A DNA stretch of 64,000 nucleotides from Terracidiphilus sp. (GTDB lineage Bacteria > Acidobacteriota > Terriglobia > Terriglobales > Acidobacteriaceae), in contig DATFSO010000150.1 in assembly GCA_035262585.1 (NCBI GenBank), positions 2,760 through 66,759 on the forward strand, in the 5' to 3' direction. Under the pieces are notes generated by a model, which worked only from the letters and a program-made list of their open reading frames with translations, was not told the origin of the DNA and searched no databases. Below are positions 1-64,000 of the stretch, one piece after another. Position numbers and translations under genes: made by a program. How positions within the stretch are numbered: position 1 is the stretch's first letter; every line of letters starts with the position of its first letter.

Positions 1-551
1 CCCACGGCGCCGAACGCTACCGGCGCAGTGTTGGCGAGCAATGCAATCACCACAGCCTTGCGCGCATTGAATCCCAGACCGACGAGCAGAAATGCTGTTA
101 TCGCAATCGGCGATCCGAAACCCGCGGTCCCCTCGAGCAATGCCCCGAAACAGAACGCAACCAGGATCGCCTGGACGCAGGCATCAGACGAGGCATGGCC
201 TTGCACCCACTGCCGCAGTTGGTCGAACGATCCGGTCGATACCGTGAGGTTGTAGAGCCACAGCGCGCACAGGACAAGCCACAGAATGGACCACGTGGCA
301 TAGGCGAATCCGTATAGCACACTCCACGAGGCCAGAGCCATCGGCATGCGCCAGACCGCGCCAGCCAGAATCGCAGCCGTTCCCAAGCCACAGGCGGAGG
401 CGAAGAGACCGCTCTTGCGCAGCCCTCCCATCAGCACCAGCACCACGATCAGCGGAATTGTGGCGACTGCTGCGGAGAGCACGACCGAGTGAAGTGGATC
501 AAGCGGTTGGGGCCATGCCGCGGGGACAGGGGTCAAGTAGGCGAAGATCAA
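1..551 (-). CDS. lctP: L-lactate permease (N-terminal part; runs off the window start)
   Basis: Hand translation from TTG at 551, which has a GGAGG RBS, gives a hydrophobic protein with FCFGALLEGTAGFGSPIAI and ALLANTAPVAFGAVG, typical of the LctP family. Not in the ORF track. Confidence 0.85.
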   Translation of the reverse strand, partial: MIFAYLTPVPAAWPQPLDPLHSVVLSAAVATIPLIVVLVLMGGLRKSGLFASACGLGTAAILAGAVWRMPMALASWSVLYGFAYATWSILWLVLCALWLYNLTVSTGSFDQLRQWVQGHASSDACVQAILVAFCFGALLEGTAGFGSPIAITAFLLVGLGFNARKAVVIALLANTAPVAFGAV

Positions 552-632
552 CGGCTGCCTCCGTTAATAGCTCCCGCTGCAGGGCTGGATTCTGGATTCC
601 TCGCGGGGCTTGCTAGTTGTGCAACTTCGATG

Positions 633-735
633 CCAGAGAGATTAACATCCCGTTCGCGACTGAAGGAATCGCAGCATCAATGCAGACGGCGCGACAAGCG
701 AGCTACCAGTTCATCGCCGAGCGGGAAGTCTCTGG
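633..735. ncRNA. Candidate structured RNA (long imperfect hairpin)
   Basis: CCAGAGA(633-639) pairs with TCTCTGG(729-735); TCCCGTTCG(648-656) pairs with CGAGCGGGA(718-726); further GCGA/TCGC and TGAA/TTCA pairs. No family recognised. Confidence 0.3.
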
Positions 736-755
736 ATGTTCTTGGAAGGGGGTAG

Positions 756-845
756 TGGCGGAGAGAGTGGGATTCGAACCCACGTTAGAGTTTCCCCTAA
801 ACACGCTTTCCAAGCGTGCGCCTTCAACCACTCGGCCATCTCTCC
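756..845 (-). tRNA. tRNA-Ser(GGA), class II with long variable arm, CCA encoded
   Basis: Reverse complement reads GGAGAGATGGCCGAGTGG...CACGC TTGGAAA GCGTG...GGTTCGAATCCC...TCTCCGCCA; anticodon GGA. Confidence 0.97.
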
Positions 846-864
846 TGAGCAGTCGTTCTTCTTG

Positions 865-873
865 AATCTATCA
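865..873 (-). promoter_or_regulatory. Putative extended -10 (TG-A-TAGATT) for tRNA-Ser
   Basis: Motif lies about 20 nt upstream of the tRNA 5' end. Confidence 0.35.
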
Positions 874-946
874 CAGCAGAGGCTACGTCAGAGTCGCTCT
901 CCAGGAAGTCGAAATAGACCGCACGAGTAGCTTTGGGATCGAAAAA

Positions 947-984
947 TGAAATCGTTTACTTTGCGAGCGGCAGTAGTTTATAGT
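947..984 (+). promoter_or_regulatory. Putative GH2 promoter (TTTACT-18-TATAGT) with overlapping LacI-type operator TGAAATCGTTTACT
   Basis: The operator resembles the LacI-family TGWAANCGNTTNCA pattern except at the last base, and it overlaps the -35. Confidence 0.35.
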
Positions 985-1055
985 TCCGCTTTGCTCAATT
1001 GCCTCTGATTTTTCTGGCGCTGTATTGTCCTGCTCTGCAGGAGAAGGGGATTCTT

Positions 1056-3560
1056 ATGTCCGGCCTCTCTCGACGTGAACTGTTGTACTCCGCGATGGCG
1101 TTTTCAGCTTCTTCTCTTCGAACACGTTCTGCTCTTGCACGAACGGCCGCGCTGATCGCAGGAAATCCGGTGGAAGCCGTACCTGCTGTCGCTCCGCGCG
1201 AGCAATTGCTTTTCGATTTTGGATGGAAGTTCACATTGGGAAACGGGGCCGACCCCGCGAAGGATCTTGGGTTCGGTAATGGGCAGGGTGATTTTGCGAA
1301 AACAGGCGAGTTCGAATTTGCAAAGTCGAAGTTCGATGACGCGAAATGGCGAGCCATAAGTCTCCCACACGACTGGGCCGTGGAACTGCCGTTTGTGCGC
1401 GATGACGTGCAGACGTCGCATGGGTACAAGCCGGTGGGGCGCCGTTATCCCGAGACGAGCGTTGGATGGTACCGGCGCGCGTTCGATATCCCGGGAAGCG
1501 ACAAGGGGCGGCGCATCTGGGTGGAGTTCGACGGTGCATTTCGTGACGTACTCGTGTTTGTAAATGGCTGTTTCATCGGCCGCAACGATAACGGATACGC
1601 GCCGTTCCGTTTCGATCTTACGGATTTCCTCGCGTTCGGCGCCAGGAACTACATCGTGGTGCGCGTCGATGCGAGCTTTGGCGACGGATGGTTCTACGAG
1701 GGAGCCGGTATCTATCGTCACGTGTGGCTGACGAAGACAGATGCTCTGCACCTAGGCAAGTGGGAGAGCTTCGTTCGACCGGAAGTCAATGGCAGCTCGG
1801 CAACTCTGTCACTCGGCACGATCGTGCAGAACGATGGGAAACAGGCTGAGACAGCAAGGGTGAAATGGCAGGTTGTGGATGCTGCCGGAAAGACGGTTGC
1901 CGAGGCCGAGTCGCCGGCACAATCGATCGCGGTGGATGGTTCGGCGACTTTCAGTGCAACTGCGAAGCTTCCGAATCCGGCACTGTGGTCGGTTGAAACG
2001 CCCAATCTGTATCAGGCGATTGTTACCGTCGTGGTCGGTGGCAAGACTCGCGATGCGGAGCGCGTGAACTTTGGTGTTCGCACCGCGAAGTTCACGGCAG
2101 ACAAGGGATTCTTCCTGAACGGTAAGCCGGTGAAGATCCAGGGAACGTGCAATCACCAAGACCATGCTGGAGTTGGCGCTGCGGTGCCCGATGCATTGCA
2201 GTGGTTCAGACTCGCCGTGCTCAGGGAGATGGGCGGCAACGCCGTTCGCACCTCGCATAACATGCCTACGCCGGAATGGGTGGAAGCATGCGATCGCATG
2301 GGAATGATGATGATGTGCGAGACGCGGCAGATGAGCTCGAATCCCGAAGGCATGGCGCAGCTTGCTGCGATGGTGAAGCGCTATCGGAATTCGCCTTCCA
2401 TCATCCTTTGGTCAATTGGCAATGAGGAGAATCAACTGCAAGGCCCGATGGCTGAGCAAGGCGCACGAATGGCGGAGACGATGGTTCGCCTTTGCCACGA
2501 ACTCGATCCGACGCGTGTGGTTTCCGCTGCAGTGAATGGCAACAACCGGCAAGGTGTTTCCGATGCATTCGACGTCATCGGGTTTAATTACAACTTGAGT
2601 TTCCCAGACAAGTTTCACGCGGAACATCCCGACCGACCGGTGTATGGGTCAGAGACGTCGAGTGCGATCGGCACACGGGGTGTCTACAGTTCGGATCCTC
2701 TCAGGAATACAGTGAATTCCTACGATGGCGTCGTTCCGTGGGGCGAGACGGCTGAGGACTGGTGGAAGTTCTATGGGACCCGCGAATGGTTGGCGGGCGG
2801 CTTCGCGTGGACGGGGTTCGATTATCGCGGCGAGCCGACACCATATGGATGGCCGTCGATCAACTCGCAGTTCGGCATCGCAGATATGTGCGGGTTCCCG
2901 AAGGACAACTTCTTCTACTACAAGGCGTGGTGGGGCAAGGATCCGTTGGTGCACGTTTTTCCGCACTGGAACTGGGAAGGACGCGAGGGCGACGAGATTC
3001 CGGTTTGGGTGTATTCAAACCTGGATGAGGTCGAGCTGTTCGTGAACGGCAAGAGCGCGGGCAGTCGGAAGGTGCCGCACCTCGGGCATGTCGAGTGGAA
3101 GGTGCGCTACGAGCCGGGGACGATTGAGGCTCGCGGTATGAAGGACGGCAAGGTCGTGCTGACGGACAAGCGAGAGACAACCGGGCCGGCGGCTGCCATT
3201 CGATTGACTGCAGATCGCAACGAGATCAGCGCCGATGGCGAAGACATCACTGTCATCAAGGTTGAAGGACTCGACAAAGAAGGACGGCTTGTTCCTATCG
3301 CGAACAACAAAATCGGCTTCAAAGTCACGGGCAACGGTGTGTTGATCGGGGTCGGCAACGGAGATCCGAACTGCCTGGAGAGCGACAAGGCAGCGAAGAG
3401 GTCGCTCTTCAACGGTCTCGCGCAGGTCATCGTTCAGGCGACAAAGGAACCCGGCGATATTCAGATTGAAGCGCACAAGGACGGCTGGGACGGTCCGGCG
3501 CTGACTCCGGCGACCATCACGATCCGGACAAAGCAGGTGGCACTGCGGCCGGCTCTTTGA
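1056..3560 (+). CDS. Glycoside hydrolase family 2 (beta-galactosidase-like), Tat-exported
   Basis: SRRELL Tat-like leader; GH2 motifs NAVRTSHN, SIILWSIGNEE and AGGFAWTGFDYRGEPTP. Start chosen at ATG 1056 after an AG-rich RBS. Confidence 0.93.
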   Translation: MSGLSRRELLYSAMAFSASSLRTRSALARTAALIAGNPVEAVPAVAPREQLLFDFGWKFTLGNGADPAKDLGFGNGQGDFAKTGEFEFAKSKFDDAKWRAISLPHDWAVELPFVRDDVQTSHGYKPVGRRYPETSVGWYRRAFDIPGSDKGRRIWVEFDGAFRDVLVFVNGCFIGRNDNGYAPFRFDLTDFLAFGARNYIVVRVDASFGDGWFYEGAGIYRHVWLTKTDALHLGKWESFVRPEVNGSSATLSLGTIVQNDGKQAETARVKWQVVDAAGKTVAEAESPAQSIAVDGSATFSATAKLPNPALWSVETPNLYQAIVTVVVGGKTRDAERVNFGVRTAKFTADKGFFLNGKPVKIQGTCNHQDHAGVGAAVPDALQWFRLAVLREMGGNAVRTSHNMPTPEWVEACDRMGMMMMCETRQMSSNPEGMAQLAAMVKRYRNSPSIILWSIGNEENQLQGPMAEQGARMAETMVRLCHELDPTRVVSAAVNGNNRQGVSDAFDVIGFNYNLSFPDKFHAEHPDRPVYGSETSSAIGTRGVYSSDPLRNTVNSYDGVVPWGETAEDWWKFYGTREWLAGGFAWTGFDYRGEPTPYGWPSINSQFGIADMCGFPKDNFFYYKAWWGKDPLVHVFPHWNWEGREGDEIPVWVYSNLDEVELFVNGKSAGSRKVPHLGHVEWKVRYEPGTIEARGMKDGKVVLTDKRETTGPAAAIRLTADRNEISADGEDITVIKVEGLDKEGRLVPIANNKIGFKVTGNGVLIGVGNGDPNCLESDKAAKRSLFNGLAQVIVQATKEPGDIQIEAHKDGWDGPALTPATITIRTKQVALRPAL

Positions 3561-3639
3561 GACAGGGAACGAGGGACCTAAGGGAACAAGGGAACCAGGG
3601 ATTAGAGACTGGTTCCCTGTTCCCTAATCCCTGACTGTC
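3561..3639. repeat. AGGGA(A/C/T)N 7-9 nt tandem repeat array followed by its inverted copy
   Basis: agggaacg-agggaccta-agggaaca-agggaacc-agggatt, then ttccctgttccctaatccctg. Confidence 0.8.
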
Positions 3640-3659
3640 ATCCTTTAAACTGAACCCAC

Positions 3660-4517
3660 ATGACTTGCGTCGCTATCGTCAGTAAGCCGCGAAAGCAGGA
3701 ACTTGTTCATTTGTTGCCGGAACTGATTGACTGGCTCCGGCGGCATGATTACGAACCGCTGCTCGATTCCGAGGGAGCCGGCTACACAAATGCCGCCCCG
3801 TTCGTGGATCGCGCAGACATGCCGGCGCACCATCCGCAGCTTGTGATCGTCCTCGGTGGCGATGGCACGCTGCTTTCGGTCGCGCGCATCTTCGCCGCCA
3901 CCGGAACGCCCATTCTCAGCGTCAACCTCGGCTCACTCGGATTCCTCACCGAAGTCCGCCTTGGCGCCCTGTATGCAACGCTCGAAAGCTGGTGCGAGAA
4001 CTGCCATACCCTCGATGCGCGCGCCATGCTTCGCGCCGAGGTCATTCGAGAGGGCGCTACTGTCAAGACCTATGAGGCATTGAACGAGGTCGTTGTCTCC
4101 AAGGGCGACATCGCCCGCATGGGCGAGTTCGCAGTGGAACTCGATGGCAGGAGGGTTGCTCGATTCCGCGCGGACGGCGTCATCGTTTCCACGCCCACGG
4201 GGTCCACGGCATACACACTCGCCGCCAATGGCCCCATCCTGACGCCTGACGTCGATGCGCTTGTGGTCACGCCCATTTGCCCTCATCTGCTCACGCTGCG
4301 GCCCATAGTTGTGCGCGGAGACGCGTGCCTTACGGTCCGTGTTGAGGGGGTTCCGACCGAGTGCCTTCTCACGGTCGATGGACAGATCGGCTTCGAGCTT
4401 CACCTTGGCGACGAAGTTCAGTGCCGGCGCTCCGCCTACACGGTCAATCTCGTCCGTCTCAATGACAGCGGCTTCTTTGATGCATTGCGCAGCAAGCTAA
4501 GCTGGGGCGAACGATAG
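3660..4517 (+). CDS. nadK: NAD kinase
   Basis: LGGDGT, NLGSLGFL, ALNE, ADGVIVSTPTGSTAY motifs. Confidence 0.95.
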   Translation: MTCVAIVSKPRKQELVHLLPELIDWLRRHDYEPLLDSEGAGYTNAAPFVDRADMPAHHPQLVIVLGGDGTLLSVARIFAATGTPILSVNLGSLGFLTEVRLGALYATLESWCENCHTLDARAMLRAEVIREGATVKTYEALNEVVVSKGDIARMGEFAVELDGRRVARFRADGVIVSTPTGSTAYTLAANGPILTPDVDALVVTPICPHLLTLRPIVVRGDACLTVRVEGVPTECLLTVDGQIGFELHLGDEVQCRRSAYTVNLVRLNDSGFFDALRSKLSWGER

Positions 4518-4662
4518 AACGGGGAACAAGGACTAGGACGCAGTACCGTTCCCTCAAACTCCGCGCACCTACACAGAGGATTTCGGGCGAGGCGCTTCAC
4601 AAATAGTGTTCGTGGGGTTCTCGACGTTATTTGAAGGGCGCCATCCTTCGCCGATCGGGGGG

Positions 4663-4730
4663 CTTGTTCCCTTGTGCCCTCGGTCCCTTGGTCCCTATTC
4701 TTTTGTTCCCTCGGTCTCTTGGCCCCTTGC
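4663..4730. repeat. (G)TTCCCT/GTCCCT short-repeat array, same family as 3561-3639
   Basis: ttgttccct-tgtgccct-cggtccct-tggtccct...ttgttccct between convergent genes; a GGGAAC partner lies at about 4520. Confidence 0.7.
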
Positions 4731-5264
4731 TTACGGATGCAACTCATCGAGCAGCACCTTGGCTTTGTCTGCCAGAGTGGACGCGCCATCGACGTCGCCG
4801 GAGGTGAGAGCATCCTTGGCCTGCTTCAGGAACTCTTTAATCTGAGCCACGGTCTTTTGTTCCTGGTCGTTCAACTTGCGCGTGATCCCATTCAGGCTCT
4901 TCTCGGTCGACTGGATTGACGCATCCGTCTGCTGCCGCTTGTTGGGCGGGTCGCCTGTCGACAGTTGTCCAATGATGGAGGACGCGGGCACCCCGCTCGA
5001 AGCTACTTGCGGATTTGCCGGTGGCTTCCTGTGGCGCGGCGGTCTCTTCACCGGCTCTGGCGGCAGCGCGATCTGCGGCACCGGCTGCGCAGGGATCGTC
5101 ACATCTGGCGGAGGAAGACTCGCCGGTTCTGGCCTCGGCGGAGCCGCCTCCTCAATTGGCGGAGCCAGCGGCTGATTCTGCGCGACCTGGGTCTTGTGTA
5201 AGTGTATGCACCCCGTCAAAAACAACAAAAACAGCCAGGCAGCGCTCTTGGCGCTCAACCTCAT
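4731..5264 (-). CDS. Hypothetical lipoprotein (lipobox LTGC, Pro-rich linker, helical C-terminal domain)
   Basis: Start overlaps the kinase stop (ATGA); signal peptide MRLSAKSAAWLFLLFLTGC. Confidence 0.75.
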   Translation of the reverse strand: MRLSAKSAAWLFLLFLTGCIHLHKTQVAQNQPLAPPIEEAAPPRPEPASLPPPDVTIPAQPVPQIALPPEPVKRPPRHRKPPANPQVASSGVPASSIIGQLSTGDPPNKRQQTDASIQSTEKSLNGITRKLNDQEQKTVAQIKEFLKQAKDALTSGDVDGASTLADKAKVLLDELHP

Positions 5265-7165
5265 GTTTCCAACCCCTTTGTTTCTTCCACATTGGCCGGC
5301 TGCAGATGCCGGCGTCCCCATTCCGTGGCTGCGAGTGGAACACGCAGAGAGAACTCCGTGCCACGTCCCACCTTCGATTGTACTTCCACGCTACCGTGAT
5401 GCAACTGCAGAATGCGGTAAGTCATTGCCAGACCGATGCCGCTGCCCCCGCTTTTCGTGGTGAAGTAAAGATCGAAGATCTTGTCGCGAATCTCCGGTGC
5501 GATTCCCACACCCTCGTCGGCGATCCGAAGCACGGCCGTCTTACGCTCTTCCGCAAGCCTCACGCGCAGAGTCCCGCCGTTGGGCATCGCCTGTGCGCCG
5601 TTCTGAATCACGTTAATGGCAGCCTGTTTCAACAAGTCGGCATCGACATTCACAATCATCGGATCTGCCGGAATCTCGCTCTCCAGCCTGACACTCCTGG
5701 TCGACAATTCTTCCCTGGCCAGAGCAAGCACGTCGCCAATCACTGTCCGCATATCCTGCTCGTGCAGCTGCAGTTCCACCGGCCGCGAGAAATCCACCAG
5801 CGTCTGGACGACGCGATCCAGCCGTCGGATCTCCGCATCGATTACCTCGAGGTGTCTGGCGGCGGGCACGTGATCCGTCCCCAGTTTGTTTTTCAGCAAC
5901 TCCAGGTGGACCACGATTGCATTGATCGGATTCTTGACTTCATGCCCCACCCCAGCCGTCAGCCGGCCAATGGCAGCCATGCGTCGCGACAGCTCGAGCT
6001 CAGACTCGATCTGCTCTACCGATTCCAGATCGTGCAGCGTCACAAGTGCGCCTAGACCCGTCCTTGTACGGTCGTCATAGATGAAATCGACCGAGGCCTG
6101 GAGGCGGTGCCCCGTCTCGGTCTGAACCTCCTCCTGCACCAAGGTGACTCTGGCATCAAAGGCTTCGCGAAGCGTTCGGCCAAGCACCGTCGAACGGTCG
6201 AAGACCTCGCTCGCCTGCAAGCCCAGGATGTTCTCGTTGTCCTTGTTCAGGAAGCGGCGCGCTGCTTCGGAGACCAGCACGGCGCGGCCATCTCCCGTAA
6301 ACAACAGGATGCCGTCCTGCAGGTTACCGAGGATCTGGTCCAGGTTCTCCTTCAAGGCAGAGAAGACCTCCTCGACGTTGCGCATGCGCTGACCGATCTG
6401 CTCGATCTTTGTCGAAACCCTTTGCGCAGTATCTAGCTTCGGCTCTTCGCCTTCTTCTGGTGCCGCTCCCGCGGGAATCGGGTTCCAGTAATCAAGTTGC
6501 ATGCTGATCTCTTCCAGCGGCCTTAACGCGAGATTGCTCAGCAGGAACGCTGCGATCAAAGCCGTGCCGGCGGCAAAAGCCATTAGCGTGAATGCTTCCT
6601 TCAACGAAGGCTCATAGACGTGCCGCAAAAACGTATTTCTCACGCCAACATGCACGCTCAGGAAGGGCACGCCATTGCGGTCCTGCGGCACGACGATGTC
6701 GTACACCTTTGGCGGCCCATAGATCTCCCGCATTTTGGCCGCAGGATCGGCTGCAAGCAGTTCGCCATAGTTGGGCCGCTGCGGCAGCGGTTTGCCATCG
6801 TTTCCAGGCAATGTGCTCACCACGATACGCGATTGCGCATCCGCAACGCTGATATCCAGCAGCGTCGCAGAGTACATGTTTGCCGACTCCATCACGGCTC
6901 GGAGTGCAGTGCTGTCGCGTACGGCCGCCACCACCAACTCGTGCAGCTTTGCCGTATCGTTAGGATCGACGACCTGGTCTTTGAGCCCGGTCACAAGGGC
7001 ATCCCGCAGCGCCGAACTCACCTGGTTCGCAATCATTCGATTCGAGTCATACGATTGCTGGATCGCCGCATCCACCAGGTGGCTTACGTACACCAGCGAA
7101 AGCAACCCCGCAATCAGGAACACCAGACTCGTGATTGCGATGACGAGTTTTGTCTTCAACCGCAT
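5261..7165 (-). CDS. Membrane sensor histidine kinase (PAS + HisKA + HATPase)
   Basis: H-box GVGHEVKNP, N-box NVIQNGAQA, DEGVGI and GSGIGL; two TM segments. Confidence 0.95.
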   Translation of the reverse strand: MRLKTKLVIAITSLVFLIAGLLSLVYVSHLVDAAIQQSYDSNRMIANQVSSALRDALVTGLKDQVVDPNDTAKLHELVVAAVRDSTALRAVMESANMYSATLLDISVADAQSRIVVSTLPGNDGKPLPQRPNYGELLAADPAAKMREIYGPPKVYDIVVPQDRNGVPFLSVHVGVRNTFLRHVYEPSLKEAFTLMAFAAGTALIAAFLLSNLALRPLEEISMQLDYWNPIPAGAAPEEGEEPKLDTAQRVSTKIEQIGQRMRNVEEVFSALKENLDQILGNLQDGILLFTGDGRAVLVSEAARRFLNKDNENILGLQASEVFDRSTVLGRTLREAFDARVTLVQEEVQTETGHRLQASVDFIYDDRTRTGLGALVTLHDLESVEQIESELELSRRMAAIGRLTAGVGHEVKNPINAIVVHLELLKNKLGTDHVPAARHLEVIDAEIRRLDRVVQTLVDFSRPVELQLHEQDMRTVIGDVLALAREELSTRSVRLESEIPADPMIVNVDADLLKQAAINVIQNGAQAMPNGGTLRVRLAEERKTAVLRIADEGVGIAPEIRDKIFDLYFTTKSGGSGIGLAMTYRILQLHHGSVEVQSKVGRGTEFSLRVPLAATEWGRRHLQPANVEETKGLET

Positions 7166-7309
7166 GGTTTGTAACAGAGCATGGCAATTAGCCACGCCGC
7201 ATCAGAGGCAGAGAGGAATCTCGGGCTCTAGCCCCTGAAGCAACTCTCTATACCTCGCTGTGTTCTTCTCACTTTACCGCACGGGGAAATCCGCGAAAAG
7301 CTCGGCTCG

Positions 7310-8788
7310 CTACAGATCCGGGAAGTCTGCACGGTGCGAATCATCGCCGCGCCCTCGGCGATCCGGTGGAGCGGGTTGATCCTCGCGCGACTGGCTGTAT
7401 TCCTTCAGCTTGTTGTGCAGTGTCTTTAGACTCACTCCAAGAATCTCGGCCGCGCGCGTCTTGTTCTGTCCCGTCGATTCGAGGGTACGCAGAATCAGCA
7501 TGCGCTCTGCTTCATCCACGGTTGTTCCCACACGCACAGGAACCACGCTCGCATCGCTTGCGCGAGCGGGGGCCGCCGGCAGCGCTGAACCAAATGTGCG
7601 CGGAAGATGAGCAATGTCCAGAGGCGCTCCGTCCGGACACAGGATCACGGCGCGCTCAATCGCATTACGCAGCTCGCGCGCGTTCCCGGGCCAGTCGTAG
7701 CCTACCATCCGGTCCAGAATCGAATCGGAAAGCCCTGCCACACGGCGCCCATGCTTCTGATTCATTTCGCGCACCATGGCCTCGGCCATCAGCTGCAAAT
7801 CCTCCATGTGCTCTCGTAACGGAGGCATGTGAATGTGGAAAACATTCAGCCGGTAATAGAGATCCGTCCGCAGATGCCCGTGAGCGACCGCGTCCTCCGG
7901 ATCCCGGTTCGTTGCCGCGAGCACGCGGACGTCCACGTCCTGCTCGGTACGCGCACCGAGGCGCCGCAGCTTTCGCTCCTCCAGTACTCGCAGAAGCTTG
8001 GCCTGCGTCCCGATCGGCATCTCACCCAGCTCATCCAGCAGCAGCGTTCCGCCGGTCGCCAGCTCAAAGCATCCTGCCCGGCGTTCCAGTGCGCCGGTAA
8101 ACGCACCCTTTTCGTGCCCGAAAATCTCGCTCTCAATCAGCGTTTCGGGAATCGCCGCGCAGTTGACAGCCAGGAACGGCCGGCCCTTCCGGGGGCTCAA
8201 GTCGTGCAGCGTCCTCGCCACCATCTCCTTGCCCGTTCCGCTTTCGCCCGTAATCAAGACAGAGACATTCGAAGGGGCGATCTGCTCGATCAGCGCAAAT
8301 ATCTCGCGCATGGACTTCGAGCTTCCCACCATCGATCCCAGGATGCCCGTGTTCCGCAACTGCCTGCGCGTGACCTCAAGTTCAATTTCGGTTGTCCTCT
8401 GCCTTGTTGCATTCGTGAGGATGGTTCGCAGACGCGTTGCATCTACCGGCTTCTGGAGAAAGTCATAGGCGCCGAGTTTCATGGCGTCTACCGCGGTCTG
8501 GATCGATCCCTGGGCTGTCAGCAGCACCACTGCAACCTTCGAACTCGGACTTTCGGCCAGCTTCGTCAGCAGCCCGATACCATCCATGCGCGGCATCTTC
8601 AGATCGGTGACCACGATCGCGGGATCCCAGACGAGCGCCTTCTCCCAGCCCTCAACGCCGTCGCGCGCAGTCTCGGTCTGGTAGCCCCAGCCGGAGATCA
8701 ACTCCGCGAGCCCCATCAGGGCATGGGGTTCGTCTTCCACGATCAAAACCTTCACGGGGTTCTGCATATCATCTTTCGATGCAGCCAT
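7310..8788 (-). CDS. Sigma-54-dependent response regulator (NtrC family); start could be 8767
   Basis: Receiver domain (VEDE, DLKMP), GESGTGKE, ESEIFGHEKGAFTGA, Fis-type HTH. Confidence 0.95.
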   Translation of the reverse strand: MAASKDDMQNPVKVLIVEDEPHALMGLAELISGWGYQTETARDGVEGWEKALVWDPAIVVTDLKMPRMDGIGLLTKLAESPSSKVAVVLLTAQGSIQTAVDAMKLGAYDFLQKPVDATRLRTILTNATRQRTTEIELEVTRRQLRNTGILGSMVGSSKSMREIFALIEQIAPSNVSVLITGESGTGKEMVARTLHDLSPRKGRPFLAVNCAAIPETLIESEIFGHEKGAFTGALERRAGCFELATGGTLLLDELGEMPIGTQAKLLRVLEERKLRRLGARTEQDVDVRVLAATNRDPEDAVAHGHLRTDLYYRLNVFHIHMPPLREHMEDLQLMAEAMVREMNQKHGRRVAGLSDSILDRMVGYDWPGNARELRNAIERAVILCPDGAPLDIAHLPRTFGSALPAAPARASDASVVPVRVGTTVDEAERMLILRTLESTGQNKTRAAEILGVSLKTLHNKLKEYSQSREDQPAPPDRRGRGDDSHRADFPDL

Positions 8789-8851
8789 TTCGCTGCGCGT
8801 CTTCAGAATGGGGCTTTGGCTTCAACACGCTTTCGAGGCCTTCCTCCTAGT

Positions 8852-10666
8852 TTAGACCGCCTTGTCGGTCAATTCAGCCCAACGGCGGTACAGACTCTCA
8901 TTCTCCCTCTCGGCCTGGTCCAGCTCTGCCAGGGCCTTCTCGAGCGCCGCCGCGTCGGTTGCGATTGACGGATCTTCAGCCCGCGACCGGGCCGCGGAGA
9001 CCTGCGCATCCGACTCCTCGATCCGTCTCTCAATCGTCGCAAACTCCCGCGCTTCAAGGTAGGACAACTTCTTCTTGGGCCGATTCGCCGTTGCAGAATC
9101 AAGGGTCTTGACCGCCTGATCCCTGACCCTCGATCCCTGATCCCTGTCTCTTGCAAGCGCTTCCATCCACTGCTCCCACTGCGCATAATCGGCGAACTGC
9201 CCGATACGCCCATTTCCATCCAGCCCAAGAACCGTCGACGATACCCGATTCAGAAGATACCGGTCATGTGTCACAAGCACCAGGGCCCCTTCGAACTCCA
9301 GCAAGTTATCCTCCAGGATCTCCAGCGTCGGAATGTCCAGATCGTTCGTCGGCTCATCCAGCAACAGAACATCGGCCGGCTGCAGCATCAACATTGCAAT
9401 TAGAACCCGCGCCCGCTCGCCGCCGCTCAGATTCCGCACTGGCTGGTTCAGCTGTTCCCCGGTAAAAAGAAATCGCGCCGCCCAACTTGCTACATGAACC
9501 GTGCTGCCCTGGTATACCAGTCCATCGCCCTCCGGAGCCAGCGCCCGGCGCAGGGTCAGATTCTCGTCCAACTCCCGCATTTGGCTCAGGTAGACCATCC
9601 GCAGTGCGTCTGCCCTGCGAATGCTTCCCTCCGTTGGTTCCATTTCGCCACGCATCAGCCTCAGCAGGGTGGTTTTGCCGCTTCCGTTCGGTCCCACAAG
9701 TCCGAGCTTCATTCCCGCGGTCAGAACAAAATTGAGTCCGCCAAAAAGCCTGCGGCCCTCGATGTCGCACGCCATATCTTCGAATTCCACGAGCCGCTTC
9801 GTCTTTCGCTGCGTTCCTGCAAAATCGATTCCGGCGGTGTTCACCGCCGTTCGCGAATCCATTGACGCCAGCTGGCTGATCATTTGATTGGCCGCGTCGA
9901 TCCGGGCCTTTGATTTCGTCGTCCGCGCCTTGGGGCCGCGCCGCAGCCACTCGATTTCCGTCCGCACCCGGTTTCGCAGGCTCTCCTGCTGCCTGCTTTG
10001 CGACTCGAGATACGTCTGACGCTCCTCCAGGAACCGGCTGAAATTCCCTCGCACGCGCAACAGCCCCTCGGCGTACAGGCGATTCAGCTCAATGATCTCG
10101 CTGGATGTCGCCTCGAGAAAGTAGCGATCGTGACTTACCGTGACCACCGCGAACGGAGAAGCAGTCAGAAGCTGTTCCAGCCACTCAATCCCAGCCAGGT
10201 CCAGGTGATTCGTCGGTTCATCCAACAGGAGCACATCGGGCTGGCTGACCAACGCCTCCACAATCGCCAGCCGCTTGCGCCATCCACCCGAAAGCCTTGC
10301 CGCCTCTGCGGTGAGATCGGCGAATCCAGCCCGGCCTGCCAGTTCCCGAAGACGTCCTTCGCGCTCCTGTCCGCCAACGTGCTCGGCGGCGAGCGCGGAC
10401 CCCAGCACCTGACCCACGCTCAGGCCTTCTGCGAATCGTGAATCCTGCGGCACATAAGCGGCCCGCGAGCGCTTCCGCACTGCCAGTTCGCCTGCATCCG
10501 GCTCAATGGCCCCTGCAAGGATGGCTAAGAGTGTCGATTTTCCGGCGCCATTTGGCCCGATCAGCCCAATGCGTGCTCCGTCTTCCACCGTGAACGATAT
10601 GTCGCGAAAGAGCGGCGTGGCCCCAAACTGTTTCGTGATCGATTGTGCATTCAGAATCGGCGGCAT
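8852..10666 (-). CDS. uup: ABC-F family ATPase, Uup-like
   Basis: Two ABC domains (GPNGAGKS/LSGGW, GPNGSGKT/LSGGE), DEPTN motifs, C-terminal KKKLSY coiled coil, no TM segments. Confidence 0.9.
   Translation of the reverse strand: MPPILNAQSITKQFGATPLFRDISFTVEDGARIGLIGPNGAGKSTLLAILAGAIEPDAGELAVRKRSRAAYVPQDSRFAEGLSVGQVLGSALAAEHVGGQEREGRLRELAGRAGFADLTAEAARLSGGWRKRLAIVEALVSQPDVLLLDEPTNHLDLAGIEWLEQLLTASPFAVVTVSHDRYFLEATSSEIIELNRLYAEGLLRVRGNFSRFLEERQTYLESQSRQQESLRNRVRTEIEWLRRGPKARTTKSKARIDAANQMISQLASMDSRTAVNTAGIDFAGTQRKTKRLVEFEDMACDIEGRRLFGGLNFVLTAGMKLGLVGPNGSGKTTLLRLMRGEMEPTEGSIRRADALRMVYLSQMRELDENLTLRRALAPEGDGLVYQGSTVHVASWAARFLFTGEQLNQPVRNLSGGERARVLIAMLMLQPADVLLLDEPTNDLDIPTLEILEDNLLEFEGALVLVTHDRYLLNRVSSTVLGLDGNGRIGQFADYAQWEQWMEALARDRDQGSRVRDQAVKTLDSATANRPKKKLSYLEAREFATIERRIEESDAQVSAARSRAEDPSIATDAAALEKALAELDQAERENESLYRRWAELTDKAV
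9115..9149. repeat. Five tandem CCTGATC-type heptamers inside the ABC-F CDS
   Basis: cctgatc cctgacc ctcgatc cctgatc cctgtct; encodes RDRDQGSRVRDQ. Confidence 0.8.
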
Positions 10667-10731
10667 CTCTATTCAGACTAATTTCCTCGGCGCCTCCGAG
10701 GCGACTGGCATCGACCTCGGCGAAATCTTCA

Positions 10732-10759
10732 TTGCACCGTGAAACTCGATCGCTATAAT
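10732..10759 (+). promoter_or_regulatory. Sigma-70-type promoter TTGCAC-16-TATAAT
   Basis: Perfect -10 located 26 nt upstream of ATG 10786. Confidence 0.55.
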
Positions 10760-10785
10760 CCCCCCCGCTTTTTGCGTTCGCCCTT

Positions 10786-11206
10786 ATGATGACGCTCTCC
10801 GCATCTCTCGCGCAGAGTTCGCAAACGGATGAAGCGGCTCTGGACAAGACCGATTCGGCCGTCCGTGCTGCCTTCGCCGCCGGCGACCTCCGAAGGTAAT
10901 CATCATCCAGACGTCGTGAAGGGGCTTTCCCCGGGCGCGCTGGTGGTAGGTCGCGAAGCGGTCGTAAACGGGATTGCCGGCAACCCGAAATCCGCTCACA
11001 TCGAGTTCATCGAATCCAGGATCGAGAGTTCGCTGGCGATGGGAGACGCGGCTGTCCGAATCCTCCACTTCAGCATTCGTGCCACGCCCGTTGCAGGCGG
11101 CCCGGCGTCTTCCTTCGCCGGCCGTTCGATGGTTGTTTACGCACGTTCGAAGCAGAGCCCGACCGGCTGGGTTACGATTCGCGAACTCGTCCAGCCTGCG
11201 AATTGA
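10786..11206 (+). pseudogene. NTF2/SnoaL-like (DUF4440-type) protein split by a frameshift
   Basis: Frame 1 reads MMTLSASLAQSSQTDEAALDKTDSAVRAAFAAGDL and stops at 10897. Frame 2 continues HHPDVVKGLSPGALVVGREAV...GWVTIRELVQPAN. Confidence 0.55.
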
Positions 11207-11246
11207 TCCCATTCTCGGAGATGAGCACCGGGCATACACTGGATTG

Positions 11247-11570
11247 ATGGTGGACTACGAGATTTCCCCAGCCGATGCCGCCGTGCTCTTACGCGAAAGA
11301 AAAACTCGCCTGATTGATGTCCGCGAACCGTGGGAATTCTCCACGGCGCACATCGAGCCCAGTACGCTGATGCCGATGGGCGACGTCCCGGCCCGCGCCC
11401 ACCAGGAACTCGATCCCGACGAGCACCTTACCGTCCTCTGCCATCACGGCCAGCGTTCGCTCAATGTGACTGCATGGCTCCGCAATCAGGGATTCGAAAA
11501 CGTGCAATCGCTCCGCGGCGGGATCGACGCATGGTCGGCCGAAGTGGATCCGAAGGTGCCGAGGTACTAG
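11247..11570 (+). CDS. Rhodanese-like sulfurtransferase
   Basis: LIDVREPWEF, active loop CHHGQRS, LRGGIDAW. Confidence 0.9.
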   Translation: MVDYEISPADAAVLLRERKTRLIDVREPWEFSTAHIEPSTLMPMGDVPARAHQELDPDEHLTVLCHHGQRSLNVTAWLRNQGFENVQSLRGGIDAWSAEVDPKVPRY

Positions 11571-12346
11571 CGGCCAAAGGAGTACGTGAACTGGAAGACT
11601 CCGCTGTCAATGCCCGGATTCACGTTAGCCGTGCCGTGGTTGGAGATGTGGTGGTAGCGATAATCAGCTCGGAACGAACTCGACATCGACCGATAAAACT
11701 CCAGGCCGACTCCAAGATCGAACGTGAAATTGAATGAGCCCGCGTAGTCGATCGGAATTGTCCGCGTGCTGTACATATACCCGCCATGCCCGGTTACGAC
11801 GGGCTGCAGTTTGTGGCGGGGTCGAAAATTCCATTGGATGCCAACCGGAGAGAATGCCTCACCAACTGTCCAGGTTCGTCTGCACGAGTCTGTGAGGGTC
11901 CCGCTATAGGTGACGCCTTCAAATGAATAGGAGAAGTTTACGGTGCCTGATTTACAAGCCATTGTCTGGCGGAAATCCGTTTCAAGCACCAGGGGCGTCG
12001 GCGTCTGCTGGTTGAGCACGTCATGAACCACGGGATCGCTTTCCAATGCTACCGGCAGGAACTCTGCGCTGTACTGCCAAATCGCGATCCTGCCAAGCGT
12101 CAGTCTCCGCCTGTATTCGAGACCGAATCCCAGAAGCTCACGGTTCCGCGCGTATCCAAGCACCATGTGGCTCGAGGTCCCGGAGTACGCAATAAATCCG
12201 CCGAATGTGTTCAATCGCGAGTAAATCGGGTTCGCCGGTTCGGTCTGGGCTATTGCAGGCTGTGCAGACCCTGAAACAACGATTGAGACTACGAGGCAGA
12301 GGCTGCGAACAAGTCTTACCGTGCAGACACCTTCGTGTTTTCGCAA
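11567..12346 (-). CDS. Acyloxyacyl hydrolase / PagL-like outer-membrane beta-barrel (start uncertain)
   Basis: Signal peptide; C-terminal YRYHHISN..NPGID motif; aromatic-rich terminal strand. Confidence 0.75.
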   Translation of the reverse strand: MRKHEGVCTVRLVRSLCLVVSIVVSGSAQPAIAQTEPANPIYSRLNTFGGFIAYSGTSSHMVLGYARNRELLGFGLEYRRRLTLGRIAIWQYSAEFLPVALESDPVVHDVLNQQTPTPLVLETDFRQTMACKSGTVNFSYSFEGVTYSGTLTDSCRRTWTVGEAFSPVGIQWNFRPRHKLQPVVTGHGGYMYSTRTIPIDYAGSFNFTFDLGVGLEFYRSMSSSFRADYRYHHISNHGTANVNPGIDSGVFQFTYSFGR

Positions 12347-12545
12347 GAGAAAGAGCCCTTCGTTCGAATGGACCAGCGAAACCGGAATCGATGCATTCCG
12401 GAGCTACAGTTTTGCGTTGACGCGACCATAAGGGAGCAGCAACCTTCCACGAAACCAGACAGGATACAGTTATTCCGGGTTCGCTCTAAGCATAACGCCT
12501 ATACTTTGTTTGACTGTTACAGCTGCGTTTTGAGGAGCGACAACT

Positions 12546-13916
12546 ATGTCTTCGCCCGCTGTGAGTTTCGCGACCCAGAATCACCCCCGCTCTTTGAGCG
12601 AGCTCAAAGATTTTCTTCGCATTCCTTCCATCTCGACGCTGCCCGAGCACAAGGATGATTGCCGCCGCGCGGCCGAGTTTATCGTCGCCGAACTCAAGCG
12701 CATTGGCATGGAGAACATTCGCCTCATCGAGACGCAGGGGCATCCACTGGTCTACGCCGACTGGCTTCACGCCGCAGGAAAGCCCACCGTGCTCATCTAC
12801 GGTCACTACGATGTGCAGCCCACCGATCCCATCGATGAGTGGCTCTCGCCGCCGTTCGAGCCCACCGAACGCAACGGCAATCTATACGCGCGCGGCGCCG
12901 TCGACGATAAGGGCCAGGTCTGGATGCAGCTCAAAGCCCTCGACGCGCTGCTTTCCTCCGACAAGGCGCTTCCGCTCAATGTCCGCATCCTCTTCGAAGG
13001 CGAAGAAGAAGTGGGAGGGGAGGGAATTGCTGGCTATGTAGCATCGAAGCCCGACAACCTCAAGGCCAACTTCGCTCTTATCTCCGATACGGAGCTTTTC
13101 GCCCCAGGCCTGCCCACTTTGTGCGTCGGCCTGCGCGGCATGATCTACACAGAGATCGAAGTGCGGGGTGCAAAGACCGATCTCCACTCGGGCATGTATG
13201 GCGGTGCCGCGCCCAATCCCTTTGTCGCGCTCGCGCAGGTTATCGCGCGTCTCAAGGACGAGAATGGGCATATTCTCATCCCCGGCTTCTACGACGACAT
13301 CGTTCCGCCCAGTCCCGAAGAACTCGACGCATGGCGCAGCCTGCCCTTCGATGAAGACCAATACCGCATCAACGAGGTTGGCTCCCACAAGCTTGTTGGC
13401 GAATCCGGCTACAGCGTGCTCGAGCGCACCTGGGCTCGCCCCACGCTCGACGTGCACGGCATGCCCGGTGGTTTCACCGGCGCCGGCGCAAAGACGGTCA
13501 TTCCAGCCAAGGCGCTCGCCAAGGTTTCCATGCGCCTAGTTCCCGGGATGACTCCCGCGAAGTCGTTCGCACAATACAAGAGCTATGTCGAGAAGATCGC
13601 GGCGGACTGCGTCGATGTTGACGTGCGCCTGATTCATTCCGGCGACCCTTGTCTGATTCCGGTGAATAACAGGTACGTTCAGGCCGCCACGCGCGCGCTC
13701 CATGAAGTGTGGGGCAAGGACACGGTCTTCATTCGCTCCGGCGGATCGATTCCGATCGTCGGAGACTTCGATCGCCACCTCGGTCTGCCCAGTGTCATGA
13801 TGGGTTTCGGACTTCCCGACGATAATCTTCACGCCCCGAATGAAAAGTTCAATCTGAAGAACTTCGAGCTTGGTATTCGTTCGCTCATCCGATTTCTTGA
13901 GGAGGCGGGCCGTTGA
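12546..13916 (+). CDS. M20/M25/M40 family dipeptidase
   Basis: YGHYDVQP, RGAVDDKGQ, EGEEEVGG, HAPNEKF. Confidence 0.93.
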   Translation: MSSPAVSFATQNHPRSLSELKDFLRIPSISTLPEHKDDCRRAAEFIVAELKRIGMENIRLIETQGHPLVYADWLHAAGKPTVLIYGHYDVQPTDPIDEWLSPPFEPTERNGNLYARGAVDDKGQVWMQLKALDALLSSDKALPLNVRILFEGEEEVGGEGIAGYVASKPDNLKANFALISDTELFAPGLPTLCVGLRGMIYTEIEVRGAKTDLHSGMYGGAAPNPFVALAQVIARLKDENGHILIPGFYDDIVPPSPEELDAWRSLPFDEDQYRINEVGSHKLVGESGYSVLERTWARPTLDVHGMPGGFTGAGAKTVIPAKALAKVSMRLVPGMTPAKSFAQYKSYVEKIAADCVDVDVRLIHSGDPCLIPVNNRYVQAATRALHEVWGKDTVFIRSGGSIPIVGDFDRHLGLPSVMMGFGLPDDNLHAPNEKFNLKNFELGIRSLIRFLEEAGR

Positions 13917-14575
13917 GCCTGCCGCAGCACGAGCCTGCAATCGAAACCGTCGATGCCTTCGTCCTGACCGGCGGCAAGTCCAGCCGCATGGGAACGGATA
14001 AATCGCGTCTGAAACTCAAAGGCCAACCCCTCATCCAGCACGCGCTCAACATCCTCCGCAGGGGCGGATTCAACCCGCGAATCTCCGGTCGCGCCGATCT
14101 CTCGCAATTTGCACCCGTCGTTCCCGATCGCGAGCCTTTAGCCGGTCTCGGCCCGCTGGCTGGCATCTGTGCTGCTTTGTCGGCCTCAGATGCCGGTTAC
14201 GCCGTCTTCCTCCCCGTCGATGTGCCGCTGATCCCCGCAGCACTTGTCAATTACCTCCATCACTACGCAGCGATCACGCAGTCCGCCGTTACCGTCGCAT
14301 CCGTTGCAGGCTTCATCCAGACATTTCCAGCGGTCATTGTTGGTGCCGCCGCTCCGGCGCTTCAGGTTGCGCTTGGTTCCGGCGATCGAAACTGCCTGAA
14401 GGCCTTTCGCGCCGCATCGAACGCGCTCTCGAAACCCTTTTCGGCCTTGCCGCTCGAACTGCTTATTCAGGCCGGTCAGATCTGGCATCCGGCCGGACTT
14501 CCCGCCTACGCATGGTTTCACAACATCAACTCGCGTCATGACTTTGCCTACGCCGAGGCCCTGATAACCGGATAG
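13913..14575 (+). CDS. mobA: Molybdenum cofactor guanylyltransferase
   Basis: LTGGKSSRMGTDK, GPLAGI, PVDVP, NIN motifs. Confidence 0.88.
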   Translation: MSLPQHEPAIETVDAFVLTGGKSSRMGTDKSRLKLKGQPLIQHALNILRRGGFNPRISGRADLSQFAPVVPDREPLAGLGPLAGICAALSASDAGYAVFLPVDVPLIPAALVNYLHHYAAITQSAVTVASVAGFIQTFPAVIVGAAAPALQVALGSGDRNCLKAFRAASNALSKPFSALPLELLIQAGQIWHPAGLPAYAWFHNINSRHDFAYAEALITG

Positions 14576-14599
14576 CCCCAACTCAGGTAAGCTGATGAC

Positions 14600-15490
14600 G
14601 TGGCTAGGCACGACCCCAATCTAGAACGAAGATCCGAGCAAGCGAATTCGGAGCTGGGAGAAGTCCCCGAAATCCCAAGCGATATTCTTGCCGACATCGC
14701 CGGGGACAAGCCTGCGTTGGCGGACGAAGAACCTACGGATTGGCCTCTGATCTCCTTCAGGCACGTTTCGATGTGGTTTGGCGATCGCAGGATTCTCAAC
14801 GACGTCAGCTTTGCCGTCAATCGCGGCGAGACCCTTTGCATCCTCGGCCGCAGCGGCGTCGGCAAATCCGTTGCCCTGCGCATCCTGATGGGCTTTCTCA
14901 AGCCGCAGGTCGGGTCCATTCGCGTCGATGGCCAGGAGATCAACGGATATACCGAAGAAGAGATGAACAATGTGCGCAAGCGCATCACCATGGTCTTCCA
15001 GAACGGTGCGCTTTTCGACTCGCTGACCGTCCGGGAGAACGTTGCGTTTCCGCTTCGCGAACGGGGCGGTCAGGAGGAAGACCAGATCCTGAAGGTTGTC
15101 GACCGTCTTCTCGAGCTGGTTGGCGCCGATGACGCAGCCGACTCGCTGCCGGCCAGCTTGTCGACTGGCCGCAAGCGCGCCGTCGCCATTGCGCGAGCAT
15201 TAGCCTCGCAGCCGGAGGTTGTTCTCTACGACGAGCCAACCACGATGGTTGATCCCCTCATCGCTCGTAGGCTCGGCGGCCTGATTCAGCGCCTCAAACA
15301 GCAGCTCGGATTCACCGCAATTGTGGTCACGCACGACATGCGGTTTGCCGAGCGCCTTGCCGACACGGTCCTCTTTTTGCATGAAGGTCGCGCGGCGTTC
15401 TTCGGACCATTGAAGGGCTTTCTTGCCTCCCCTAATCCAAATATCCAGCAGTTTCTATCCCTGGATGCTTACGTATTACCTTCGGTATAG
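14600..15490 (+). CDS. ABC transporter ATP-binding protein, MlaF/Mkl-like, with an acidic N-terminal extension
   Basis: GRSGVGKS, VFQNGALFDSLTVRENVAFPL, YDEPT, VVTHD. Confidence 0.88.
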   Translation: MARHDPNLERRSEQANSELGEVPEIPSDILADIAGDKPALADEEPTDWPLISFRHVSMWFGDRRILNDVSFAVNRGETLCILGRSGVGKSVALRILMGFLKPQVGSIRVDGQEINGYTEEEMNNVRKRITMVFQNGALFDSLTVRENVAFPLRERGGQEEDQILKVVDRLLELVGADDAADSLPASLSTGRKRAVAIARALASQPEVVLYDEPTTMVDPLIARRLGGLIQRLKQQLGFTAIVVTHDMRFAERLADTVLFLHEGRAAFFGPLKGFLASPNPNIQQFLSLDAYVLPSV

Positions 15491-16022
15491 TCCCAATGCG
15501 GAGAGGTATCGACTTTATAACCGAAATGTTGGAAAATCTCCTTGAAGGCGGTGTGCCTGCAGGTCAAGCTGAATAAAGTGCAAGCGCAGCAAGAGGGTTC
15601 AAACCGGCACATCGCTGACTTCCTTTTGCAGAAACGCGCTCACTTACATCTGCTTTCGTTATCCGCATAATCTGCGGAATGCAAATCGGCCTTGGCAACT
15701 TCGTATCCATTTCCGGGTTTATGGAGTGGTGGGCCCTGCCTGAAACAGCCTGAAACAGAAACATAAGTACTTTAGGGTCATGAAGCTGGCGGGAATAACA
15801 AATCCCGCCAAACACGAACCGAAGAACTGAAGCTCTGTTAGTCCCAGTCGAACCGAACAGAAACAAGCCGTAAGCAACCTTCCATAGGGTTATCGCTTCG
15901 AATCGAGCGAACTGCTCGTTTCTCCATAGCTCTCTGCTCCTCGGGCATTCAGCGAGGAAGCGTCCCCGTTTTCGGTCGTTAGTTGTCGTAGCTCTTGAAC
16001 TTCTGAGGCCCTCGGAACGCAT

Positions 16023-17537
16023 ATGGCAACATCGGAATTCTGGCAAAACGCCTCCGCTTCAGCGGCCGTGCATGATTGGGCCCCGGACGCCACAGAAGCC
16101 CCCCCTCGAAGCTCCCAGGCCAAGGTCACGCTTTGGATGTTCGTCGATTTCCTGACCATCCTGATCTCCGCCATCGTTGCCACGATCTATGAGCGCCACA
16201 CGACTCCTGTTCTGGGAGCCAGAGCCTTTTATAACGGCACGCTCTTCAATGGTCGTTCGATGTGGATACTGCTCGCTCTCCTCTGCGGATTTGCCATAGC
16301 CCTCGTCGTCACCAGCCGGCGTATGCACCTCTACACGCCGACCCGCCTTGGCTCCTTCCTTCATGAACAGCGCCTGACCGTCCAGGTCTGCTTCACTTCG
16401 GGACTCTTGCTTACCGGAACTCTTTACCTGGTGCGAGCCGAAGATATCCCACGTCGTGTGGTCATCGTGACGCTGATTCTGGTTACGGCCTCACTGTGCC
16501 TGCGCCGTCTCATCTATCGCACCGTCATGTACCGGAGATTTGAGCGTGGGCAGGATACCCGGAATGTACTGATCGTGGGCACGGGACCGGAGGCGCACGC
16601 TCTGCGTCATCACCTCGAGAGCATCCGTCATCTCGGATATACGTTCAAAGGCTTCATCGAATTCCCCGGTTCGACCTCCCGCATGATCTCCTCCAGCGGC
16701 GACGTTGTTGGCACCTTCGACGGTCTCTTCCAGCTTGCGCGCAAGCAGTTTATCGACGAGATATTCTTCACTACGCCGTGCGAACGCGGAATTATCCAGG
16801 ACGTGCTCGAGAAATCCCGAATGCACGGTATAGACCTTCGCGTCGTACCCGATCTCTATGACGGCATCGCCTGGAACAGCCCCATCGAATACATCGGTCA
16901 ATTCCCGACCATCCCGCTCCATCGCGGCAGTGTTCCCGAACTTGGCTACCTGCTGAAGCGCGTCATCGATGTTGTTTTCTCCGGCCTGACGCTGGTGCTG
17001 CTTTCGCCCCTGCTGCTGCTTATCGCCCTCGCCATCAAGCTTGAGTCCAAAGGGCCGGTTGTCTACGCCTCCGAGCGCATCGGCAAGAAGGGCCGCGTCT
17101 TCCGTTGCTACAAGTTCCGCACCATGGTGAAGGATGCCGAAACTCGCCGCGCAGAAATCATGCACATGAACGAGCGCGACGGCATTCTCTTCAAGATCAC
17201 GAACGACCCGCGGATAACCCGGATGGGGCGGCTCCTGCGCAAGTACTCGCTCGATGAGCTGCCGCAGTTCTTCAACGTCCTTCGCGGCGACATGAGCGTT
17301 GTCGGCCCGCGTCCGCCCATCGCAAGCGAGGTCATGGAGTACAAGCTCAGCCACCTTCGCCGGCTCGATGTCATGCCGGGCATTACGGGACTGTGGCAAG
17401 TTCAGGGACGCAAGGATCCCTCCTTTGACAGCTACGTATCGCTCGACGTCACCTATATCGAAAACTGGAACATCTGGCTCGATCTTAAGATCATCGTCCG
17501 CACCGTCGGTGTCGTCTTCTCCGGCACCGGCACATAG
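16023..17537 (+). CDS. Undecaprenyl-phosphate sugar phosphotransferase (WcaJ/EpsB-type priming glycosyltransferase)
   Basis: TM N-terminus; KFRTM, DPRITRMG..LRKYSLDELPQF, PGITGLWQV. Confidence 0.93.
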   Translation: MATSEFWQNASASAAVHDWAPDATEAPPRSSQAKVTLWMFVDFLTILISAIVATIYERHTTPVLGARAFYNGTLFNGRSMWILLALLCGFAIALVVTSRRMHLYTPTRLGSFLHEQRLTVQVCFTSGLLLTGTLYLVRAEDIPRRVVIVTLILVTASLCLRRLIYRTVMYRRFERGQDTRNVLIVGTGPEAHALRHHLESIRHLGYTFKGFIEFPGSTSRMISSSGDVVGTFDGLFQLARKQFIDEIFFTTPCERGIIQDVLEKSRMHGIDLRVVPDLYDGIAWNSPIEYIGQFPTIPLHRGSVPELGYLLKRVIDVVFSGLTLVLLSPLLLLIALAIKLESKGPVVYASERIGKKGRVFRCYKFRTMVKDAETRRAEIMHMNERDGILFKITNDPRITRMGRLLRKYSLDELPQFFNVLRGDMSVVGPRPPIASEVMEYKLSHLRRLDVMPGITGLWQVQGRKDPSFDSYVSLDVTYIENWNIWLDLKIIVRTVGVVFSGTGT

Positions 17538-17566
17538 AAACCTGCCGGTTGCTTTAAACTTGAAGT

Positions 17567-19210
17567 GTGAAAATCGCGCTGGCCCAGATCAATCCCACGG
17601 TCGGAGATTTCACCGGCAATCTTGAGAAAATTGTTGCCACGACAAACCGGGCAGCCGATCGTGGCGCCCGGCTCGCCGTCTTCTCCGAACTGGCGATTTG
17701 CGGATATCCGCCCGCCGACTTCCTTGAGAAGCCCAGCTTCCTCGTGCGCTGCCGCGAAGCTGTCAGCGAACTGGCTGCAGCGACGCGCAATCTGCCCACC
17801 GCCCTTGTAGTGGGCGTGGCGCTGCCGGCGCGGCCGGACGCAGGTAAGCCCGCGGTCAATTCCGCTGTCCTGCTCGACTCCGGCCAGGTCCTCCTCGAGC
17901 AGCACAAACGCCTACTCCCGTTCTACGACGTCTTCGACGAGCAGCGCTACTTCCTGGCATCCGGTCCGCAGCAGGTCGTCGAACTCGACAACCTACGCCT
18001 CGCAATCACCATCTGCGAGGACGCCTGGAACGACAAGAACTTCTGGCCCCGCCGTCTCTACTCCCTCGATCCGATGGAAGAGCTGATGCGCCAGAACCCC
18101 GCCATACACATCAACCTGTCTTCCTCGCCTTTCTGGCACTCGAAGCGCAAAGTGCGTCGCCAGATGCTCGCCGCAACCGCCCACCGCGACGGCATTCCCA
18201 TCCTGATGTGCAACCAGGTCGGGGGCAACGACAGCCTCATCTTCGATGGCTCATCCTTTGCTTTGAACGCTCGCGGCGACCTGATCGCGCAGGCGAAGTC
18301 GTTCGAAGAAGACCTTGTCCTGGTCGATCCTTTCAATGCACCTCCGATCCCCACTCCGCACGATGACGATACCGAGGCGGCCTATCGCGCTCTTGTGCTC
18401 GGGACGCGTGACTATGTGCGCAAATGCGGTTTCAACAAGGTCGTCGTCGGACTGAGCGGCGGCATCGACTCCGCTCTCGTCGCAGCTGTCGCTACCGACG
18501 CACTCGGCAAAGACAACGTGCTCGCCATCGGCATGCCGAGCCCTTACTCCTCGCAGGGCTCCATTGACGACAGCCGCACTCTCGCGGCCAACCTCGGGAT
18601 TCGCTTCGAGCTGATCGGCATCAGCAACCTTTTTCGCGAGTTCACATGTTCGCTCGAGCCGCTCTTCGCAGGAACAACTCCCGGGCTGGCCGAGGAGAAC
18701 CTGCAAGCGCGCATACGAGGCAATCTGCTCATGGCCCTCTCCAACAAGTTCGGGTCCCTTGTACTGACCACCGGTAACAAGTCGGAGATGGCCGTCGGTT
18801 ATTGCACGCTCTATGGCGACATGGTGGGCGCGCTTGCGGTGATTGGCGATCTCGTCAAGACGCGCGTCTACGCTATCTGCCGGTGGCTCAATCGCGATCG
18901 TGAAGTGATCCCCCAGCCGATTCTCGACAAGCCGCCCTCAGCAGAACTTCGTCCCGGCCAGAGAGACACCGACTCGCTGCCGCCGTACGAGACTCTCGAT
19001 CCCATCCTCGAAGCGTATGTCGAGCGATACGAGACGCCTGAGTGCATAGCGCAGAAAAACAATTTTCCACTTGAACTCGTCGAAAAGATCGTGTCTCTCG
19101 TTGAACGGTCTGAATACAAACGCCAGCAGGCTGCCCCGGTGTTAAAGGTCACCCACAAGTCGTTCGGAATGGGTCGCCGCTTTCCCATTGCTGTAAAGGT
19201 GCAGGTATAA
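17567..19210 (+). CDS. nadE: Glutamine-dependent NAD+ synthetase
   Basis: Nitrilase-like N-domain (ICED) plus GLSGGIDS, ENLQARIRG and TGNKSE. Confidence 0.95.
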   Translation: MKIALAQINPTVGDFTGNLEKIVATTNRAADRGARLAVFSELAICGYPPADFLEKPSFLVRCREAVSELAAATRNLPTALVVGVALPARPDAGKPAVNSAVLLDSGQVLLEQHKRLLPFYDVFDEQRYFLASGPQQVVELDNLRLAITICEDAWNDKNFWPRRLYSLDPMEELMRQNPAIHINLSSSPFWHSKRKVRRQMLAATAHRDGIPILMCNQVGGNDSLIFDGSSFALNARGDLIAQAKSFEEDLVLVDPFNAPPIPTPHDDDTEAAYRALVLGTRDYVRKCGFNKVVVGLSGGIDSALVAAVATDALGKDNVLAIGMPSPYSSQGSIDDSRTLAANLGIRFELIGISNLFREFTCSLEPLFAGTTPGLAEENLQARIRGNLLMALSNKFGSLVLTTGNKSEMAVGYCTLYGDMVGALAVIGDLVKTRVYAICRWLNRDREVIPQPILDKPPSAELRPGQRDTDSLPPYETLDPILEAYVERYETPECIAQKNNFPLELVEKIVSLVERSEYKRQQAAPVLKVTHKSFGMGRRFPIAVKVQV

Positions 19211-19253
19211 GCTAGAGATCGGGAGTCTTCCCGCGATTGAAGGAGATATTCGC

Positions 19254-20255
19254 TTGATCCGTATGTCTGCTCGACTGGCCGGCGCTTCGTTGCTGGCCGT
19301 TCTGTTCTCATCCGCCCTTACTGCGACTGCTCAGGACCAGGCTCCCGCCAGCCCAACACCCGAAACAGCTGCTCCGACACCGGCAGCGCCGGCCGCAGCG
19401 GCCCCTGTGTTTCCCAAGCCCGATCCGGCCGATTTCACGGCCGCCACGCCAACCAAGGAAGTCGTCAACGCGTTCATGCAGGCGAATCTCGGCTTTGATC
19501 AGAACGCGATGTGGCAGGTGCAGGCAATTCAGAAGACCCAGATTCCGAACATCAGTAAGGTCGTCGTCTTTGTCGGAGACAAGACGGGCAAGCAGCAGCC
19601 CTACCGCTTCGCCTTCTTCACCACTCCGGATGAAAAACACATCATCGTCGGCGACAAGATCATTGCCTTCGGCGAGCGTCCCTTTGCCGAGCATCGCGCA
19701 CTCCTTCAGCAGCGTGCCAACGGTCCCTATCGCGGCTCTGCTTCGAAGGATCTCATGCTCGTTGAATTTGCTGACTTCCAGTGCCCACACTGCAAGGCAG
19801 CGCAGGCCAATATGGATAAGCTCGTAGCTGATTTCCCCAAAGCGCGCATCGTTTTCCAGAACGATCCGCTGCCGAGCATTCATCCGCAGTCCGTCACCGC
19901 GGCCGCATACGGCGTCTGCGTCAACAAACAGGCAGGCAGTACCGTCTTCTTTCAGTTTGCTTCGGCTGTATTCGACGGGCAGGATGGCCTGGCAACGTCC
20001 GATGGGGCAACACTTACGCTGAACAGCGCTGCTACCAAGGCGGGGCTTGACCCGGCCAAGGTTGCCGCATGCGCGACGTCTCCGGAGACGAAAGCCGTTG
20101 TTGACGCTTCCATGGAACTCAGCAAGGATCTCGATATCGCGTCGGTTCCGACGCTGGTCATCAACGGACGCCAGATCCCTGCCAACGCTCCCTACGAAAC
20201 AATCAAGCAGATCGTGGAGTTCCAGGCGAAAGCCGACGGAGTTGCTGCACAGTAG
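19254..20255 (+). CDS. DsbA-family thioredoxin-fold periplasmic protein
   Basis: Signal peptide, EFADFQCPHC, SVPTLVING. Confidence 0.85.
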   Translation: MIRMSARLAGASLLAVLFSSALTATAQDQAPASPTPETAAPTPAAPAAAAPVFPKPDPADFTAATPTKEVVNAFMQANLGFDQNAMWQVQAIQKTQIPNISKVVVFVGDKTGKQQPYRFAFFTTPDEKHIIVGDKIIAFGERPFAEHRALLQQRANGPYRGSASKDLMLVEFADFQCPHCKAAQANMDKLVADFPKARIVFQNDPLPSIHPQSVTAAAYGVCVNKQAGSTVFFQFASAVFDGQDGLATSDGATLTLNSAATKAGLDPAKVAACATSPETKAVVDASMELSKDLDIASVPTLVINGRQIPANAPYETIKQIVEFQAKADGVAAQ

Positions 20256-20281
20256 GATTTCCGCGCCATAGTCATCTGTCT

Positions 20282-20354
20282 CCCAGGTCTCCAAAATAAG
20301 GAGGCCTGGGCCACCCACCAGTCATTCCTGACGCCTGATCCCTGCCCTCTGATC
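20282..20354. repeat. CCCAGGTCTC..CCTGGG(C/T)CACC palindrome plus four CCTGATC heptamers
   Basis: The palindrome matches the reverse complement of 63517-63551 at 29 of 35 nt; heptamers at 20327-20354. Confidence 0.75.
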
Positions 20355-22255
20355 TACTGCGACTGTGTTTGTCCGCGCGCAATGCGTATCATTGGCGTGT
20401 GGCCGGCAGGTTGTGTCTCGCGAACCACGTGCGGAGTTACGATAATCAACAAGGTTGCATAGTTCTTCTGCGCGTCAGTGTGGGTGATTGAGCTCAAGCC
20501 CGGAATCTCAGTCAATCCCGGCAGCCCGCTTAGCGCGCGGCTCTCTTCCTTATCCACCTGGCTCACAAGGACAACCCCGGATCCTTCCTTTACGGTAACC
20601 ACGCCGGAGTAGCTCCGGTGGTTCAGGATGGGCAATCCATTCAGCGCCGATCCGGCCAGTGCCGAGATCTGCAAATCCATCGACAGTGCGACGTCGCCGT
20701 TTCGAATCACGCGTGGAGTGGCCTTGAAGGTGATTCCAAGATCCTGATATTGGATCTGCGGAATCGTCTGCTGGGCCCCGGCACTTAGTTGCGCGAGCAG
20801 GGAACTCAGGCTTCCCGAGGCGCCCGCGGTTGTCAGTCCTGGAATATTGGTGCCCGCGGATCCAAGGTTCGAATACTGCGACGTGACGATCGGATATCGC
20901 GTGCCGCTCTTCAGCGTTCCCTCCTCGCCATCCCCGAGGTGCATTTGCAACTGGTCCAGTTGGCGCGAATCGGATGAATTCAGATTCAGATGGACTGTCA
21001 CAGGCGACGGCGATATGCCAGACAGAGTCAGCCCGCCGCCAAACAACACAAACCCATTCTGAAAGATGGGATTCGTAACCACACCCGAAGCCAGCAGAAT
21101 CCCCAGAATCGCCAGCGTATCGCCAGGCGACGCAAGCCCGGCCGCGATGATCTGCTGCACCAGCGCCTGATTCTGGTTCAGAATCGCCTGCTCTTCCGTG
21201 TATACATTGAAGATCGTGGTCTGCTGCGGCGGCTGAATTCCGGTATTGCGTTGGTTGGTGTGGGCAAGCTGGATCAGCCGAACGTCAAGAAGCACCTGGC
21301 TGCGCCCGTCTAGCAGGTGCCGCAGTGTCTCGTTGAATGCGTTCAGCTTGTCCGCCGTCGCGCGAACTGTCAATGTTCCAGAGCTCTGGTGTACGTCTGC
21401 CTGCTGCAGCTGGAACACCGTCTTCGCCAGAGTCCCGATGTCTGTCATCTCGGCAGGCGTCAATCCGCTGAGGTAAACCGTCTCGAGTTCCAGCCGCTGA
21501 TACTGCTGGCGGTTCTGGGACGTGTTCTTCGCCACCAGCGCACGGTGTGTATCGAGCGGCACAGTGAACGTACCCGTCACCATGTTGATCGATTCCATCG
21601 CCTCGGCAAAAGTGGCATCGTCCAGATTAAATCGCATGAGCGGAACTTTTACGCTCGAATCCAGGAATGCTTCGATTCCATAGGCGCGAAAGACTTCTAC
21701 AATCGCCTGCCTTCCAGTCGTGCGCAGATGGAAACTTTTCTTGTCCGGTCTCGGCTCAAGTTGGGGGGCTGGGCCAAGTGAATCGAGCCCCTGTCCGTAG
21801 AGGGGTTTCGCTTGTGACGTTGCCACATCCTTAGCCATCTCGCGCAGATGCTCTGAAACTTGAAGATTCTGCGGATCAAGCTCCGCGGCTTTCTGTAAAG
21901 CCTCGCGTTCCGCCGGCTTGTCTTCGCGGATACGCGCCTTGGCCGCCTGCTGAATCAAGTAGGTGACTTCATGACTGCGAGCCAATGCGCTTGCGGCCGA
22001 ATAGTTCGTATTCCCTGGATCAAGCTCCGCCGCCTCCTCGTAGTCCCGCATGGCAGCATCGTATTGTTCTTTCTGGAAAAATTTGGTCGCCTCAAGATAT
22101 AGCTTCGCCGCGCGCCGGCGATCCTTGTTCGTAACAGGCTTCTCAGTTTCGCTCTTCGTCGCAGCGGCAGTCGACGGCGTCTCAGGAGCCTGCTGTGCGG
22201 CCGCGATTACGCACCACAACAGGCTCGACGCCGTCACTCGCCGAAGTATTCTCAT
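20354..22255 (-). CDS. TPR-containing secretin (type II/III secretion system protein D-like)
   Basis: Signal peptide, TPR helices, QVLLDVRLIQ, YQDLGITFKATP, GLPGLTEIPGL and LLIIVTPHVV secretin motifs. Confidence 0.8.
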   Translation of the reverse strand: MRILRRVTASSLLWCVIAAAQQAPETPSTAAATKSETEKPVTNKDRRRAAKLYLEATKFFQKEQYDAAMRDYEEAAELDPGNTNYSAASALARSHEVTYLIQQAAKARIREDKPAEREALQKAAELDPQNLQVSEHLREMAKDVATSQAKPLYGQGLDSLGPAPQLEPRPDKKSFHLRTTGRQAIVEVFRAYGIEAFLDSSVKVPLMRFNLDDATFAEAMESINMVTGTFTVPLDTHRALVAKNTSQNRQQYQRLELETVYLSGLTPAEMTDIGTLAKTVFQLQQADVHQSSGTLTVRATADKLNAFNETLRHLLDGRSQVLLDVRLIQLAHTNQRNTGIQPPQQTTIFNVYTEEQAILNQNQALVQQIIAAGLASPGDTLAILGILLASGVVTNPIFQNGFVLFGGGLTLSGISPSPVTVHLNLNSSDSRQLDQLQMHLGDGEEGTLKSGTRYPIVTSQYSNLGSAGTNIPGLTTAGASGSLSSLLAQLSAGAQQTIPQIQYQDLGITFKATPRVIRNGDVALSMDLQISALAGSALNGLPILNHRSYSGVVTVKEGSGVVLVSQVDKEESRALSGLPGLTEIPGLSSITHTDAQKNYATLLIIVTPHVVRETQPAGHTPMIRIARGQTQSQ

Positions 22256-22989
22256 GCGGCGCTCCGCGTAGCAGCCAGCAAATCCGCCAAAGACGTTGTA
22301 CACACCTCAGGCTGGTGGTCCATCAGCTGCTCGAATGTGAAGTGACCCGTCGCTACGGCAATAATCGGCAGTTGATTGGCATGAGCAGCCTCGATATCGC
22401 GCGGGGTATCGCCAACCACGCATACGCTCGCCGAAGCGCCGCACAAGTCGCGCGCCTTCTCTGCTGCGTGCCCGATCAATTCCGGCCGCGCCGGGAACCG
22501 GTCGCTGAAACCGCCGAAACGGAACCATTCGCGCAATCCCGCCCGCTCCATCTTGATCCAGCCGATCATCTCCAGGTTTCCGGTGGCAACACCCAGCGTC
22601 GCCCCGCGATCTGCCAGATGCCTCAACGTCTCCTTCACGCCCGGCATCAGGATCGGCTGCAGCTCATGGCGCCGCTCCTCCACGTTGTGACACATCCCCT
22701 GCAGAATGGCAGCGACTTTGGGCTCCAGCATTTCCGCGGAAATCCCCGCTCGTTTGCAGGCCTCGCGAAGGATCGACGTGTCCGTATTCCCGGCCAGCGG
22801 CACGCCCTCGAGCGAGACTTCAAACCCCATCACTTTCCGTAGCGTCGTTGCGAAGCTGTCGAAGTGCACACGATCACGGCTGCGCATGAGCGTTCCGTCG
22901 ATGTCGAACAAGTATGCGTCCTGCCCATCCCACGCAAATTCGCCCGCGATCGCAGTTCGCGCTTCGCCGTTCGTTTGTATTGTCTGCAT
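22252..22989 (-). CDS. HAD-superfamily hydrolase
   Basis: LFDIDGTL, VATGN, VVGDTPRDI. Confidence 0.9.
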   Translation of the reverse strand: MQTIQTNGEARTAIAGEFAWDGQDAYLFDIDGTLMRSRDRVHFDSFATTLRKVMGFEVSLEGVPLAGNTDTSILREACKRAGISAEMLEPKVAAILQGMCHNVEERRHELQPILMPGVKETLRHLADRGATLGVATGNLEMIGWIKMERAGLREWFRFGGFSDRFPARPELIGHAAEKARDLCGASASVCVVGDTPRDIEAAHANQLPIIAVATGHFTFEQLMDHQPEVCTTSLADLLAATRSAA

Positions 22990-23007
22990 TCCGGTGCGGA
23001 GCCTGGC

Positions 23008-23295
23008 TTAGCCCTGGCGTAAGCCCTGGCGCGCTGCTCCAAATATAGGACGTTCGCTGTGCGGCGGACGCTTGAGACCGGCGCGAATTTCCGCCAGGCT
23101 GATGCCTAGTTCGGCCATCGTGCGGCTCAGCGTATTCCTGTGGATACCGAGCTCCTCTGCGGCTTTGCACTGGTTCCCCTTATTCGCAGCCAGCACTTCG
23201 CGCAGATACTGTCGCTTGAACTCTTTCACCGCATCCTCATAGCGAATGCCGGTTGAGTGCATCTGTGTTACCAGGCTGTCCAGGTCTCGTCTCAC
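23008..23295 (-). CDS. Small Fis-like helix-turn-helix protein
   Basis: GTG start after GAGG; VLAANKGNQCKAAEELGIHRNTL. Confidence 0.85.
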   Translation of the reverse strand: MRRDLDSLVTQMHSTGIRYEDAVKEFKRQYLREVLAANKGNQCKAAEELGIHRNTLSRTMAELGISLAEIRAGLKRPPHSERPIFGAARQGLRQG

Positions 23296-23350
23296 GTGAA
23301 CCTCTTGCTCTACTAGATTGCCACAACCTGCGGGCTCCAGCCCGCGAAAT

Positions 23351-23908
23351 TTATCTGGCTTTTTCCTCATGCATCCACTGCTGCGATTCCGCTTCCAGCG
23401 TTCGCAGTTCGTTGCGCAGGCGTTCGGCCAGGCGCGACGGAGTAACATGAGTGCTCACATGTAATGCTCCGAAGAAATATCGCGGCAACCGTGCCTCCGT
23501 CAACCATTGAGTTTGCGGAAAAAATGCAACCGTTACCAAAATGCAGATGGTGACAAAAACAAGGCCCTCAACGAACCCGAACACCCCGCCCGCCAGCCGG
23601 TCGAGGCAGCTCAGACCGACCTTCTCGAACACTTTGGCAAGCACAGCACCGGTAATCGCGGCGATCAGCATCACCAGAAGCGAAATCACCAGGAACGCGA
23701 TCGCGTTTGCCACCTCGACCGAATGCACCAGCGGTTTCAGTACAGCCGCAAACCGCCAGTAGTTCCATGACGCCAACGCCAGTCCTGCGATCAGGCCTGC
23801 GAGCGAAAAAGCCGATCGGAAGAAGCCCCGAATAAAGCCGCCAAGTACCGCCGCGGCGAGCATGGCCACGATAATCCAGTCGACAAGCGTCAGTCCCATG
23901 ACGTTCAT
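23351..23908 (-). CDS. cvpA: CvpA (colicin V production) family membrane protein
   Basis: DWIIV..GFIRGFFRS, LDRLAGGVFG; start overlaps the purC stop. Confidence 0.85.
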   Translation of the reverse strand: MNVMGLTLVDWIIVAMLAAAVLGGFIRGFFRSAFSLAGLIAGLALASWNYWRFAAVLKPLVHSVEVANAIAFLVISLLVMLIAAITGAVLAKVFEKVGLSCLDRLAGGVFGFVEGLVFVTICILVTVAFFPQTQWLTEARLPRYFFGALHVSTHVTPSRLAERLRNELRTLEAESQQWMHEEKAR

Positions 23909-24804
23909 TTCGTCAAGTCCAGATCACGGCCGGTCAACCGCCGGAACGCTTCAAGGTATTTCTGCAGTGTACGCTCCACAACGTCATTCGGAAGACTCGG
24001 CGCCGGAGCCTGCTTGTTCCAGTGAATGCTCTCCAGGTAATCTCGTACGAACTGCTTGTCGAAACTCGGCTGCGGGCCCCCCGGCCTCCATGCCTCTGCC
24101 TCCCAGAATCGCGAAGAGTCCGGCGTCAGCACTTCATCGGCCAGCACGATGCCATCCTGCGTCCTGCCGAATTCGAATTTCGTATCAGCCAGAATCAACC
24201 CCTTCGACTCCGCGTGCCTGCTCGCCCTTTCGTAGATCGCCAGCGTCAGCCTGCGAAGTTCATCTGCATCGTCCTCGCCGACCAGTCTCTCCACGGACTC
24301 GAACGGAATGTTCTCGTCATGTTTTCCGTCCTGGCTCTTTGTTGCCGGTGTAAACAGCGGCTCCGGCAACTGCGATCCATCCTGCAATCCGGCGGGCAGC
24401 AGGATTCCGCAGACTGTTCGGCTAGCCTGGTACTCCTTCCATCCCGATCCGGCAATGTATCCGCGCGCGACGCACTCCACAGGAAACATCTCTGCGCGCT
24501 TTACCAGCATCGATCGGCCCTCCAACTGGTCAGCATACTTCTGCAACGACTCCGGAAATTCGGCGACCTCGGTGGCGATCAGGTGATTGGGCACGATGCT
24601 CCGCATCATCTCGAACCAGAACAGCGAAATCTGCGTGAGAATCTTGCCCTTGCCCGGAATCCCTGTACCCAGCACGTGGTCAAACGCCGAAATGCGATCC
24701 GTCGCGACCATCAGCAGGGCGTCGCCAACTGCATACAAGTCGCGCACTTTGCCGCGGCCGATCAGAGGGGTCGCGCCCAAATCTGTCTTCAAAACGATTG
24801 TCAT
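23905..24804 (-). CDS. purC: SAICAR synthetase
   Basis: GKVRDLY, TDRISAFD, ILADTKFEFG, LADEVLTPDSSRFW. Confidence 0.96.
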   Translation of the reverse strand: MTIVLKTDLGATPLIGRGKVRDLYAVGDALLMVATDRISAFDHVLGTGIPGKGKILTQISLFWFEMMRSIVPNHLIATEVAEFPESLQKYADQLEGRSMLVKRAEMFPVECVARGYIAGSGWKEYQASRTVCGILLPAGLQDGSQLPEPLFTPATKSQDGKHDENIPFESVERLVGEDDADELRRLTLAIYERASRHAESKGLILADTKFEFGRTQDGIVLADEVLTPDSSRFWEAEAWRPGGPQPSFDKQFVRDYLESIHWNKQAPAPSLPNDVVERTLQKYLEAFRRLTGRDLDLTK

Positions 24805-24837
24805 GGGAAGACTTACCTCGGGTTTGTTGAATCTCCG

Positions 24838-24866
24838 ATTTTCTTGCCGGCGGCGCGCTTTGTCAA
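24838..24866 (-). promoter_or_regulatory. Putative purC promoter TTGACA-17-GAAAAT
   Basis: Perfect -35 with canonical spacing; the -10 lies 33 nt upstream of the start. Confidence 0.5.
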
Positions 24867-24935
24867 ACTTCCCGAGCCGCAAAATGACCATCAGGAAACC
24901 TAAGAGACGTTCATACCCCAAATTCCACAAAGACC

Positions 24936-24951
24936 TGTGACGGCTGTCACG
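24936..24951. promoter_or_regulatory. CRP/FNR-family-like site TGTGA-N6-TCACG
   Basis: 9/10 match to TGTGA-N6-TCACA. Confidence 0.35.
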
Positions 24952-24953
24952 GA

Positions 24954-25130
24954 GGCGGACTCCCAACTAAGCGAAACTCCATTTGTCACCAAGGTTCGGG
25001 AGTTCGTTAAGAAGCTTCCTTTGAGCCGGGTGGCACGAGGCAGCAGTGGAAAGGGGAAGCCGCGGCTAGCTTCGTTTCATAGGGATCGCCAGTAGCTGCG
25101 CACTACCGACCTCCAGTGCCGGCTACTGGC
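24954..25130 (+). ncRNA. Candidate structured small RNA (rod with large internal loop plus a 3' hairpin)
   Basis: Hand-folded closing stem, central bubble and apical stem. Several G-U pairs form only on the + strand. No credible ORF. Confidence 0.45.
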
Positions 25131-25164
25131 CCCCGCTCTTACTTCTTGTGATATTCAATACAAG

Positions 25165-25202
25165 CGCCTCCGAAGAGAAGACTGCCTTCGGAGGCGAATT
25201 TT
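25165..25202 (+). terminator. Intrinsic terminator-like hairpin
   Basis: Perfect 11-bp stem CGCCTCCGAAG/CTTCGGAGGCG followed by AATTTT. Confidence 0.6.
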
Positions 25203-25253
25203 CGTCTCGACACTTCCGCTTCGCCCCGCTTGAGCTTGTTGATCCTTGAACCT

Positions 25254-25288
25254 GGGGTGCCCCATGCATGACGAAGTCGTGGGTGGAA
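25254..25288. repeat. CCACCC..ATGGGGCACCC-type palindromic repeat
   Basis: Reverse complement ttccacccacgacttcgtcatgcatggggcacccc is related to 50498-50530 and 62624-62654. Confidence 0.6.
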
Positions 25289-25309
25289 GCAAGGAGCAGC
25301 CTCCTCCTG

Positions 25310-25642
25310 CTACCGTCCGGTCGCTGCCGCGGTTGCTTCGATCGTCGTCGCCAAATGCTTCGATTTCCGATAGACGTTCGCTACTGCCAGCGTCCACAAA
25401 GGCACGAAGTCCACTGCAGGCACAAGCTTGCCGAGAAACGACGGCAGAAACTCCCAGTGCCATCCGAGAAGATAGCTCAGCACGCCGGCAACAGCGAGAT
25501 CGAGGACGTCATCGGCGGGCGACGCGGCGCCTTCGATGAAGAGAGGAAAGACCGCGATCTGCAACAGGTCCGCGACGGCTGCTATCGCGAAAGCTGCTCT
25601 TATACGCGGCCCCGGAGATACGGTGAGGATATCTTTGGTCAA
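25310..25642 (-). CDS. Hypothetical membrane protein
   Basis: 110-aa hydrophobic ORF (WHWEFLPSFLGKLVP..DFVPLWTLAV) that reads as natural protein; start uncertain. Confidence 0.7.
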   Translation of the reverse strand: MTKDILTVSPGPRIRAAFAIAAVADLLQIAVFPLFIEGAASPADDVLDLAVAGVLSYLLGWHWEFLPSFLGKLVPAVDFVPLWTLAVANVYRKSKHLATTIEATAAATGR

Positions 25643-25808
25643 AGCAATTCTACCTGCGGACAGCGGACGCTGCAGGCGCTCCTGTTCCCATTATCGTCTA
25701 TGACGGTTCCCGAGGAAACCTACCCCCACAGGGGAACCGATCCGACAATTCTGTGCCACGCCGCCCCGGTCCCCCTAGGCTCTTCCCTCGTGACCGGAGT
25801 CACTAATC

Positions 25809-25865
25809 GCTATCTCGATCCGTCCAGAATATCTGTGGACGCGAAAAGCTTGCTCTTGAGATAGC
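25809..25865 (+). promoter_or_regulatory. Nested hairpin upstream of the small ORF
   Basis: GCTATCTC/GAGATAGC (8 bp) encloses CGTCCA/TGGACG (6 bp). Confidence 0.35.
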
Positions 25866-25918
25866 CAGGGCGCATTCACCCGGTAACCCAAAGCCCGCCG
25901 GAAGCCGAGGAGGAGGCC

Positions 25919-26089
25919 ATGATCGACCTGGTTGCGGTGCGCAAGGAGATCCCGGAGGGGCAAACATCGTCATTGTGGGAATCTCATCTGCATCCCTGAA
26001 GTCTGGTCAATCTTTTGCGCCGCGGCGAACCGGTCGAGGTGGTGTTGGCAAAATCCAAGCAGGGAACGGGCGTTCTGGGCGTAAATTGA
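25919..26089 (+). CDS. Small ORF: 26 aa ending Pro-UGA, extendable in frame to 56 aa if the UGA is read through
   Basis: GAGGAGGAGG RBS; MIDLVAVRKEIPEGQTSSLWESHLHP*(25997-25999)SLVNLLRRGEPVEVVLAKSKQGTGVLGVN*. Too short for the ORF track. Confidence 0.55.
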
Positions 26090-26251
26090 CGGAAGCTCAC
26101 CAAAGGGCGTAGAAGACGAAGCCGGCGTGAAATGGCGGCACGGACTGGCTGCGAAATTTCGGCTACAGACGTTGACGCTCGGCTGAGTTGAACTGAACTG
26201 GAAGCTGGGGTCCCCAGCGACGGGTTTTGGTCGCGTCGAAGGAGGTAACAT

Positions 26252-26734
26252 ATGGCACTCGCGAGTTTGAAGGATTGCCTGGATCGCGAAAACGTCAAGT
26301 ACGTGGTTATCACTCACTCACCCGCATACACCGCACAAGGCATCGCAGGACTTGCGCACATTCCCGGTCAGGAACTGGCGAAGACGGTGATCGTAAAGCT
26401 CGATGGGAGGTTGGCCATGGCTGTTCTTCCAGCGAAATATCACGTCGACCTCTTGCACCTGAAGGAGCGGGCAGGGGCCAGGGCTGCTGCGCTGGCGACA
26501 GAAGACGATTTTCAGGGCGTGTTTCCTGGATGCGAAACCGGCGCGATGCCTCCTTTTGGCAATCTCTTCGGGCTTTCCGTTTATGCCGATGTCAATCTCG
26601 AAAGGGATAGGGAGATTGCATTCAACGCCGGAACGCACCGCGAACTGATTCGCATGTCCTGGGAAGATTTCAAGAGGCTGGCCAATCCCAAGGTCATCAG
26701 TTTCGCCGCCGGCCGCTCGGCTGAAGCTGCTTAG
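26252..26734 (+). CDS. YbaK/EbsC/ProX-family aminoacyl-tRNA deacylase
   Basis: AGGAGGT RBS; LAKTVIV, GAMPPFG, FNAGTH. Confidence 0.9.
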   Translation: MALASLKDCLDRENVKYVVITHSPAYTAQGIAGLAHIPGQELAKTVIVKLDGRLAMAVLPAKYHVDLLHLKERAGARAAALATEDDFQGVFPGCETGAMPPFGNLFGLSVYADVNLERDREIAFNAGTHRELIRMSWEDFKRLANPKVISFAAGRSAEAA

Positions 26735-26789
26735 GCGGGAACGAGAAGAAGTGACCAAAGACTAGGGATCAGGACTCAGAGGGGGCATC

Positions 26790-26984
26790 GTGGAAGCAGA
26801 GACACAGGGCAAGCACGCACAGAAGATTCGAATTGTGCAGAACAGCACATTCATGGGCAGCGCCTGGTTCGCCGCCTGGCTCTTCACCATCGGCTTTCTG
26901 CACCTGACATTTTGGAAAGGCGTCTTTGCCCTTGTCATCTGGCCCTACTACCTCGGCCTCCACTTCAGTTCTGCGATACGTTAG
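26790..26984 (+). CDS. Small 64-aa membrane protein
   Basis: GAGGGGG RBS; aromatic-rich WFAAWLFTIGFLHLTFWKGVFALVIWPYYLG. Confidence 0.7.
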   Translation: MEAETQGKHAQKIRIVQNSTFMGSAWFAAWLFTIGFLHLTFWKGVFALVIWPYYLGLHFSSAIR

Positions 26985-27007
26985 ACGGCAAACCGGTGTT
27001 CGCGATG

Positions 27008-30000
27008 CTATGCCGTCGCCCGTTGTTGTTCGTGTCCGCCAAGCTTCACGCTGACGACCTTCGATACACCCGGCTCCTGCATCGTCACGCCGTAGATCAT
27101 GTCGGCGGCGTGCATCATTCGCTTCGAGTGCGTCACGATCAGAAACTGCGTTTCTGTGCTCAGGGTCCGCAGCAGATCGGCCAGGCGACCCACGTTTGTC
27201 TCGTCCAGCGCCGCATCCACTTCGTCGAGCACACAGAACGGACTCGGCTGGAACTGGAAGATGCCGACAAGCAGGGAAATAGCCGTCAGAGCCTTTTCTC
27301 CGCCCGAAAGCAGCAGCACGTTCTGTAATTTCTTGCCTGGAGGCGAGGCGACGATCTCCAGCCCACTCTCCGCCTGGTTCTCCGCATCGGTGAGCCGCAG
27401 AAACGCCTGCCCGCCGTGGAAGAGCCTCGTGAACACGCGCCCGAAGTTCTCGTTGATCCTCGTGAATGCCTCGTCGAACTTCTCGCGCGAAATCTGGTCG
27501 ATCTCCTTGATCGTCTCCTGGGTGTTTTCGATCGACTCGATCAGATCCTTGCGCTGCGTCTCGAGGAAGGCATGTCGCTCTGCCGTCTCCTTGTACTCGT
27601 CGAGAGCCATCATGTTCACGGGGCCCATCTGTTCGAGCTTCTGTTTCAAGGTTCGGCAGGTATCCTCTTCTGTCGCCAGCGGCTCATCGGCAATACGAAC
27701 AATCTCCTGGTCCGCACGCAGTAGCGAAGCCTCGACGTTTACCTCTGTCAGGCAGCTGCCTTCCAGGTGTTCCAGGTCCGACTTCAATTTGGCTGTCTGG
27801 CTCGCTCTGCCGCTGCGATTCTCGCGTAATTGATCCAGGGCTGCACGGGCCGTCTTCAGCTCCGTTTCCATTGTAGCCAGCTGATGACGAATCTCTTGTG
27901 CCTGCGCCGCGATCGTCTCGGCCTGCGCCAGTGCCTCGGTTCTCAATGCACTCAGCTGTTGCTCGCGCTGCGCCAGTTCCGCGGTTTCCTTGATGCGCTG
28001 CTCGCGCTCCGTCTCTGCCGATGCGCGCTGCTGCTCAATTGCCTGCACCCGCCTCTCCAGGTCGGCGTACAGCCGGTCGATGCGCTGGAAGGCTGCCTCA
28101 GCGCCGCGCCGCCGCTCTTCGAGGCCGGCAAGTTCGGCCGTCAGCTTTGCCGCCTCCTGCTGCAGCGTCTCACGCGCCTGGCGCATTGTCGCGAGCTGGC
28201 CCTGCTGTTCATCGACCGCGGCTTCGGCCGCCGCGTGCTCAGCTTCCAGGCGCACAGCCTCTTCGCGCTTCTGCTCGATGACCGAGCGCTTGGCTTCACG
28301 CGTTTCCTTGTTTCGCGCAGCCTGCGTCATCCACTCCTGCAGCCGCCGTTCGATGCGTTGCGCTTCGCTCTCCATCTGCCTAAGCGCCGCACCCTGGTTT
28401 GCCGCATCGCGCTCTGCCTGCCGGCGCTCTTCGCTGCGTGTCTCGAGCAACGCCGTCAGCTCCTCGATCTGCCGCGTTAGTGTAGCCGCTTCCAACTCGG
28501 CCTGGCCGAGATCGCGTTCGAATCCAGCCAGTCGCATCTCCGTCTCGCGCAGCTCGCGCTTCAGCGCCAGCGGACCGGCACTCGCAGGCTTGCCGCCCGT
28601 CACTGTCGCATTGTGGAAGCACTCGCCCTCCGGCGTCAGAAAGTACGCATGGGTATGCTCGTTCGCCATGGTCTGCGCCAGGGCTGCGGTCTCCACGAGA
28701 TATCCGTCACGCAATTTCGGCAGAATTGTCTCCAGCGAATGACCGAAGCCGTTCAGCAGCCGTACCTGTTCGCGCAGGGGAGTCACGCCGGGGGCGTCGA
28801 TCTTCTCGGTGTATCCGCTCGACCCGTGTCCGCCCCCATTTTCCGGATGAATCAGGAACGTCGCACGACCATCGACGCTTGTCTTGAGCACGCGCACGCC
28901 TTCTTCCGCGGCGTGCCAGCTCTTGACCACGACGTAATTCAACTCATCGCGCAGGAACTCATCGACCACGCCCTCGTGCTCGCCGCTTACCTCGATGAAA
29001 TCTGCAAGTGTGCCCACCGGGGTCGATCCGTTTTGCAGTGCTCCGGGCCTAAGCAGCTTCCGAACTGTTTCAGTAGAGTAACTGTGATCCCGAATCAGTG
29101 ACACGAGCGAGTCTCTCCGGCCCGTGGCTGTCGCTTTCTCACTGCGCAATTGGTTCGCCCGCGCCCGCACAGAGCCTTCTTCGGAACGGCGTGCCTGCAG
29201 CTGCGCGCGGAGCTCCACGATCTCTTGCTCCAGCCGCTTCAGCGTCTCTGCCGCGGACTCGAACCTCAACCGTGCCTGCCCGCTCTGCACGCCCAGGTTT
29301 TCCTGCTCGTTGCGAGCTTGGTTCATCTCAGCTTCAAGCCGGTCAGCCTCGCGCTCGAGTGCCGCAAGACTCTCTTCGGCCTGAGCTGTGCTGTTCCGCG
29401 CATTGCCCGCAAGCGTCAACAGGTGCATCGCGTGACGGCGATCCGCTTCCAGCCTGCGCTCGGCGTTGAAGACCTCATTCGCGGCAGCTCGCGCTTCGTG
29501 CTGACGTGCCTCCACCTTCTCGTGGAACGCCTTTGCTTCGCTCGCGGCGGTCTCCAGAAACGCCCTCTGCTGTTGTCGCTCTTCGGCAATCGTGCCCAAC
29601 TGCGTCCGTGTCTGCTCCAGCTCGCCGGTCGCAGCCGCAAGGCGTGCCTCGAGATCGCTTACACGCTCCGCATTGCTGCGCTGCCGCGCCGCCGCGCGTT
29701 CCAGCTCAACGGCTGCCGAGTTCGCGCGATTCTGCGCATCCTGCCCCTGGCGATCAAGCTCGTAGCCACGCTCAGTGAGAGCATGCTGGCTTGCCTCGGC
29801 TGTTTCGATCTCCGCCGCGCTCGCCGCAATCTGCTCGCTGAGGGCAGCGATCTCCTGTTCGAGCCGTGCCTGCTCGGCATCCATCAGGGCCATGCGGCTT
29901 GCCAGCACTATGCGCAACCGTCCGCGCAGATCATCCCGAACCTGCGCAAACCGTTCGGCCTTCGATGCCTGTCGCTTCAGGCTGTTCATCTGCCGCGTGA

Positions 30001-30850
30001 CTTCCTCGAAGATGTCGTCGACGCGTGCCAGGTTTTGCTTTGCACTCTCGAGCCGCAGTTCTGCCAGCCGCTTCTTTGTCTTGAAGCGCGTAATTCCCGC
30101 GGCCTCTTCGATGATGGCGCGCCGGTCATGCGGCTTCGAGCTTAGCAGTTGGCCGATGCGTTCCTGCCCGATGATCGCGTAACTCTCCGGCCCCAGGCCC
30201 GTTCCCATAAAGATATCTTGGATATCGCGCAGCCGGCAGAGCTTTCCGTTCAGCAAATACTCGCTGTCGCCTGTCCGGAAGAGCCGCCGAGTAATCACAA
30301 CCTCGCCCTTCTGCGGCGTCCGGTTGAACTTTCTGCGACGAATCTTCAGCACAACCGGTTGCGGTCCGCTGGCTCCAGAATCAGCCGAGGCTTCCGGCGT
30401 AGCCTGGGGCTGTGCGCTCTCGGCCAGGTCATCTTCTTGCGCGACTCCCGGCTGCTCCGACGCGATAATCTCTTCGGCTTCGGCTGCCTTCTGGCGCCGG
30501 AGTTCTTCTTCATCCCAGTCCGCCGGCCCGTCGTGATCCACAGCGACCTCAGGCTCCACTGGGATGGGCCCCTCGTAGGCCTCCGGATCGACCATCGTGA
30601 GGGTCACCTCGGCCATGCCGAGCGGCTTGCGGTCGCGGGTCCCGGCAAAGATCACATCCGCCATGTGCGTTCCGCGCAGGCTCTTAGCACTCTGCTCGCC
30701 GAGTACCCAGCTCACCCCGTCGAGAATGTTCGACTTCCCGCACCCGTTAGGCCCCACGACAACAGCAATGCCTGTTCCCGGAACCGTCAGTTCCGTGCGG
30801 TCACAGAAGCTCTTGAAGCCGAGGATATGGATCTTTTTCAGTTTCAGCAT
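27008..30850 (-). CDS. smc: Chromosome segregation protein SMC
   Basis: GFKSF, GPNGCGKSN, long coiled coils, hinge TGG, LSGGEK, LDEVDAALD. Confidence 0.96.
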   Translation of the reverse strand: MLKLKKIHILGFKSFCDRTELTVPGTGIAVVVGPNGCGKSNILDGVSWVLGEQSAKSLRGTHMADVIFAGTRDRKPLGMAEVTLTMVDPEAYEGPIPVEPEVAVDHDGPADWDEEELRRQKAAEAEEIIASEQPGVAQEDDLAESAQPQATPEASADSGASGPQPVVLKIRRRKFNRTPQKGEVVITRRLFRTGDSEYLLNGKLCRLRDIQDIFMGTGLGPESYAIIGQERIGQLLSSKPHDRRAIIEEAAGITRFKTKKRLAELRLESAKQNLARVDDIFEEVTRQMNSLKRQASKAERFAQVRDDLRGRLRIVLASRMALMDAEQARLEQEIAALSEQIAASAAEIETAEASQHALTERGYELDRQGQDAQNRANSAAVELERAAARQRSNAERVSDLEARLAAATGELEQTRTQLGTIAEERQQQRAFLETAASEAKAFHEKVEARQHEARAAANEVFNAERRLEADRRHAMHLLTLAGNARNSTAQAEESLAALEREADRLEAEMNQARNEQENLGVQSGQARLRFESAAETLKRLEQEIVELRAQLQARRSEEGSVRARANQLRSEKATATGRRDSLVSLIRDHSYSTETVRKLLRPGALQNGSTPVGTLADFIEVSGEHEGVVDEFLRDELNYVVVKSWHAAEEGVRVLKTSVDGRATFLIHPENGGGHGSSGYTEKIDAPGVTPLREQVRLLNGFGHSLETILPKLRDGYLVETAALAQTMANEHTHAYFLTPEGECFHNATVTGGKPASAGPLALKRELRETEMRLAGFERDLGQAELEAATLTRQIEELTALLETRSEERRQAERDAANQGAALRQMESEAQRIERRLQEWMTQAARNKETREAKRSVIEQKREEAVRLEAEHAAAEAAVDEQQGQLATMRQARETLQQEAAKLTAELAGLEERRRGAEAAFQRIDRLYADLERRVQAIEQQRASAETEREQRIKETAELAQREQQLSALRTEALAQAETIAAQAQEIRHQLATMETELKTARAALDQLRENRSGRASQTAKLKSDLEHLEGSCLTEVNVEASLLRADQEIVRIADEPLATEEDTCRTLKQKLEQMGPVNMMALDEYKETAERHAFLETQRKDLIESIENTQETIKEIDQISREKFDEAFTRINENFGRVFTRLFHGGQAFLRLTDAENQAESGLEIVASPPGKKLQNVLLLSGGEKALTAISLLVGIFQFQPSPFCVLDEVDAALDETNVGRLADLLRTLSTETQFLIVTHSKRMMHAADMIYGVTMQEPGVSKVVSVKLGGHEQQRATA

Positions 30851-31003
30851 GCTCTCTCCGGATCAGCGGGATACGAACGGTTCACCGAAGTCAGCGTCGG
30901 GAGAGCCCGGCGCTGGCCTCACGCCTGAGGGGGAAATGTCCCTCTTCGATTACAGACTCTATGGACCCTGAAAGTCAGGGTCAATCTTACGAAGGGGTTC
31001 TTT

Positions 31004-31012
31004 TGTGGATAA
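31004..31012 (-). promoter_or_regulatory. DnaA box (TTATCCACA on the - strand)
   Basis: Perfect consensus 9-mer upstream of smc. Confidence 0.4.
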
Positions 31013-31091
31013 GGGGTGCCCGAATCCATCTTTTTCTATTTTCTTCGGCTTTCTTCGGAAATCCTAGGAGTTTTCTATAGTTTCAGTCAGT

Positions 31092-31100
31092 TTTTCCACA
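31092..31100 (+). promoter_or_regulatory. DnaA box TTTTCCACA
   Basis: Fits TTWTNCACA; opposite orientation to the box at 31004. Confidence 0.35.
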
Positions 31101-31240
31101 GCTTGAATTGCACGCAGAATTCAGCGAAATTTCACGCGAAAGGGGGCACAACCGACCCGGGATTCGAATCGAATCCTGGCGCATGCCAGGTCGTTCTTGG
31201 AGGGAAATGCTGAGCCCGAAAAGCAAGGTTTGGACCGGGT

Positions 31241-32152
31241 TCAGCGCAAATTCTTGTCAAGACCAATCGCGTTCCGGATGACCTTTTCGAGAGCGCGCAG
31301 CGCCCGCGGCCGGGGGAACCCGGGACGGCTCGCCAGCCGGATCGTCCGGCGAGACCTTCCCGCCAGGGGAAGGAGGACGATATCTCGTTGGCCCAGCGAA
31401 TTGGCCGCCAGAGCCGGAATCAGCGTCGCCCCATATCCAGCCGCCACGAGGTTCACGAGCGTCTCCAGCGTCGCGGCCTGCATCGCCCCCTGCATCGCGC
31501 CGCGGATGTGTGTATGGCCGTGCTTCGCCCCGCATGCCGCCAGCGCCTGGTTTGCCAGGCAATGCCCATCGGCCAGCACCAGCAATTCATCCGTGAGGTC
31601 GTGCTCATCCACCTTCCTCGATTTCGCAAGCCGGTGATTTCGCGGCAGCGCAGCCAGCAACGGCTCTTCAAACAGCACAATTTCCGTGATCTCCGGCGCA
31701 TCCGTCTCGGTCGCCAGGAGCGCTGCATCCAGCTTGTGGTTTCTCAGATTTTCGACGAGGGCTCGGGTCTGGTCCTCCCACAACTCGATCCTCAGCCCGG
31801 AATACGCCTGCTTCAGGGGCTTCAGAATCAGCGGCATCAGGTACGGCGCCAACGTCGGAATAACGCCGAGCTTCAGCGGCCCTACCAGCGGATCTCGTGC
31901 CGCCCGGGCGACTGCCTCCATCTGCGCCGCCTCCGCGAGCGCCCTCCGAGCGTGCTGCAGGATCTGACTGCCCACCGGCGTCAGCGCGACGCGCTTATTC
32001 GTACGTTCCAGCAGGGTTACACCAAGTTCCTCTTCGAGCTTTTTGATCTGGCTGCTTAGCGTGGGCTGGCTTACGTTGCAGGCCTCCGCCGCGCGGCCGA
32101 AGTGCCGCTGCTCCGCGATTGCAACGAGATAGCGTAGTTCTTGAAGATTCAT
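31241..32152 (-). CDS. oxyR: Hydrogen peroxide-inducible LysR regulator
   Basis: LysR HTH; DGHCLANQALAAC with the two redox cysteines 9 residues apart; divergent from katG. Confidence 0.9.
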   Translation of the reverse strand: MNLQELRYLVAIAEQRHFGRAAEACNVSQPTLSSQIKKLEEELGVTLLERTNKRVALTPVGSQILQHARRALAEAAQMEAVARAARDPLVGPLKLGVIPTLAPYLMPLILKPLKQAYSGLRIELWEDQTRALVENLRNHKLDAALLATETDAPEITEIVLFEEPLLAALPRNHRLAKSRKVDEHDLTDELLVLADGHCLANQALAACGAKHGHTHIRGAMQGAMQAATLETLVNLVAAGYGATLIPALAANSLGQRDIVLLPLAGRSRRTIRLASRPGFPRPRALRALEKVIRNAIGLDKNLR

Positions 32153-32166
32153 TTTTCAGACATTTC

Positions 32167-32230
32167 GAAGTTCACAGTTCGTAGTTCGAAGTTGAATGCA
32201 AAAACTGTGAACTGCGAACTAAGAACTTCC
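32167..32230. repeat. Inverted heptamer arrays (AGTTCNN)x4 ... (AACTNNN)x4
   Basis: agttcac agttcgt agttcga agttgaa / aactgtg aactgcg aactaag aacttcc. Confidence 0.75.
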
Positions 32231-32234
32231 CATC

Positions 32235-34635
<2,401 letters not shown>

Positions 34636-34655
34636 TGCAATTCCATCGCTGATCG

Positions 34656-34700
34656 AGAGTCCGGACCCGCGAACAGATCTTCGTTCGCAGAGTCCGGACC
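34656..34700. terminator. Hairpin flanked by a 12-bp direct repeat between convergent genes
   Basis: AGAGTCCGGACC at 34656 and 34689 flanks GCGAAC-N8-GTTCGC. Confidence 0.45.
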
Positions 34701-34706
34701 GCTCGC

Positions 34707-35594
34707 TTACTTCACCAGCTCAATCTCAATTTTTCGCAGAATCATGTGTGGCTTCGCTCGATCGCATTGAGCCAGCGCCTCATCCTTGCACGTTCGCTCG
34801 ACTGTCTTCACGAGGTTGTTGATCGTGGCCGACAGAATTTTCCCGTCAGCGAGGCTCACCGTCATCAGCACATCGAAGGTCTCTTGACCCACTGCGGCCA
34901 CGTAGCTGCCGTCTGTCTGCTTCGTCACCCCCACCCAGTTGTTCGGCAAGGCGCTCACCGGCGTCTGCATCCACTCTGCTGGGAGCTTCACTGCAGTCTT
35001 CTCCGGCGGTACATGCTTAACCTGCAGCACCGCCGTTCCAGCAGCTGCGTCCGCTGACTTCAGCGTCATATCGAAGTCAATGGCTGATTGCCCAAGAATC
35101 ACACGTGTTCCATCGGCCCACGACGACGCCGGCATGGGGTTGTGGAAGTAGAAATGATCGCCCGCCTTCTTCAACTGCCCCAGCTTGTTTGCCAGCCAGA
35201 GGTCAGCGTAGAACGTCATGAAGTCGGTGATTGGCCCGATCAACTTCGGGTCCACCTTCGTCAAATCCGGCGGCGCGGGGATTGTGTTCGGGTCGAGCGT
35301 GATCCGCTGTCGAAACTCCGCCATATCTGCCCGCAGCGGTATCGGCTGCCCACCCGACTGCATCTTCGACCATTGGTACTCCTCGGTGAATTTACCGCTT
35401 GCGTCCTGCGTCACCGTGCCGTCCGCGCGGATGGTATACTCCCACGACTCATTCACGGCGTGCATCTGGTACGCCAGCGTTTCCCCCGGGCGATATTGCC
35501 GGTGAAGTGGGTTCTGACTTACCGAAGGGCTCTGCCCACCGGCCAGAACAGGGCAGCTAATTACCAGAAGACAGACTGCAATCTTTGCCGTCAT
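34707..35594 (-). CDS. Hypothetical exported protein
   Basis: AGGAG RBS, signal peptide, 295 aa, natural composition. Confidence 0.8.
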   Translation of the reverse strand: MTAKIAVCLLVISCPVLAGGQSPSVSQNPLHRQYRPGETLAYQMHAVNESWEYTIRADGTVTQDASGKFTEEYQWSKMQSGGQPIPLRADMAEFRQRITLDPNTIPAPPDLTKVDPKLIGPITDFMTFYADLWLANKLGQLKKAGDHFYFHNPMPASSWADGTRVILGQSAIDFDMTLKSADAAAGTAVLQVKHVPPEKTAVKLPAEWMQTPVSALPNNWVGVTKQTDGSYVAAVGQETFDVLMTVSLADGKILSATINNLVKTVERTCKDEALAQCDRAKPHMILRKIEIELVK

Positions 35595-35651
35595 CTTTAG
35601 GCTCCTTTGTTCCTGCTGATAGTGTTGTTCCCGCCCAACCGGGCCCTTCGT

Positions 35652-35924
35652 TCAATGCGCTGTTGCGTGAACTCTGGCAGGAATCGGCACAGCTGCCTTG
35701 CGCGCTCCGAACAGCAGCACAAGCAGGGCGGCGTATGCGAACCCGTCCGCAGTTATCTCCAGCCCGTGCGCCACCCGCAGCACCATCGGCAGTAGGACCG
35801 AAACACGGACATTCGAAGGGGGAGCACCAAATTGTAGATGCAGCAACCCGCTTACGACGCCGCTGCCCAACGGCGCAGCGGCAAAAGCAACCCAGCATGC
35901 AATCAGCCTCAAGAGGTCTTTCAT
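35652..35924 (-). CDS. Short hydrophobic ORF coupled to PadR (possibly a deletion remnant)
   Basis: ATGA overlap with the PadR stop; 90 aa, mostly hydrophobic. Confidence 0.5.
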   Translation of the reverse strand: MKDLLRLIACWVAFAAAPLGSGVVSGLLHLQFGAPPSNVRVSVLLPMVLRVAHGLEITADGFAYAALLVLLFGARKAAVPIPARVHATAH

Positions 35925-36502
35925 TGTGCATCCTCCATAAGCTGGGCGCGAACTCTCCGAGCCCAGCTGACTTGCGTCTCCATGCCTTCGATCCCCGCCT
36001 CGAAGGCCAGGAGGCCGGTGTGAATCGGAACGCGTCCAGGCATCGCCTTCGCGATCAGGTCGCGCATCTGCTGCCATTTGGTGCGGCTCTCGGCCGCGTA
36101 AAGGGCCAGTTCCCGGGCAAACTGGCCGAGAAATTGAATGGTGATCGAACGAGGAACATTCCCATCCATAAACGCGAAGCGGAGCATCAGCTCCGTCTGC
36201 CGCATCCGCATGTCTTCGGCGCTGACGGGCTGATCCAGCCAGGCAATCAGCGTCTTTTTTCCGGCATCGGTTAGCCGGTAATCCTGACGGCGGCGCGGGT
36301 CAGCCGGGCTGGTCTTCCCGGTTGTCGACTCAATCCATCCGCGGGCTTCAATTCGGCGCAGCGCCGGGTAGATGGATCCCGGACTGTCGCTGTAGTGGCG
36401 CAGCGCCGTGGTCGCAAAGGTCTTGCGCAGGTCGTAGCCGGACTGAGGCTTCTGAGCAACCAGGCCGAGCAGCGCCATTTCGAGCGTAGAGCGTGATCTC
36501 AT
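35921..36502 (-). CDS. PadR-family regulator with C-terminal Vir_act-type helices
   Basis: SGYDLRK, SPGSIYPALRRIE..GW, YRLTDAG. Confidence 0.92.
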   Translation of the reverse strand: MRSRSTLEMALLGLVAQKPQSGYDLRKTFATTALRHYSDSPGSIYPALRRIEARGWIESTTGKTSPADPRRRQDYRLTDAGKKTLIAWLDQPVSAEDMRMRQTELMLRFAFMDGNVPRSITIQFLGQFARELALYAAESRTKWQQMRDLIAKAMPGRVPIHTGLLAFEAGIEGMETQVSWARRVRAQLMEDAQ

Positions 36503-36543
36503 AGTACGAACCGTACTATAGTACGTATCGTACTATATGTCAA
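36501..36543 (-). promoter_or_regulatory. Promoter TTGACA-17-TATAGT overlaid by two perfect ATAGTACG-N3-CGTACTAT palindromes
   Basis: Palindromes at 36501-36519 and 36518-36536; -35 at 36543-36538; -10 at 36520-36515. Confidence 0.8.
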
Positions 36544-36633
36544 CCATGCGTCTTTGCGCGCGGGTCCTTCGGTATGGCCTTGGTCACCATTCTTTGGATT
36601 TCCGCATCGAACGTCAGACTGTGAGGTGTGCCC

Positions 36634-37056
36634 ATGGGCGGTTTTCTGAATACAGTTGAGTCGATGGCGATGGGTAATTCCGCTGACCTGCACTCCAAGG
36701 TTGCCGGAGGTCTGATGGAAGAACTTCAGCAGAGTCCCGGGGGGATTGGCGGACTGATCCAATCGTTCCAACGCAATGGAATGGGCAGCATGGTACAGCA
36801 GTGGTCCCAGGGTCAAACCCAGCCACCTAACCCGAGCGCAATCGAAAACGGGCTCGGCGGAACCGGAATTATCGATAGCGTTGCCCAGCGCACAGGCCTT
36901 TCTCCGGGCATGGTTCGCGGGGGCCTTGCGGTGATTGTTCCGCTGCTGATGCATCACATGATCTCGAATAATCATGTGAGCCCTACGGGACAGCCTCTCG
37001 GAACGCAACCTGAGTCAGGCAGCGTCCTGCAATCTGTGCTGAGTCGAATCCTTTGA
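36634..37056 (+). CDS. YidB/DUF937-like protein
   Basis: GGIGGLIQSFQRNGMGSMVQQW pattern. Confidence 0.75.
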   Translation: MGGFLNTVESMAMGNSADLHSKVAGGLMEELQQSPGGIGGLIQSFQRNGMGSMVQQWSQGQTQPPNPSAIENGLGGTGIIDSVAQRTGLSPGMVRGGLAVIVPLLMHHMISNNHVSPTGQPLGTQPESGSVLQSVLSRIL

Positions 37057-37057
37057 G

Positions 37058-37112
37058 CAGGGGTCAGGGTTCAGGGGCGAACTATGAACTCTTAACTCTC
37101 TTGAACTCGAAC
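37058..37112. repeat. CAGGG(G/T)N and GAACTNN heptamers between convergent genes, overlapping the CBM gene's 3' end
   Basis: caggggt cagggtt caggggc gaactat gaactct taactct. Confidence 0.65.
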
Positions 37113-37795
37113 GTCGCATAATTCATCTGTCCCCGCGACACGGTGTGCACCGTAAGTACGCTTTTGCCCTTGTTGAGGCGAATGCGTGCGAGGTCGTGCG
37201 CGATATTCCAGTGATGCCACTGTCGCCAGGCCAGAGGGTCTGCCGCGTCGTACGTCGAGGCGATCGTAAGAGGTTCGGTCACCGGTTCGCCGTTCACATC
37301 GAGCGAGATCGTTCCTCCGCGATTCGAGGTGTACAGCAGATCGGCGGAGTATTCGCCCGCCTCCGCAACATCGACGGTGATGTTGAACCACTCGCCGGGC
37401 TCCGTCCACCCCACGTAGAGCAGCCCCTGTGGAGGTACGACCTTGTTGTAGGGATTGTCGTCGATCCTCGGATCGAGCCCGAATTTCGTGTACGAAGTGT
37501 CGACGCCCTCGTTCATGCGGAACTCGTTCAGGTAGATTCCATTCGCGGGGTTGAGCGCTCCGCTTCCGTTGTTCTTTGCATCGGTGTCGTGATAAGCAAC
37601 GCCCTCGCCGCCGAGGTCGTAATAAGCGCACATTACGGCGCCGGGAATCTTCTGCGCTCCGCCGTTGTATTTGCTGTCGTGGAAGGGCGTTCCCTTGTAT
37701 TGCGCAAGAAAATCCAGCTTTGGTGCGGCAATCGCAGCCAATAGTGCTGCGCCGCCACCAAACCACAAGAGCAGAAGATTGCATCGAGCTTTCAC
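37082..37795 (-). CDS. Exported carbohydrate-binding-module (CBM6/35-like) protein
   Basis: Signal peptide; YDLGGEGVAYHD, VGWTEPGEW motifs. Confidence 0.75.
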   Translation of the reverse strand: MKARCNLLLLWFGGGAALLAAIAAPKLDFLAQYKGTPFHDSKYNGGAQKIPGAVMCAYYDLGGEGVAYHDTDAKNNGSGALNPANGIYLNEFRMNEGVDTSYTKFGLDPRIDDNPYNKVVPPQGLLYVGWTEPGEWFNITVDVAEAGEYSADLLYTSNRGGTISLDVNGEPVTEPLTIASTYDAADPLAWRQWHHWNIAHDLARIRLNKGKSVLTVHTVSRGQMNYATFEFKRVKSS

Positions 37796-37834
37796 GGTCC
37801 TCTTTTCCTCACAATGCCAATCACGTCACTTCGC

Positions 37835-37855
37835 GGCACGACTAAACGTCGTGCC
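37835..37855. repeat. GGCACGAC-N5-GTCGTGCC palindrome
   Basis: Same arms at 54937-54957; degenerate copy at 41077-41096. Confidence 0.75.
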
Positions 37856-37923
37856 CTTTCACAGAACCCATCTATGATCAGTTCTGGTACCGGGAAGTGA
37901 TGAGTATAGCTCTTCTCGCAGGC

Positions 37924-38319
37924 CTAGCTCGCCGCTGCGTTTGCCAGCGCCTCGATCACTGCGAGGTTCGTTATCAGGTCTGCTGGAACGCTGTGCCGTT
38001 CGGCCAGATATTGCGCGCTGTTGTATGACAACGAGACCTTGCCTGTGCTGTTCACGGCAACAAGGATCTTCAGCGGCAGATCGATCGCGATGCTCGGTGC
38101 CGCGATCATTACCGGCGTCCCCGCCTTGGGACTGCCGAAGATCAAAAGCTTCGTATCCGGCATCGACATGCCGGCTTTGGCCGCTTCGCCGCTGTGATCT
38201 ACGACCGCAAACAACGTCACGCCCTTGGCGCTGAGAATCCCCTTGAGCCTTTCCACCGTCTCTGCGACGGAGTGCCGGCTAAGGACGGTCATGATTCCGG
38301 TCTCATTTGGCTGTGCCAT
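37924..38319 (-). CDS. DUF302 domain protein
   Basis: FAVVDHS..A, IFGSPKAGT, IDLPLKILV. Confidence 0.88.
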   Translation of the reverse strand: MAQPNETGIMTVLSRHSVAETVERLKGILSAKGVTLFAVVDHSGEAAKAGMSMPDTKLLIFGSPKAGTPVMIAAPSIAIDLPLKILVAVNSTGKVSLSYNSAQYLAERHSVPADLITNLAVIEALANAAAS

Positions 38320-38344
38320 ACACCTCTCCTTCAACTACTGCGCG

Positions 38345-38740
38345 CTATTCCCGGATCGTGACAAGATAGATCGACATTGCCAATCCGACGATGGCCAGAA
38401 AGAAGGCGACACCGACGGCGGGTGTCTTAGGATGAAATTCCTTGAGGTCACCGTGTTCCAGTCCGCGGACCAGATTCACGTGACGATATCCGGCAAGGAC
38501 GTTTACGAAGACGCCGGCAGCAATCAACGCTGTTCCGAACCATAGGGACGGCCCGAAGTTCTGCGCCGGCATTTCGTGGTTTACAAGTTGGATCTGACGC
38601 AGGAACAGACCGAATCTTGCAACGACGAACCCGAAACCCATCAGTGCCAATCCGGTGCGGATCCACGCAAGCAGCGTTCGTTCCGCGGCGAGATAGTCAC
38701 TGAGGCTGGCATTCTGCGACGAGGCCTTGGGGCTGTTCAT
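38345..38740 (-). CDS. DUF202/YidH-family membrane protein
   Basis: LAAERTLLAWIRTGLALMGFGF. Confidence 0.88.
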   Translation of the reverse strand: MNSPKASSQNASLSDYLAAERTLLAWIRTGLALMGFGFVVARFGLFLRQIQLVNHEMPAQNFGPSLWFGTALIAAGVFVNVLAGYRHVNLVRGLEHGDLKEFHPKTPAVGVAFFLAIVGLAMSIYLVTIRE

Positions 38741-38907
38741 CTGATTTGACCCTTGGGGTGGCGAAAACTCCGGAGATGCGATTGTAAAACGCGCGAGGCT
38801 CTTTCACCAGAGTTGCTGGTTCTCCCGTGCAGTTCCCCTGAGACGCGCATTCTGGCATCCCTGTAGAGTTGAAGAGGTATCCACCAGGTCTGCTGCCCTT
38901 GTCTGCG

Positions 38908-40965
38908 ATGTCCAATTCGAAAGATCTCGCTGAGGTGCTTCACTCGGTCTTCGGATTTGCTCACTTCCGCGCAAACCAGGAAGCGGTTTGCCGGGCCGCG
39001 ATTGCCAGACGCGACCTGTTGCTCGTGATGCCGACAGGGGCAGGAAAGTCGCTCTGTTATCAGTTGCCCGCGCTCGCCCTCGGCGGAACAGCCCTGGTGG
39101 TCTCACCGCTCATCGCGCTTATGGAGGACCAGGTCGCGAAACTCGCTGCGCTCAACCTGCGCGTTGCGCGTATCCACTCCGGCCTTGATCGAGCCGTTTC
39201 GCGTCAGGCTTGCGTCGATTATCTTCGCGGCGCCCTCGATTTTCTTTTCATAGCACCCGAACGTCTTCGAGTGCCCGGATTTCCTGAGATGCTCGCCAAA
39301 CGCCCGCTTGCGCTGATCGCCATTGACGAGGCTCACTGCATCTCGCAATGGGGCCACGATTTCCGCCCCGACTACCGAATGATCGGTCAGCATCTGCCCG
39401 CGCTGCGCAGTGGCACCGGGCCCGTACCTGTACTTGCATTGACGGCAACCGCAACGCCGACAGTGCAGGCAGACATCATTACGCAGCTTGGTATGAAGTC
39501 GCCGGCGCGCTTTATCCATGGATTTCGCCGGGACAACCTCGCGATCGAGGTCGTCGAGCTTTCGATGCCGGAGCGGTCGCACGCCATTTGCCGGCTTCTC
39601 GCAAAACGAGGGTATCGGCCTGCAATCGTTTACGCCACTTCGCGCAGGCAGTCGGAAAGTCTCGCTGAAGAGCTCTCGCAGCTGATGCCTGCCGCTGCAT
39701 ATCACGCGGGTCTCGACGGCGAGACGCGTGAACGCGTGCAACGCGCCTTTCAGTCAGGGCAGCTTGAGGTGGTCGTCGCTACCATCGCGTTCGGCATGGG
39801 AATCGATAAGCCTGACATTCGCACCATCATTCATGCAGGCCTGCCCGGCACGCTGGAGGGCTACTACCAGGAGATCGGCCGTGCAGGCCGCGATGGCGCG
39901 CCGAGCCGCACTTTCCTGATGCACTCCTATGCAGACCAGCGCACTCACGGATTCTTTCTAAATCGCGACTATCCGCCGTCCGATCATCTGCACCAGGTCT
40001 TTGGCATGTTGAGCGAAGATGCGCGATCGATCGACGACCTGCGTGCTATCTCAAAGCTCGGCGAGGAAGAATTCGACAAGGCGCTCGAGAAGCTCGAGAT
40101 TCACGGCGGCGCTCGCGTTGATTTCGCAGGCAATGTGACAGTCGGAGGAGCCAACTGGAAGAAGACTTACTCGGTGCAGGCGCAGCATCGCGCGGACCAG
40201 TTCGACAAGGTTCTGCGCTTCACCGAATCAAACGAGTGCCGCATGTCTCGATTGGTGCGTCACTTTGGCGATGAAGAGGATGCAGCTCAGCCGTGCGGCA
40301 CGTGCGATGTGTGCGATCCTGCCGGCGCTGTGTTGCGAATGTTCCGACGTACAACGAATGCGGAGCGCGCTCTGACCCAGAGGATTCTCGACGAACTTCG
40401 CTCGGTTGACTACAAAGCAGCCGGGACCTTGCATAAGTCCGTTGATCCCGCCGGCAGAATCGTGCGGAAGGATTTCGATGCCGTGCTTGGCGCAATGGTC
40501 CGCGCCCGCCTCATTTCGATCGAGGATGCCGAGTATGAGAAGGATGGCGAGGTGCGCCGTTACCGCAAAGTCCGGCTCTCTGAGCCAGCTCCTGCCATTC
40601 GCTCAGCGTCGCAGGTTGATCTCTTGATCGCCGACGGGATTGCCGAAGAGTTTGGGTCCGTTTCGGCTCGAAAGCCCTCGCGCAAAGTTGGGAAGGAGCC
40701 AAAGCGTTCGCTGGAGCCGGCCGGCGTCTCTCTATCTGCGGAAGGTGAGGCACTTCTCGCGCGTCTGAAGGAGTGGCGCGCTGGAGAGGCCAATCGTCTG
40801 CGTGTCCCGGCCTACTGCGTTCTCCACGACCGCACACTCACCGCAGTCGCGCTGGCACGTCCCTCAACCCCACGCCAGTTGCTTGAAATCGAAGGCATCG
40901 GTCCGTTGAAGGCAGAAAAGTTTGGCTCCGCGATCCTCGAGATATGCGGAGCCGATTATTCCTGA
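38908..40965 (+). CDS. recQ: RecQ-family DNA helicase with HRDC domain
   Basis: MPTGAGKSLCYQLP, IDEAHCISQWGHDFRP, YYQEIGRAGRDG, C-terminal HRDC. Confidence 0.92.
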   Translation: MSNSKDLAEVLHSVFGFAHFRANQEAVCRAAIARRDLLLVMPTGAGKSLCYQLPALALGGTALVVSPLIALMEDQVAKLAALNLRVARIHSGLDRAVSRQACVDYLRGALDFLFIAPERLRVPGFPEMLAKRPLALIAIDEAHCISQWGHDFRPDYRMIGQHLPALRSGTGPVPVLALTATATPTVQADIITQLGMKSPARFIHGFRRDNLAIEVVELSMPERSHAICRLLAKRGYRPAIVYATSRRQSESLAEELSQLMPAAAYHAGLDGETRERVQRAFQSGQLEVVVATIAFGMGIDKPDIRTIIHAGLPGTLEGYYQEIGRAGRDGAPSRTFLMHSYADQRTHGFFLNRDYPPSDHLHQVFGMLSEDARSIDDLRAISKLGEEEFDKALEKLEIHGGARVDFAGNVTVGGANWKKTYSVQAQHRADQFDKVLRFTESNECRMSRLVRHFGDEEDAAQPCGTCDVCDPAGAVLRMFRRTTNAERALTQRILDELRSVDYKAAGTLHKSVDPAGRIVRKDFDAVLGAMVRARLISIEDAEYEKDGEVRRYRKVRLSEPAPAIRSASQVDLLIADGIAEEFGSVSARKPSRKVGKEPKRSLEPAGVSLSAEGEALLARLKEWRAGEANRLRVPAYCVLHDRTLTAVALARPSTPRQLLEIEGIGPLKAEKFGSAILEICGADYS

Positions 40966-40991
40966 AGATGAAAGAACTGCAACAAGGTATC

Positions 40992-41172
40992 TGTCATTCC
41001 GACCGAGGAGCCGCGGCGACGAGTGGAGGAACCTGCAGTTGCCGTTCTGCCGTGCATTCCGCCTTATCAGTCGTACGCACGACTTGAAGGTTGTGCCCGT
41101 AAAAATACATGCGACGTTGGGTGCCTTGGGGAAGTGCAAGAAAGGCAACTGCTCCGCTCGGTCGGAATGACA
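40992..41172. repeat. 181-bp composite REP/MITE-like element with 16-bp perfect terminal inverted repeats
   Basis: TGTCATTCCGACCGAG / CTCGGTCGGAATGACA; inner GCAGTTGCC/GGCAACTGC; nested GCACGAC palindrome. Confidence 0.85.
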
Positions 41173-41203
41173 TGCACTGTTGGTGAATCAACTGCCAGTC
41201 TGT

Positions 41204-41734
41204 CTAGGTCACGCGCTCGATCGTCAGCGACTCGATCACAACGGGCTTGTTCGGCTTGTCCTGTGTGCCGCGCGGAACCTTCGATATCTTGTCGGCGATG
41301 TCCTGGCCTTCGATAACCTCGCCGAAGATGGTGTGATTTCCTGTGAGCCACGGCGTTGGCGCCACGGTGATGAAGAACTGGCAGCCATTTGTATTGGGTC
41401 CCGAGTTGGCCATTGCCAGCTTGCCGGGCTTATCGAACCGATGGCGGGAGCCCTTCGTCTCATCCTGGAATTGATACCCCGGGCCGCCCATGCCGGTGCC
41501 GGTCGGATCGCCTCCCTGGACCATGAAGTCGGGAATGACGCGATGAAAGATCGTTCCATCGAAAAGCTTGTTCGTCGACTTCTGGCGCGTACCGGGATGC
41601 GTCCATTCCTTCTTGCCTTCGGCCAGTTCAATGAAGTTCTTTACCGTGATCGGCGCGTCCGACTCAAAGAGGCGGGTAACAATCTTGCCTTCGCTCGTGT
41701 TGAAGGTTGCGTAGGTTCCAGGTGCGAGTGCCAT
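41204..41734 (-). CDS. Cyclophilin-type peptidyl-prolyl isomerase (cytoplasmic)
   Basis: [32 protein letters not shown]. Confidence 0.93.
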   Translation of the reverse strand: MALAPGTYATFNTSEGKIVTRLFESDAPITVKNFIELAEGKKEWTHPGTRQKSTNKLFDGTIFHRVIPDFMVQGGDPTGTGMGGPGYQFQDETKGSRHRFDKPGKLAMANSGPNTNGCQFFITVAPTPWLTGNHTIFGEVIEGQDIADKISKVPRGTQDKPNKPVVIESLTIERVT

Positions 41735-41804
41735 AGAAACTCCTGTCAGTTGGGATTCTCGAAGCCGGACTTCGAACAGGTGAGAGATCCGGGCTGAGTG
41801 TTGA

Positions 41805-42509
41805 CTATTGCTGAGGTTTGGTGGAGTGTTGCGCAGCTGCCGGAACCGACTGTCCTTCCGGCACAATCGTCACCTTCTGCAGCACGACCGGGGTAACAGG
41901 CTTGTCGTTAGGGCCGCGTTCTACGCGGGCGATCGCCTTCACGACTGTCATGCTCGCATCGTCGCACTGGCCGAAGATGGTGTGGCGCTGATTCAGATGT
42001 TCGGTTGGAACTTCAGTGATGAAGAACTGGCTGCCATTCGTGTTCGGCCCGGAGTTTGCCATTGCCAGGCGTCCCGGCACGTCAAAGTTCAGGTTCGGGT
42101 CGAACTCATCTTCGAACCGGTATCCGGGATCGCCCATGCCTGTGCCGGTGGGATCACCACCCTGAATCATGAACTCGGGAATGACGCGATGGAACACGGT
42201 GCCGTCGTAGAGCGGCTTGTTGTGCATCTTCTTTTGAGTTTGCGGGTCGGTCCAGTCCTTTGCGCCCTTGGCAAGCGCGATGAAGTTCGCCACGGTTTTC
42301 GGCGCCTGCTTCTCATAGAACTGGCAGGTAATGCGTCCCATCGTCGTGTCTATCACAACTGTTGGCCCGTTGGGGTGAATCGTGGCTGCGGCGGTGGCTT
42401 GCGGTGCATCGGGCAACGGCTCGGCGGGCTTGGTTGTGTCTTGCGCAAAGACGGTTGCTGCAAACGCTGCGCACAGGACGGAGGAGGAAGCCAGGAATCT
42501 GAGTTTCAT
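41805..42509 (-). CDS. Cyclophilin-type peptidyl-prolyl isomerase (exported)
   Basis: Signal peptide plus the same motifs. Confidence 0.93.
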
Positions 42510-42580
42510 GACGAACTTGAGGGTAAATCATGCCACTTACCGGTTGCCACCATCGACGATGAACGATGTATGTTTATCGA

Positions 42581-44122
42581 ATGAGATTTGCACATCCGAA
42601 GAACTCCCCTGGGAGCGTAGCTGTAGCAGCCTGCGCTCTTTTGTGCCTTGGGGTCGCGCCGGTGCGCATTGCGGCGCAGGCCGACAAGGCGCCGGCCGCA
42701 GCCGAAAAACCTGCAGACAAGGGCGCACCGGAGAAACCCGCCCTGCCGCCCCTTCCCGCCGAAGCGCACTCGCAGCAGACGATCGTGCTCGAGGGCAAGA
42801 CACTGCACTATACCGTTACCATCGGTGCGTTCCCGGTGCGCGACGGCGACGGGAAGGTCGCCGGCGAAGTTGTCATTACGTCGTATGTCATGGAAGGCGC
42901 CAACCGGCCTGTCACCTTCGCTTTTAACGGAGGCCCGGGCGCAGCGTCGGTCTATTTGAACTTCGGCGCTATCGGTCCCAAGCATCTCTCTACCGGCAAC
43001 GAAGGAGACAGCCCGTCCGATCCGACTACGCTGACTGACAACCAGGGCACATGGCTGGACTTCACGGACCTGGTCTTCATTGATCCTGTTGGCACAGGGT
43101 TCAGCCGCTCGCTTGTTCCCGAAGCCGAAGCAAAAAAGCTTTTCTACAGTACAACGCCGGATATTCAATATCTGTCGCGCGTCATCTATGACTGGCTGGT
43201 GAAGAACGACCGGCTCAGTTCGCGCAAATACCTGATCGGTGAAAGCTATGGCGGCTTCCGCGGTCCGCGCATCACGCATTATCTGCAGTCTCAACTCGGC
43301 GTGGCGATGAACGGAGTGGTTCTTGTCTCGCCTTATCTCAATCCGACGATCGAGAACGATGGCGATCTCTCGCCGCTTCCATGGATGATGACGCTGCCTT
43401 CGATTACCGCGGCTCACCTGGAGAGGGAGAAGAAACTCACGCCCGAAGCCATGGCTGATGTGATTGCATACACGCAAGGCGAGTACGCGACGACTCTGCT
43501 CAAGGGGCGTTCTGACGAGGCCGCAACGCAGAAGATGATTGCCAAGGTTACCGAACTTACGGGCCTCGATGCGGCGTTTGTGAAGTTCTCAGGCGGCCGC
43601 ATTGATACCGGCGCGTATCTTCGCGAGGTTCATCGCGAACAGGGCAAGCTCGGCTCGGTGTACGACTCCAACGTCACGTCTTTCGATCCGTTCCCGTTCG
43701 CACCCGAGCAGCGCGCGAACGATCCGATCCTGGCGAGCATCATCGCTCCGCTGACCACCGCCATGGTCGACTTTGTTACTCGTACGGTTGGTTGGAAGGT
43801 TGATGCTCGTTACAACGCCCTCTCCTATGAGGTGGGCAGGAACTGGGACTTCGATAGCAAGGACCTGCGTAACGGCTCGGTGCCCGACCTGCGTCAAGCC
43901 GTCGCCGCCGACCCCAAGCTTCGCGTGATGATCGTTCACGGCTGGAATGATCTTTCCTGTCCGTTTATGGGATCGGTGCTCACTGTCAACCAGATGCCGC
44001 TGATGGGCGATCCTACGCGCGTTTCGGTGCATGAATTCCCCGGCGGCCATATGTTCTACACCCGTGACGACAGCCGAAACGCCCTCCGCAAGGACGCGAT
44101 GGAGATGTTCGCGAAGCACTGA
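42581..44122 (+). CDS. S10 serine carboxypeptidase-family protein
   Basis: FNGGPG, FIDPVGTGFS, GESYGG, GGHMFY; signal peptide. Confidence 0.9.
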   Translation: MRFAHPKNSPGSVAVAACALLCLGVAPVRIAAQADKAPAAAEKPADKGAPEKPALPPLPAEAHSQQTIVLEGKTLHYTVTIGAFPVRDGDGKVAGEVVITSYVMEGANRPVTFAFNGGPGAASVYLNFGAIGPKHLSTGNEGDSPSDPTTLTDNQGTWLDFTDLVFIDPVGTGFSRSLVPEAEAKKLFYSTTPDIQYLSRVIYDWLVKNDRLSSRKYLIGESYGGFRGPRITHYLQSQLGVAMNGVVLVSPYLNPTIENDGDLSPLPWMMTLPSITAAHLEREKKLTPEAMADVIAYTQGEYATTLLKGRSDEAATQKMIAKVTELTGLDAAFVKFSGGRIDTGAYLREVHREQGKLGSVYDSNVTSFDPFPFAPEQRANDPILASIIAPLTTAMVDFVTRTVGWKVDARYNALSYEVGRNWDFDSKDLRNGSVPDLRQAVAADPKLRVMIVHGWNDLSCPFMGSVLTVNQMPLMGDPTRVSVHEFPGGHMFYTRDDSRNALRKDAMEMFAKH

Positions 44123-44143
44123 CGAACAGAGAACGAAGAATAC

Positions 44144-44290
44144 AAGGGACCTGGGGAACGAAGGGATTAGGAAGGAAAGGGATTAGGAATTGGAACAGAA
44201 CTTCCGCATCGTTCTCCGTCTCGCAAGCTACTTCCTGCTTTCCTGTTTACATGTTCCCTTGGTCTTTTGTTCCCTCGGTCCCTGTTCTTT
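44144..44290. repeat. AGGGA(C/T/A) arrays and inverted TTCCCT arrays; the second set lies inside the CtaA-like CDS end
   Basis: aagggacct ggggaacg aagggatt.. and gttccctt..gttccctc ggtccctg. Confidence 0.7.
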
Positions 44291-45235
44291 CGGTTGCAGT
44301 GTCAGGCGCGCAGTGAGCACGACCAGTGCGGCCCAGAGCACGTCCGCGCCGAACAGGTGTGCAGTTTGCAGCCATACCGGGGCCAGCAACACGACGTCCA
44401 GCACGCCGAGTACGTATTGTACTGCAAGCAGAATCAGCACTAAGGCTGAGAGTCCGCGGTTATCCCAATGCGCAGAGCGCTGTGCGGCGCGTACCAGGAT
44501 CCAGATCAGGAAGATGCTTGCCAGAAACGCGATCGTCGGATGTGTCCAGCGCCATCGGACGAGCCAGCCGCTCGTGGAAGAGAAGTCCTGGGCCAGCGCG
44601 GAATTCAGCGACGTCGCCGGAAACAGCGTATCTCCCAAAGCGGCAAGAGAACCGGTGACGCCGACAATCATCACCATGAAGATGCCTGCCATTGCTCCGG
44701 CGGGCGCGACCAGTTTGATCGTGCTGGGAAGGTAACCTTGCTTTCGACTAAGCAGATGCGCGGTGAGCGTAAGCGCTGCCAGCAGCAGAAGCGTGTTCGT
44801 AAGGTGCATTGCCAGATACCAAGGGCGAAGAGGCGACTGGCTCTGGGCCGTCAACCCCAGTTTCACGAGCAGTGCGCCTAGGATCGCCTCAATCATCGTG
44901 AAAACCACCACGGCTGTTGCGGCCGGGCGCGCCAGGTGACCGCGAATGGTTCCCGCGAGAGTCCAAACCAGCAGTCCGACAGCCGAGAAGAACGATATGC
45001 CGCTGGTGATGCGATGCGTAAACTCGATGATCGTGCTTGCGTTTGCGGAGTGCTGCAGGACGGTGCCATTGCACAGCGGCCAGTGGTTCCCGCAACCCGC
45101 GCCTGCGCCGGTTGCGCGCACCAGCCCGCCCCATAGAATCACGGCGACAAAATATGCCAGGACCGCCCAGGCAAAGCGGCGGAGAGCTGGTGAGGGCAGC
45201 GGCTTGAGGTTTATCGGAGCTGTAACGGTGTGCAT
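44228..45235 (-). CDS. COX15/CtaA heme A synthase family protein
   Basis: GGLVRATGAGAGCGNHWPLCNG, IEFTHR, conserved His in TM helices. Confidence 0.85.
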   Translation of the reverse strand: MHTVTAPINLKPLPSPALRRFAWAVLAYFVAVILWGGLVRATGAGAGCGNHWPLCNGTVLQHSANASTIIEFTHRITSGISFFSAVGLLVWTLAGTIRGHLARPAATAVVVFTMIEAILGALLVKLGLTAQSQSPLRPWYLAMHLTNTLLLLAALTLTAHLLSRKQGYLPSTIKLVAPAGAMAGIFMVMIVGVTGSLAALGDTLFPATSLNSALAQDFSSTSGWLVRWRWTHPTIAFLASIFLIWILVRAAQRSAHWDNRGLSALVLILLAVQYVLGVLDVVLLAPVWLQTAHLFGADVLWAALVVLTARLTLQPKEQGPREQKTKGTCKQESRK

Positions 45236-45300
45236 GGACGGGAATTCTTCGCTCGACTCTCCAGTTTAAATCAATGTCTTCCCAGTTTGATCCGGATGTC

Positions 45301-45400
45301 CGGGTTCGCTGCGTCTCTCTTCCCCGCAAAAGCGGGCGTTTGCGGGGCCCCAAGTCACCCCAACAACGAAGACCTGACCTCCGCTACGCTCAGGGCGACT
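45301..45400. repeat. REP-like element with a CCCCGCAAA..TTTGCGGGG hairpin and a CGCTACGCTCAGG end
   Basis: Modules shared with 50400-50471. Confidence 0.7.
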
Positions 45401-45423
45401 CTTGACTGGCGCGGTTCGAGCCG

Positions 45424-46620
45424 CTATTCGCCGAGCAGCCGAACAACGTGGTTCACAATCATGAGATCTTCGGCCGGAGGAATCACGCGAACCTTCACGC
45501 GCGAGTTATCCGCCGAGATCACCGCCTCGCCACGAACGTTATTGCGCTTGGCGTCGAGGACAATTCCAAGGCCACCCAACCCTGCGCAGATCTCGGCGCG
45601 CGAAGCGATGTCGTTTTCGCCGATACCGCCGGTAAAGACGAGCATGTCGAGACCGTCTAGTTCGGCGACGTAGCTTCCGATCCAGCGTGCGATCGTCCAG
45701 GTGAATTTATCGACGGCCAGGCGCGCCTTTTTATTGCCGTTCTTGATCGCGTCGCGCAAGTCGCGCATGTCGTTGGAGAACTCGCTAACGCCGACGAGGC
45801 CGGACTTCTTGCTGACGACAGCCTCGAGCTTGTCTGCGGCTTCGACCGCATTGGGCGTGGTCTCGGAGATCTTCTTGAGGATGAAGAGCACGACGCCGGG
45901 ATCGATGTCCCCGGTGCGGGAGCCGCTGATGAGGCCTCCGGTTGGCGTGAGGCCCATGGAAGTGTCAACTGATTTTCCATTGCGGATGGCAGTGATGGAA
46001 GCACCGTTGCCAAGGTGCGCAACGATCAGCTTTTCGGGAATCTCAGGCTGAAGCTGGTGAATGATCGATTCGTATGAAATGCCGTGGTAGCCGTAGCGCC
46101 GCACGCCCATGGCCACATACTCGGATGGGATCGGCATGTGCGTGACAACTTCAGGCATGGTGCGATGGAAGTAGGTGTCGAGAATGGCGAAGTTTGGAGT
46201 GTTCGGAAACAGGCGCATGGCTTCGCGCATGATGTAGACGGCGATGGGCGTGTGCAGCGGCGCGAGGGCGGCATAGCTCTCGATTTCGTCAACCAAGTCC
46301 GGCGTGATGCGTTGGTTTTCCTGAACGGCTGGGCCGCCGCAGACGGTGCGATGGCCGATGGCCTTGGGCACAGGGAAGCCACTTGAGCGGAGCGCGTCGA
46401 CAACAAGCTTGAAGGCAACGGCGCGGTTCGGCAGTGGCGGCGCCTGGTCGATGAGTTTCTTGCCGTCGACATCCTTGATCCAGAACTTGCCGTTGTCGGT
46501 GCCGATGCCATCGACGGCGCCCTCAAAGAGCCTGGTGCGAGCGCCGTCCCCGGCTTCATACATTGCGAATTTGATGGAAGAAGAACCGCTATTCAAAACC
46601 AGAACAGGCAAAGCTGACAT
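45424..46620 (-). CDS. ackA: Acetate/propionate kinase
   Basis: LNSGSSSIK, LAPLH, RYGYHG.SY, AHLGNGAS, FTGGIGEN. Confidence 0.95.
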   Translation of the reverse strand: MSALPVLVLNSGSSSIKFAMYEAGDGARTRLFEGAVDGIGTDNGKFWIKDVDGKKLIDQAPPLPNRAVAFKLVVDALRSSGFPVPKAIGHRTVCGGPAVQENQRITPDLVDEIESYAALAPLHTPIAVYIMREAMRLFPNTPNFAILDTYFHRTMPEVVTHMPIPSEYVAMGVRRYGYHGISYESIIHQLQPEIPEKLIVAHLGNGASITAIRNGKSVDTSMGLTPTGGLISGSRTGDIDPGVVLFILKKISETTPNAVEAADKLEAVVSKKSGLVGVSEFSNDMRDLRDAIKNGNKKARLAVDKFTWTIARWIGSYVAELDGLDMLVFTGGIGENDIASRAEICAGLGGLGIVLDAKRNNVRGEAVISADNSRVKVRVIPPAEDLMIVNHVVRLLGE

Positions 46621-46694
46621 GAATGAAAGGCCTCGTGATTCTCTAGCGTAGATTCCGCAGCATCAGCCGCGCTGCGCGCGGTTCGCGGAGTTAG

Positions 46695-46723
46695 CGAGCA
46701 GGTCCCGTGCCAGGACCTGCTCG
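46695..46723. other. Perfect 11-bp hairpin between xfp and ackA
   Basis: CGAGCAGGTCC-N7-GGACCTGCTCG, with no U-tract. Confidence 0.6.
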
Positions 46724-46746
46724 GTGAGCGATGCGAGCGGAGTTAC

Positions 46747-49149
46747 TTAGCTTGCAGACCAGCGCCAGTTGCGAATCTCCGGCAGGTCCTCGCCGTATTC
46801 CGAGACATAGAGGCGATGGCGCTGGATCTCTTCCGAGTACCATTGGCGCGCCGCATCGACCTCGCCTGCCAGGCGCGGTACTCGCGTGATCGCATCGAGT
46901 GCAAGCTGGAAGCGGTCGATGTTGTTGAGCACGCACATGTCAAAAGGCGTCGTCGTTGTGCCCTCTTCCTTATAGCCGCGCACGTGCAGGTTATCGTGAT
47001 TGTGCCGCCGATATGTGAGCCGGTGAATCAGCCACGGATATCCGTGGAAGGCAAAGATCGTCGGCGTCTTCGGCGGGAAAATTGCGTCGTACTGCTCGTC
47101 CGGCAAGCCGTGCGGATGTTCGGACTGCGGTTGCAAGGCCATCAGGTCGACGACATTTACCACGCGAATCTTCAGGTCAGGGACGCGCTTGCGAAGCAGC
47201 ATGACGGCGGCAAGCGCCTCCATCGTTGGCACGTCGCCGCAACAGGCTATAACAACATCGGGATCGCCGTGATCATTTGAGGCCCATTTCCAGATTCCCA
47301 ACCCCGTGGTGCAATGCGCAACTGCTTCGTCCATCGTAAGCCACTGCGGTGCGGGCTGCTTGCCGGCGACGATCAGGTTGATGTAGTGCCTGCTGCGCAG
47401 GCAGTGATCGGCGACCGAGAGCAGAGTATTGGCGTCGGGCGGCAGATAGATACGGACGATATCGGCCTTCTTGTTCAGCAGGTGATCGATAAAGCCCGGG
47501 TCCTGGTGCGAGAAGCCGTTGTGATCCTGACGCCAGACGAGGGAGCTGAGCAGGTAATTCAGTGAAGCGATGGGCTTGCGCCAGGACAATTGCCGGGTGA
47601 CTTTGAGCCATTTTGCGTGCTGGTTCACCATCGAATCGACGATGTGAATGAAGGCCTCGTAGCAACTGAAGAAACCGTGGCGGCCCGTGAGCAGATAGCC
47701 CTCGAGCCAGCCCTGACAGAGGTGCTCACTGAGCACTTCCATCACGCGGCCGGTCTCTGAGAGATCCTCGTCGACCGGGAGCGTTTCCAACATCCACGTC
47801 TTGCCGGTGCCGGTGATGACATCGTTGAGGCGGTTGCTGGCGGTTTCATCGGGGCCGAAGACGCGGAAGTTCTTCTGCTCTTTGTTGGCCTGCATTACAG
47901 CGTGCAGCAGCCGGCCCAGGACGCGAGTGGATTCGACATCTCTCTGGCCGCGGCCGTCAATTTTTACTTCAAAATCGCGGAAGCTTGGGACTACGAGCGG
48001 CTGCAGAAGGAGGCCACCGTTGGCGTGGGCGTTCATGCCCATGCGGAGACGGCCTTTGGGCGCAATGTCGGCATACTTGGATCGAAATGCGCCTTTTTCG
48101 TCGAAGAGTTCTTCCGGTTTATAGCTTCGCATCCAGTCTTCTAGCAAGCGAAGGTGTTCAGGTTTTTCCCGCAATTCTGTCATCGGTACCTGATGAGCGC
48201 GCCAGGTGCCTTCGACCGGTTTGCCATCGACAACTTTGGGCCCGGTCCACCCTTTGGGTGTTCGCATGATGAGCATGGGCCAGGCCGGCCGATCTGTTGA
48301 TCCGCCTTCGCGGGCTGCTTTTTGAATGTCCGCAATCCGATCGAAGATTTCATCGAAGACAGCGGCGGCTTTCTGGTGCATCGTCAGCGGATCGTCACCC
48401 TCGAGCGTGAAGGGCTCGTAACCGTAGCCGCGCATGAGGTTTTCCAACTCGGCATGCGGAATGCGTGCCAGGACGGTGGGATTGGCGATCTTGTAGCCGT
48501 TGAGATGAAGGATGGGAAGAACTGCGCCGTCAGTTGCGGGATTCAGGAATTTGTTGGAGTGCCAGCTTCCAGCGAGCGGTCCAGTCTCCGCCTCGCCATC
48601 ACCCACGACACAGGCCACCACGAGATGAGGATTGTCGAATGCTGCGCCAAACGCGTGCACGAGCGCGTAGCCTAGTTCGCCACCCTCATGGATGGAACCG
48701 GGCGTCTCCGGCGCAACGTGGCTGGGCACGCCATAGGGCCAGCTGAACTGGCGGAACAGGCGCTTCATGCCGTCGCGATTCTGTTCGATGTGCGGGTATA
48801 TCTCGGAGTAGGAGCCCTCGAGGTAAGTGTTCGCCACCATCGAAGGGCCGCCATGACCCGGACCGATCACGTAAATCATGTCGACGTTGCGCTCGCGGAT
48901 AATGCGATTCCAGTGGACATAAAGGAAGTTCAGTCCGGGTGTGGTGCCCCAATGGCCGAGCAGGCGAGGCTTCACGTCATCGAGGGTGAGCGCGCGCTCT
49001 AGCAGCGGATTGTCCTTGAGGTAGATCTGGCCGACGGAAAGGTAGTTGGCCGCACGCCAGTACGCGTTCATTTTTTCGAGGAGATCGGGACTGAGAGGGC
49101 CTTCGGGTTTTGCCGCGGCCCGGTTGATTTCGGTTGTCGCGCTGGACAT
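46747..49149 (-). CDS. xfp: Phosphoketolase (xylulose-5-P/fructose-6-P)
   Basis: [44 protein letters not shown]. Confidence 0.96.
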
Positions 49150-49246
49150 TAGGGGCACCTCGGAAGGGGTTTTCAGAGACAGTTCAGGCTAACAGCGAAG
49201 TATTAAAGGCGTGGTGATTGAAGTCACAAACTAGTAAGATGCCGCT

Positions 49247-50383
49247 TCAGTTGTGCGAATTGCCTGTTAATTTTTGGTCCTGCCGCGTTCTGTTTGCAAA
49301 AAAACGTTTAAGGCGAAGAATGCGCGATTCGAAGCCGTACCAGAGTATCGTGGCGAACAATGTGCAGGCGACGACGCGAAAGCCGATCACCGCGAGATCT
49401 CCGCCGAGACCGTATTGATTCATGCGAGCGTCAAACCAGCCGAAGAAGATGAAGACCCCGATATGAGTCATATAGAGGCCGTAGCTGATGCGTCCGTAGA
49501 AGGCCAGCGGGCCGCGGCTGAGGACGCTATTGGCAGGAGTGCGAGCGCCGGTTGCAGCGATCGATGAGACGACCGCGCCTCCAAAGAGCGTTGTGAGAGC
49601 CGTGTCGAGAAACGCGGTGCCGCCTGCGATTGTGGCGGCCGAGAGGAATCCGACGGGCATGGCGATGAGGCCGAGTGCGAGCCAGATGCGGCGGCTCAGC
49701 GGCAGCGTGTAGAGGCCGAGTGCGAGCAGACTCCCCATGGAGATGCCGTCGATGTGGCTGAGTGTGTGTGTCGGCGTGATCCACGAGAAATGGCTCATGC
49801 GAAAGAACGGAGCGGCGATGAGAAAGCCAGCCAGGACGGTTGCGAGCATCCAGGGCGCGCGCAGCACCCGCACCACCGGAGCCCAGATGAAGTAATACTG
49901 CTCCTCGATGGCCAGCGACCACGTCGGGCCGATGGCGTAAGGCAGAGAAAGCCAAAAGAGATTCTGAAGAAAGAGCACATACGCCCACCATGGCGCTGTC
50001 GTGATGGCGGCCCAAACGGAGGTTCCCACGAACCAATCGGCCTTGAGATATGTGATGGCCAGCACCAGTACGTAGACGGGCCAGATGCGCAGCACGCGGC
50101 GTCCGTAGAAGTTGCGAAAGTAGTGCGGCTGATTGTGCGATTCGAGGAGGATCGAGGTGATCAGGAATCCGGAGAGGACGAAGAAGAGATTGACGCCGGC
50201 CCATCCCCAGAGGGATGCGGTGTAGAACGGCGTGTGCTCAAAGCGTGGATGGCTGTGATAGAACAGGACGCCGAGCACGGCAAGGCCACGCAGTCCCTGG
50301 AGTTCGGGGATGTAGGACGGCAGCCAGGATGGGCGTTGGACGCGGCGCGGGCGATTGAGTGAATCCTCTTGAGTCTCGGTCAA
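49247..50383 (-). CDS. Acyltransferase family 3 (OafA-like); start uncertain
   Basis: ELQGLRGLAV, GVNLFFVLSGFLIT, RRVLRIWP, WSLAIEEQYY. Confidence 0.9.
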   Translation of the reverse strand: MTETQEDSLNRPRRVQRPSWLPSYIPELQGLRGLAVLGVLFYHSHPRFEHTPFYTASLWGWAGVNLFFVLSGFLITSILLESHNQPHYFRNFYGRRVLRIWPVYVLVLAITYLKADWFVGTSVWAAITTAPWWAYVLFLQNLFWLSLPYAIGPTWSLAIEEQYYFIWAPVVRVLRAPWMLATVLAGFLIAAPFFRMSHFSWITPTHTLSHIDGISMGSLLALGLYTLPLSRRIWLALGLIAMPVGFLSAATIAGGTAFLDTALTTLFGGAVVSSIAATGARTPANSVLSRGPLAFYGRISYGLYMTHIGVFIFFGWFDARMNQYGLGGDLAVIGFRVVACTLFATILWYGFESRILRLKRFFANRTRQDQKLTGNSHN

Positions 50384-50399
50384 TTTGTATCGCAAGAGC

Positions 50400-50530
50400 A
50401 GATCCTTCGCTCGCCTACCCCACAAACGCGAGCGTTTGCGGGGCCCCAACGCCGCTACGCTCAGGATGACAGATTGATGAGGTGAGCTGCATGGTTTCAC
50501 ACCCTTGCCTTCGTCAAGGATGGGGCGCCC
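50400..50530. repeat. Two adjacent REP-like elements (AGATCCTTCGCT..CTCAGGATGACA with nested TTTGCGGGG hairpin; CACCCTT..AAGGATGGGGC)
   Basis: Modules shared with 45301-45400 and 62624-62654. Confidence 0.75.
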
Positions 50531-50554
50531 GGCTTTGTCAGTGGGGCACAGAAA

Positions 50555-50899
50555 CTACTTCGATGAATTCAAATCCCATTCGTACAAGGGAGGCCAGGAG
50601 AACTGATCCGGGAACGCAGAAGATGAAAGTGCACCTTGCCGACGGCGCTTTTCAGTTGGAACATCATTGGATCCGATGATGAAGGTGAGAAACGGAATCC
50701 CGAGAAATGCAAAGAGGACTTGGCAGTAGTCGATGACAGTGTGCGGTTCGTCAAACACGGACCCGCGACGTGACCGACTTGACTCAATTAGTGCCAAGAA
50801 AGGGGCATAGAGTAGACCGACTACTATACCGATTGCAGCCATCAATCGATGATCACGAAACGCCGCAATCCATCGAAGCAGATTTTCCCTCTTCCACAT
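50555..50899 (-). CDS. Hypothetical membrane protein
   Basis: GAGG RBS, two hydrophobic segments, lower GC. Confidence 0.45.
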   Translation of the reverse strand: MWKRENLLRWIAAFRDHRLMAAIGIVVGLLYAPFLALIESSRSRRGSVFDEPHTVIDYCQVLFAFLGIPFLTFIIGSNDVPTEKRRRQGALSSSAFPDQFSWPPLYEWDLNSSK

Positions 50900-50923
50900 A
50901 TGGCGCCTCTCGATTAACCGGCG

Positions 50924-51778
50924 TTATCCTGCGGCGAGTTCCTTTGCGCGCTGCGTGGCGCGCATGACGGCTTTGATGAGCGTAACGCGGAGGCCGCCTT
51001 CTTCGAGTTCGAGGATGCCGTCGACGGTGCAGCCGGCGGGTGTGGTCACTTCGTCTTTGAGCAGCGCTGGGTGGTAGCCGGTTTCGAGCACCATCTTGCC
51101 GGCGCCGAAGACGGTCTGCGCGGCGAGTTGCGTGGCGGTGTCGCGGGGCAGGCCGACCTTCACGCCGGCTTCGGCCAGCGCCTCGATGATGATGTAGATG
51201 TATGCCGGTCCGGAGGCGGAGAGACCGGTGACGGCGTCCATGTGCTTCTCGTCGACGATGACCGAGCGGCCAACGGTCTCGAAGATGCGTTGCGCGAGTT
51301 CCATCTGCTCCGGCTTGACGAAGCGTCCGCGGCACAGGCCGGCGACGCCAGCGCCAAGCGCGGAGGGCGTGTTAGGCATGGCGCGGATGACGCCTATCTC
51401 GATGCCGGCGGCGTCTTCAATGGCGCGCGTCTTCACCGACGCGGCGAAGGAGACGATTGTCTTCTCCGGAGTCAGGGCGGGCTTGATCTCGGCGATCAGA
51501 TCGGGAACCTGGAAGGGCTTGACGCCGACCAGAATCAGATCGGCCTGCTTTGCGGCAGCAAGGTTGTCGGTGCTGACGTCGACGCCCCATTGCGCGCTGC
51601 GGGCCAGGGCCTTGTCGGTGTGTGCCATTGTGGCGTGGATCTGGTCCGGGGAGAACAGATTTTGCTTGAGGAAAGCCTGGAGCAAAATTCCGCCCATCTT
51701 GCCCGCGCCGAGAACGGCTACATGAAGGTTCGGCAACTGCGCCGGAGTTTGTGTGGCCTCAACGGCTATCTCCGCCAT
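50924..51778 (-). CDS. proC: Pyrroline-5-carboxylate reductase
   Basis: LGAGKMG, RAMPNTP, GLSASGPAY, VTTPAGCT. Confidence 0.96.
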   Translation of the reverse strand: MAEIAVEATQTPAQLPNLHVAVLGAGKMGGILLQAFLKQNLFSPDQIHATMAHTDKALARSAQWGVDVSTDNLAAAKQADLILVGVKPFQVPDLIAEIKPALTPEKTIVSFAASVKTRAIEDAAGIEIGVIRAMPNTPSALGAGVAGLCRGRFVKPEQMELAQRIFETVGRSVIVDEKHMDAVTGLSASGPAYIYIIIEALAEAGVKVGLPRDTATQLAAQTVFGAGKMVLETGYHPALLKDEVTTPAGCTVDGILELEEGGLRVTLIKAVMRATQRAKELAAG

Positions 51779-52136
51779 GGTGTTCCCTTTGGATGAGAGT
51801 GATGGAACAGCTTTAAGGATAAATGGTGTGGAGAGTTCGTTTGTTTATAGTCGTCAGTTTTCAATCATCCGTCTTCGGTTTTTTGGCGAGACTCGGACAG
51901 ATTCGGTCCAATTGAAGGCGCGGAAAACATGCAAAATCTCGGTGGAAAACTGCAGATTTCGGGAGGGGGGTGGGGGGTCAAAAGTACCGCAATACGGGCC
52001 GAAATGGGACCACTGAGACCAAGTGAATCGAGCACGCAGAAGGAACCCGCCGACAGCTTCTTGTTTGCACTTTGATTGTGCGCCGGAGGCAGGAAATTAC
52101 ATGCAAATGGCGTCGATTTCGATGCAGGCAGGCAGG

Positions 52137-52559
52137 TCAGGGCTGTGACCGGCTGATTGGATGGGCCAAGCTGGAAGCCTCGTCTACTGTGCTCGTCATG
52201 GGGAACAACTGGTCGATCCTGGTCGTCTTGAAGAGTTCGCGGACGCGCGCAGAGGCTCCGGCGACGACAAGACGCACACTCTTGTTCTGGCAGCGGACGA
52301 AGTGCCCGACGACCAGGCCGAGGCCGCAGGAGTCCATGTAGGGCACCTCGGTGAGGTCGAAGATGTTGACCGTGGCCGGCGGGTGGGGCAATTTTGCATC
52401 GGAATTGAAGATATTGCCCAGCGCTGCCGGCGAGAGTGTGGCGTACATATCGCGTGCCGTGAAGGGGCCAGAGAAGCGAAAGACTACCGCGCCGTCGAGC
52501 TGCGTGCGCTCGATAGTGAAGGTGGATCCCTTCCAGATTTGTGCCTGGATACCGGACAT
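52137..52559 (-). CDS. STAS-domain protein (anti-sigma factor antagonist-like)
   Basis: FDLTEVPYMDSCGLG with the phospho-Ser motif; GAGG RBS. Confidence 0.88.
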   Translation of the reverse strand: MSGIQAQIWKGSTFTIERTQLDGAVVFRFSGPFTARDMYATLSPAALGNIFNSDAKLPHPPATVNIFDLTEVPYMDSCGLGLVVGHFVRCQNKSVRLVVAGASARVRELFKTTRIDQLFPMTSTVDEASSLAHPISRSQP

Positions 52560-52651
52560 TGAATTCCTCTTGGTGCCTGTGGGATTGTTGCGGCAAGAGA
52601 GCCCAAAAAGCAAGGCAATTTTGATCACGGCAGCATCGGAAATGCGAAGCA

Positions 52652-52671
52652 AAATGTGACGCAGATTACAT
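52652..52671. promoter_or_regulatory. CRP-like site AAATGTGA-N6-TTACAT
   Basis: 9/10 core match plus consensus flanks, between divergent genes. Confidence 0.45.
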
Positions 52672-52798
52672 CCCAGATCCACTGTTTCTGGTGTAGACTC
52701 TAGGAAACTCAATCAACAGCTAGACAGATGTGGCGCCTGCGGGACGACGAGTCTTCGGGGAAATCTCTGTTCGGTTCGATTGACTTGCGCTCGGCGCT

Positions 52799-54823
52799 TT
52801 GCGCCGGGGGAGTGTTGTTTTGTTGTCTTGTGTCACTCGTCTGCCTGGTCCCTGCCGACCCCTGATTGAATCTAATCTGCTGTCTTTTCTTAAAGATCAA
52901 GCCATTTCTTCGCGAAGTCGGCGAGGTTTTCTGGGCCTTGCGCTGCTTCTGATGGCAGCCTTGGGATTCGCGGGTTTTGGAACCCGAGCGTCCGCGGCGA
53001 CGAACTACTACATCGACAATCGGCCGAGTTCAAACTGCAGCGACGGCGGCACGCACAGCGAATCGCAGCCATGGTGCTCGTTTGGTCCGGCGAACAAGAT
53101 CAGAACGTTCGCGCCCGGAGACAAGATTCTGCTGTCGCGAGGGGCAAGCTGGAACGAGGAGCTGTCGCTCACGGGAAGCGGCACAGCCAACGAGCCGATT
53201 ACGCTGGGCGCGTATGGCACCGGTCCTGAACCGAAGATCTTGCGCAACCAGGCGACGAGCGATATTTGCGTTCTGCTGATGGATGCGAGTCACTGGGATG
53301 TCCGCGATCTGGAAGTGGGGCGGGCGAGCGTCGGCATTCTCTTTCACTACACGCAGCTGTTCAACGAGGGCATCACGATCAGCAACGTGTTCGCGCACGA
53401 CAACAAGGGAGTATGGGCAGGGTACTCGACCGAGTACCCGGTTAACCGTCACGTGCTGGACCCTTCGGCATCGAATCTGAATATCAATCTCTCGTCCGGG
53501 ATTCTGTTCAACCTCGCATCGTATCTAACGCTCACCAGCTCTCAGTATGTGCTGAAGGGCGTCTCCGTGAACGATGTGCGAGGGGCCAATAACGTCGACA
53601 GCATGGCATTTGATGCGGAGACCAACACGCTGGACAAGCAGGATGGGCACAATGCATTTCAGGATGTCACTCTGAATGGCCTCTTCCTTTCGGACGATAA
53701 CGGTCACGCGGCGCCGCAATATCAGCGCGCCGGACTGGGCTGCAGTGACGCTCTGCGGCTCATTGGAATGACCAACGTCACGGTGATGAATTCGGTCCTC
53801 TATAACGAGGCGGGATGCCACACGCCGACCGGAACAGCAGCTGTGATCCTGGGGCGGGTGAGCAAAGTCACGCTCGTCAACAACATCATCTTCGGCGTTC
53901 CTGAGTCCAGCAGTCCCGACGAGACTGCGATCGATTTCGAGTGGTCTGAAGACCAGGTGAGTCTCTATTCGAACCTGTTTGCACAGAATGCGGGTGCGGG
54001 CGTTGAGATTCTGAATATCCATCCAGGCGATCACACAACGGTTGATTTTTCAGGCAATACGTTTGCGCAGAACGCGCATGCGCATCAGCCGGGCGCGGCA
54101 TCCGTCTGGGAAGACAACCTGGGCCGCGGTTACGGGACGCCGACGGGGCAGATTCGGAACAACCTGTACTACGAAGACCACGGCAAATTTTTCGCGGGCA
54201 AGAGCATCGCATCGATCGCAGATGTGCACCAGGTGCAGACCATGCTGGCCGCCAACTATGCTGCGCAGCAATTCTCCGGAAGCCAGGGCAAAAACCAGTG
54301 GCGCTATATGTACCAGTCGCACGACTCGGCGTGGACGGAGATGCCCGGTTACTCAGCGGAGCTGCACAATGGCGCGTGGCAGGGCGACGGTGGCCAGTTT
54401 GTGACCGCGTTCAATTTGGCGCCTGCGCGCTGCACGGGAACCTGCGAAACGGGCGGGGTTGCCCGGGTGTGGGTCGCGCCGCAGAGCGGAATGGTCAGCA
54501 TCCGGGGCCGCGTGGCGAGGGCCGACGGACAGAGCGGAGCCGGGATATCCGCCGTGATCAACCTGGTGTCGGGAAAGAATGTTGCGCAGATCTGGCCTAT
54601 TCCGGGCGCAAAGCAATTGATGGCGAACGCGAATGTAGTGGGCTCGGAGACAGATGTCGATAGCGTTGCCGTGAACGCCGGCGACATGATTCGCTTTGAG
54701 GTTCATGCGAACAGCGATAGTAGCGATGAGAGTGTGAGCTGGACGCCGTCGGTCGGATATGTCCCGGGAACTCGGGAACTGGCTGCGTCCGGGAGTGGGA
54801 CGAGGCTCGTTTCCAGCCGTTAG
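52799..54823 (+). CDS. Secreted right-handed beta-helix (pectin-lyase-like) protein; start uncertain
   Basis: SRRGFL leader; PGDKILLSRG..W...GSGT..PITLGAYG motif; Asn-rich repeats. Confidence 0.75.
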   Translation: MRRGSVVLLSCVTRLPGPCRPLIESNLLSFLKDQAISSRSRRGFLGLALLLMAALGFAGFGTRASAATNYYIDNRPSSNCSDGGTHSESQPWCSFGPANKIRTFAPGDKILLSRGASWNEELSLTGSGTANEPITLGAYGTGPEPKILRNQATSDICVLLMDASHWDVRDLEVGRASVGILFHYTQLFNEGITISNVFAHDNKGVWAGYSTEYPVNRHVLDPSASNLNINLSSGILFNLASYLTLTSSQYVLKGVSVNDVRGANNVDSMAFDAETNTLDKQDGHNAFQDVTLNGLFLSDDNGHAAPQYQRAGLGCSDALRLIGMTNVTVMNSVLYNEAGCHTPTGTAAVILGRVSKVTLVNNIIFGVPESSSPDETAIDFEWSEDQVSLYSNLFAQNAGAGVEILNIHPGDHTTVDFSGNTFAQNAHAHQPGAASVWEDNLGRGYGTPTGQIRNNLYYEDHGKFFAGKSIASIADVHQVQTMLAANYAAQQFSGSQGKNQWRYMYQSHDSAWTEMPGYSAELHNGAWQGDGGQFVTAFNLAPARCTGTCETGGVARVWVAPQSGMVSIRGRVARADGQSGAGISAVINLVSGKNVAQIWPIPGAKQLMANANVVGSETDVDSVAVNAGDMIRFEVHANSDSSDESVSWTPSVGYVPGTRELAASGSGTRLVSSR

Positions 54824-54936
54824 CGATTCGTTGCGCGTCAGAAATCTGAAGGCCGTGAGGCTGTGTGTGTGACGAATCGATGCAGGCCCCCAAAGACCTC
54901 AGGGTGCTGAAGCCCACATCATTTTGGCGCTCTCTC

Positions 54937-54957
54937 GGCACGACTGAAAGTCGTGCC
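54937..54957. repeat. GGCACGAC-TGAAA-GTCGTGCC palindrome
   Basis: Same arms as 37835-37855. Confidence 0.75.
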
Positions 54958-54997
54958 CTGACCCAACAATTCCGTGACAGATAATTCGGGTGCTTTC

Positions 54998-57694
54998 CTA
55001 CTCCACTCTGAGCGCCTCCACCGGGTTCACGCCGGCGGCGCGGCGTGCGGGCAGATAGCTTGCGAGGGCCGCGGCTGCGATTAGAACCACAGGCACCAAA
55101 AGATACGTCACCGGATCGAGCGGGCTGATTCCGAACAGCAGGGATTTCATCGATTGCGTGAGCGCAGCAGCGGCGAGGAGGCCGAGCGCCACGCCAATGC
55201 CGGTGAGCGTGAGTGCGGAGCGCACGAACATCCACTTCAGTTCGCGCTTCTGCGCGCCAAGCGCAAGGCGGATGCCGATCTCGCGGGTACGCTGCGATAC
55301 CGCGTAGGAAATCACGCCGTAGATGCCGATAATGCCGAGAGCAAGCGCCATGGTTCCGGCGATCGCAAGCATCGTGAGCGTGAACGAGGTGCGTTCCATC
55401 GAGGTTGCGTAGATCTCCTGCATTGTGTTCACCGAGGCGAGCGGCAGACTGGCGTTGACCGACCAGACAGCCTGCTGCGCCTGGCCAAGAAAGCCCTCGG
55501 TTCCAGCGCGACCGCTGCGAACGACGAAAGTTACGAAACGCCGGGTGTAGATGGATGGCTGCCGAGTGTAAGGATCATTGAGCATCACCGGCCAGTAAAT
55601 GATGGCGGGCGCTTTTTCATCCACACCGTGCACGTGGACGTCTTCGACGACGCCGATCACTTCATCCCACGGCCTGTGGTCGTCGAATTGGCGCACACGC
55701 TTACCGATGGCGGCGACGGGCGATCCCCAGGACTCGCGGGCGAAGTTCTCCGATACGATCACGCGAGGTCTCAAGTTGTAGATGTCATCCCAGGCGAAGT
55801 CGCGGCCCGCCAGCAGATGCGTCCCCATGGTGCGGAAATATCCGGGCGAGACGTAGTTGTAGAGGCGGAGCGGCGGTTCCCCGCCGAGATAATTCTTTCC
55901 TTCCACGCGAAGCTCGTCCCAATTGGGATCATTCCCATCCATGGGGACGGCAGCTGCAAACCCGACGGAAGAGACTCCCGGAATTGCGGCAAGCTTGTCG
56001 GCGATGCTGTTCTGCGTGCGCGCAACCATCTGCGAATCGGGGACAAGCAAATCCGGAATCCATGTGCTTATCGTCTCCACATGCGCGGCATCCGCGAAGC
56101 CGGGCTCGACGTTGCGCAGCGCGGCGAACGTGCGAATCATGAGCAGCGCACTCACCAGGAGCACGAGAGCCATGGCTACCTGCGCGATAGCCATCACGTT
56201 ACGCGAGCGCTGGCGGACACGGCCTGTGCTCGCGGTGCGGCTACTGCCGGCCATTGCGAGCGCGGTTTTTGTCCTTGCGTATCTCAAAACGGGCACCGAC
56301 CCGAACAGCAGTCCAGAGAGAACCGAAAGAACGAGTGTGAAGCCGAGTGAGCTTGCGTCGAGTGAGATTTCACTGAGGCGCGGCAGGTTTCCAGGGCCGA
56401 AGGCGACGAGAAGGCGCAAACCTGCAGCGGCGACACCGATTCCGAGCGCACCACCGATGAGACCGAGCAAGACGCTCTCAAGCAGGAGCTCGCGGGCGAT
56501 GCGGGCGCGGCCAGCGCCCAGAGCAGCGCGGATGGAGAGTTCCTGGTGGCGCGATTCTGCGCGGACGAGCAGGAGATTCGCAACGTTGGTGCAGGCGATC
56601 AGCATGACCAGGCCAACGGTGGCCATCACCACCCACAGCACGTTGCCGATGTTGCCGACGACCTGCTGCTTGAGCGAACGGAAGTTGGGTGAGATATGCC
56701 AAATTCTGTAATAGAACGGGTTGGTGCCAGGTCCATTGGAGTAGGAGTGCATCCAGGTTTCGATCAGCCTGCTAACATCCGCATTGGCTTGCGTGATCGA
56801 GACACCAGGCTTCAGGCGTCCGACGCCGTTGCAGGCGAATGGCGCGAGTTTCAGGGTCCCGCGATCGAATGCGAGCGGCACCAGCAGATCGAAGTCTGCA
56901 TCGACCACGCGAAATCCACGCGGCATCACGCCGACGATCTCGCGGGTCTCGGCATCGAGCTGAATGCTTCGGCCGATCACTTTGCGGTCGCCGCCGAATC
57001 GGCGCTGCCAGTATCCGTAACTGAGCAAGACAGTCTTGGCGCCCTTCGGGTTCTGGTCTGCCTGTGAGAACCAGCGGCCGACCGCAGGGGGCACTGCGAG
57101 AGTCTGCAGGATGCCGTCGCTGATCATCAGCGTTTGCGCCTGTTCAGGCTCGACGATGCCGGTGACGTTTGCGGTGCTCGGTACCCAGACGCCGAGAGAC
57201 TGGAACGACTGGTTGTGCTCAGCGAAGGTGAAATACATCGACGGTGAAAGGCTAAGCCCGGCTTGAAAATTCGCCATTCCCGGCGCGCCCGGCGCCTCCA
57301 GCCAGAGCGCGACTAGTTGATTGGGGTCGGGGTAGGGGAGCGGCTTGAGCAGCACGCTGTCGACCACCGTGAAGACCGCGGTGTTTGCGCCGATGCCGAT
57401 TGCGAGAGTCAGCAACACGGTGATCGCGAAGCCGGGCGATTTTCGCAGGCGACGCAGAGTGAATTTGAGGTCGGCAAGGAGTGATTCGAGCCGCGGCCAT
57501 TGCCACTGCTCGCGGCTCTTCTGCTGGATCAGCAACACATTTCCGAATTCGCGGCGAGCAGTTTGCTCGGCCTGCTCGCGCGGCATGCCCGCGTCAATGA
57601 GCTCGTCGACACGCTCCTGGATATGCTCGCGAATGGAGACGTCAATGTCGTTGTAGCGGCGGCTCCGGCCGACGATTCGAGAGAAAGCCTGCAT
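54998..57694 (-). CDS. ADOP-type duplicated ABC permease (MacB-PCD/FtsX x2)
   Basis: ARREFGN, LRKSPGF..LAIGIGANTA, ACTNVANLLL, RTREIGIRLALGA, NPVEALRVE. Confidence 0.93.
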   Translation of the reverse strand: MQAFSRIVGRSRRYNDIDVSIREHIQERVDELIDAGMPREQAEQTARREFGNVLLIQQKSREQWQWPRLESLLADLKFTLRRLRKSPGFAITVLLTLAIGIGANTAVFTVVDSVLLKPLPYPDPNQLVALWLEAPGAPGMANFQAGLSLSPSMYFTFAEHNQSFQSLGVWVPSTANVTGIVEPEQAQTLMISDGILQTLAVPPAVGRWFSQADQNPKGAKTVLLSYGYWQRRFGGDRKVIGRSIQLDAETREIVGVMPRGFRVVDADFDLLVPLAFDRGTLKLAPFACNGVGRLKPGVSITQANADVSRLIETWMHSYSNGPGTNPFYYRIWHISPNFRSLKQQVVGNIGNVLWVVMATVGLVMLIACTNVANLLLVRAESRHQELSIRAALGAGRARIARELLLESVLLGLIGGALGIGVAAAGLRLLVAFGPGNLPRLSEISLDASSLGFTLVLSVLSGLLFGSVPVLRYARTKTALAMAGSSRTASTGRVRQRSRNVMAIAQVAMALVLLVSALLMIRTFAALRNVEPGFADAAHVETISTWIPDLLVPDSQMVARTQNSIADKLAAIPGVSSVGFAAAVPMDGNDPNWDELRVEGKNYLGGEPPLRLYNYVSPGYFRTMGTHLLAGRDFAWDDIYNLRPRVIVSENFARESWGSPVAAIGKRVRQFDDHRPWDEVIGVVEDVHVHGVDEKAPAIIYWPVMLNDPYTRQPSIYTRRFVTFVVRSGRAGTEGFLGQAQQAVWSVNASLPLASVNTMQEIYATSMERTSFTLTMLAIAGTMALALGIIGIYGVISYAVSQRTREIGIRLALGAQKRELKWMFVRSALTLTGIGVALGLLAAAALTQSMKSLLFGISPLDPVTYLLVPVVLIAAAALASYLPARRAAGVNPVEALRVE

Positions 57695-57749
57695 CACTGA
57701 CCTCCTACGCTTGATTGAGGATGAGCGTCCCGATAGCTGTTTTGCGGCG

Positions 57750-58094
57750 TCAGACTTTTGCGAAGGTGAGCACGCGGGTGATTCCGGCAAACATCTTTTC
57801 GAAGCTGAGGATCTCCTTTTCGAGATGGCGGAGCCCGGCCTCCGTCACGCGATAGATGCGGGTGGGGCGGCCCTTGGCGGAGATTCCCTCTTCAGAGTCG
57901 AGCAGGCCCTCGCGAAGCATTCGTTGCAGCGCGGGGTAGAGAGAACCTTCCTCGATCTGGAGGAGGTTATCGGAGACCTGTTTGATGTGCTTGACCAATG
58001 CGTATCCGTGCATGGGTCGGTGCCTGAGCGACTCGAGAATCATGATCTCGAGCGCGCCTGGGAAGAGGTCGCGGGCTTCGGAGTTCTTGGCCAT
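57750..58094 (-). CDS. PadR regulator of the ADOP-associated type
   Basis: HGYAL, IEEGSLYPALQR; directly upstream of the ADOP gene. Confidence 0.93.
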   Translation of the reverse strand: MAKNSEARDLFPGALEIMILESLRHRPMHGYALVKHIKQVSDNLLQIEEGSLYPALQRMLREGLLDSEEGISAKGRPTRIYRVTEAGLRHLEKEILSFEKMFAGITRVLTFAKV

Positions 58095-58100
58095 GAAGAG

Positions 58101-58137
58101 ATAGTAGGCCAAGGATACCTATTTTGTAAATAGGTAT
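58101..58137 (-). promoter_or_regulatory. Promoter TTTACA-18-TACTAT with a perfect 10-bp inverted-repeat operator
   Basis: ATACCTATTT-TGT-AAATAGGTAT at 58115-58137; ATG 6 nt after the -10. Confidence 0.75.
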
Positions 58138-58314
58138 ATAAATCGAGGAGACCGGCTCGAAGATCGGCGGATCTGAAATTCGCCTTTACTTCCGACTGGA
58201 CCACCCAGGACCCTACTCCTCGTCAATGAGTTCATGGGCGATTTTGAGTCCCTCGGTTCAGCAGTGCTTCCGCGATGTCTCGCCGCATTGTCGGTCGGGC
58301 TTTGCCCAACAGGG

Positions 58315-60029
58315 TCACTGCTCTGAATCGTCGCCAGGGATTTCATCGATGAATTGCTCCAGCCGTGCGGTGTCTGTGTCGGTCCAGCCGTCCGGCGGCA
58401 CGACGCTCGCCCAACCCTTGACGTACTCCGTCGAGTAGTTGTGTCCGAAACCCGGCGGCACGTCGAGCTGATTGTACAGATCTCCTACCGCCTGCACGGC
58501 CGAGACGATGGGAAACCAACGCATGGCGTGAGGCACGTCGAAGCCGCGGGGCGGCGCCATCCATTCCGGTGGCCACCAAAGCGCCTTGCCATTCCAAAAG
58601 ACAGCTGGATCGCCCGGATGTTGAAGGTAAGCGATCCGCGGCGCTGGCCGGTCCGCATTCAATGCCGCTTGAGACGGATCCCGGTTCAAGAACCGGACGG
58701 AACGTCCTCCGTCGAAGATTGGCTGCCAGAAGGGCGACCCGCGATCGCGCTCGCGAGTCAGCTGCGAATGGATAGGGTTGCTTTGTTCGCTGCCGGCGAT
58801 GAGCGCGCCATCCGTCTGCGCCACCATATTCGCCACCGAGGAAGATGCGTCCACCCCCACAAAGGGCGCTTCCACTCCCGCGGCGCCGAGGCTCTTGCCG
58901 AACAGCAGAAGCTTCGGCCGCCGATCCGGCGGGAGCTGTGACCACCGTGCGCGAACGGCGTTGAAGAGCGTGAGCCCCGCCTCGTTCGCGCGCCCAGCTT
59001 CCATGAAGACGGCGAGCAGGCTTGGCAGGAAAGAGTATTGGATCGCAACGATCGCAGTGTCGCCGCGGTAAAGCTGCTCGAGCGAAGCCGTGGCTTTGGG
59101 GACCATCCAGCCCGTGCCGGTGGGCACCCACACGACCAGCACTTTCCGATCAAACCCGCCGGCTCGCTCGAGCTCACGGACCGCAAGCTGCGCGAGCTTC
59201 TCCGCGGAGTCCGCAGAACGCACCCCTACGTAAACCCTCACTGGGCAACGAGCTCGGCATCGACACCGTGGAACATCTTCAGCTCCTGCGCGCTTGTGGC
59301 TGTTGCCACGAAGTCGCGACCCATGCGACCCAGCGTGTCCCATGCAACGAGTGACGCGGGGCTGCCGGACACAGTTGAGGATTTGGGCGCCACGATTCCC
59401 ACGTCCGTTTCCTCGTTTCTCGACGCGTTGACAGAGTTAACGGCCGCGGTGAGGGCACGAAGCGCGATTCCGCGACCGAGCGCGATGCCAATCACGACTA
59501 CGAGCAGTGCTGTTGCCGGCACCGACACGATCGTCGGCACGTTGGCTTGGATGAATCGTTTGCCTGCGGCAACACCCTGGGCGATTACCCGCCCGACGAC
59601 CACCAGCAAGACTCCGGCGAACGGCGACAGCGCGCTGATAAGCACTCCGTCCAGCCAGATCACGGGTGCCATCCCCATGAAGCTGCGTTGCTCGTTTTGC
59701 CAGCCAAGCCATCGCGTCGCGCCGAGGACAATCGCAACGAGCCAGGCCGCTGACAGCACGATACAGCCACGCCGGCCTATCACATTGCCGGGCGAGTGCC
59801 TCCGCCATTTGAGAAACCGGTGCGCCCCACGGCCGCCCAACGTGCCGATCCCGTAGCCAATGGCTAGACAGATCGCCCCGATCCCAGTCTGCATTTGCCA
59901 CGACCGCGGAATCAGCGTTGGCGTCAGAGACTGCCACCAGAACAAAAGCGCGGGCAACGAACCGCTGAGTGTCGGCGTTCCGAGCGCGCCTCGGCGCTCA
60001 GCTGCTACTGCCTTTTCGGAGTTCTGCAT
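58315..60029 (-). pseudogene. Membrane alpha/beta-hydrolase family protein (Abhydrolase_9-like), frameshifted at about 59244
   Basis: N-part ends HGVDAELVAQ*; C-part in another frame reads PVRVYVG..VPTGTGW..AIQYSFLPS..GKSLG. One extra C restores VAPVRVY. Confidence 0.75.
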
Positions 60030-60239
60030 GGGCGCCAGCCACCACATCTGCGGTCCAGGCGAAGGCGCTTATCAGCTATTCGCATTCACGTGCACGATCC
60101 GGTAACCGCAATTGACTTGAAGAATACATCCGAGCCAGCATTGTGGGCGGATGGCCGATTTTCATCCATATGGGTGGGTCGAAGACCCATGCGTAACTCG
60201 GAAAGTAATGGCAACTGGGTCGGGCGAAGAGCCGAAGGG

Positions 60240-60273
60240 AACTGCGGGTTCCTCTGCTCCGGTCGGAATAACA
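60240..60273. repeat. Solo arm of the 40992-41172 element family
   Basis: Reverse complement tgttattccgaccggagcagaggaacccgcagtt. Confidence 0.65.
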
Positions 60274-60348
60274 CCCGGTTAATAGCAGGCGGCCCATCGT
60301 TGATCCGATGCGGATGGCCGCTGATTCAGAAATAAGGCCGAAATGGCT

Positions 60349-62145
60349 TCACTTCCCACCAGACTTCTGGCTGGCGATCCAGGCGGTGATGCGCTCGTCG
60401 AGAACGTCGAGGGGCAGAGCACCGGAGTCGATGACCTGATCGTGAAACGCGCGAATGTCGAATTTGTCGCCGAGTTCTTTCTGTGCGCGAGCGCGAAGTT
60501 CGAGAATTTTGAGCTGGCCGATCTTGTACGCCAGCGCCTGGCTGGGCCATGCGATGTAGCGATCGACTTCGGCCTGGATGCTGGTCTCGTCGATGGACGA
60601 GTGATCGTGGAAGAAGTCGACCATCTGCTGGCGGGTCCAGTGCTTCGAGTGCACGCCGGTGTCGACGACGAGGCGGATGGCGCGCCAGATGTCGCCCTCG
60701 AGCCGGCCGTAGTCGGTGTAGGGGTCCTGGTAGAAACCGACATCCTTGCCGAGACGTTCTGCGTAGAGTCCCCAGCCTTCCGCGAAGGCGGTGTAGCCTT
60801 CGAACTTGCGGAACTGGGGCACGTCTTGAAGCTCGCGCGAGATGGAAATTTGGAGGTGATGTCCGGGCAGGCCTTCGTGATAGCTCAGATCTTCGACCTG
60901 GTAGAGGTTTCGGGTCGTGGCGTTGTACGTGTCGATGCGCAGGCGTCCTGGACGGCTGCCGTCGGGCGCACCCGCTTCGTAATAGGCCGGAGCCGAGGTC
61001 TTTTCGAGAAAGTCAGGAACCGGGGCGACTTCAAACGGCGTCTTGGGCAGGTGGCCAAAGAGCGAGGGAAGCTTCGCCTGCATCGGGCCAAGATAGCCGC
61101 GTGCGGCATCGAGCAGCGCCTCTGCCGAGGCGGGGTGGAGCTTGGGGTTGGTTTTGAGACTCGCGTTGAAGCTTTTCAGGTCCTGGAAGCCGAGCTTCTT
61201 CGCGATCGCGAGCATCTCGGCCTCGTCCTTTTTCACTTCGTCGAGGCCGATCTGGTGAATCTGGTCGGCGGTCAGGTTGGTTGTGGTGGTGCGCCGGATC
61301 AGAAACTGGTAGTACCTCGCGCCGTCGGGAATCGCTGAGATGCCGGGCTCGGTGCGGCCTGCGGGAATATAAGTGACTTCGAGGAACCGCGCGAAGCGTC
61401 GGTAGGCGGGCAGCACGTCCTTGCTGATCGCTGCCAGCATCTCGGTCTTGATGCGGGTTTGTTCGGCTGCCGGGATCGAGGCAGGGAGCTTTTTGAGAGG
61501 GAGCGCCAGCGGCGAATCGTCGGGCTTCTGATTGGCGAGCTGCTTCACCTGTTCGAGGGTCTTCTCGAGCAGGTACTTCGGCGGGACTCGTTTCTCATCG
61601 ATGCCGAGGGAGATGTTCTCCGTGACCTGATCGAAGGCTTTGGGAATCTGATGAAGGCGCGCGATCCAATCGTCATAGTCTTTCGTCGTGGTGAAGCTGA
61701 GCTGCGCTACCAGTTGCGGATACTCCGCATAGATGCCACCCATCTGGTTGACCGGCATCTGCCATGACTTGAATTCCGCGGCCTCCTGGTTTTCGGTGAG
61801 GCGACGGATGAGCAGTTCGCGGCTGAGCTGGTCCTGATCGGAGAGCCCGGTGGCGTCGATGGCTGCGAGCTTCAGCAGGAAGTCCTGCTGGACGGCGAGC
61901 CAATCGTTGATGGCCTTGACGGAGTAGTCGGAGATTTGGTCGTTGAAGCGCTTGTCGCCGATGGTGGAGGCGAACTCGGGTTGCCGTTTCAGGTTTTCTT
62001 CCCAGTAATCGTGGAAGAGACCGTGGAGAGCCTTGGCGCGATCTTCCGGAGGGGTTGGCCCGGGCGCCGACGCCGTGAGCTGGCCCGGAGCCGTTGCAGG
62101 AACAACGAAGAACGCCGCAAGCGAGAGCAGAAAAAGCTTTTTCAC
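60349..62145 (-). CDS. DUF885 family exported protein
   Basis: Signal peptide; YHEGLPGHHLQ, AFAEGWGLYAE, QALAYKIG. Confidence 0.9.
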   Translation of the reverse strand: MKKLFLLSLAAFFVVPATAPGQLTASAPGPTPPEDRAKALHGLFHDYWEENLKRQPEFASTIGDKRFNDQISDYSVKAINDWLAVQQDFLLKLAAIDATGLSDQDQLSRELLIRRLTENQEAAEFKSWQMPVNQMGGIYAEYPQLVAQLSFTTTKDYDDWIARLHQIPKAFDQVTENISLGIDEKRVPPKYLLEKTLEQVKQLANQKPDDSPLALPLKKLPASIPAAEQTRIKTEMLAAISKDVLPAYRRFARFLEVTYIPAGRTEPGISAIPDGARYYQFLIRRTTTTNLTADQIHQIGLDEVKKDEAEMLAIAKKLGFQDLKSFNASLKTNPKLHPASAEALLDAARGYLGPMQAKLPSLFGHLPKTPFEVAPVPDFLEKTSAPAYYEAGAPDGSRPGRLRIDTYNATTRNLYQVEDLSYHEGLPGHHLQISISRELQDVPQFRKFEGYTAFAEGWGLYAERLGKDVGFYQDPYTDYGRLEGDIWRAIRLVVDTGVHSKHWTRQQMVDFFHDHSSIDETSIQAEVDRYIAWPSQALAYKIGQLKILELRARAQKELGDKFDIRAFHDQVIDSGALPLDVLDERITAWIASQKSGGK

Positions 62146-62231
62146 GATGAGAATCCTGTGAGGCTACGATGGCAAAAGAGAGCCGATGCGATTGAGTGTA
62201 GTGGATCGGGGAGAGGTCGCGTCCATAGAGA

Positions 62232-62491
62232 TCAAGCCGACGGCCACCAGGCCGTAGACAGACAGTTCTGCGCAACGTCAGGGATTGTAGCGCAGTGATG
62301 GGATGAGCTGAGAAAAGCAACCGCGGAATTTTTCGGCTCCGGCAGCTGGCGCGCAGTCTTCTTTTTATTGCCGTTGTTCAGGTCCAGAACATCGTTCACG
62401 TAGCCGAGGATGAGGGAATCGAAGTCGAAGACCTGCACAGCGGGGCACAGGCGTTGACTGCGTGCGACAGGAAAGAAGTCGAATTCTGCAT
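62232..62491 (-). pseudogene. Degenerate Fis-like HTH gene
   Basis: GAGG-led ATG at 62491; one more C at 62442-62445 would join it to VFDFDSLILGYVNDVLDLNNGNKKKTARQL; no recognisable recognition helix follows. Confidence 0.45.
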
Positions 62492-62585
62492 GGTACGCCT
62501 CGCTTCTTCGTGAATCGGTGCAGGAGGATTCATCGGCAGGGAGCGAGGAAACGCGAGGTGGGAGCTGCGGTCGTTAATCCCGCTT

Positions 62586-62654
62586 GGTCGGAATGACCGG
62601 GGAGGTTGGCGGGTCTGTTGGTTCCCACCCTTGACTTTCGTCAAGGATGGGGCA
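62586..62654. repeat. GGTCGGAATGAC arm plus a CCCACCCTTGAC-TTTC-GTCAAGGATGGGGC palindrome
   Basis: Matches the families at 41157-41172 and 50498-50530. Confidence 0.7.
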
Positions 62655-62691
62655 AGCGAAGGACGACGGATTTTGTGAAGGAGTCCGACCG

Positions 62692-63447
62692 CTATTTGCG
62701 GAAGCGCTTGGAGGGTTCGTCGGAGTAGATCTGGCCGTCGCGGATGTGGACGACGCGGTGCGCGTAGTCGGCGATGTCGGGCTCGTGGGTGACGAGGACG
62801 ATGGTGTTGCCCTTGGCCTGCAGCTGATCGAAGAGGGACATGATCTCAATGCCGGTCTTGGAGTCGAGGTTCCCGGTAGGCTCGTCGGCCAGGATGATGG
62901 AGGGGCTGTTCACCAATGCCCGTGCAATCGCGACGCGCTGCCGCTGCCCACCCGAGAGTTCGTTCGGCTTATGATTCATGCGCGTCTCGAGGCCGACGTT
63001 GATGAGCGACTGCTTGGCGCGTTCGATACGCTCGGCTGCCGGAGTTCCGTTGTAGATGAGCGGCAATTCGACGTTGTGCAGCGAGGTTGCACGCGACAGC
63101 AGGTTGAAGGTCTGAAAGACGAAACCTATTTCCTTGTTGCGGATGCGCGCGAGCTCGTCGTCATCCAGTTCGCTGACGAGCTGTCCGTTGAGCCAGTACT
63201 TGCCTTTCGAAGGCGTGTCGAGGCAGCCGATGAGGTTCATGAGCGTGGACTTGCCGGAACCCGACGGTCCCATGATGGCGACGTATTCGTTCTGCTTGAT
63301 GCGGAGATTGACGCCGCGCAGAGCATGCACCTGCTGCTCGGAGCCCATGTCGTAGGTGCGCCACAGGTCCTCAACGACAATCATGTCGCCGTTGGGCCCA
63401 GAGGATTGCTGCCTTTCCACCTCGGAGATGACGCTGTTCAATGCCAT
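62692..63447 (-). CDS. MacB/LolD-type ABC transporter ATP-binding protein
   Basis: [37 protein letters not shown]. Confidence 0.93.
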
Positions 63448-63516
63448 GAATTCCTCATCCTTTGCTGCTCGAATCTGCGCGCTGGGTGTGTCTTTCGGTT
63501 TTGCTTCTTGAGCCTG

Positions 63517-63551
63517 GGTGACCCAGGCCACCCGAATTTGGAGACCCGGGA
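63517..63551. repeat. Copy of the 20281-20315 palindromic element
   Basis: 29/35 identity in reverse orientation. Confidence 0.7.
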
Positions 63552-63575
63552 AACCGCGAACCCACGCAGTTGCGC

Positions 63576-64000
63576 CTAGCTCTTTGATGCCGGCGGCGTC
63601 GCTGGACTCTTGTCCTTCTTGAGCAGTGCGCCATTCTTGAGCGCACGCAGAGTCTTGTAAGGACCGATCACGATCTCATCTCCCTGCTTGAGTCCGCTTA
63701 CTACTTCGATGTCGGTTGCACCCGTGATTCCGGTCGTTACCGGGACAAACTTGGCGCGCTGCTTCCCGTGCGCATCCTTTTCGACGACGTAGACACCCTG
63801 CACGGGAGCCGTCTTCGCGTTGGACGATACGGATGCTGCTTCGACGTTTCCGCTGCTGGTGGGGGCGGGCGGCGTAAACATCGTCAGAGCCTGGATCGGC
63901 AGCGAGAGAACATTCGATTTCTGCGCGGTCGTGACCTTTGCTGTGGTCGAGAGCCCGGGGCGCAACTCATCGGACGGCTGGTCAAGGGTGACGACAACCT
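63576..64000 (-). CDS. Efflux RND/MacA-type periplasmic adaptor subunit (C-terminal part; runs off the window end)
   Basis: [41 protein letters not shown]. Confidence 0.88.

Follow-up and report, generated by a model that had tools for sequence, protein, structure and literature searches.

The window analyzed here, a stretch of 64,000 nucleotides of the Terracidiphilus sp. contig DATFSO010000150.1 (assembly GCA_035262585.1), carries purC on the minus strand. The gene has its ATG at 24804, and its product was identified by Pfam as SAICAR synthetase. A gap of 506 nt separates the purC start from the end of a 110-aa ORF (25310-25642, minus strand), and this gap holds the small RNA (sRNA) gene described below. 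Of the 47 homologous loci examined, 44 had the sRNA gene ahead of purC-cvpA in divergent orientation, while its downstream flank was variable. In the present genome that flank is the 110-aa ORF, which is hydrophobic and convergent with the sRNA gene. It had no Pfam match and was seen in this genome only among the 47 loci.

The purC gene has a sigma-70-type promoter of its own, readable in the sequence as TTGACA-17-GAAAAT on the minus strand (24866-24838), as the initial annotation of this locus had held in arguing that the structured RNA is unlikely to be a purC leader. Within the purC promoter and leader (24805-24850, minus strand), the block GAAAATCGGAGATTCAG is conserved genus-wide. The purC -10 and the start of the transcribed sequence fall within this block, behind which comes the Shine-Dalgarno sequence GAGGAAG.

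Distribution, covariation and fold of the RNA

Comparative sequence evidence indicates that the gap holds a real and conserved non-coding RNA gene on the plus strand, about 218 nt long, with a transcript predicted to run from G24985 to U25202. Searches of 60 relatives with blastn showed that 32 of 36 congeners each carry a single copy, 75-86% identical, and recovered none in the order's other family. Thirty copies were aligned with MAFFT, which revealed a sharply bounded conserved block, and a covariance model built from that alignment was run over 39 genera of the order. Outside the own genus its hits were confined to two sister genera. At least 119 loci emerged when 185,579 species genomes were scanned for the pattern. 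Among the matches listed, almost all were Terracidiphilus or other Acidobacteriaceae MAGs from peat, bog and soil, and the single Saprospiraceae locus listed with them was not confirmed by the covariance model. As judged from these comparisons, the sRNA family does not extend beyond Terracidiphilus and its nearest relatives among the Acidobacteriaceae.

Several loci depart from the common arrangement. The sRNA gene is absent from two congeners (G003, locus L056, and G019, locus L057), and there purC abuts smc. In a third (G013, L058) the promoter and the first two hairpins, H1 and H2, are kept and the sequence then runs straight into the 3' end of smc, with the third hairpin (H3) and the terminator deleted. 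Second copies are carried by G140 (L048) and G135 (L049), the former copy lying away from purC. In nine further genera of the family, the sequence upstream of purC had neither the palindrome described below nor either of the two loop motifs of the RNA. The purC-smc spacers of family genera that lack the sRNA (L062-L069) share an A-rich tract followed by TTGACAG, with a (C/G)TGTGGAAAA block some 60-100 nt beyond it. These spacer blocks may mark a small transcript that occupies the same position but is unrelated to the sRNA.

The folding of the locus was compared with that of shuffled sequences, a check that the initial annotation had proposed. For 24954-25202 the plus strand gave z = -3.89, with none of 200 shuffles as good, and the minus strand gave z = -2.23. 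The predicted transcript (24985-25202) had a minimum free energy (MFE) of -99.1 kcal/mol (z = -5.48), and its MFE structure was the same as the consensus structure. RNAalifold applied to the 30 MAFFT-aligned copies gave a consensus of 47 pairs arranged as three tandem hairpins plus a GGG/CCC clamp, in which the 5' and 3' ends were not paired together. Its many conserved G-U pairs fit the plus strand only, which identifies this strand as that of the RNA and agrees with what had been proposed from the single sequence.

Covariation among relatives, also suggested earlier as a test, was extensive. Across 83 distinct sequences, in an alignment that was itself fitted to the model, standard pairs occupied 98.7% of pair cells and compensatory changes were found at 35 of the 47 pairs; the independent MAFFT/RNAalifold result agrees. 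None of 500 shuffles reached the values of the RNA, and slid structures gave only 28-51% standard pairs.

The 5' hairpin, H1 (24985-25034), begins at the predicted +1 and has a covarying apical stem, with compensatory changes at 5 of 5 pairs (helices 1-3), and an A-rich loop (GUAAGAA-like). H2 (25035-25075) combines a covarying stem with the invariant loop AAAGGGGAAG (25050-25059), which is Shine-Dalgarno-like (GGGGAAG), and GTGGAAAGGGGAAGCCGC within this hairpin was invariant in 30 of 30 sequences. In the H3 domain (25082-25134) the GGG/CCC clamp encloses a hairpin (25088-25130), and compensatory changes were found at 14 of 16 pairs of helix 7 and at all 3 clamp pairs. The invariant H3 loop, ACCGACCUCC (25105-25114), resembles an anti-Shine-Dalgarno sequence, and its ACCUCC core is identical to the anti-Shine-Dalgarno of 16S rRNA. 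Neither loop was paired in the consensus or in the MFE structure, as expected of conserved, accessible seeds. In the remotest homologues the GGGGAAGC and GACCUCC loop motifs are kept (GACCUCC in L047, for example) with the stems wholly rewritten.

A U-rich linker (25135-25144) joins H3 to H4 (25145-25164), a small hairpin of the form CUUGUG...UACAAG that was seen in the alignment and in the MFE structure and whose loop varies in length. The RNA closes with an intrinsic terminator and U-run (25165-25202), the 11-12 bp stem occupying 25165-25196. The U-run is weak in this genome (AAUUUU) and comprises 5-8 U in relatives. Of 147 distinct homologous 3' regions, 131 have, on the same strand, a run of T4 or more immediately behind a hairpin whose energy is -12 kcal/mol or better. 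The apical hairpin, the second hairpin (25088-25130) and the terminator that had been drawn by hand are thus all present. The view that the region holds no credible ORF also stood: no reading frame was kept open in most homologues, and their lengths were spread over all three residues modulo 3. A new sRNA class on the plus strand had been one of two earlier proposals, and it is the one borne out, with a single-copy gene in more than 100 Terracidiphilus and Acidobacteriaceae genomes, covariation, its own terminator and no Rfam match.

The predicted promoter and its genome-wide motif

The initial annotation could not identify a plus-strand promoter. From the conserved sequence upstream of the RNA we infer a class II CRP/FNR-type promoter that has a weak -10, GA[C/A]ACT, and no -35. 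The predicted activator site is the palindrome TGTGA-CGGCTG-TCACG (24936-24951), whose center at 24943/24944 lies at -41.5 from the predicted start. TGTGA-N6-TCAC(G/A) was present in all 29 homologues found by way of the RNA body, with invariant half-sites and a varying center, and the half-sites were present in distant homologues as well. Between the palindrome and the -10 lies a promoter spacer of fixed length and variable sequence (24952-24972), outside the RNA. The -10 hexamer, GAAACT (24973-24978), stands at a fixed offset of 29.5 nt from the site center to its first base, a distance found in about 135 of 148 distinct promoters and in the distant homologues. The hexamer was GACACT in 77 of the 148, GAAACT in 49 and GAGACT in 6; variants included a near-consensus GATAAT (L042) and CACAAT (L047). 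Counting 6-7 nt from the -10 placed the predicted +1 at G24985, which is also the first paired base of H1. The predicted geometry is that of a class II CRP/FNR promoter, in which a site near -41.5 takes the place of the -35 and the -10 is fixed. The same geometry has been described for NtcA-activated promoters, and sRNAs under CRP, FNR and NtcA control are known (PMC6166021). Because the distance from the palindrome to the purC start is not constant, the palindrome is unlikely to co-regulate purC.

A further conserved block, CACAAA (24926-24931), lies about 10 nt upstream of the palindrome, with the consensus cACAaa in the 148 distinct promoters. One possibility is that it acts as an auxiliary promoter element.

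The motif was examined across the genome, which is about 90% coding according to a rough gene caller. TGTGA-N6-TCAC occurred at 57 sites against about 23 expected, and 38 of these were intergenic. It ranked first of 30 permuted half-sites, the others giving 1-35 sites, 0-8 of them intergenic. Measured from the start of the site, nAnnnT hexamers peaked at offsets 37/38, which matches the class II offset; 17 of 41 site-gene pairs had one there. Genes behind motif sites, as identified by Pfam, include those for cytochrome bd subunit I (cydA), CcmF, NuoA, NuoB and HypC, together with a multihaem cytochrome c/b561 fusion, phosphoketolase, a cNMP-binding protein and a tandem Usp protein. Examples of candidate regulon sites in this genome are C13:49976, C148:9528, C166:12618, C69:50603, C73:900, C57:10595 and C78:43011 (contig:position).

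A second motif site lies within the window itself at 49213-49228 (GGTGATTGAAGTCACA; TGTGACTTCAATCACC on the minus strand), 62 nt upstream of the phosphoketolase gene (46747-49158, minus strand), with TAGCCT at the class II offset. The 14-bp core of the sRNA promoter, GTGACGGCCGTCAC, recurs at just one other site in the genome, C116:4567. That site stands just upstream of an ORF that, judged by eye, resembles a zinc-type alcohol dehydrogenase/quinone oxidoreductase.

Four CRP/FNR-family genes were found in the genome. The one at C78:41139-41852 gave the best HTH match and encodes an N-terminal CxxCx8C cluster, an internal Cys and the recognition helix SRETVTR. An N-terminal Cys cluster with an internal Cys is a trait of FNR-type sensors, and the RE..R pattern fits recognition of TGTGA. 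Three motif sites surround this gene and the tandem Usp gene adjoins it. On these sequence features the FNR-like protein is the best candidate activator of the sRNA. The assignment is tentative, since two other factors also carry RE..R, making three in all. In Acidobacterium capsulatum cydA is up as O2 falls (PMC8407424), which makes oxygen or energy limitation the likeliest signal. Judged from the content of the regulon, the inducing signal is probably that of a respiratory/energy-limitation programme, with low oxygen most likely.

Function and competing readings

We consider it fairly probable, by analogy, that this RNA belongs to a new trans-acting sRNA family controlled by a regulator of the FNR/CRP type, with FnrS or CyaR as its functional counterpart. 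A CRP/FNR-family dimer bound at -41.5 would activate transcription near G24985, and the RNA would be induced together with the respiratory/energy-limitation programme, most likely at low oxygen. It would then act in trans with Hfq, its exposed C-rich loop pairing with the ribosome-binding regions of mRNAs and its G-rich H2 loop possibly doing the same. Such pairing would alter the translation or stability of the target mRNAs. The RNA would in this way form the post-transcriptional arm of the transcription factor's regulon, as FnrS and CyaR do in enterobacteria.

Like Hfq-type sRNAs, the RNA is non-coding and has its own predicted promoter and a U-tailed Rho-independent terminator. Hfq is encoded in the genome (PF17209, 100 bits, C44:21217-21405). 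CsrA was not detected there by PF02599 or by tblastn, and neither ProQ nor FliW was detected. This complement favors an Hfq-assisted base-pairing sRNA.

We searched for targets by k-mer complementarity to the H3 loop and by RNAduplex against about 10,760 putative starts, and both gave noisy lists. The cleanest matches to ribosome-binding sites belonged to genes for a TPR protein, glutathione peroxidase, a SufS-like aminotransferase and a glyoxalase, which we treat as hypotheses only. The glutathione peroxidase match, the best in this genome, was not conserved in congeners. The 11-mer TGGAGGTCGGT, which is complementary to the H3 loop, was not enriched over its reversed control among 31 genomes when up to one mismatch was allowed. 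We rejected purC as a target of the H2 loop; CUUCCC stands beside its start codon in only 5 of about 34 sRNA-bearing genomes.

Typical Hfq sRNAs are smaller and less rigid than this RNA of 218 nt with its long near-invariant stems, which counts against the base-pairing model, and the size and rigidity of the RNA would fit a protein-binding RNA about as well. An RNA that served as a decoy for a protein or for the ribosome would present its invariant loops and rigid stems as recognition surfaces and, once induced, would titrate its partner. We regard this as unlikely but worth weighing. In more than 80 species the loops, and much of the stems, do not vary, and stems conserved in sequence are more typical of protein-bound RNAs. 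The searches gave no conserved mRNA target, which is also in keeping with a decoy, and three GGA motifs are unpaired, of which the H2 loop holds two and the linker one. However, CsrA, the one known partner of GGA-loop sponges, is among the proteins that were not detected (with ProQ and FliW), there are only 5 GGA motifs where CsrB/Rsm RNAs have many repeats, and no candidate partner protein adjoins the gene, whose flanks are purC on one side and variable sequence on the other. A CsrA sponge of the CsrB/RsmY type in particular was rejected, as the RNA has 5 GGA motifs, 3 of them unpaired, and CsrA is absent by PF02599 and tblastn.

The palindrome might instead serve as an operator for a repressor, or form the first hairpin of an RNA of about 270 nt starting upstream, near CACAAA, and the logic of regulation would then be a different one. 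The start at G24985 is a prediction, GTGACGGCCGTCAC can form a 5-bp hairpin and CACAAA is conserved upstream, all of which would be compatible with this reading. The pattern of variation argues otherwise: the half-sites are invariant, yet some of the 148 distinct promoters keep them while carrying a C.A mismatch at the fifth pair of the would-be hairpin. Moreover, the motif is a genome-wide intergenic signal with a -10 peak at the class II offset, the stretch from palindrome to -10 behaves like a promoter spacer in its fixed length and free sequence, and no recognizable -35/-10 pair is present upstream of the palindrome. We consider a longer RNA or an operator rather improbable.

A more specific form of decoy can also be envisaged, in which the FNR/CRP-induced RNA would use AAAGGGGAAG and the anti-Shine-Dalgarno loop jointly to dock the 30S subunit or an unknown RNA-binding protein, or to clamp Shine-Dalgarno leaders. 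This is distinctly improbable. If true, such a dual-loop decoy would globally damp translation initiation under oxygen or energy limitation in peat Acidobacteria.

The initial annotation had described a 6S-like architecture and had offered a 6S paralogue, in which a closing stem, central bubble and apical stem would mimic an open promoter and sequester RNA polymerase. The core of about 150-190 nt is within the 6S size range, a closing stem can be drawn in the single sequence, and the own assembly has no RF00013 match elsewhere. That closing stem (24954-24975 with 25071-25090) is not kept in relatives. Among 29 of them standard pairs filled 55% of its cells, against 98.7% for the consensus, and only 0-39% in the outer GGCGG arm; most of its 5' arm falls in the promoter spacer, where length is fixed and sequence free. 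The purine-rich strand of the supposed asymmetric bubble proved to be the covarying hairpin H2, which had been missed because that stretch was folded as one side of the bubble. The consensus consists of three tandem hairpins.

Rfam gave no family match, either over the whole window at gathering score or over 24750-25350 at E up to 10, where the sole match, to mir-449 (E = 0.4), was a chance one; RF00013 in particular was unmatched at the locus. A full-length RF00013 match was present at a different locus in 11 of 18 congeners, alongside the RNA described here. In the own assembly 6S was found neither by RF00013 nor by blastn with the 6S loci of congeners. That assembly is 93% complete and in 173 contigs, which most simply explains the missing 6S, and its absence is probably an assembly gap. 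The RNA resembles 6S RNA in core length, in being highly structured and in its one copy per genome, but differs in having no conserved closing stem, no central bubble and no match to the covariance model. The unconserved closing stem, the presence of H2 and the occurrence of 6S elsewhere in congeners lead us to reject the 6S reading, which we regard as very improbable.

That the RNA is a cis-acting leader or riboswitch serving a gene downstream, or the mRNA of a small protein, is scarcely credible: the RNA is highly structured and conserved and a 52-aa ORF (24937-25095) overlaps it in the own sequence, but it ends in its own terminator, the downstream gene varies between genomes and is convergent here, the ORF begins within the palindrome, ahead of the predicted transcription start, and homologues keep no frame, with Rfam riboswitches unmatched.

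Comparison with known systems and significance

The trans-acting sRNA that we favor can be set beside several known regulators. The Rfam models of FnrS, CyaR and Spot 42 had no match at the locus, and the resemblance to them is functional only. Like FnrS (RF01796, Enterobacteriaceae) and its gonococcal analogue, the RNA is encoded by a stand-alone gene with an intrinsic terminator. A passage in PMC3032703, citing Durand and Storz 2010, describes a class II FNR site at -41.5 for E. coli fnrS and an analogue in gonococci; a site of this CRP/FNR-family class, at the same position, is predicted here. As with FnrS, the gene is set within a respiratory-gene regulon in an organism with Hfq available, oxygen control and targets being only inferred for this RNA. 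FnrS is of about 108-122 nt, whereas the present RNA is of about 218 nt with four hairpins, and by Rfam the two have no similarity of sequence or structure. The FnrS site is of the type TTGAT-N4-ATCAA, in contrast to the CRP-like TGTGA-N6-TCAC found here, and the phylum is a different one.

For CyaR (RF00112) and Spot 42 (RF00021) of E. coli, transcription is set by a CRP-family protein that binds TGTGA-N6-TCACA, and both extend the CRP regulon after transcription (PMC6166021), a role that we propose for this RNA too. There is no homology between them and this RNA by Rfam. Unlike the CRP of these systems, the candidate regulator in Terracidiphilus has an FNR-type Cys cluster and is not an obvious cAMP receptor. 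Firmicutes sRNAs of the RsaE/RoxS type pair with Shine-Dalgarno regions through C-rich, anti-Shine-Dalgarno-like hairpin loops and are tied to respiration/redox regulators. The present RNA is likewise a structured sRNA that presents such a C-rich loop, for which pairing is only predicted, but its sequence is unrelated and it has a single CCUCC loop together with a G-rich loop.

Acidobacteria are among the most abundant bacteria of soil and peat, and to our knowledge almost nothing has been reported on their RNA regulators. In a 2022 survey the whole phylum had four annotated sRNA families (PMC9029176, Table 1). As far as sequence comparison can tell, it is well supported that the family described here is new and its kind known, that of a transcription-factor-coupled regulatory sRNA. 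It is a well-supported RNA family with strong covariation in more than 100 genomes and is fit for an Rfam entry. The locus also yields a candidate regulator motif and a candidate regulon of cytochrome bd, NADH dehydrogenase, hydrogenase maturation, cytochrome c biogenesis, Usp and phosphoketolase genes. Together these provide a testable model of how Terracidiphilus may adjust to low oxygen or energy limitation in peat.

Follow-up and report, generated by a model that had tools for sequence, protein, structure and literature searches.

In TnaC-type leader peptides a final Pro-UGA terminates slowly, and in bacterial selenoprotein genes an in-frame UGA is recoded as selenocysteine with a SECIS element and SelB. 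The protein family that bears on the locus described here is PF04008, whose Pfam name, Adenosine_kin, comes from reports of adenosine binding or kinase activity, and whose cellular role is poorly defined. Solved structures of this family include ST1511 (2ekm), TTHA1091 (1vgg), PAE2307 (1wvq/2jb7) and PH1918 (2d16), all deposited in the PDB under hypothetical-protein titles; a literature search for PAE2307 gave a single hit, which was unrelated. An intact orthologue of the gene discussed below (P0002) matches these structures over its full length (E 1e-54 to 8e-39), with ST1511, TTHA1091 and PAE2307 at E 1e-54 to 2e-50.

The first-pass annotation of our window, the whole 64,000-nt stretch of Terracidiphilus sp. 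DNA analysed, described a small ORF with a strong ribosome-binding site that ends in Pro-UGA ahead of a tRNA-editing deacylase gene, and offered three readings: a leader peptide sensing translation fidelity, a selenoprotein or readthrough product, and a nonsense pseudogene. The signals themselves are present. The Shine-Dalgarno sequence GAGGAGGAGG precedes an ATG at 25919, the 26 codons encode MIDLVAVRKEIPEGQTSSLWESHLHP on inspection of the sequence, and behind the UGA at 25997-25999 a further 29 codons of the same frame are open before a closing TGA at 26087-26089. We conclude that this region is very probably a decaying, non-functional remnant of a 161-codon PF04008 gene (Table 1), an ordinary pseudogene of a kind already known.

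Homology to an intact gene emerged when we searched the DNA of 40 relatives with positions 25700-26300. One match was informative, at 72% identity over window positions 26015-26167 in the same-genus genome G022, and no other copy of the 5' part of the query was found in these relatives. The G022 gene is intact, encodes 161 aa and scores 252 bits on PF04008 over its full length. In a tblastn search of the window with its product, the first 23 residues fell on the small ORF in frame 0 and residues 102-156 fell in another frame (E 7e-14). Six pieces of the ancestral gene could all be placed, with frame changes as the indels predict, and when joined they score 72 bits on PF04008 (E 6e-20). A six-frame search of the organism's own 4.26-Mb assembly, with a cut-off of 25 bits, gave a sole PF04008 match, at window positions 25992-26159 (31.6 bits). 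Pfam had given only a sub-threshold PF04008 hint for the 56-aa readthrough product (E 0.26), which became meaningful once the syntenic orthologue was found. Homology, synteny, lesions, the lack of another copy and the agreement of further assemblies are direct observations; we infer that the remnant has no function.

Table 1. Features of the remnant and its surroundings in window coordinates, with the basis of each assignment.
Feature	Position	Strand	Basis or remark
Palindrome GTGACCGGAGTCAC, 14 nt	25790-25803	.	unique in own 4.26-Mb assembly
Nested hairpin, divergent intergenic region	25809-25865	+	fold z -2.87
Retained SD of the presumed dead gene, GAGGAGGAGG	25907-25916	+	sequence
Reported 26-codon ORF with TGA	25919-25999	+	codons 1-12 ancestral, 14-26 out of frame
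PF04008 remnant, very probably a pseudogene, 257 nt	25919-26175	+	tblastn, piece coordinates, alignments to intact orthologues
Codons 1-12, frame 0, MIDLVAVRKEIP	25919-25954	+	
Lesion 1: 1-nt deletion in codon 13	about 25955-25957	+	alignment
Codons 14-21, frame 2, GANIVIVG	25957-25980	+	
Lesion 2: ~226-nt internal deletion, codons ~22-96	junction 25978-25982	+	alignment, length bookkeeping
Codons 97-114, frame 1, NLIC/IPEVWSIFCAAAN	25980-26030	+	
Lesion 3: codon 101 lost			alignment
Lesion 4: 1-nt deletion in codon 114	about 26028-26030	+	alignment
Codons 115-132, frame 0, PVEVVLAKSKQGTGVLGV	26030-26083	+	
Lesion 5: 1-nt insertion after codon 132	about 26084	+	alignment
Codons 133-151, frame 1, IDGSSPKGVEDEAGVKWRH	26085-26141 (open stretch continues to 26144)	+	
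Lesion 6: 1-nt insertion after codon 151	about 26142	+	alignment
Codons 152-161 and original stop, frame 2, DWLRNFGYRR-stop	26143-26175	+	
Palindromic repeat, one degenerate copy of a genus-wide ~42-nt element	26205-26238	+	matches in G007, G009, G015, G018, G020
YbaK/ProX-type aminoacyl-tRNA editing-domain gene, intact, 160 aa	26252-26734	+	PF04073, E 1e-23

We mapped the lesions from MAFFT and pairwise alignments to five intact orthologues, and then two more, together with the exact location of each piece. The remnant spans 257 nt of an original 486, a total loss of 229 nt, and the length bookkeeping closes (486 - 1 - 226 - 3 - 1 + 1 + 1 = 257). Read along the remnant, the ancestral frames run 0, 2, 1, 0, 1, 2, so that a full-length product is impossible. 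Residues 14-26 of the small ORF (GQTSSLWESHLHP), terminal Pro included, are frameshift products, put out of frame by the 1-nt deletion in codon 13 and the large deletion. The TGA itself combines the T of CCT (Pro103) with the GA of GAA (Glu104), and the intact L019 orthologue, with CCTGAG at this site, carries the same off-frame TGA. Beyond it, 18 of the 29 codons are in the ancestral frame, and the natural-looking codons after the UGA arise mostly because the codon-114 deletion returned codons 115-132 to frame 0. The pseudogene reading had thus been right in kind and wrong in mechanism: it supposed a CGA- or TGG-to-TGA point change in a 56-codon gene, and the parent has 161 codons. We reject a point nonsense mutation, as the TGA is an off-frame triplet bared by the 1-nt and ~226-nt deletions.

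To look for relaxed selection we compared the 85 surviving codons with L017 by codon position, and obtained a ratio of differences at positions 1 and 2 to those at position 3 of 0.59, like that of the ybaK-like gene; the remnant is too short for such a comparison, and GANIVIVG was aligned one codon out of register, which contributes spurious differences. Pairs of intact PF04008 genes give about 0.34; most of the divergence of the remnant is older than its decay. The remnant also keeps a very good Shine-Dalgarno sequence and start, and orthologues have GGAG-type Shine-Dalgarno sequences at equal distance from their start codons; this retention fits recent decay and is no proof of disuse.

Recoding of the UGA as selenocysteine, or its readthrough, would yield a 56-aa product, and the 29 codons open behind the TGA speak for this reading; that stretch is open because old codons 115-132 have returned to frame 0, and the product would fuse three different ancestral frames. 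It had been proposed that Cys or stop codons in homologues at codon 27 would be telling. Homologues have neither, as the site is not a codon in them: the triplet straddles their Pro103 and Glu104 codons. The weak stem-loop described after the UGA does not stand out either, since the fold of 25997-26050 (-16.1 kcal/mol) is no more stable than shuffled sequence (z -0.18, 82 of 200 shuffles equally good) and offers no SECIS-like stability. Our search of the genome for selABCD covered SelB and tRNA-Sec, and neither was found: the best matches to SelB are EF-Tu-like GTPase domains (192 bits against a TIGR00475 cut-off of 242), and tRNA-Sec is absent among the 32 tRNAs found by ARAGORN in an assembly that is 93% complete, an absence that is not absolute. 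We consider the selenoprotein and readthrough reading effectively refuted.

The surroundings of the remnant in related genomes explain what has been lost. An intact 161-aa PF04008 gene lies directly 5' of the orthologous ybaK-like gene in four genomes of the same genus (G020, G022, G041 and G044). The gene order in G044, purC – PF04008 – ybaK-like – 61-aa membrane ORF – smc, is that of the window, with a live gene at the place of the remnant. The PF04008–ybaK-like pair occurs in nine of the 11 closest Acidobacteriaceae/Terracidiphilus loci (L015-L025) and in a tenth the ybaK-like match is some 2.3 kb downstream; across 69 more distant loci no ybaK-like match was seen. Within the genus, only seven of 37 genomes, the window's own counted, carry the ybaK-like gene. 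Upstream of it they have an intact PF04008 gene (four), none (two, G006 and G010) or the remnant (the window). G052 has PF04008 without the ybaK-like gene. The PF04008 gene would formerly have formed one two-gene unit with the downstream ybaK-like gene. As two genomes lack the partner and it is half-eroded here, against four with an intact copy, the ybaK-like gene does not depend on PF04008. Both genes are accessory, and the PF04008 partner is dispensable and in mid-loss in the window genome.

The same comparison bears on the proposal that the 26-codon ORF is a functional leader or arrest peptide, sensing prolyl-tRNA or termination and tuning the editing deacylase. Its Shine-Dalgarno sequence and ATG are still present, its Pro-UGA end is a slow-terminating context, and the editing-domain gene lies 252 nt downstream on the same strand. 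Against this, the last 13 residues of the peptide come from frameshift, the 176 nt past the stop are more decaying coding remnant and repeat element, and there is no sign of selection on the ORF. A comparable short ORF upstream of the ybaK-like gene was found in none of the relatives, which have the intact 161-aa gene or no gene there. A scan between 25999 and 26252 found no terminator-like site, and folds in this interval are no better than shuffles. We consider a leader or arrest peptide highly improbable.

The nested leader hairpin reported at 25809-25865 is real as a predicted fold (-22.4 kcal/mol, equalled by only two of 200 shuffles) and had no counterpart among related loci or at other sites of its own genome. 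The two hairpins said to adjoin the deacylase Shine-Dalgarno sequence are not above chance (z -0.41) and are not local regulatory design: the sequence at 26205-26238, which follows the old stop codon and precedes the ybaK Shine-Dalgarno sequence, is a copy of a palindromic repeat. An Rfam scan of 24900-27100 (E<=5) gave chance-level matches only (mir-449, Mcr7 and an 18-nt Glutamine-II fragment), with no riboswitch or leader family, and a promoter and terminator scan gave nothing on the + strand between 25200 and 26250. We regard as very improbable two further proposals, that the Shine-Dalgarno sequence, ATG and 26-codon frame have been co-opted as an upstream ORF helping the ybaK-like gene, for example by Rho protection or by keeping the message open, or that the lineage-specific pairing of PF04008 with the ybaK-like gene in Acidobacteriaceae stems from a functional tie of the two products, an adenosine-binding protein and one with an aminoacyl-tRNA editing domain.

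Reading the remnant as a genuine pseudogene requires that its lesions belong to the organism. The source assembly is of metagenome type and fragmented, in 173 contigs with 93% completeness, and short homopolymer runs adjoin all four single-base indels, as might be expected if the deletion and indels had been made in assembly and the organism's PF04008 gene were intact. Three assemblies, however, are identical base for base over window positions 24752-27098: the 71.9-kb window contig, a 57.9-kb ENA k141 contig (L097) and a Logan contig of SRR5215545 (L098), of which L097 and L098, found by a contig search with the ybaK-like protein, are under other accessions, possibly from related samples, and so may not be fully independent. 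From 26131 onwards a short contig (L099) confirms the 3' part, without gaps and with a single mismatch. The single-base indels are also concentrated in the remnant: its 257 nt contain four, and the neighbouring coding sequence (purC, the ybaK-like gene and smc, which encodes 1280 aa), about 5.3 kb in all, contains none and is free of frameshifts. A 226-nt internal loss is atypical for read error. The deletion junction gave no exact match when metagenome contigs were scanned for it. Given the 100% identity of the further assemblies and the intact flanking genes, we consider an assembly or sequencing artefact very unlikely.

The downstream gene had been called a YbaK/ProX deacylase. Its product does have the PF04073 editing domain (84 bits), and the narrower identity did not hold, as it scores 38.3 bits on the TIGR00011 equivalog against a cut-off of 153. 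With a score so far under this cut-off, “YbaK-like” is the safe name, and judged by its sequence the protein can be assigned only to the broader PF04073 editing-domain superfamily. It aligns to its orthologues without gaps over 160 of 160 residues, at 66-79% identity, and the gene has its own Shine-Dalgarno sequence (AGGAGG, 26240-26245). The ybaK-like gene is probably still served by a promoter upstream of the dead gene. Of the upstream intergenic region (25643-25918), only a ~40-nt conserved block has a homologue in related loci, found upstream of the G006 ybaK-like gene, where PF04008 is absent. Within this block lies the palindrome GTGACCGGAGTCAC, a candidate transcription-factor operator that may belong to the promoter of the (PF04008-)ybaK unit.

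Several further elements were observed in the neighbourhood. The ~42-nt palindromic repeat (CCGGGGYCCCCAGCGACGGGTCTTYGTCGCWGGGGTGGA) is scattered over several genomes of the genus, with occurrences in L008 (1463-1553), L007, L003 and L004. Of the nine copies in G015, three follow one another in tandem every 42 nt. An HExxH peptidase-like ORF of >614 aa in G020 contains 2.2 tandem copies in frame, which encode AGAPSDGSLSQGWK twice; this resembles the in-frame behaviour of Rickettsia palindromic elements. Downstream of the ybaK-like gene, a 64-aa two-helix membrane ORF (26790-26984, +) precedes smc; it is kept in G044 (61 aa) and has no family match in Pfam or NCBIfam.

On the other side of the remnant, a single-copy element of ~235 nt (24968-25205, +) lies between purC and an ORF at 25310-25642. 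Of 36 genomes of the same genus, 31 carry it, at 76-87% nucleotide identity; it was absent from 24 genomes representing other genera of the order, and it has no Rfam match. RNAalifold predicts three hairpins, invariant loops GGAAAGGGGAAG and ACCGACCUCCAG and an intrinsic terminator, with compensatory changes in eight of 58 pairs. The predicted fold is not that of a 6S-type rod. On these predictions the element has the look of a stand-alone small RNA of this Acidobacteriaceae genus that is as yet undescribed. The longest ORF of purC (23905-24966, -) starts at a TTG at 24966, and its G044 orthologue begins MTT/MTIVLKTDLG; the true purC start is probably near 24804, which would leave the small RNA candidate clear of the purC coding region. 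The ORF at 25310-25642 (-) encodes a hydrophobic protein of 110 aa, is called as a gene in an ENA assembly, has no Pfam or NCBIfam match and lies within a ~500-nt segment missing from the syntenic G044 locus. It could be an inserted gene for a small membrane protein, or spurious.

We suggest that the locus illustrates how gene decay can imitate regulation. Ribosomes loading at the old Shine-Dalgarno sequence and ATG would translate 12 ancestral codons and a stretch of frameshift junk before halting at the off-frame TGA; continued transcription of the region could yield a junk peptide of 26 residues. The Pro-UGA end, the open frame behind it and the strong ribosome-binding site would then be by-products of gene decay rather than parts of a recoding, arrest or attenuation system, and no mechanism beyond gene decay is needed. 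The value of the case is mainly negative, in that an attractive pattern of strong ribosome-binding site, Pro-UGA, open frame and editing gene is decay debris, and a single syntenic relative is enough, on comparison, to settle such calls. The case is a snapshot of accessory-gene loss inside one genus as well.

Set against described systems, the likeness to TnaC-type leaders and to selenocysteine recoding is superficial, and the defining features that we checked are missing. Like TnaC, the window has a short ORF with a good Shine-Dalgarno sequence, a Pro followed by UGA and another gene downstream; unlike TnaC, the ORF lacks conservation, the conserved Trp/Asp spacing and a downstream Rho or terminator architecture, and its sequence is demonstrable frameshift debris. 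With bacterial selenoprotein genes it shares an in-frame UGA and an open frame beyond, whereas a stable SECIS-like hairpin and Cys/Sec homologues, which would accompany such genes, are lacking, as are SelB and tRNA-Sec in the assembly. Within the PF04008 family, the pieces align to model positions 87-154, and the window copy, without ~47% of the gene, cannot encode the fold. The closest resemblance is to bacterial deletion and frameshift pseudogenes, which likewise have an intact syntenic homologue over their entire remaining length and several frame-breaking lesions. Retained translation signals and the absence of a second copy are also shared with ordinary bacterial pseudogenes, from which this one differs in a sole curiosity, its chance Pro-UGA end before a tRNA(Pro)-related editing-domain gene.
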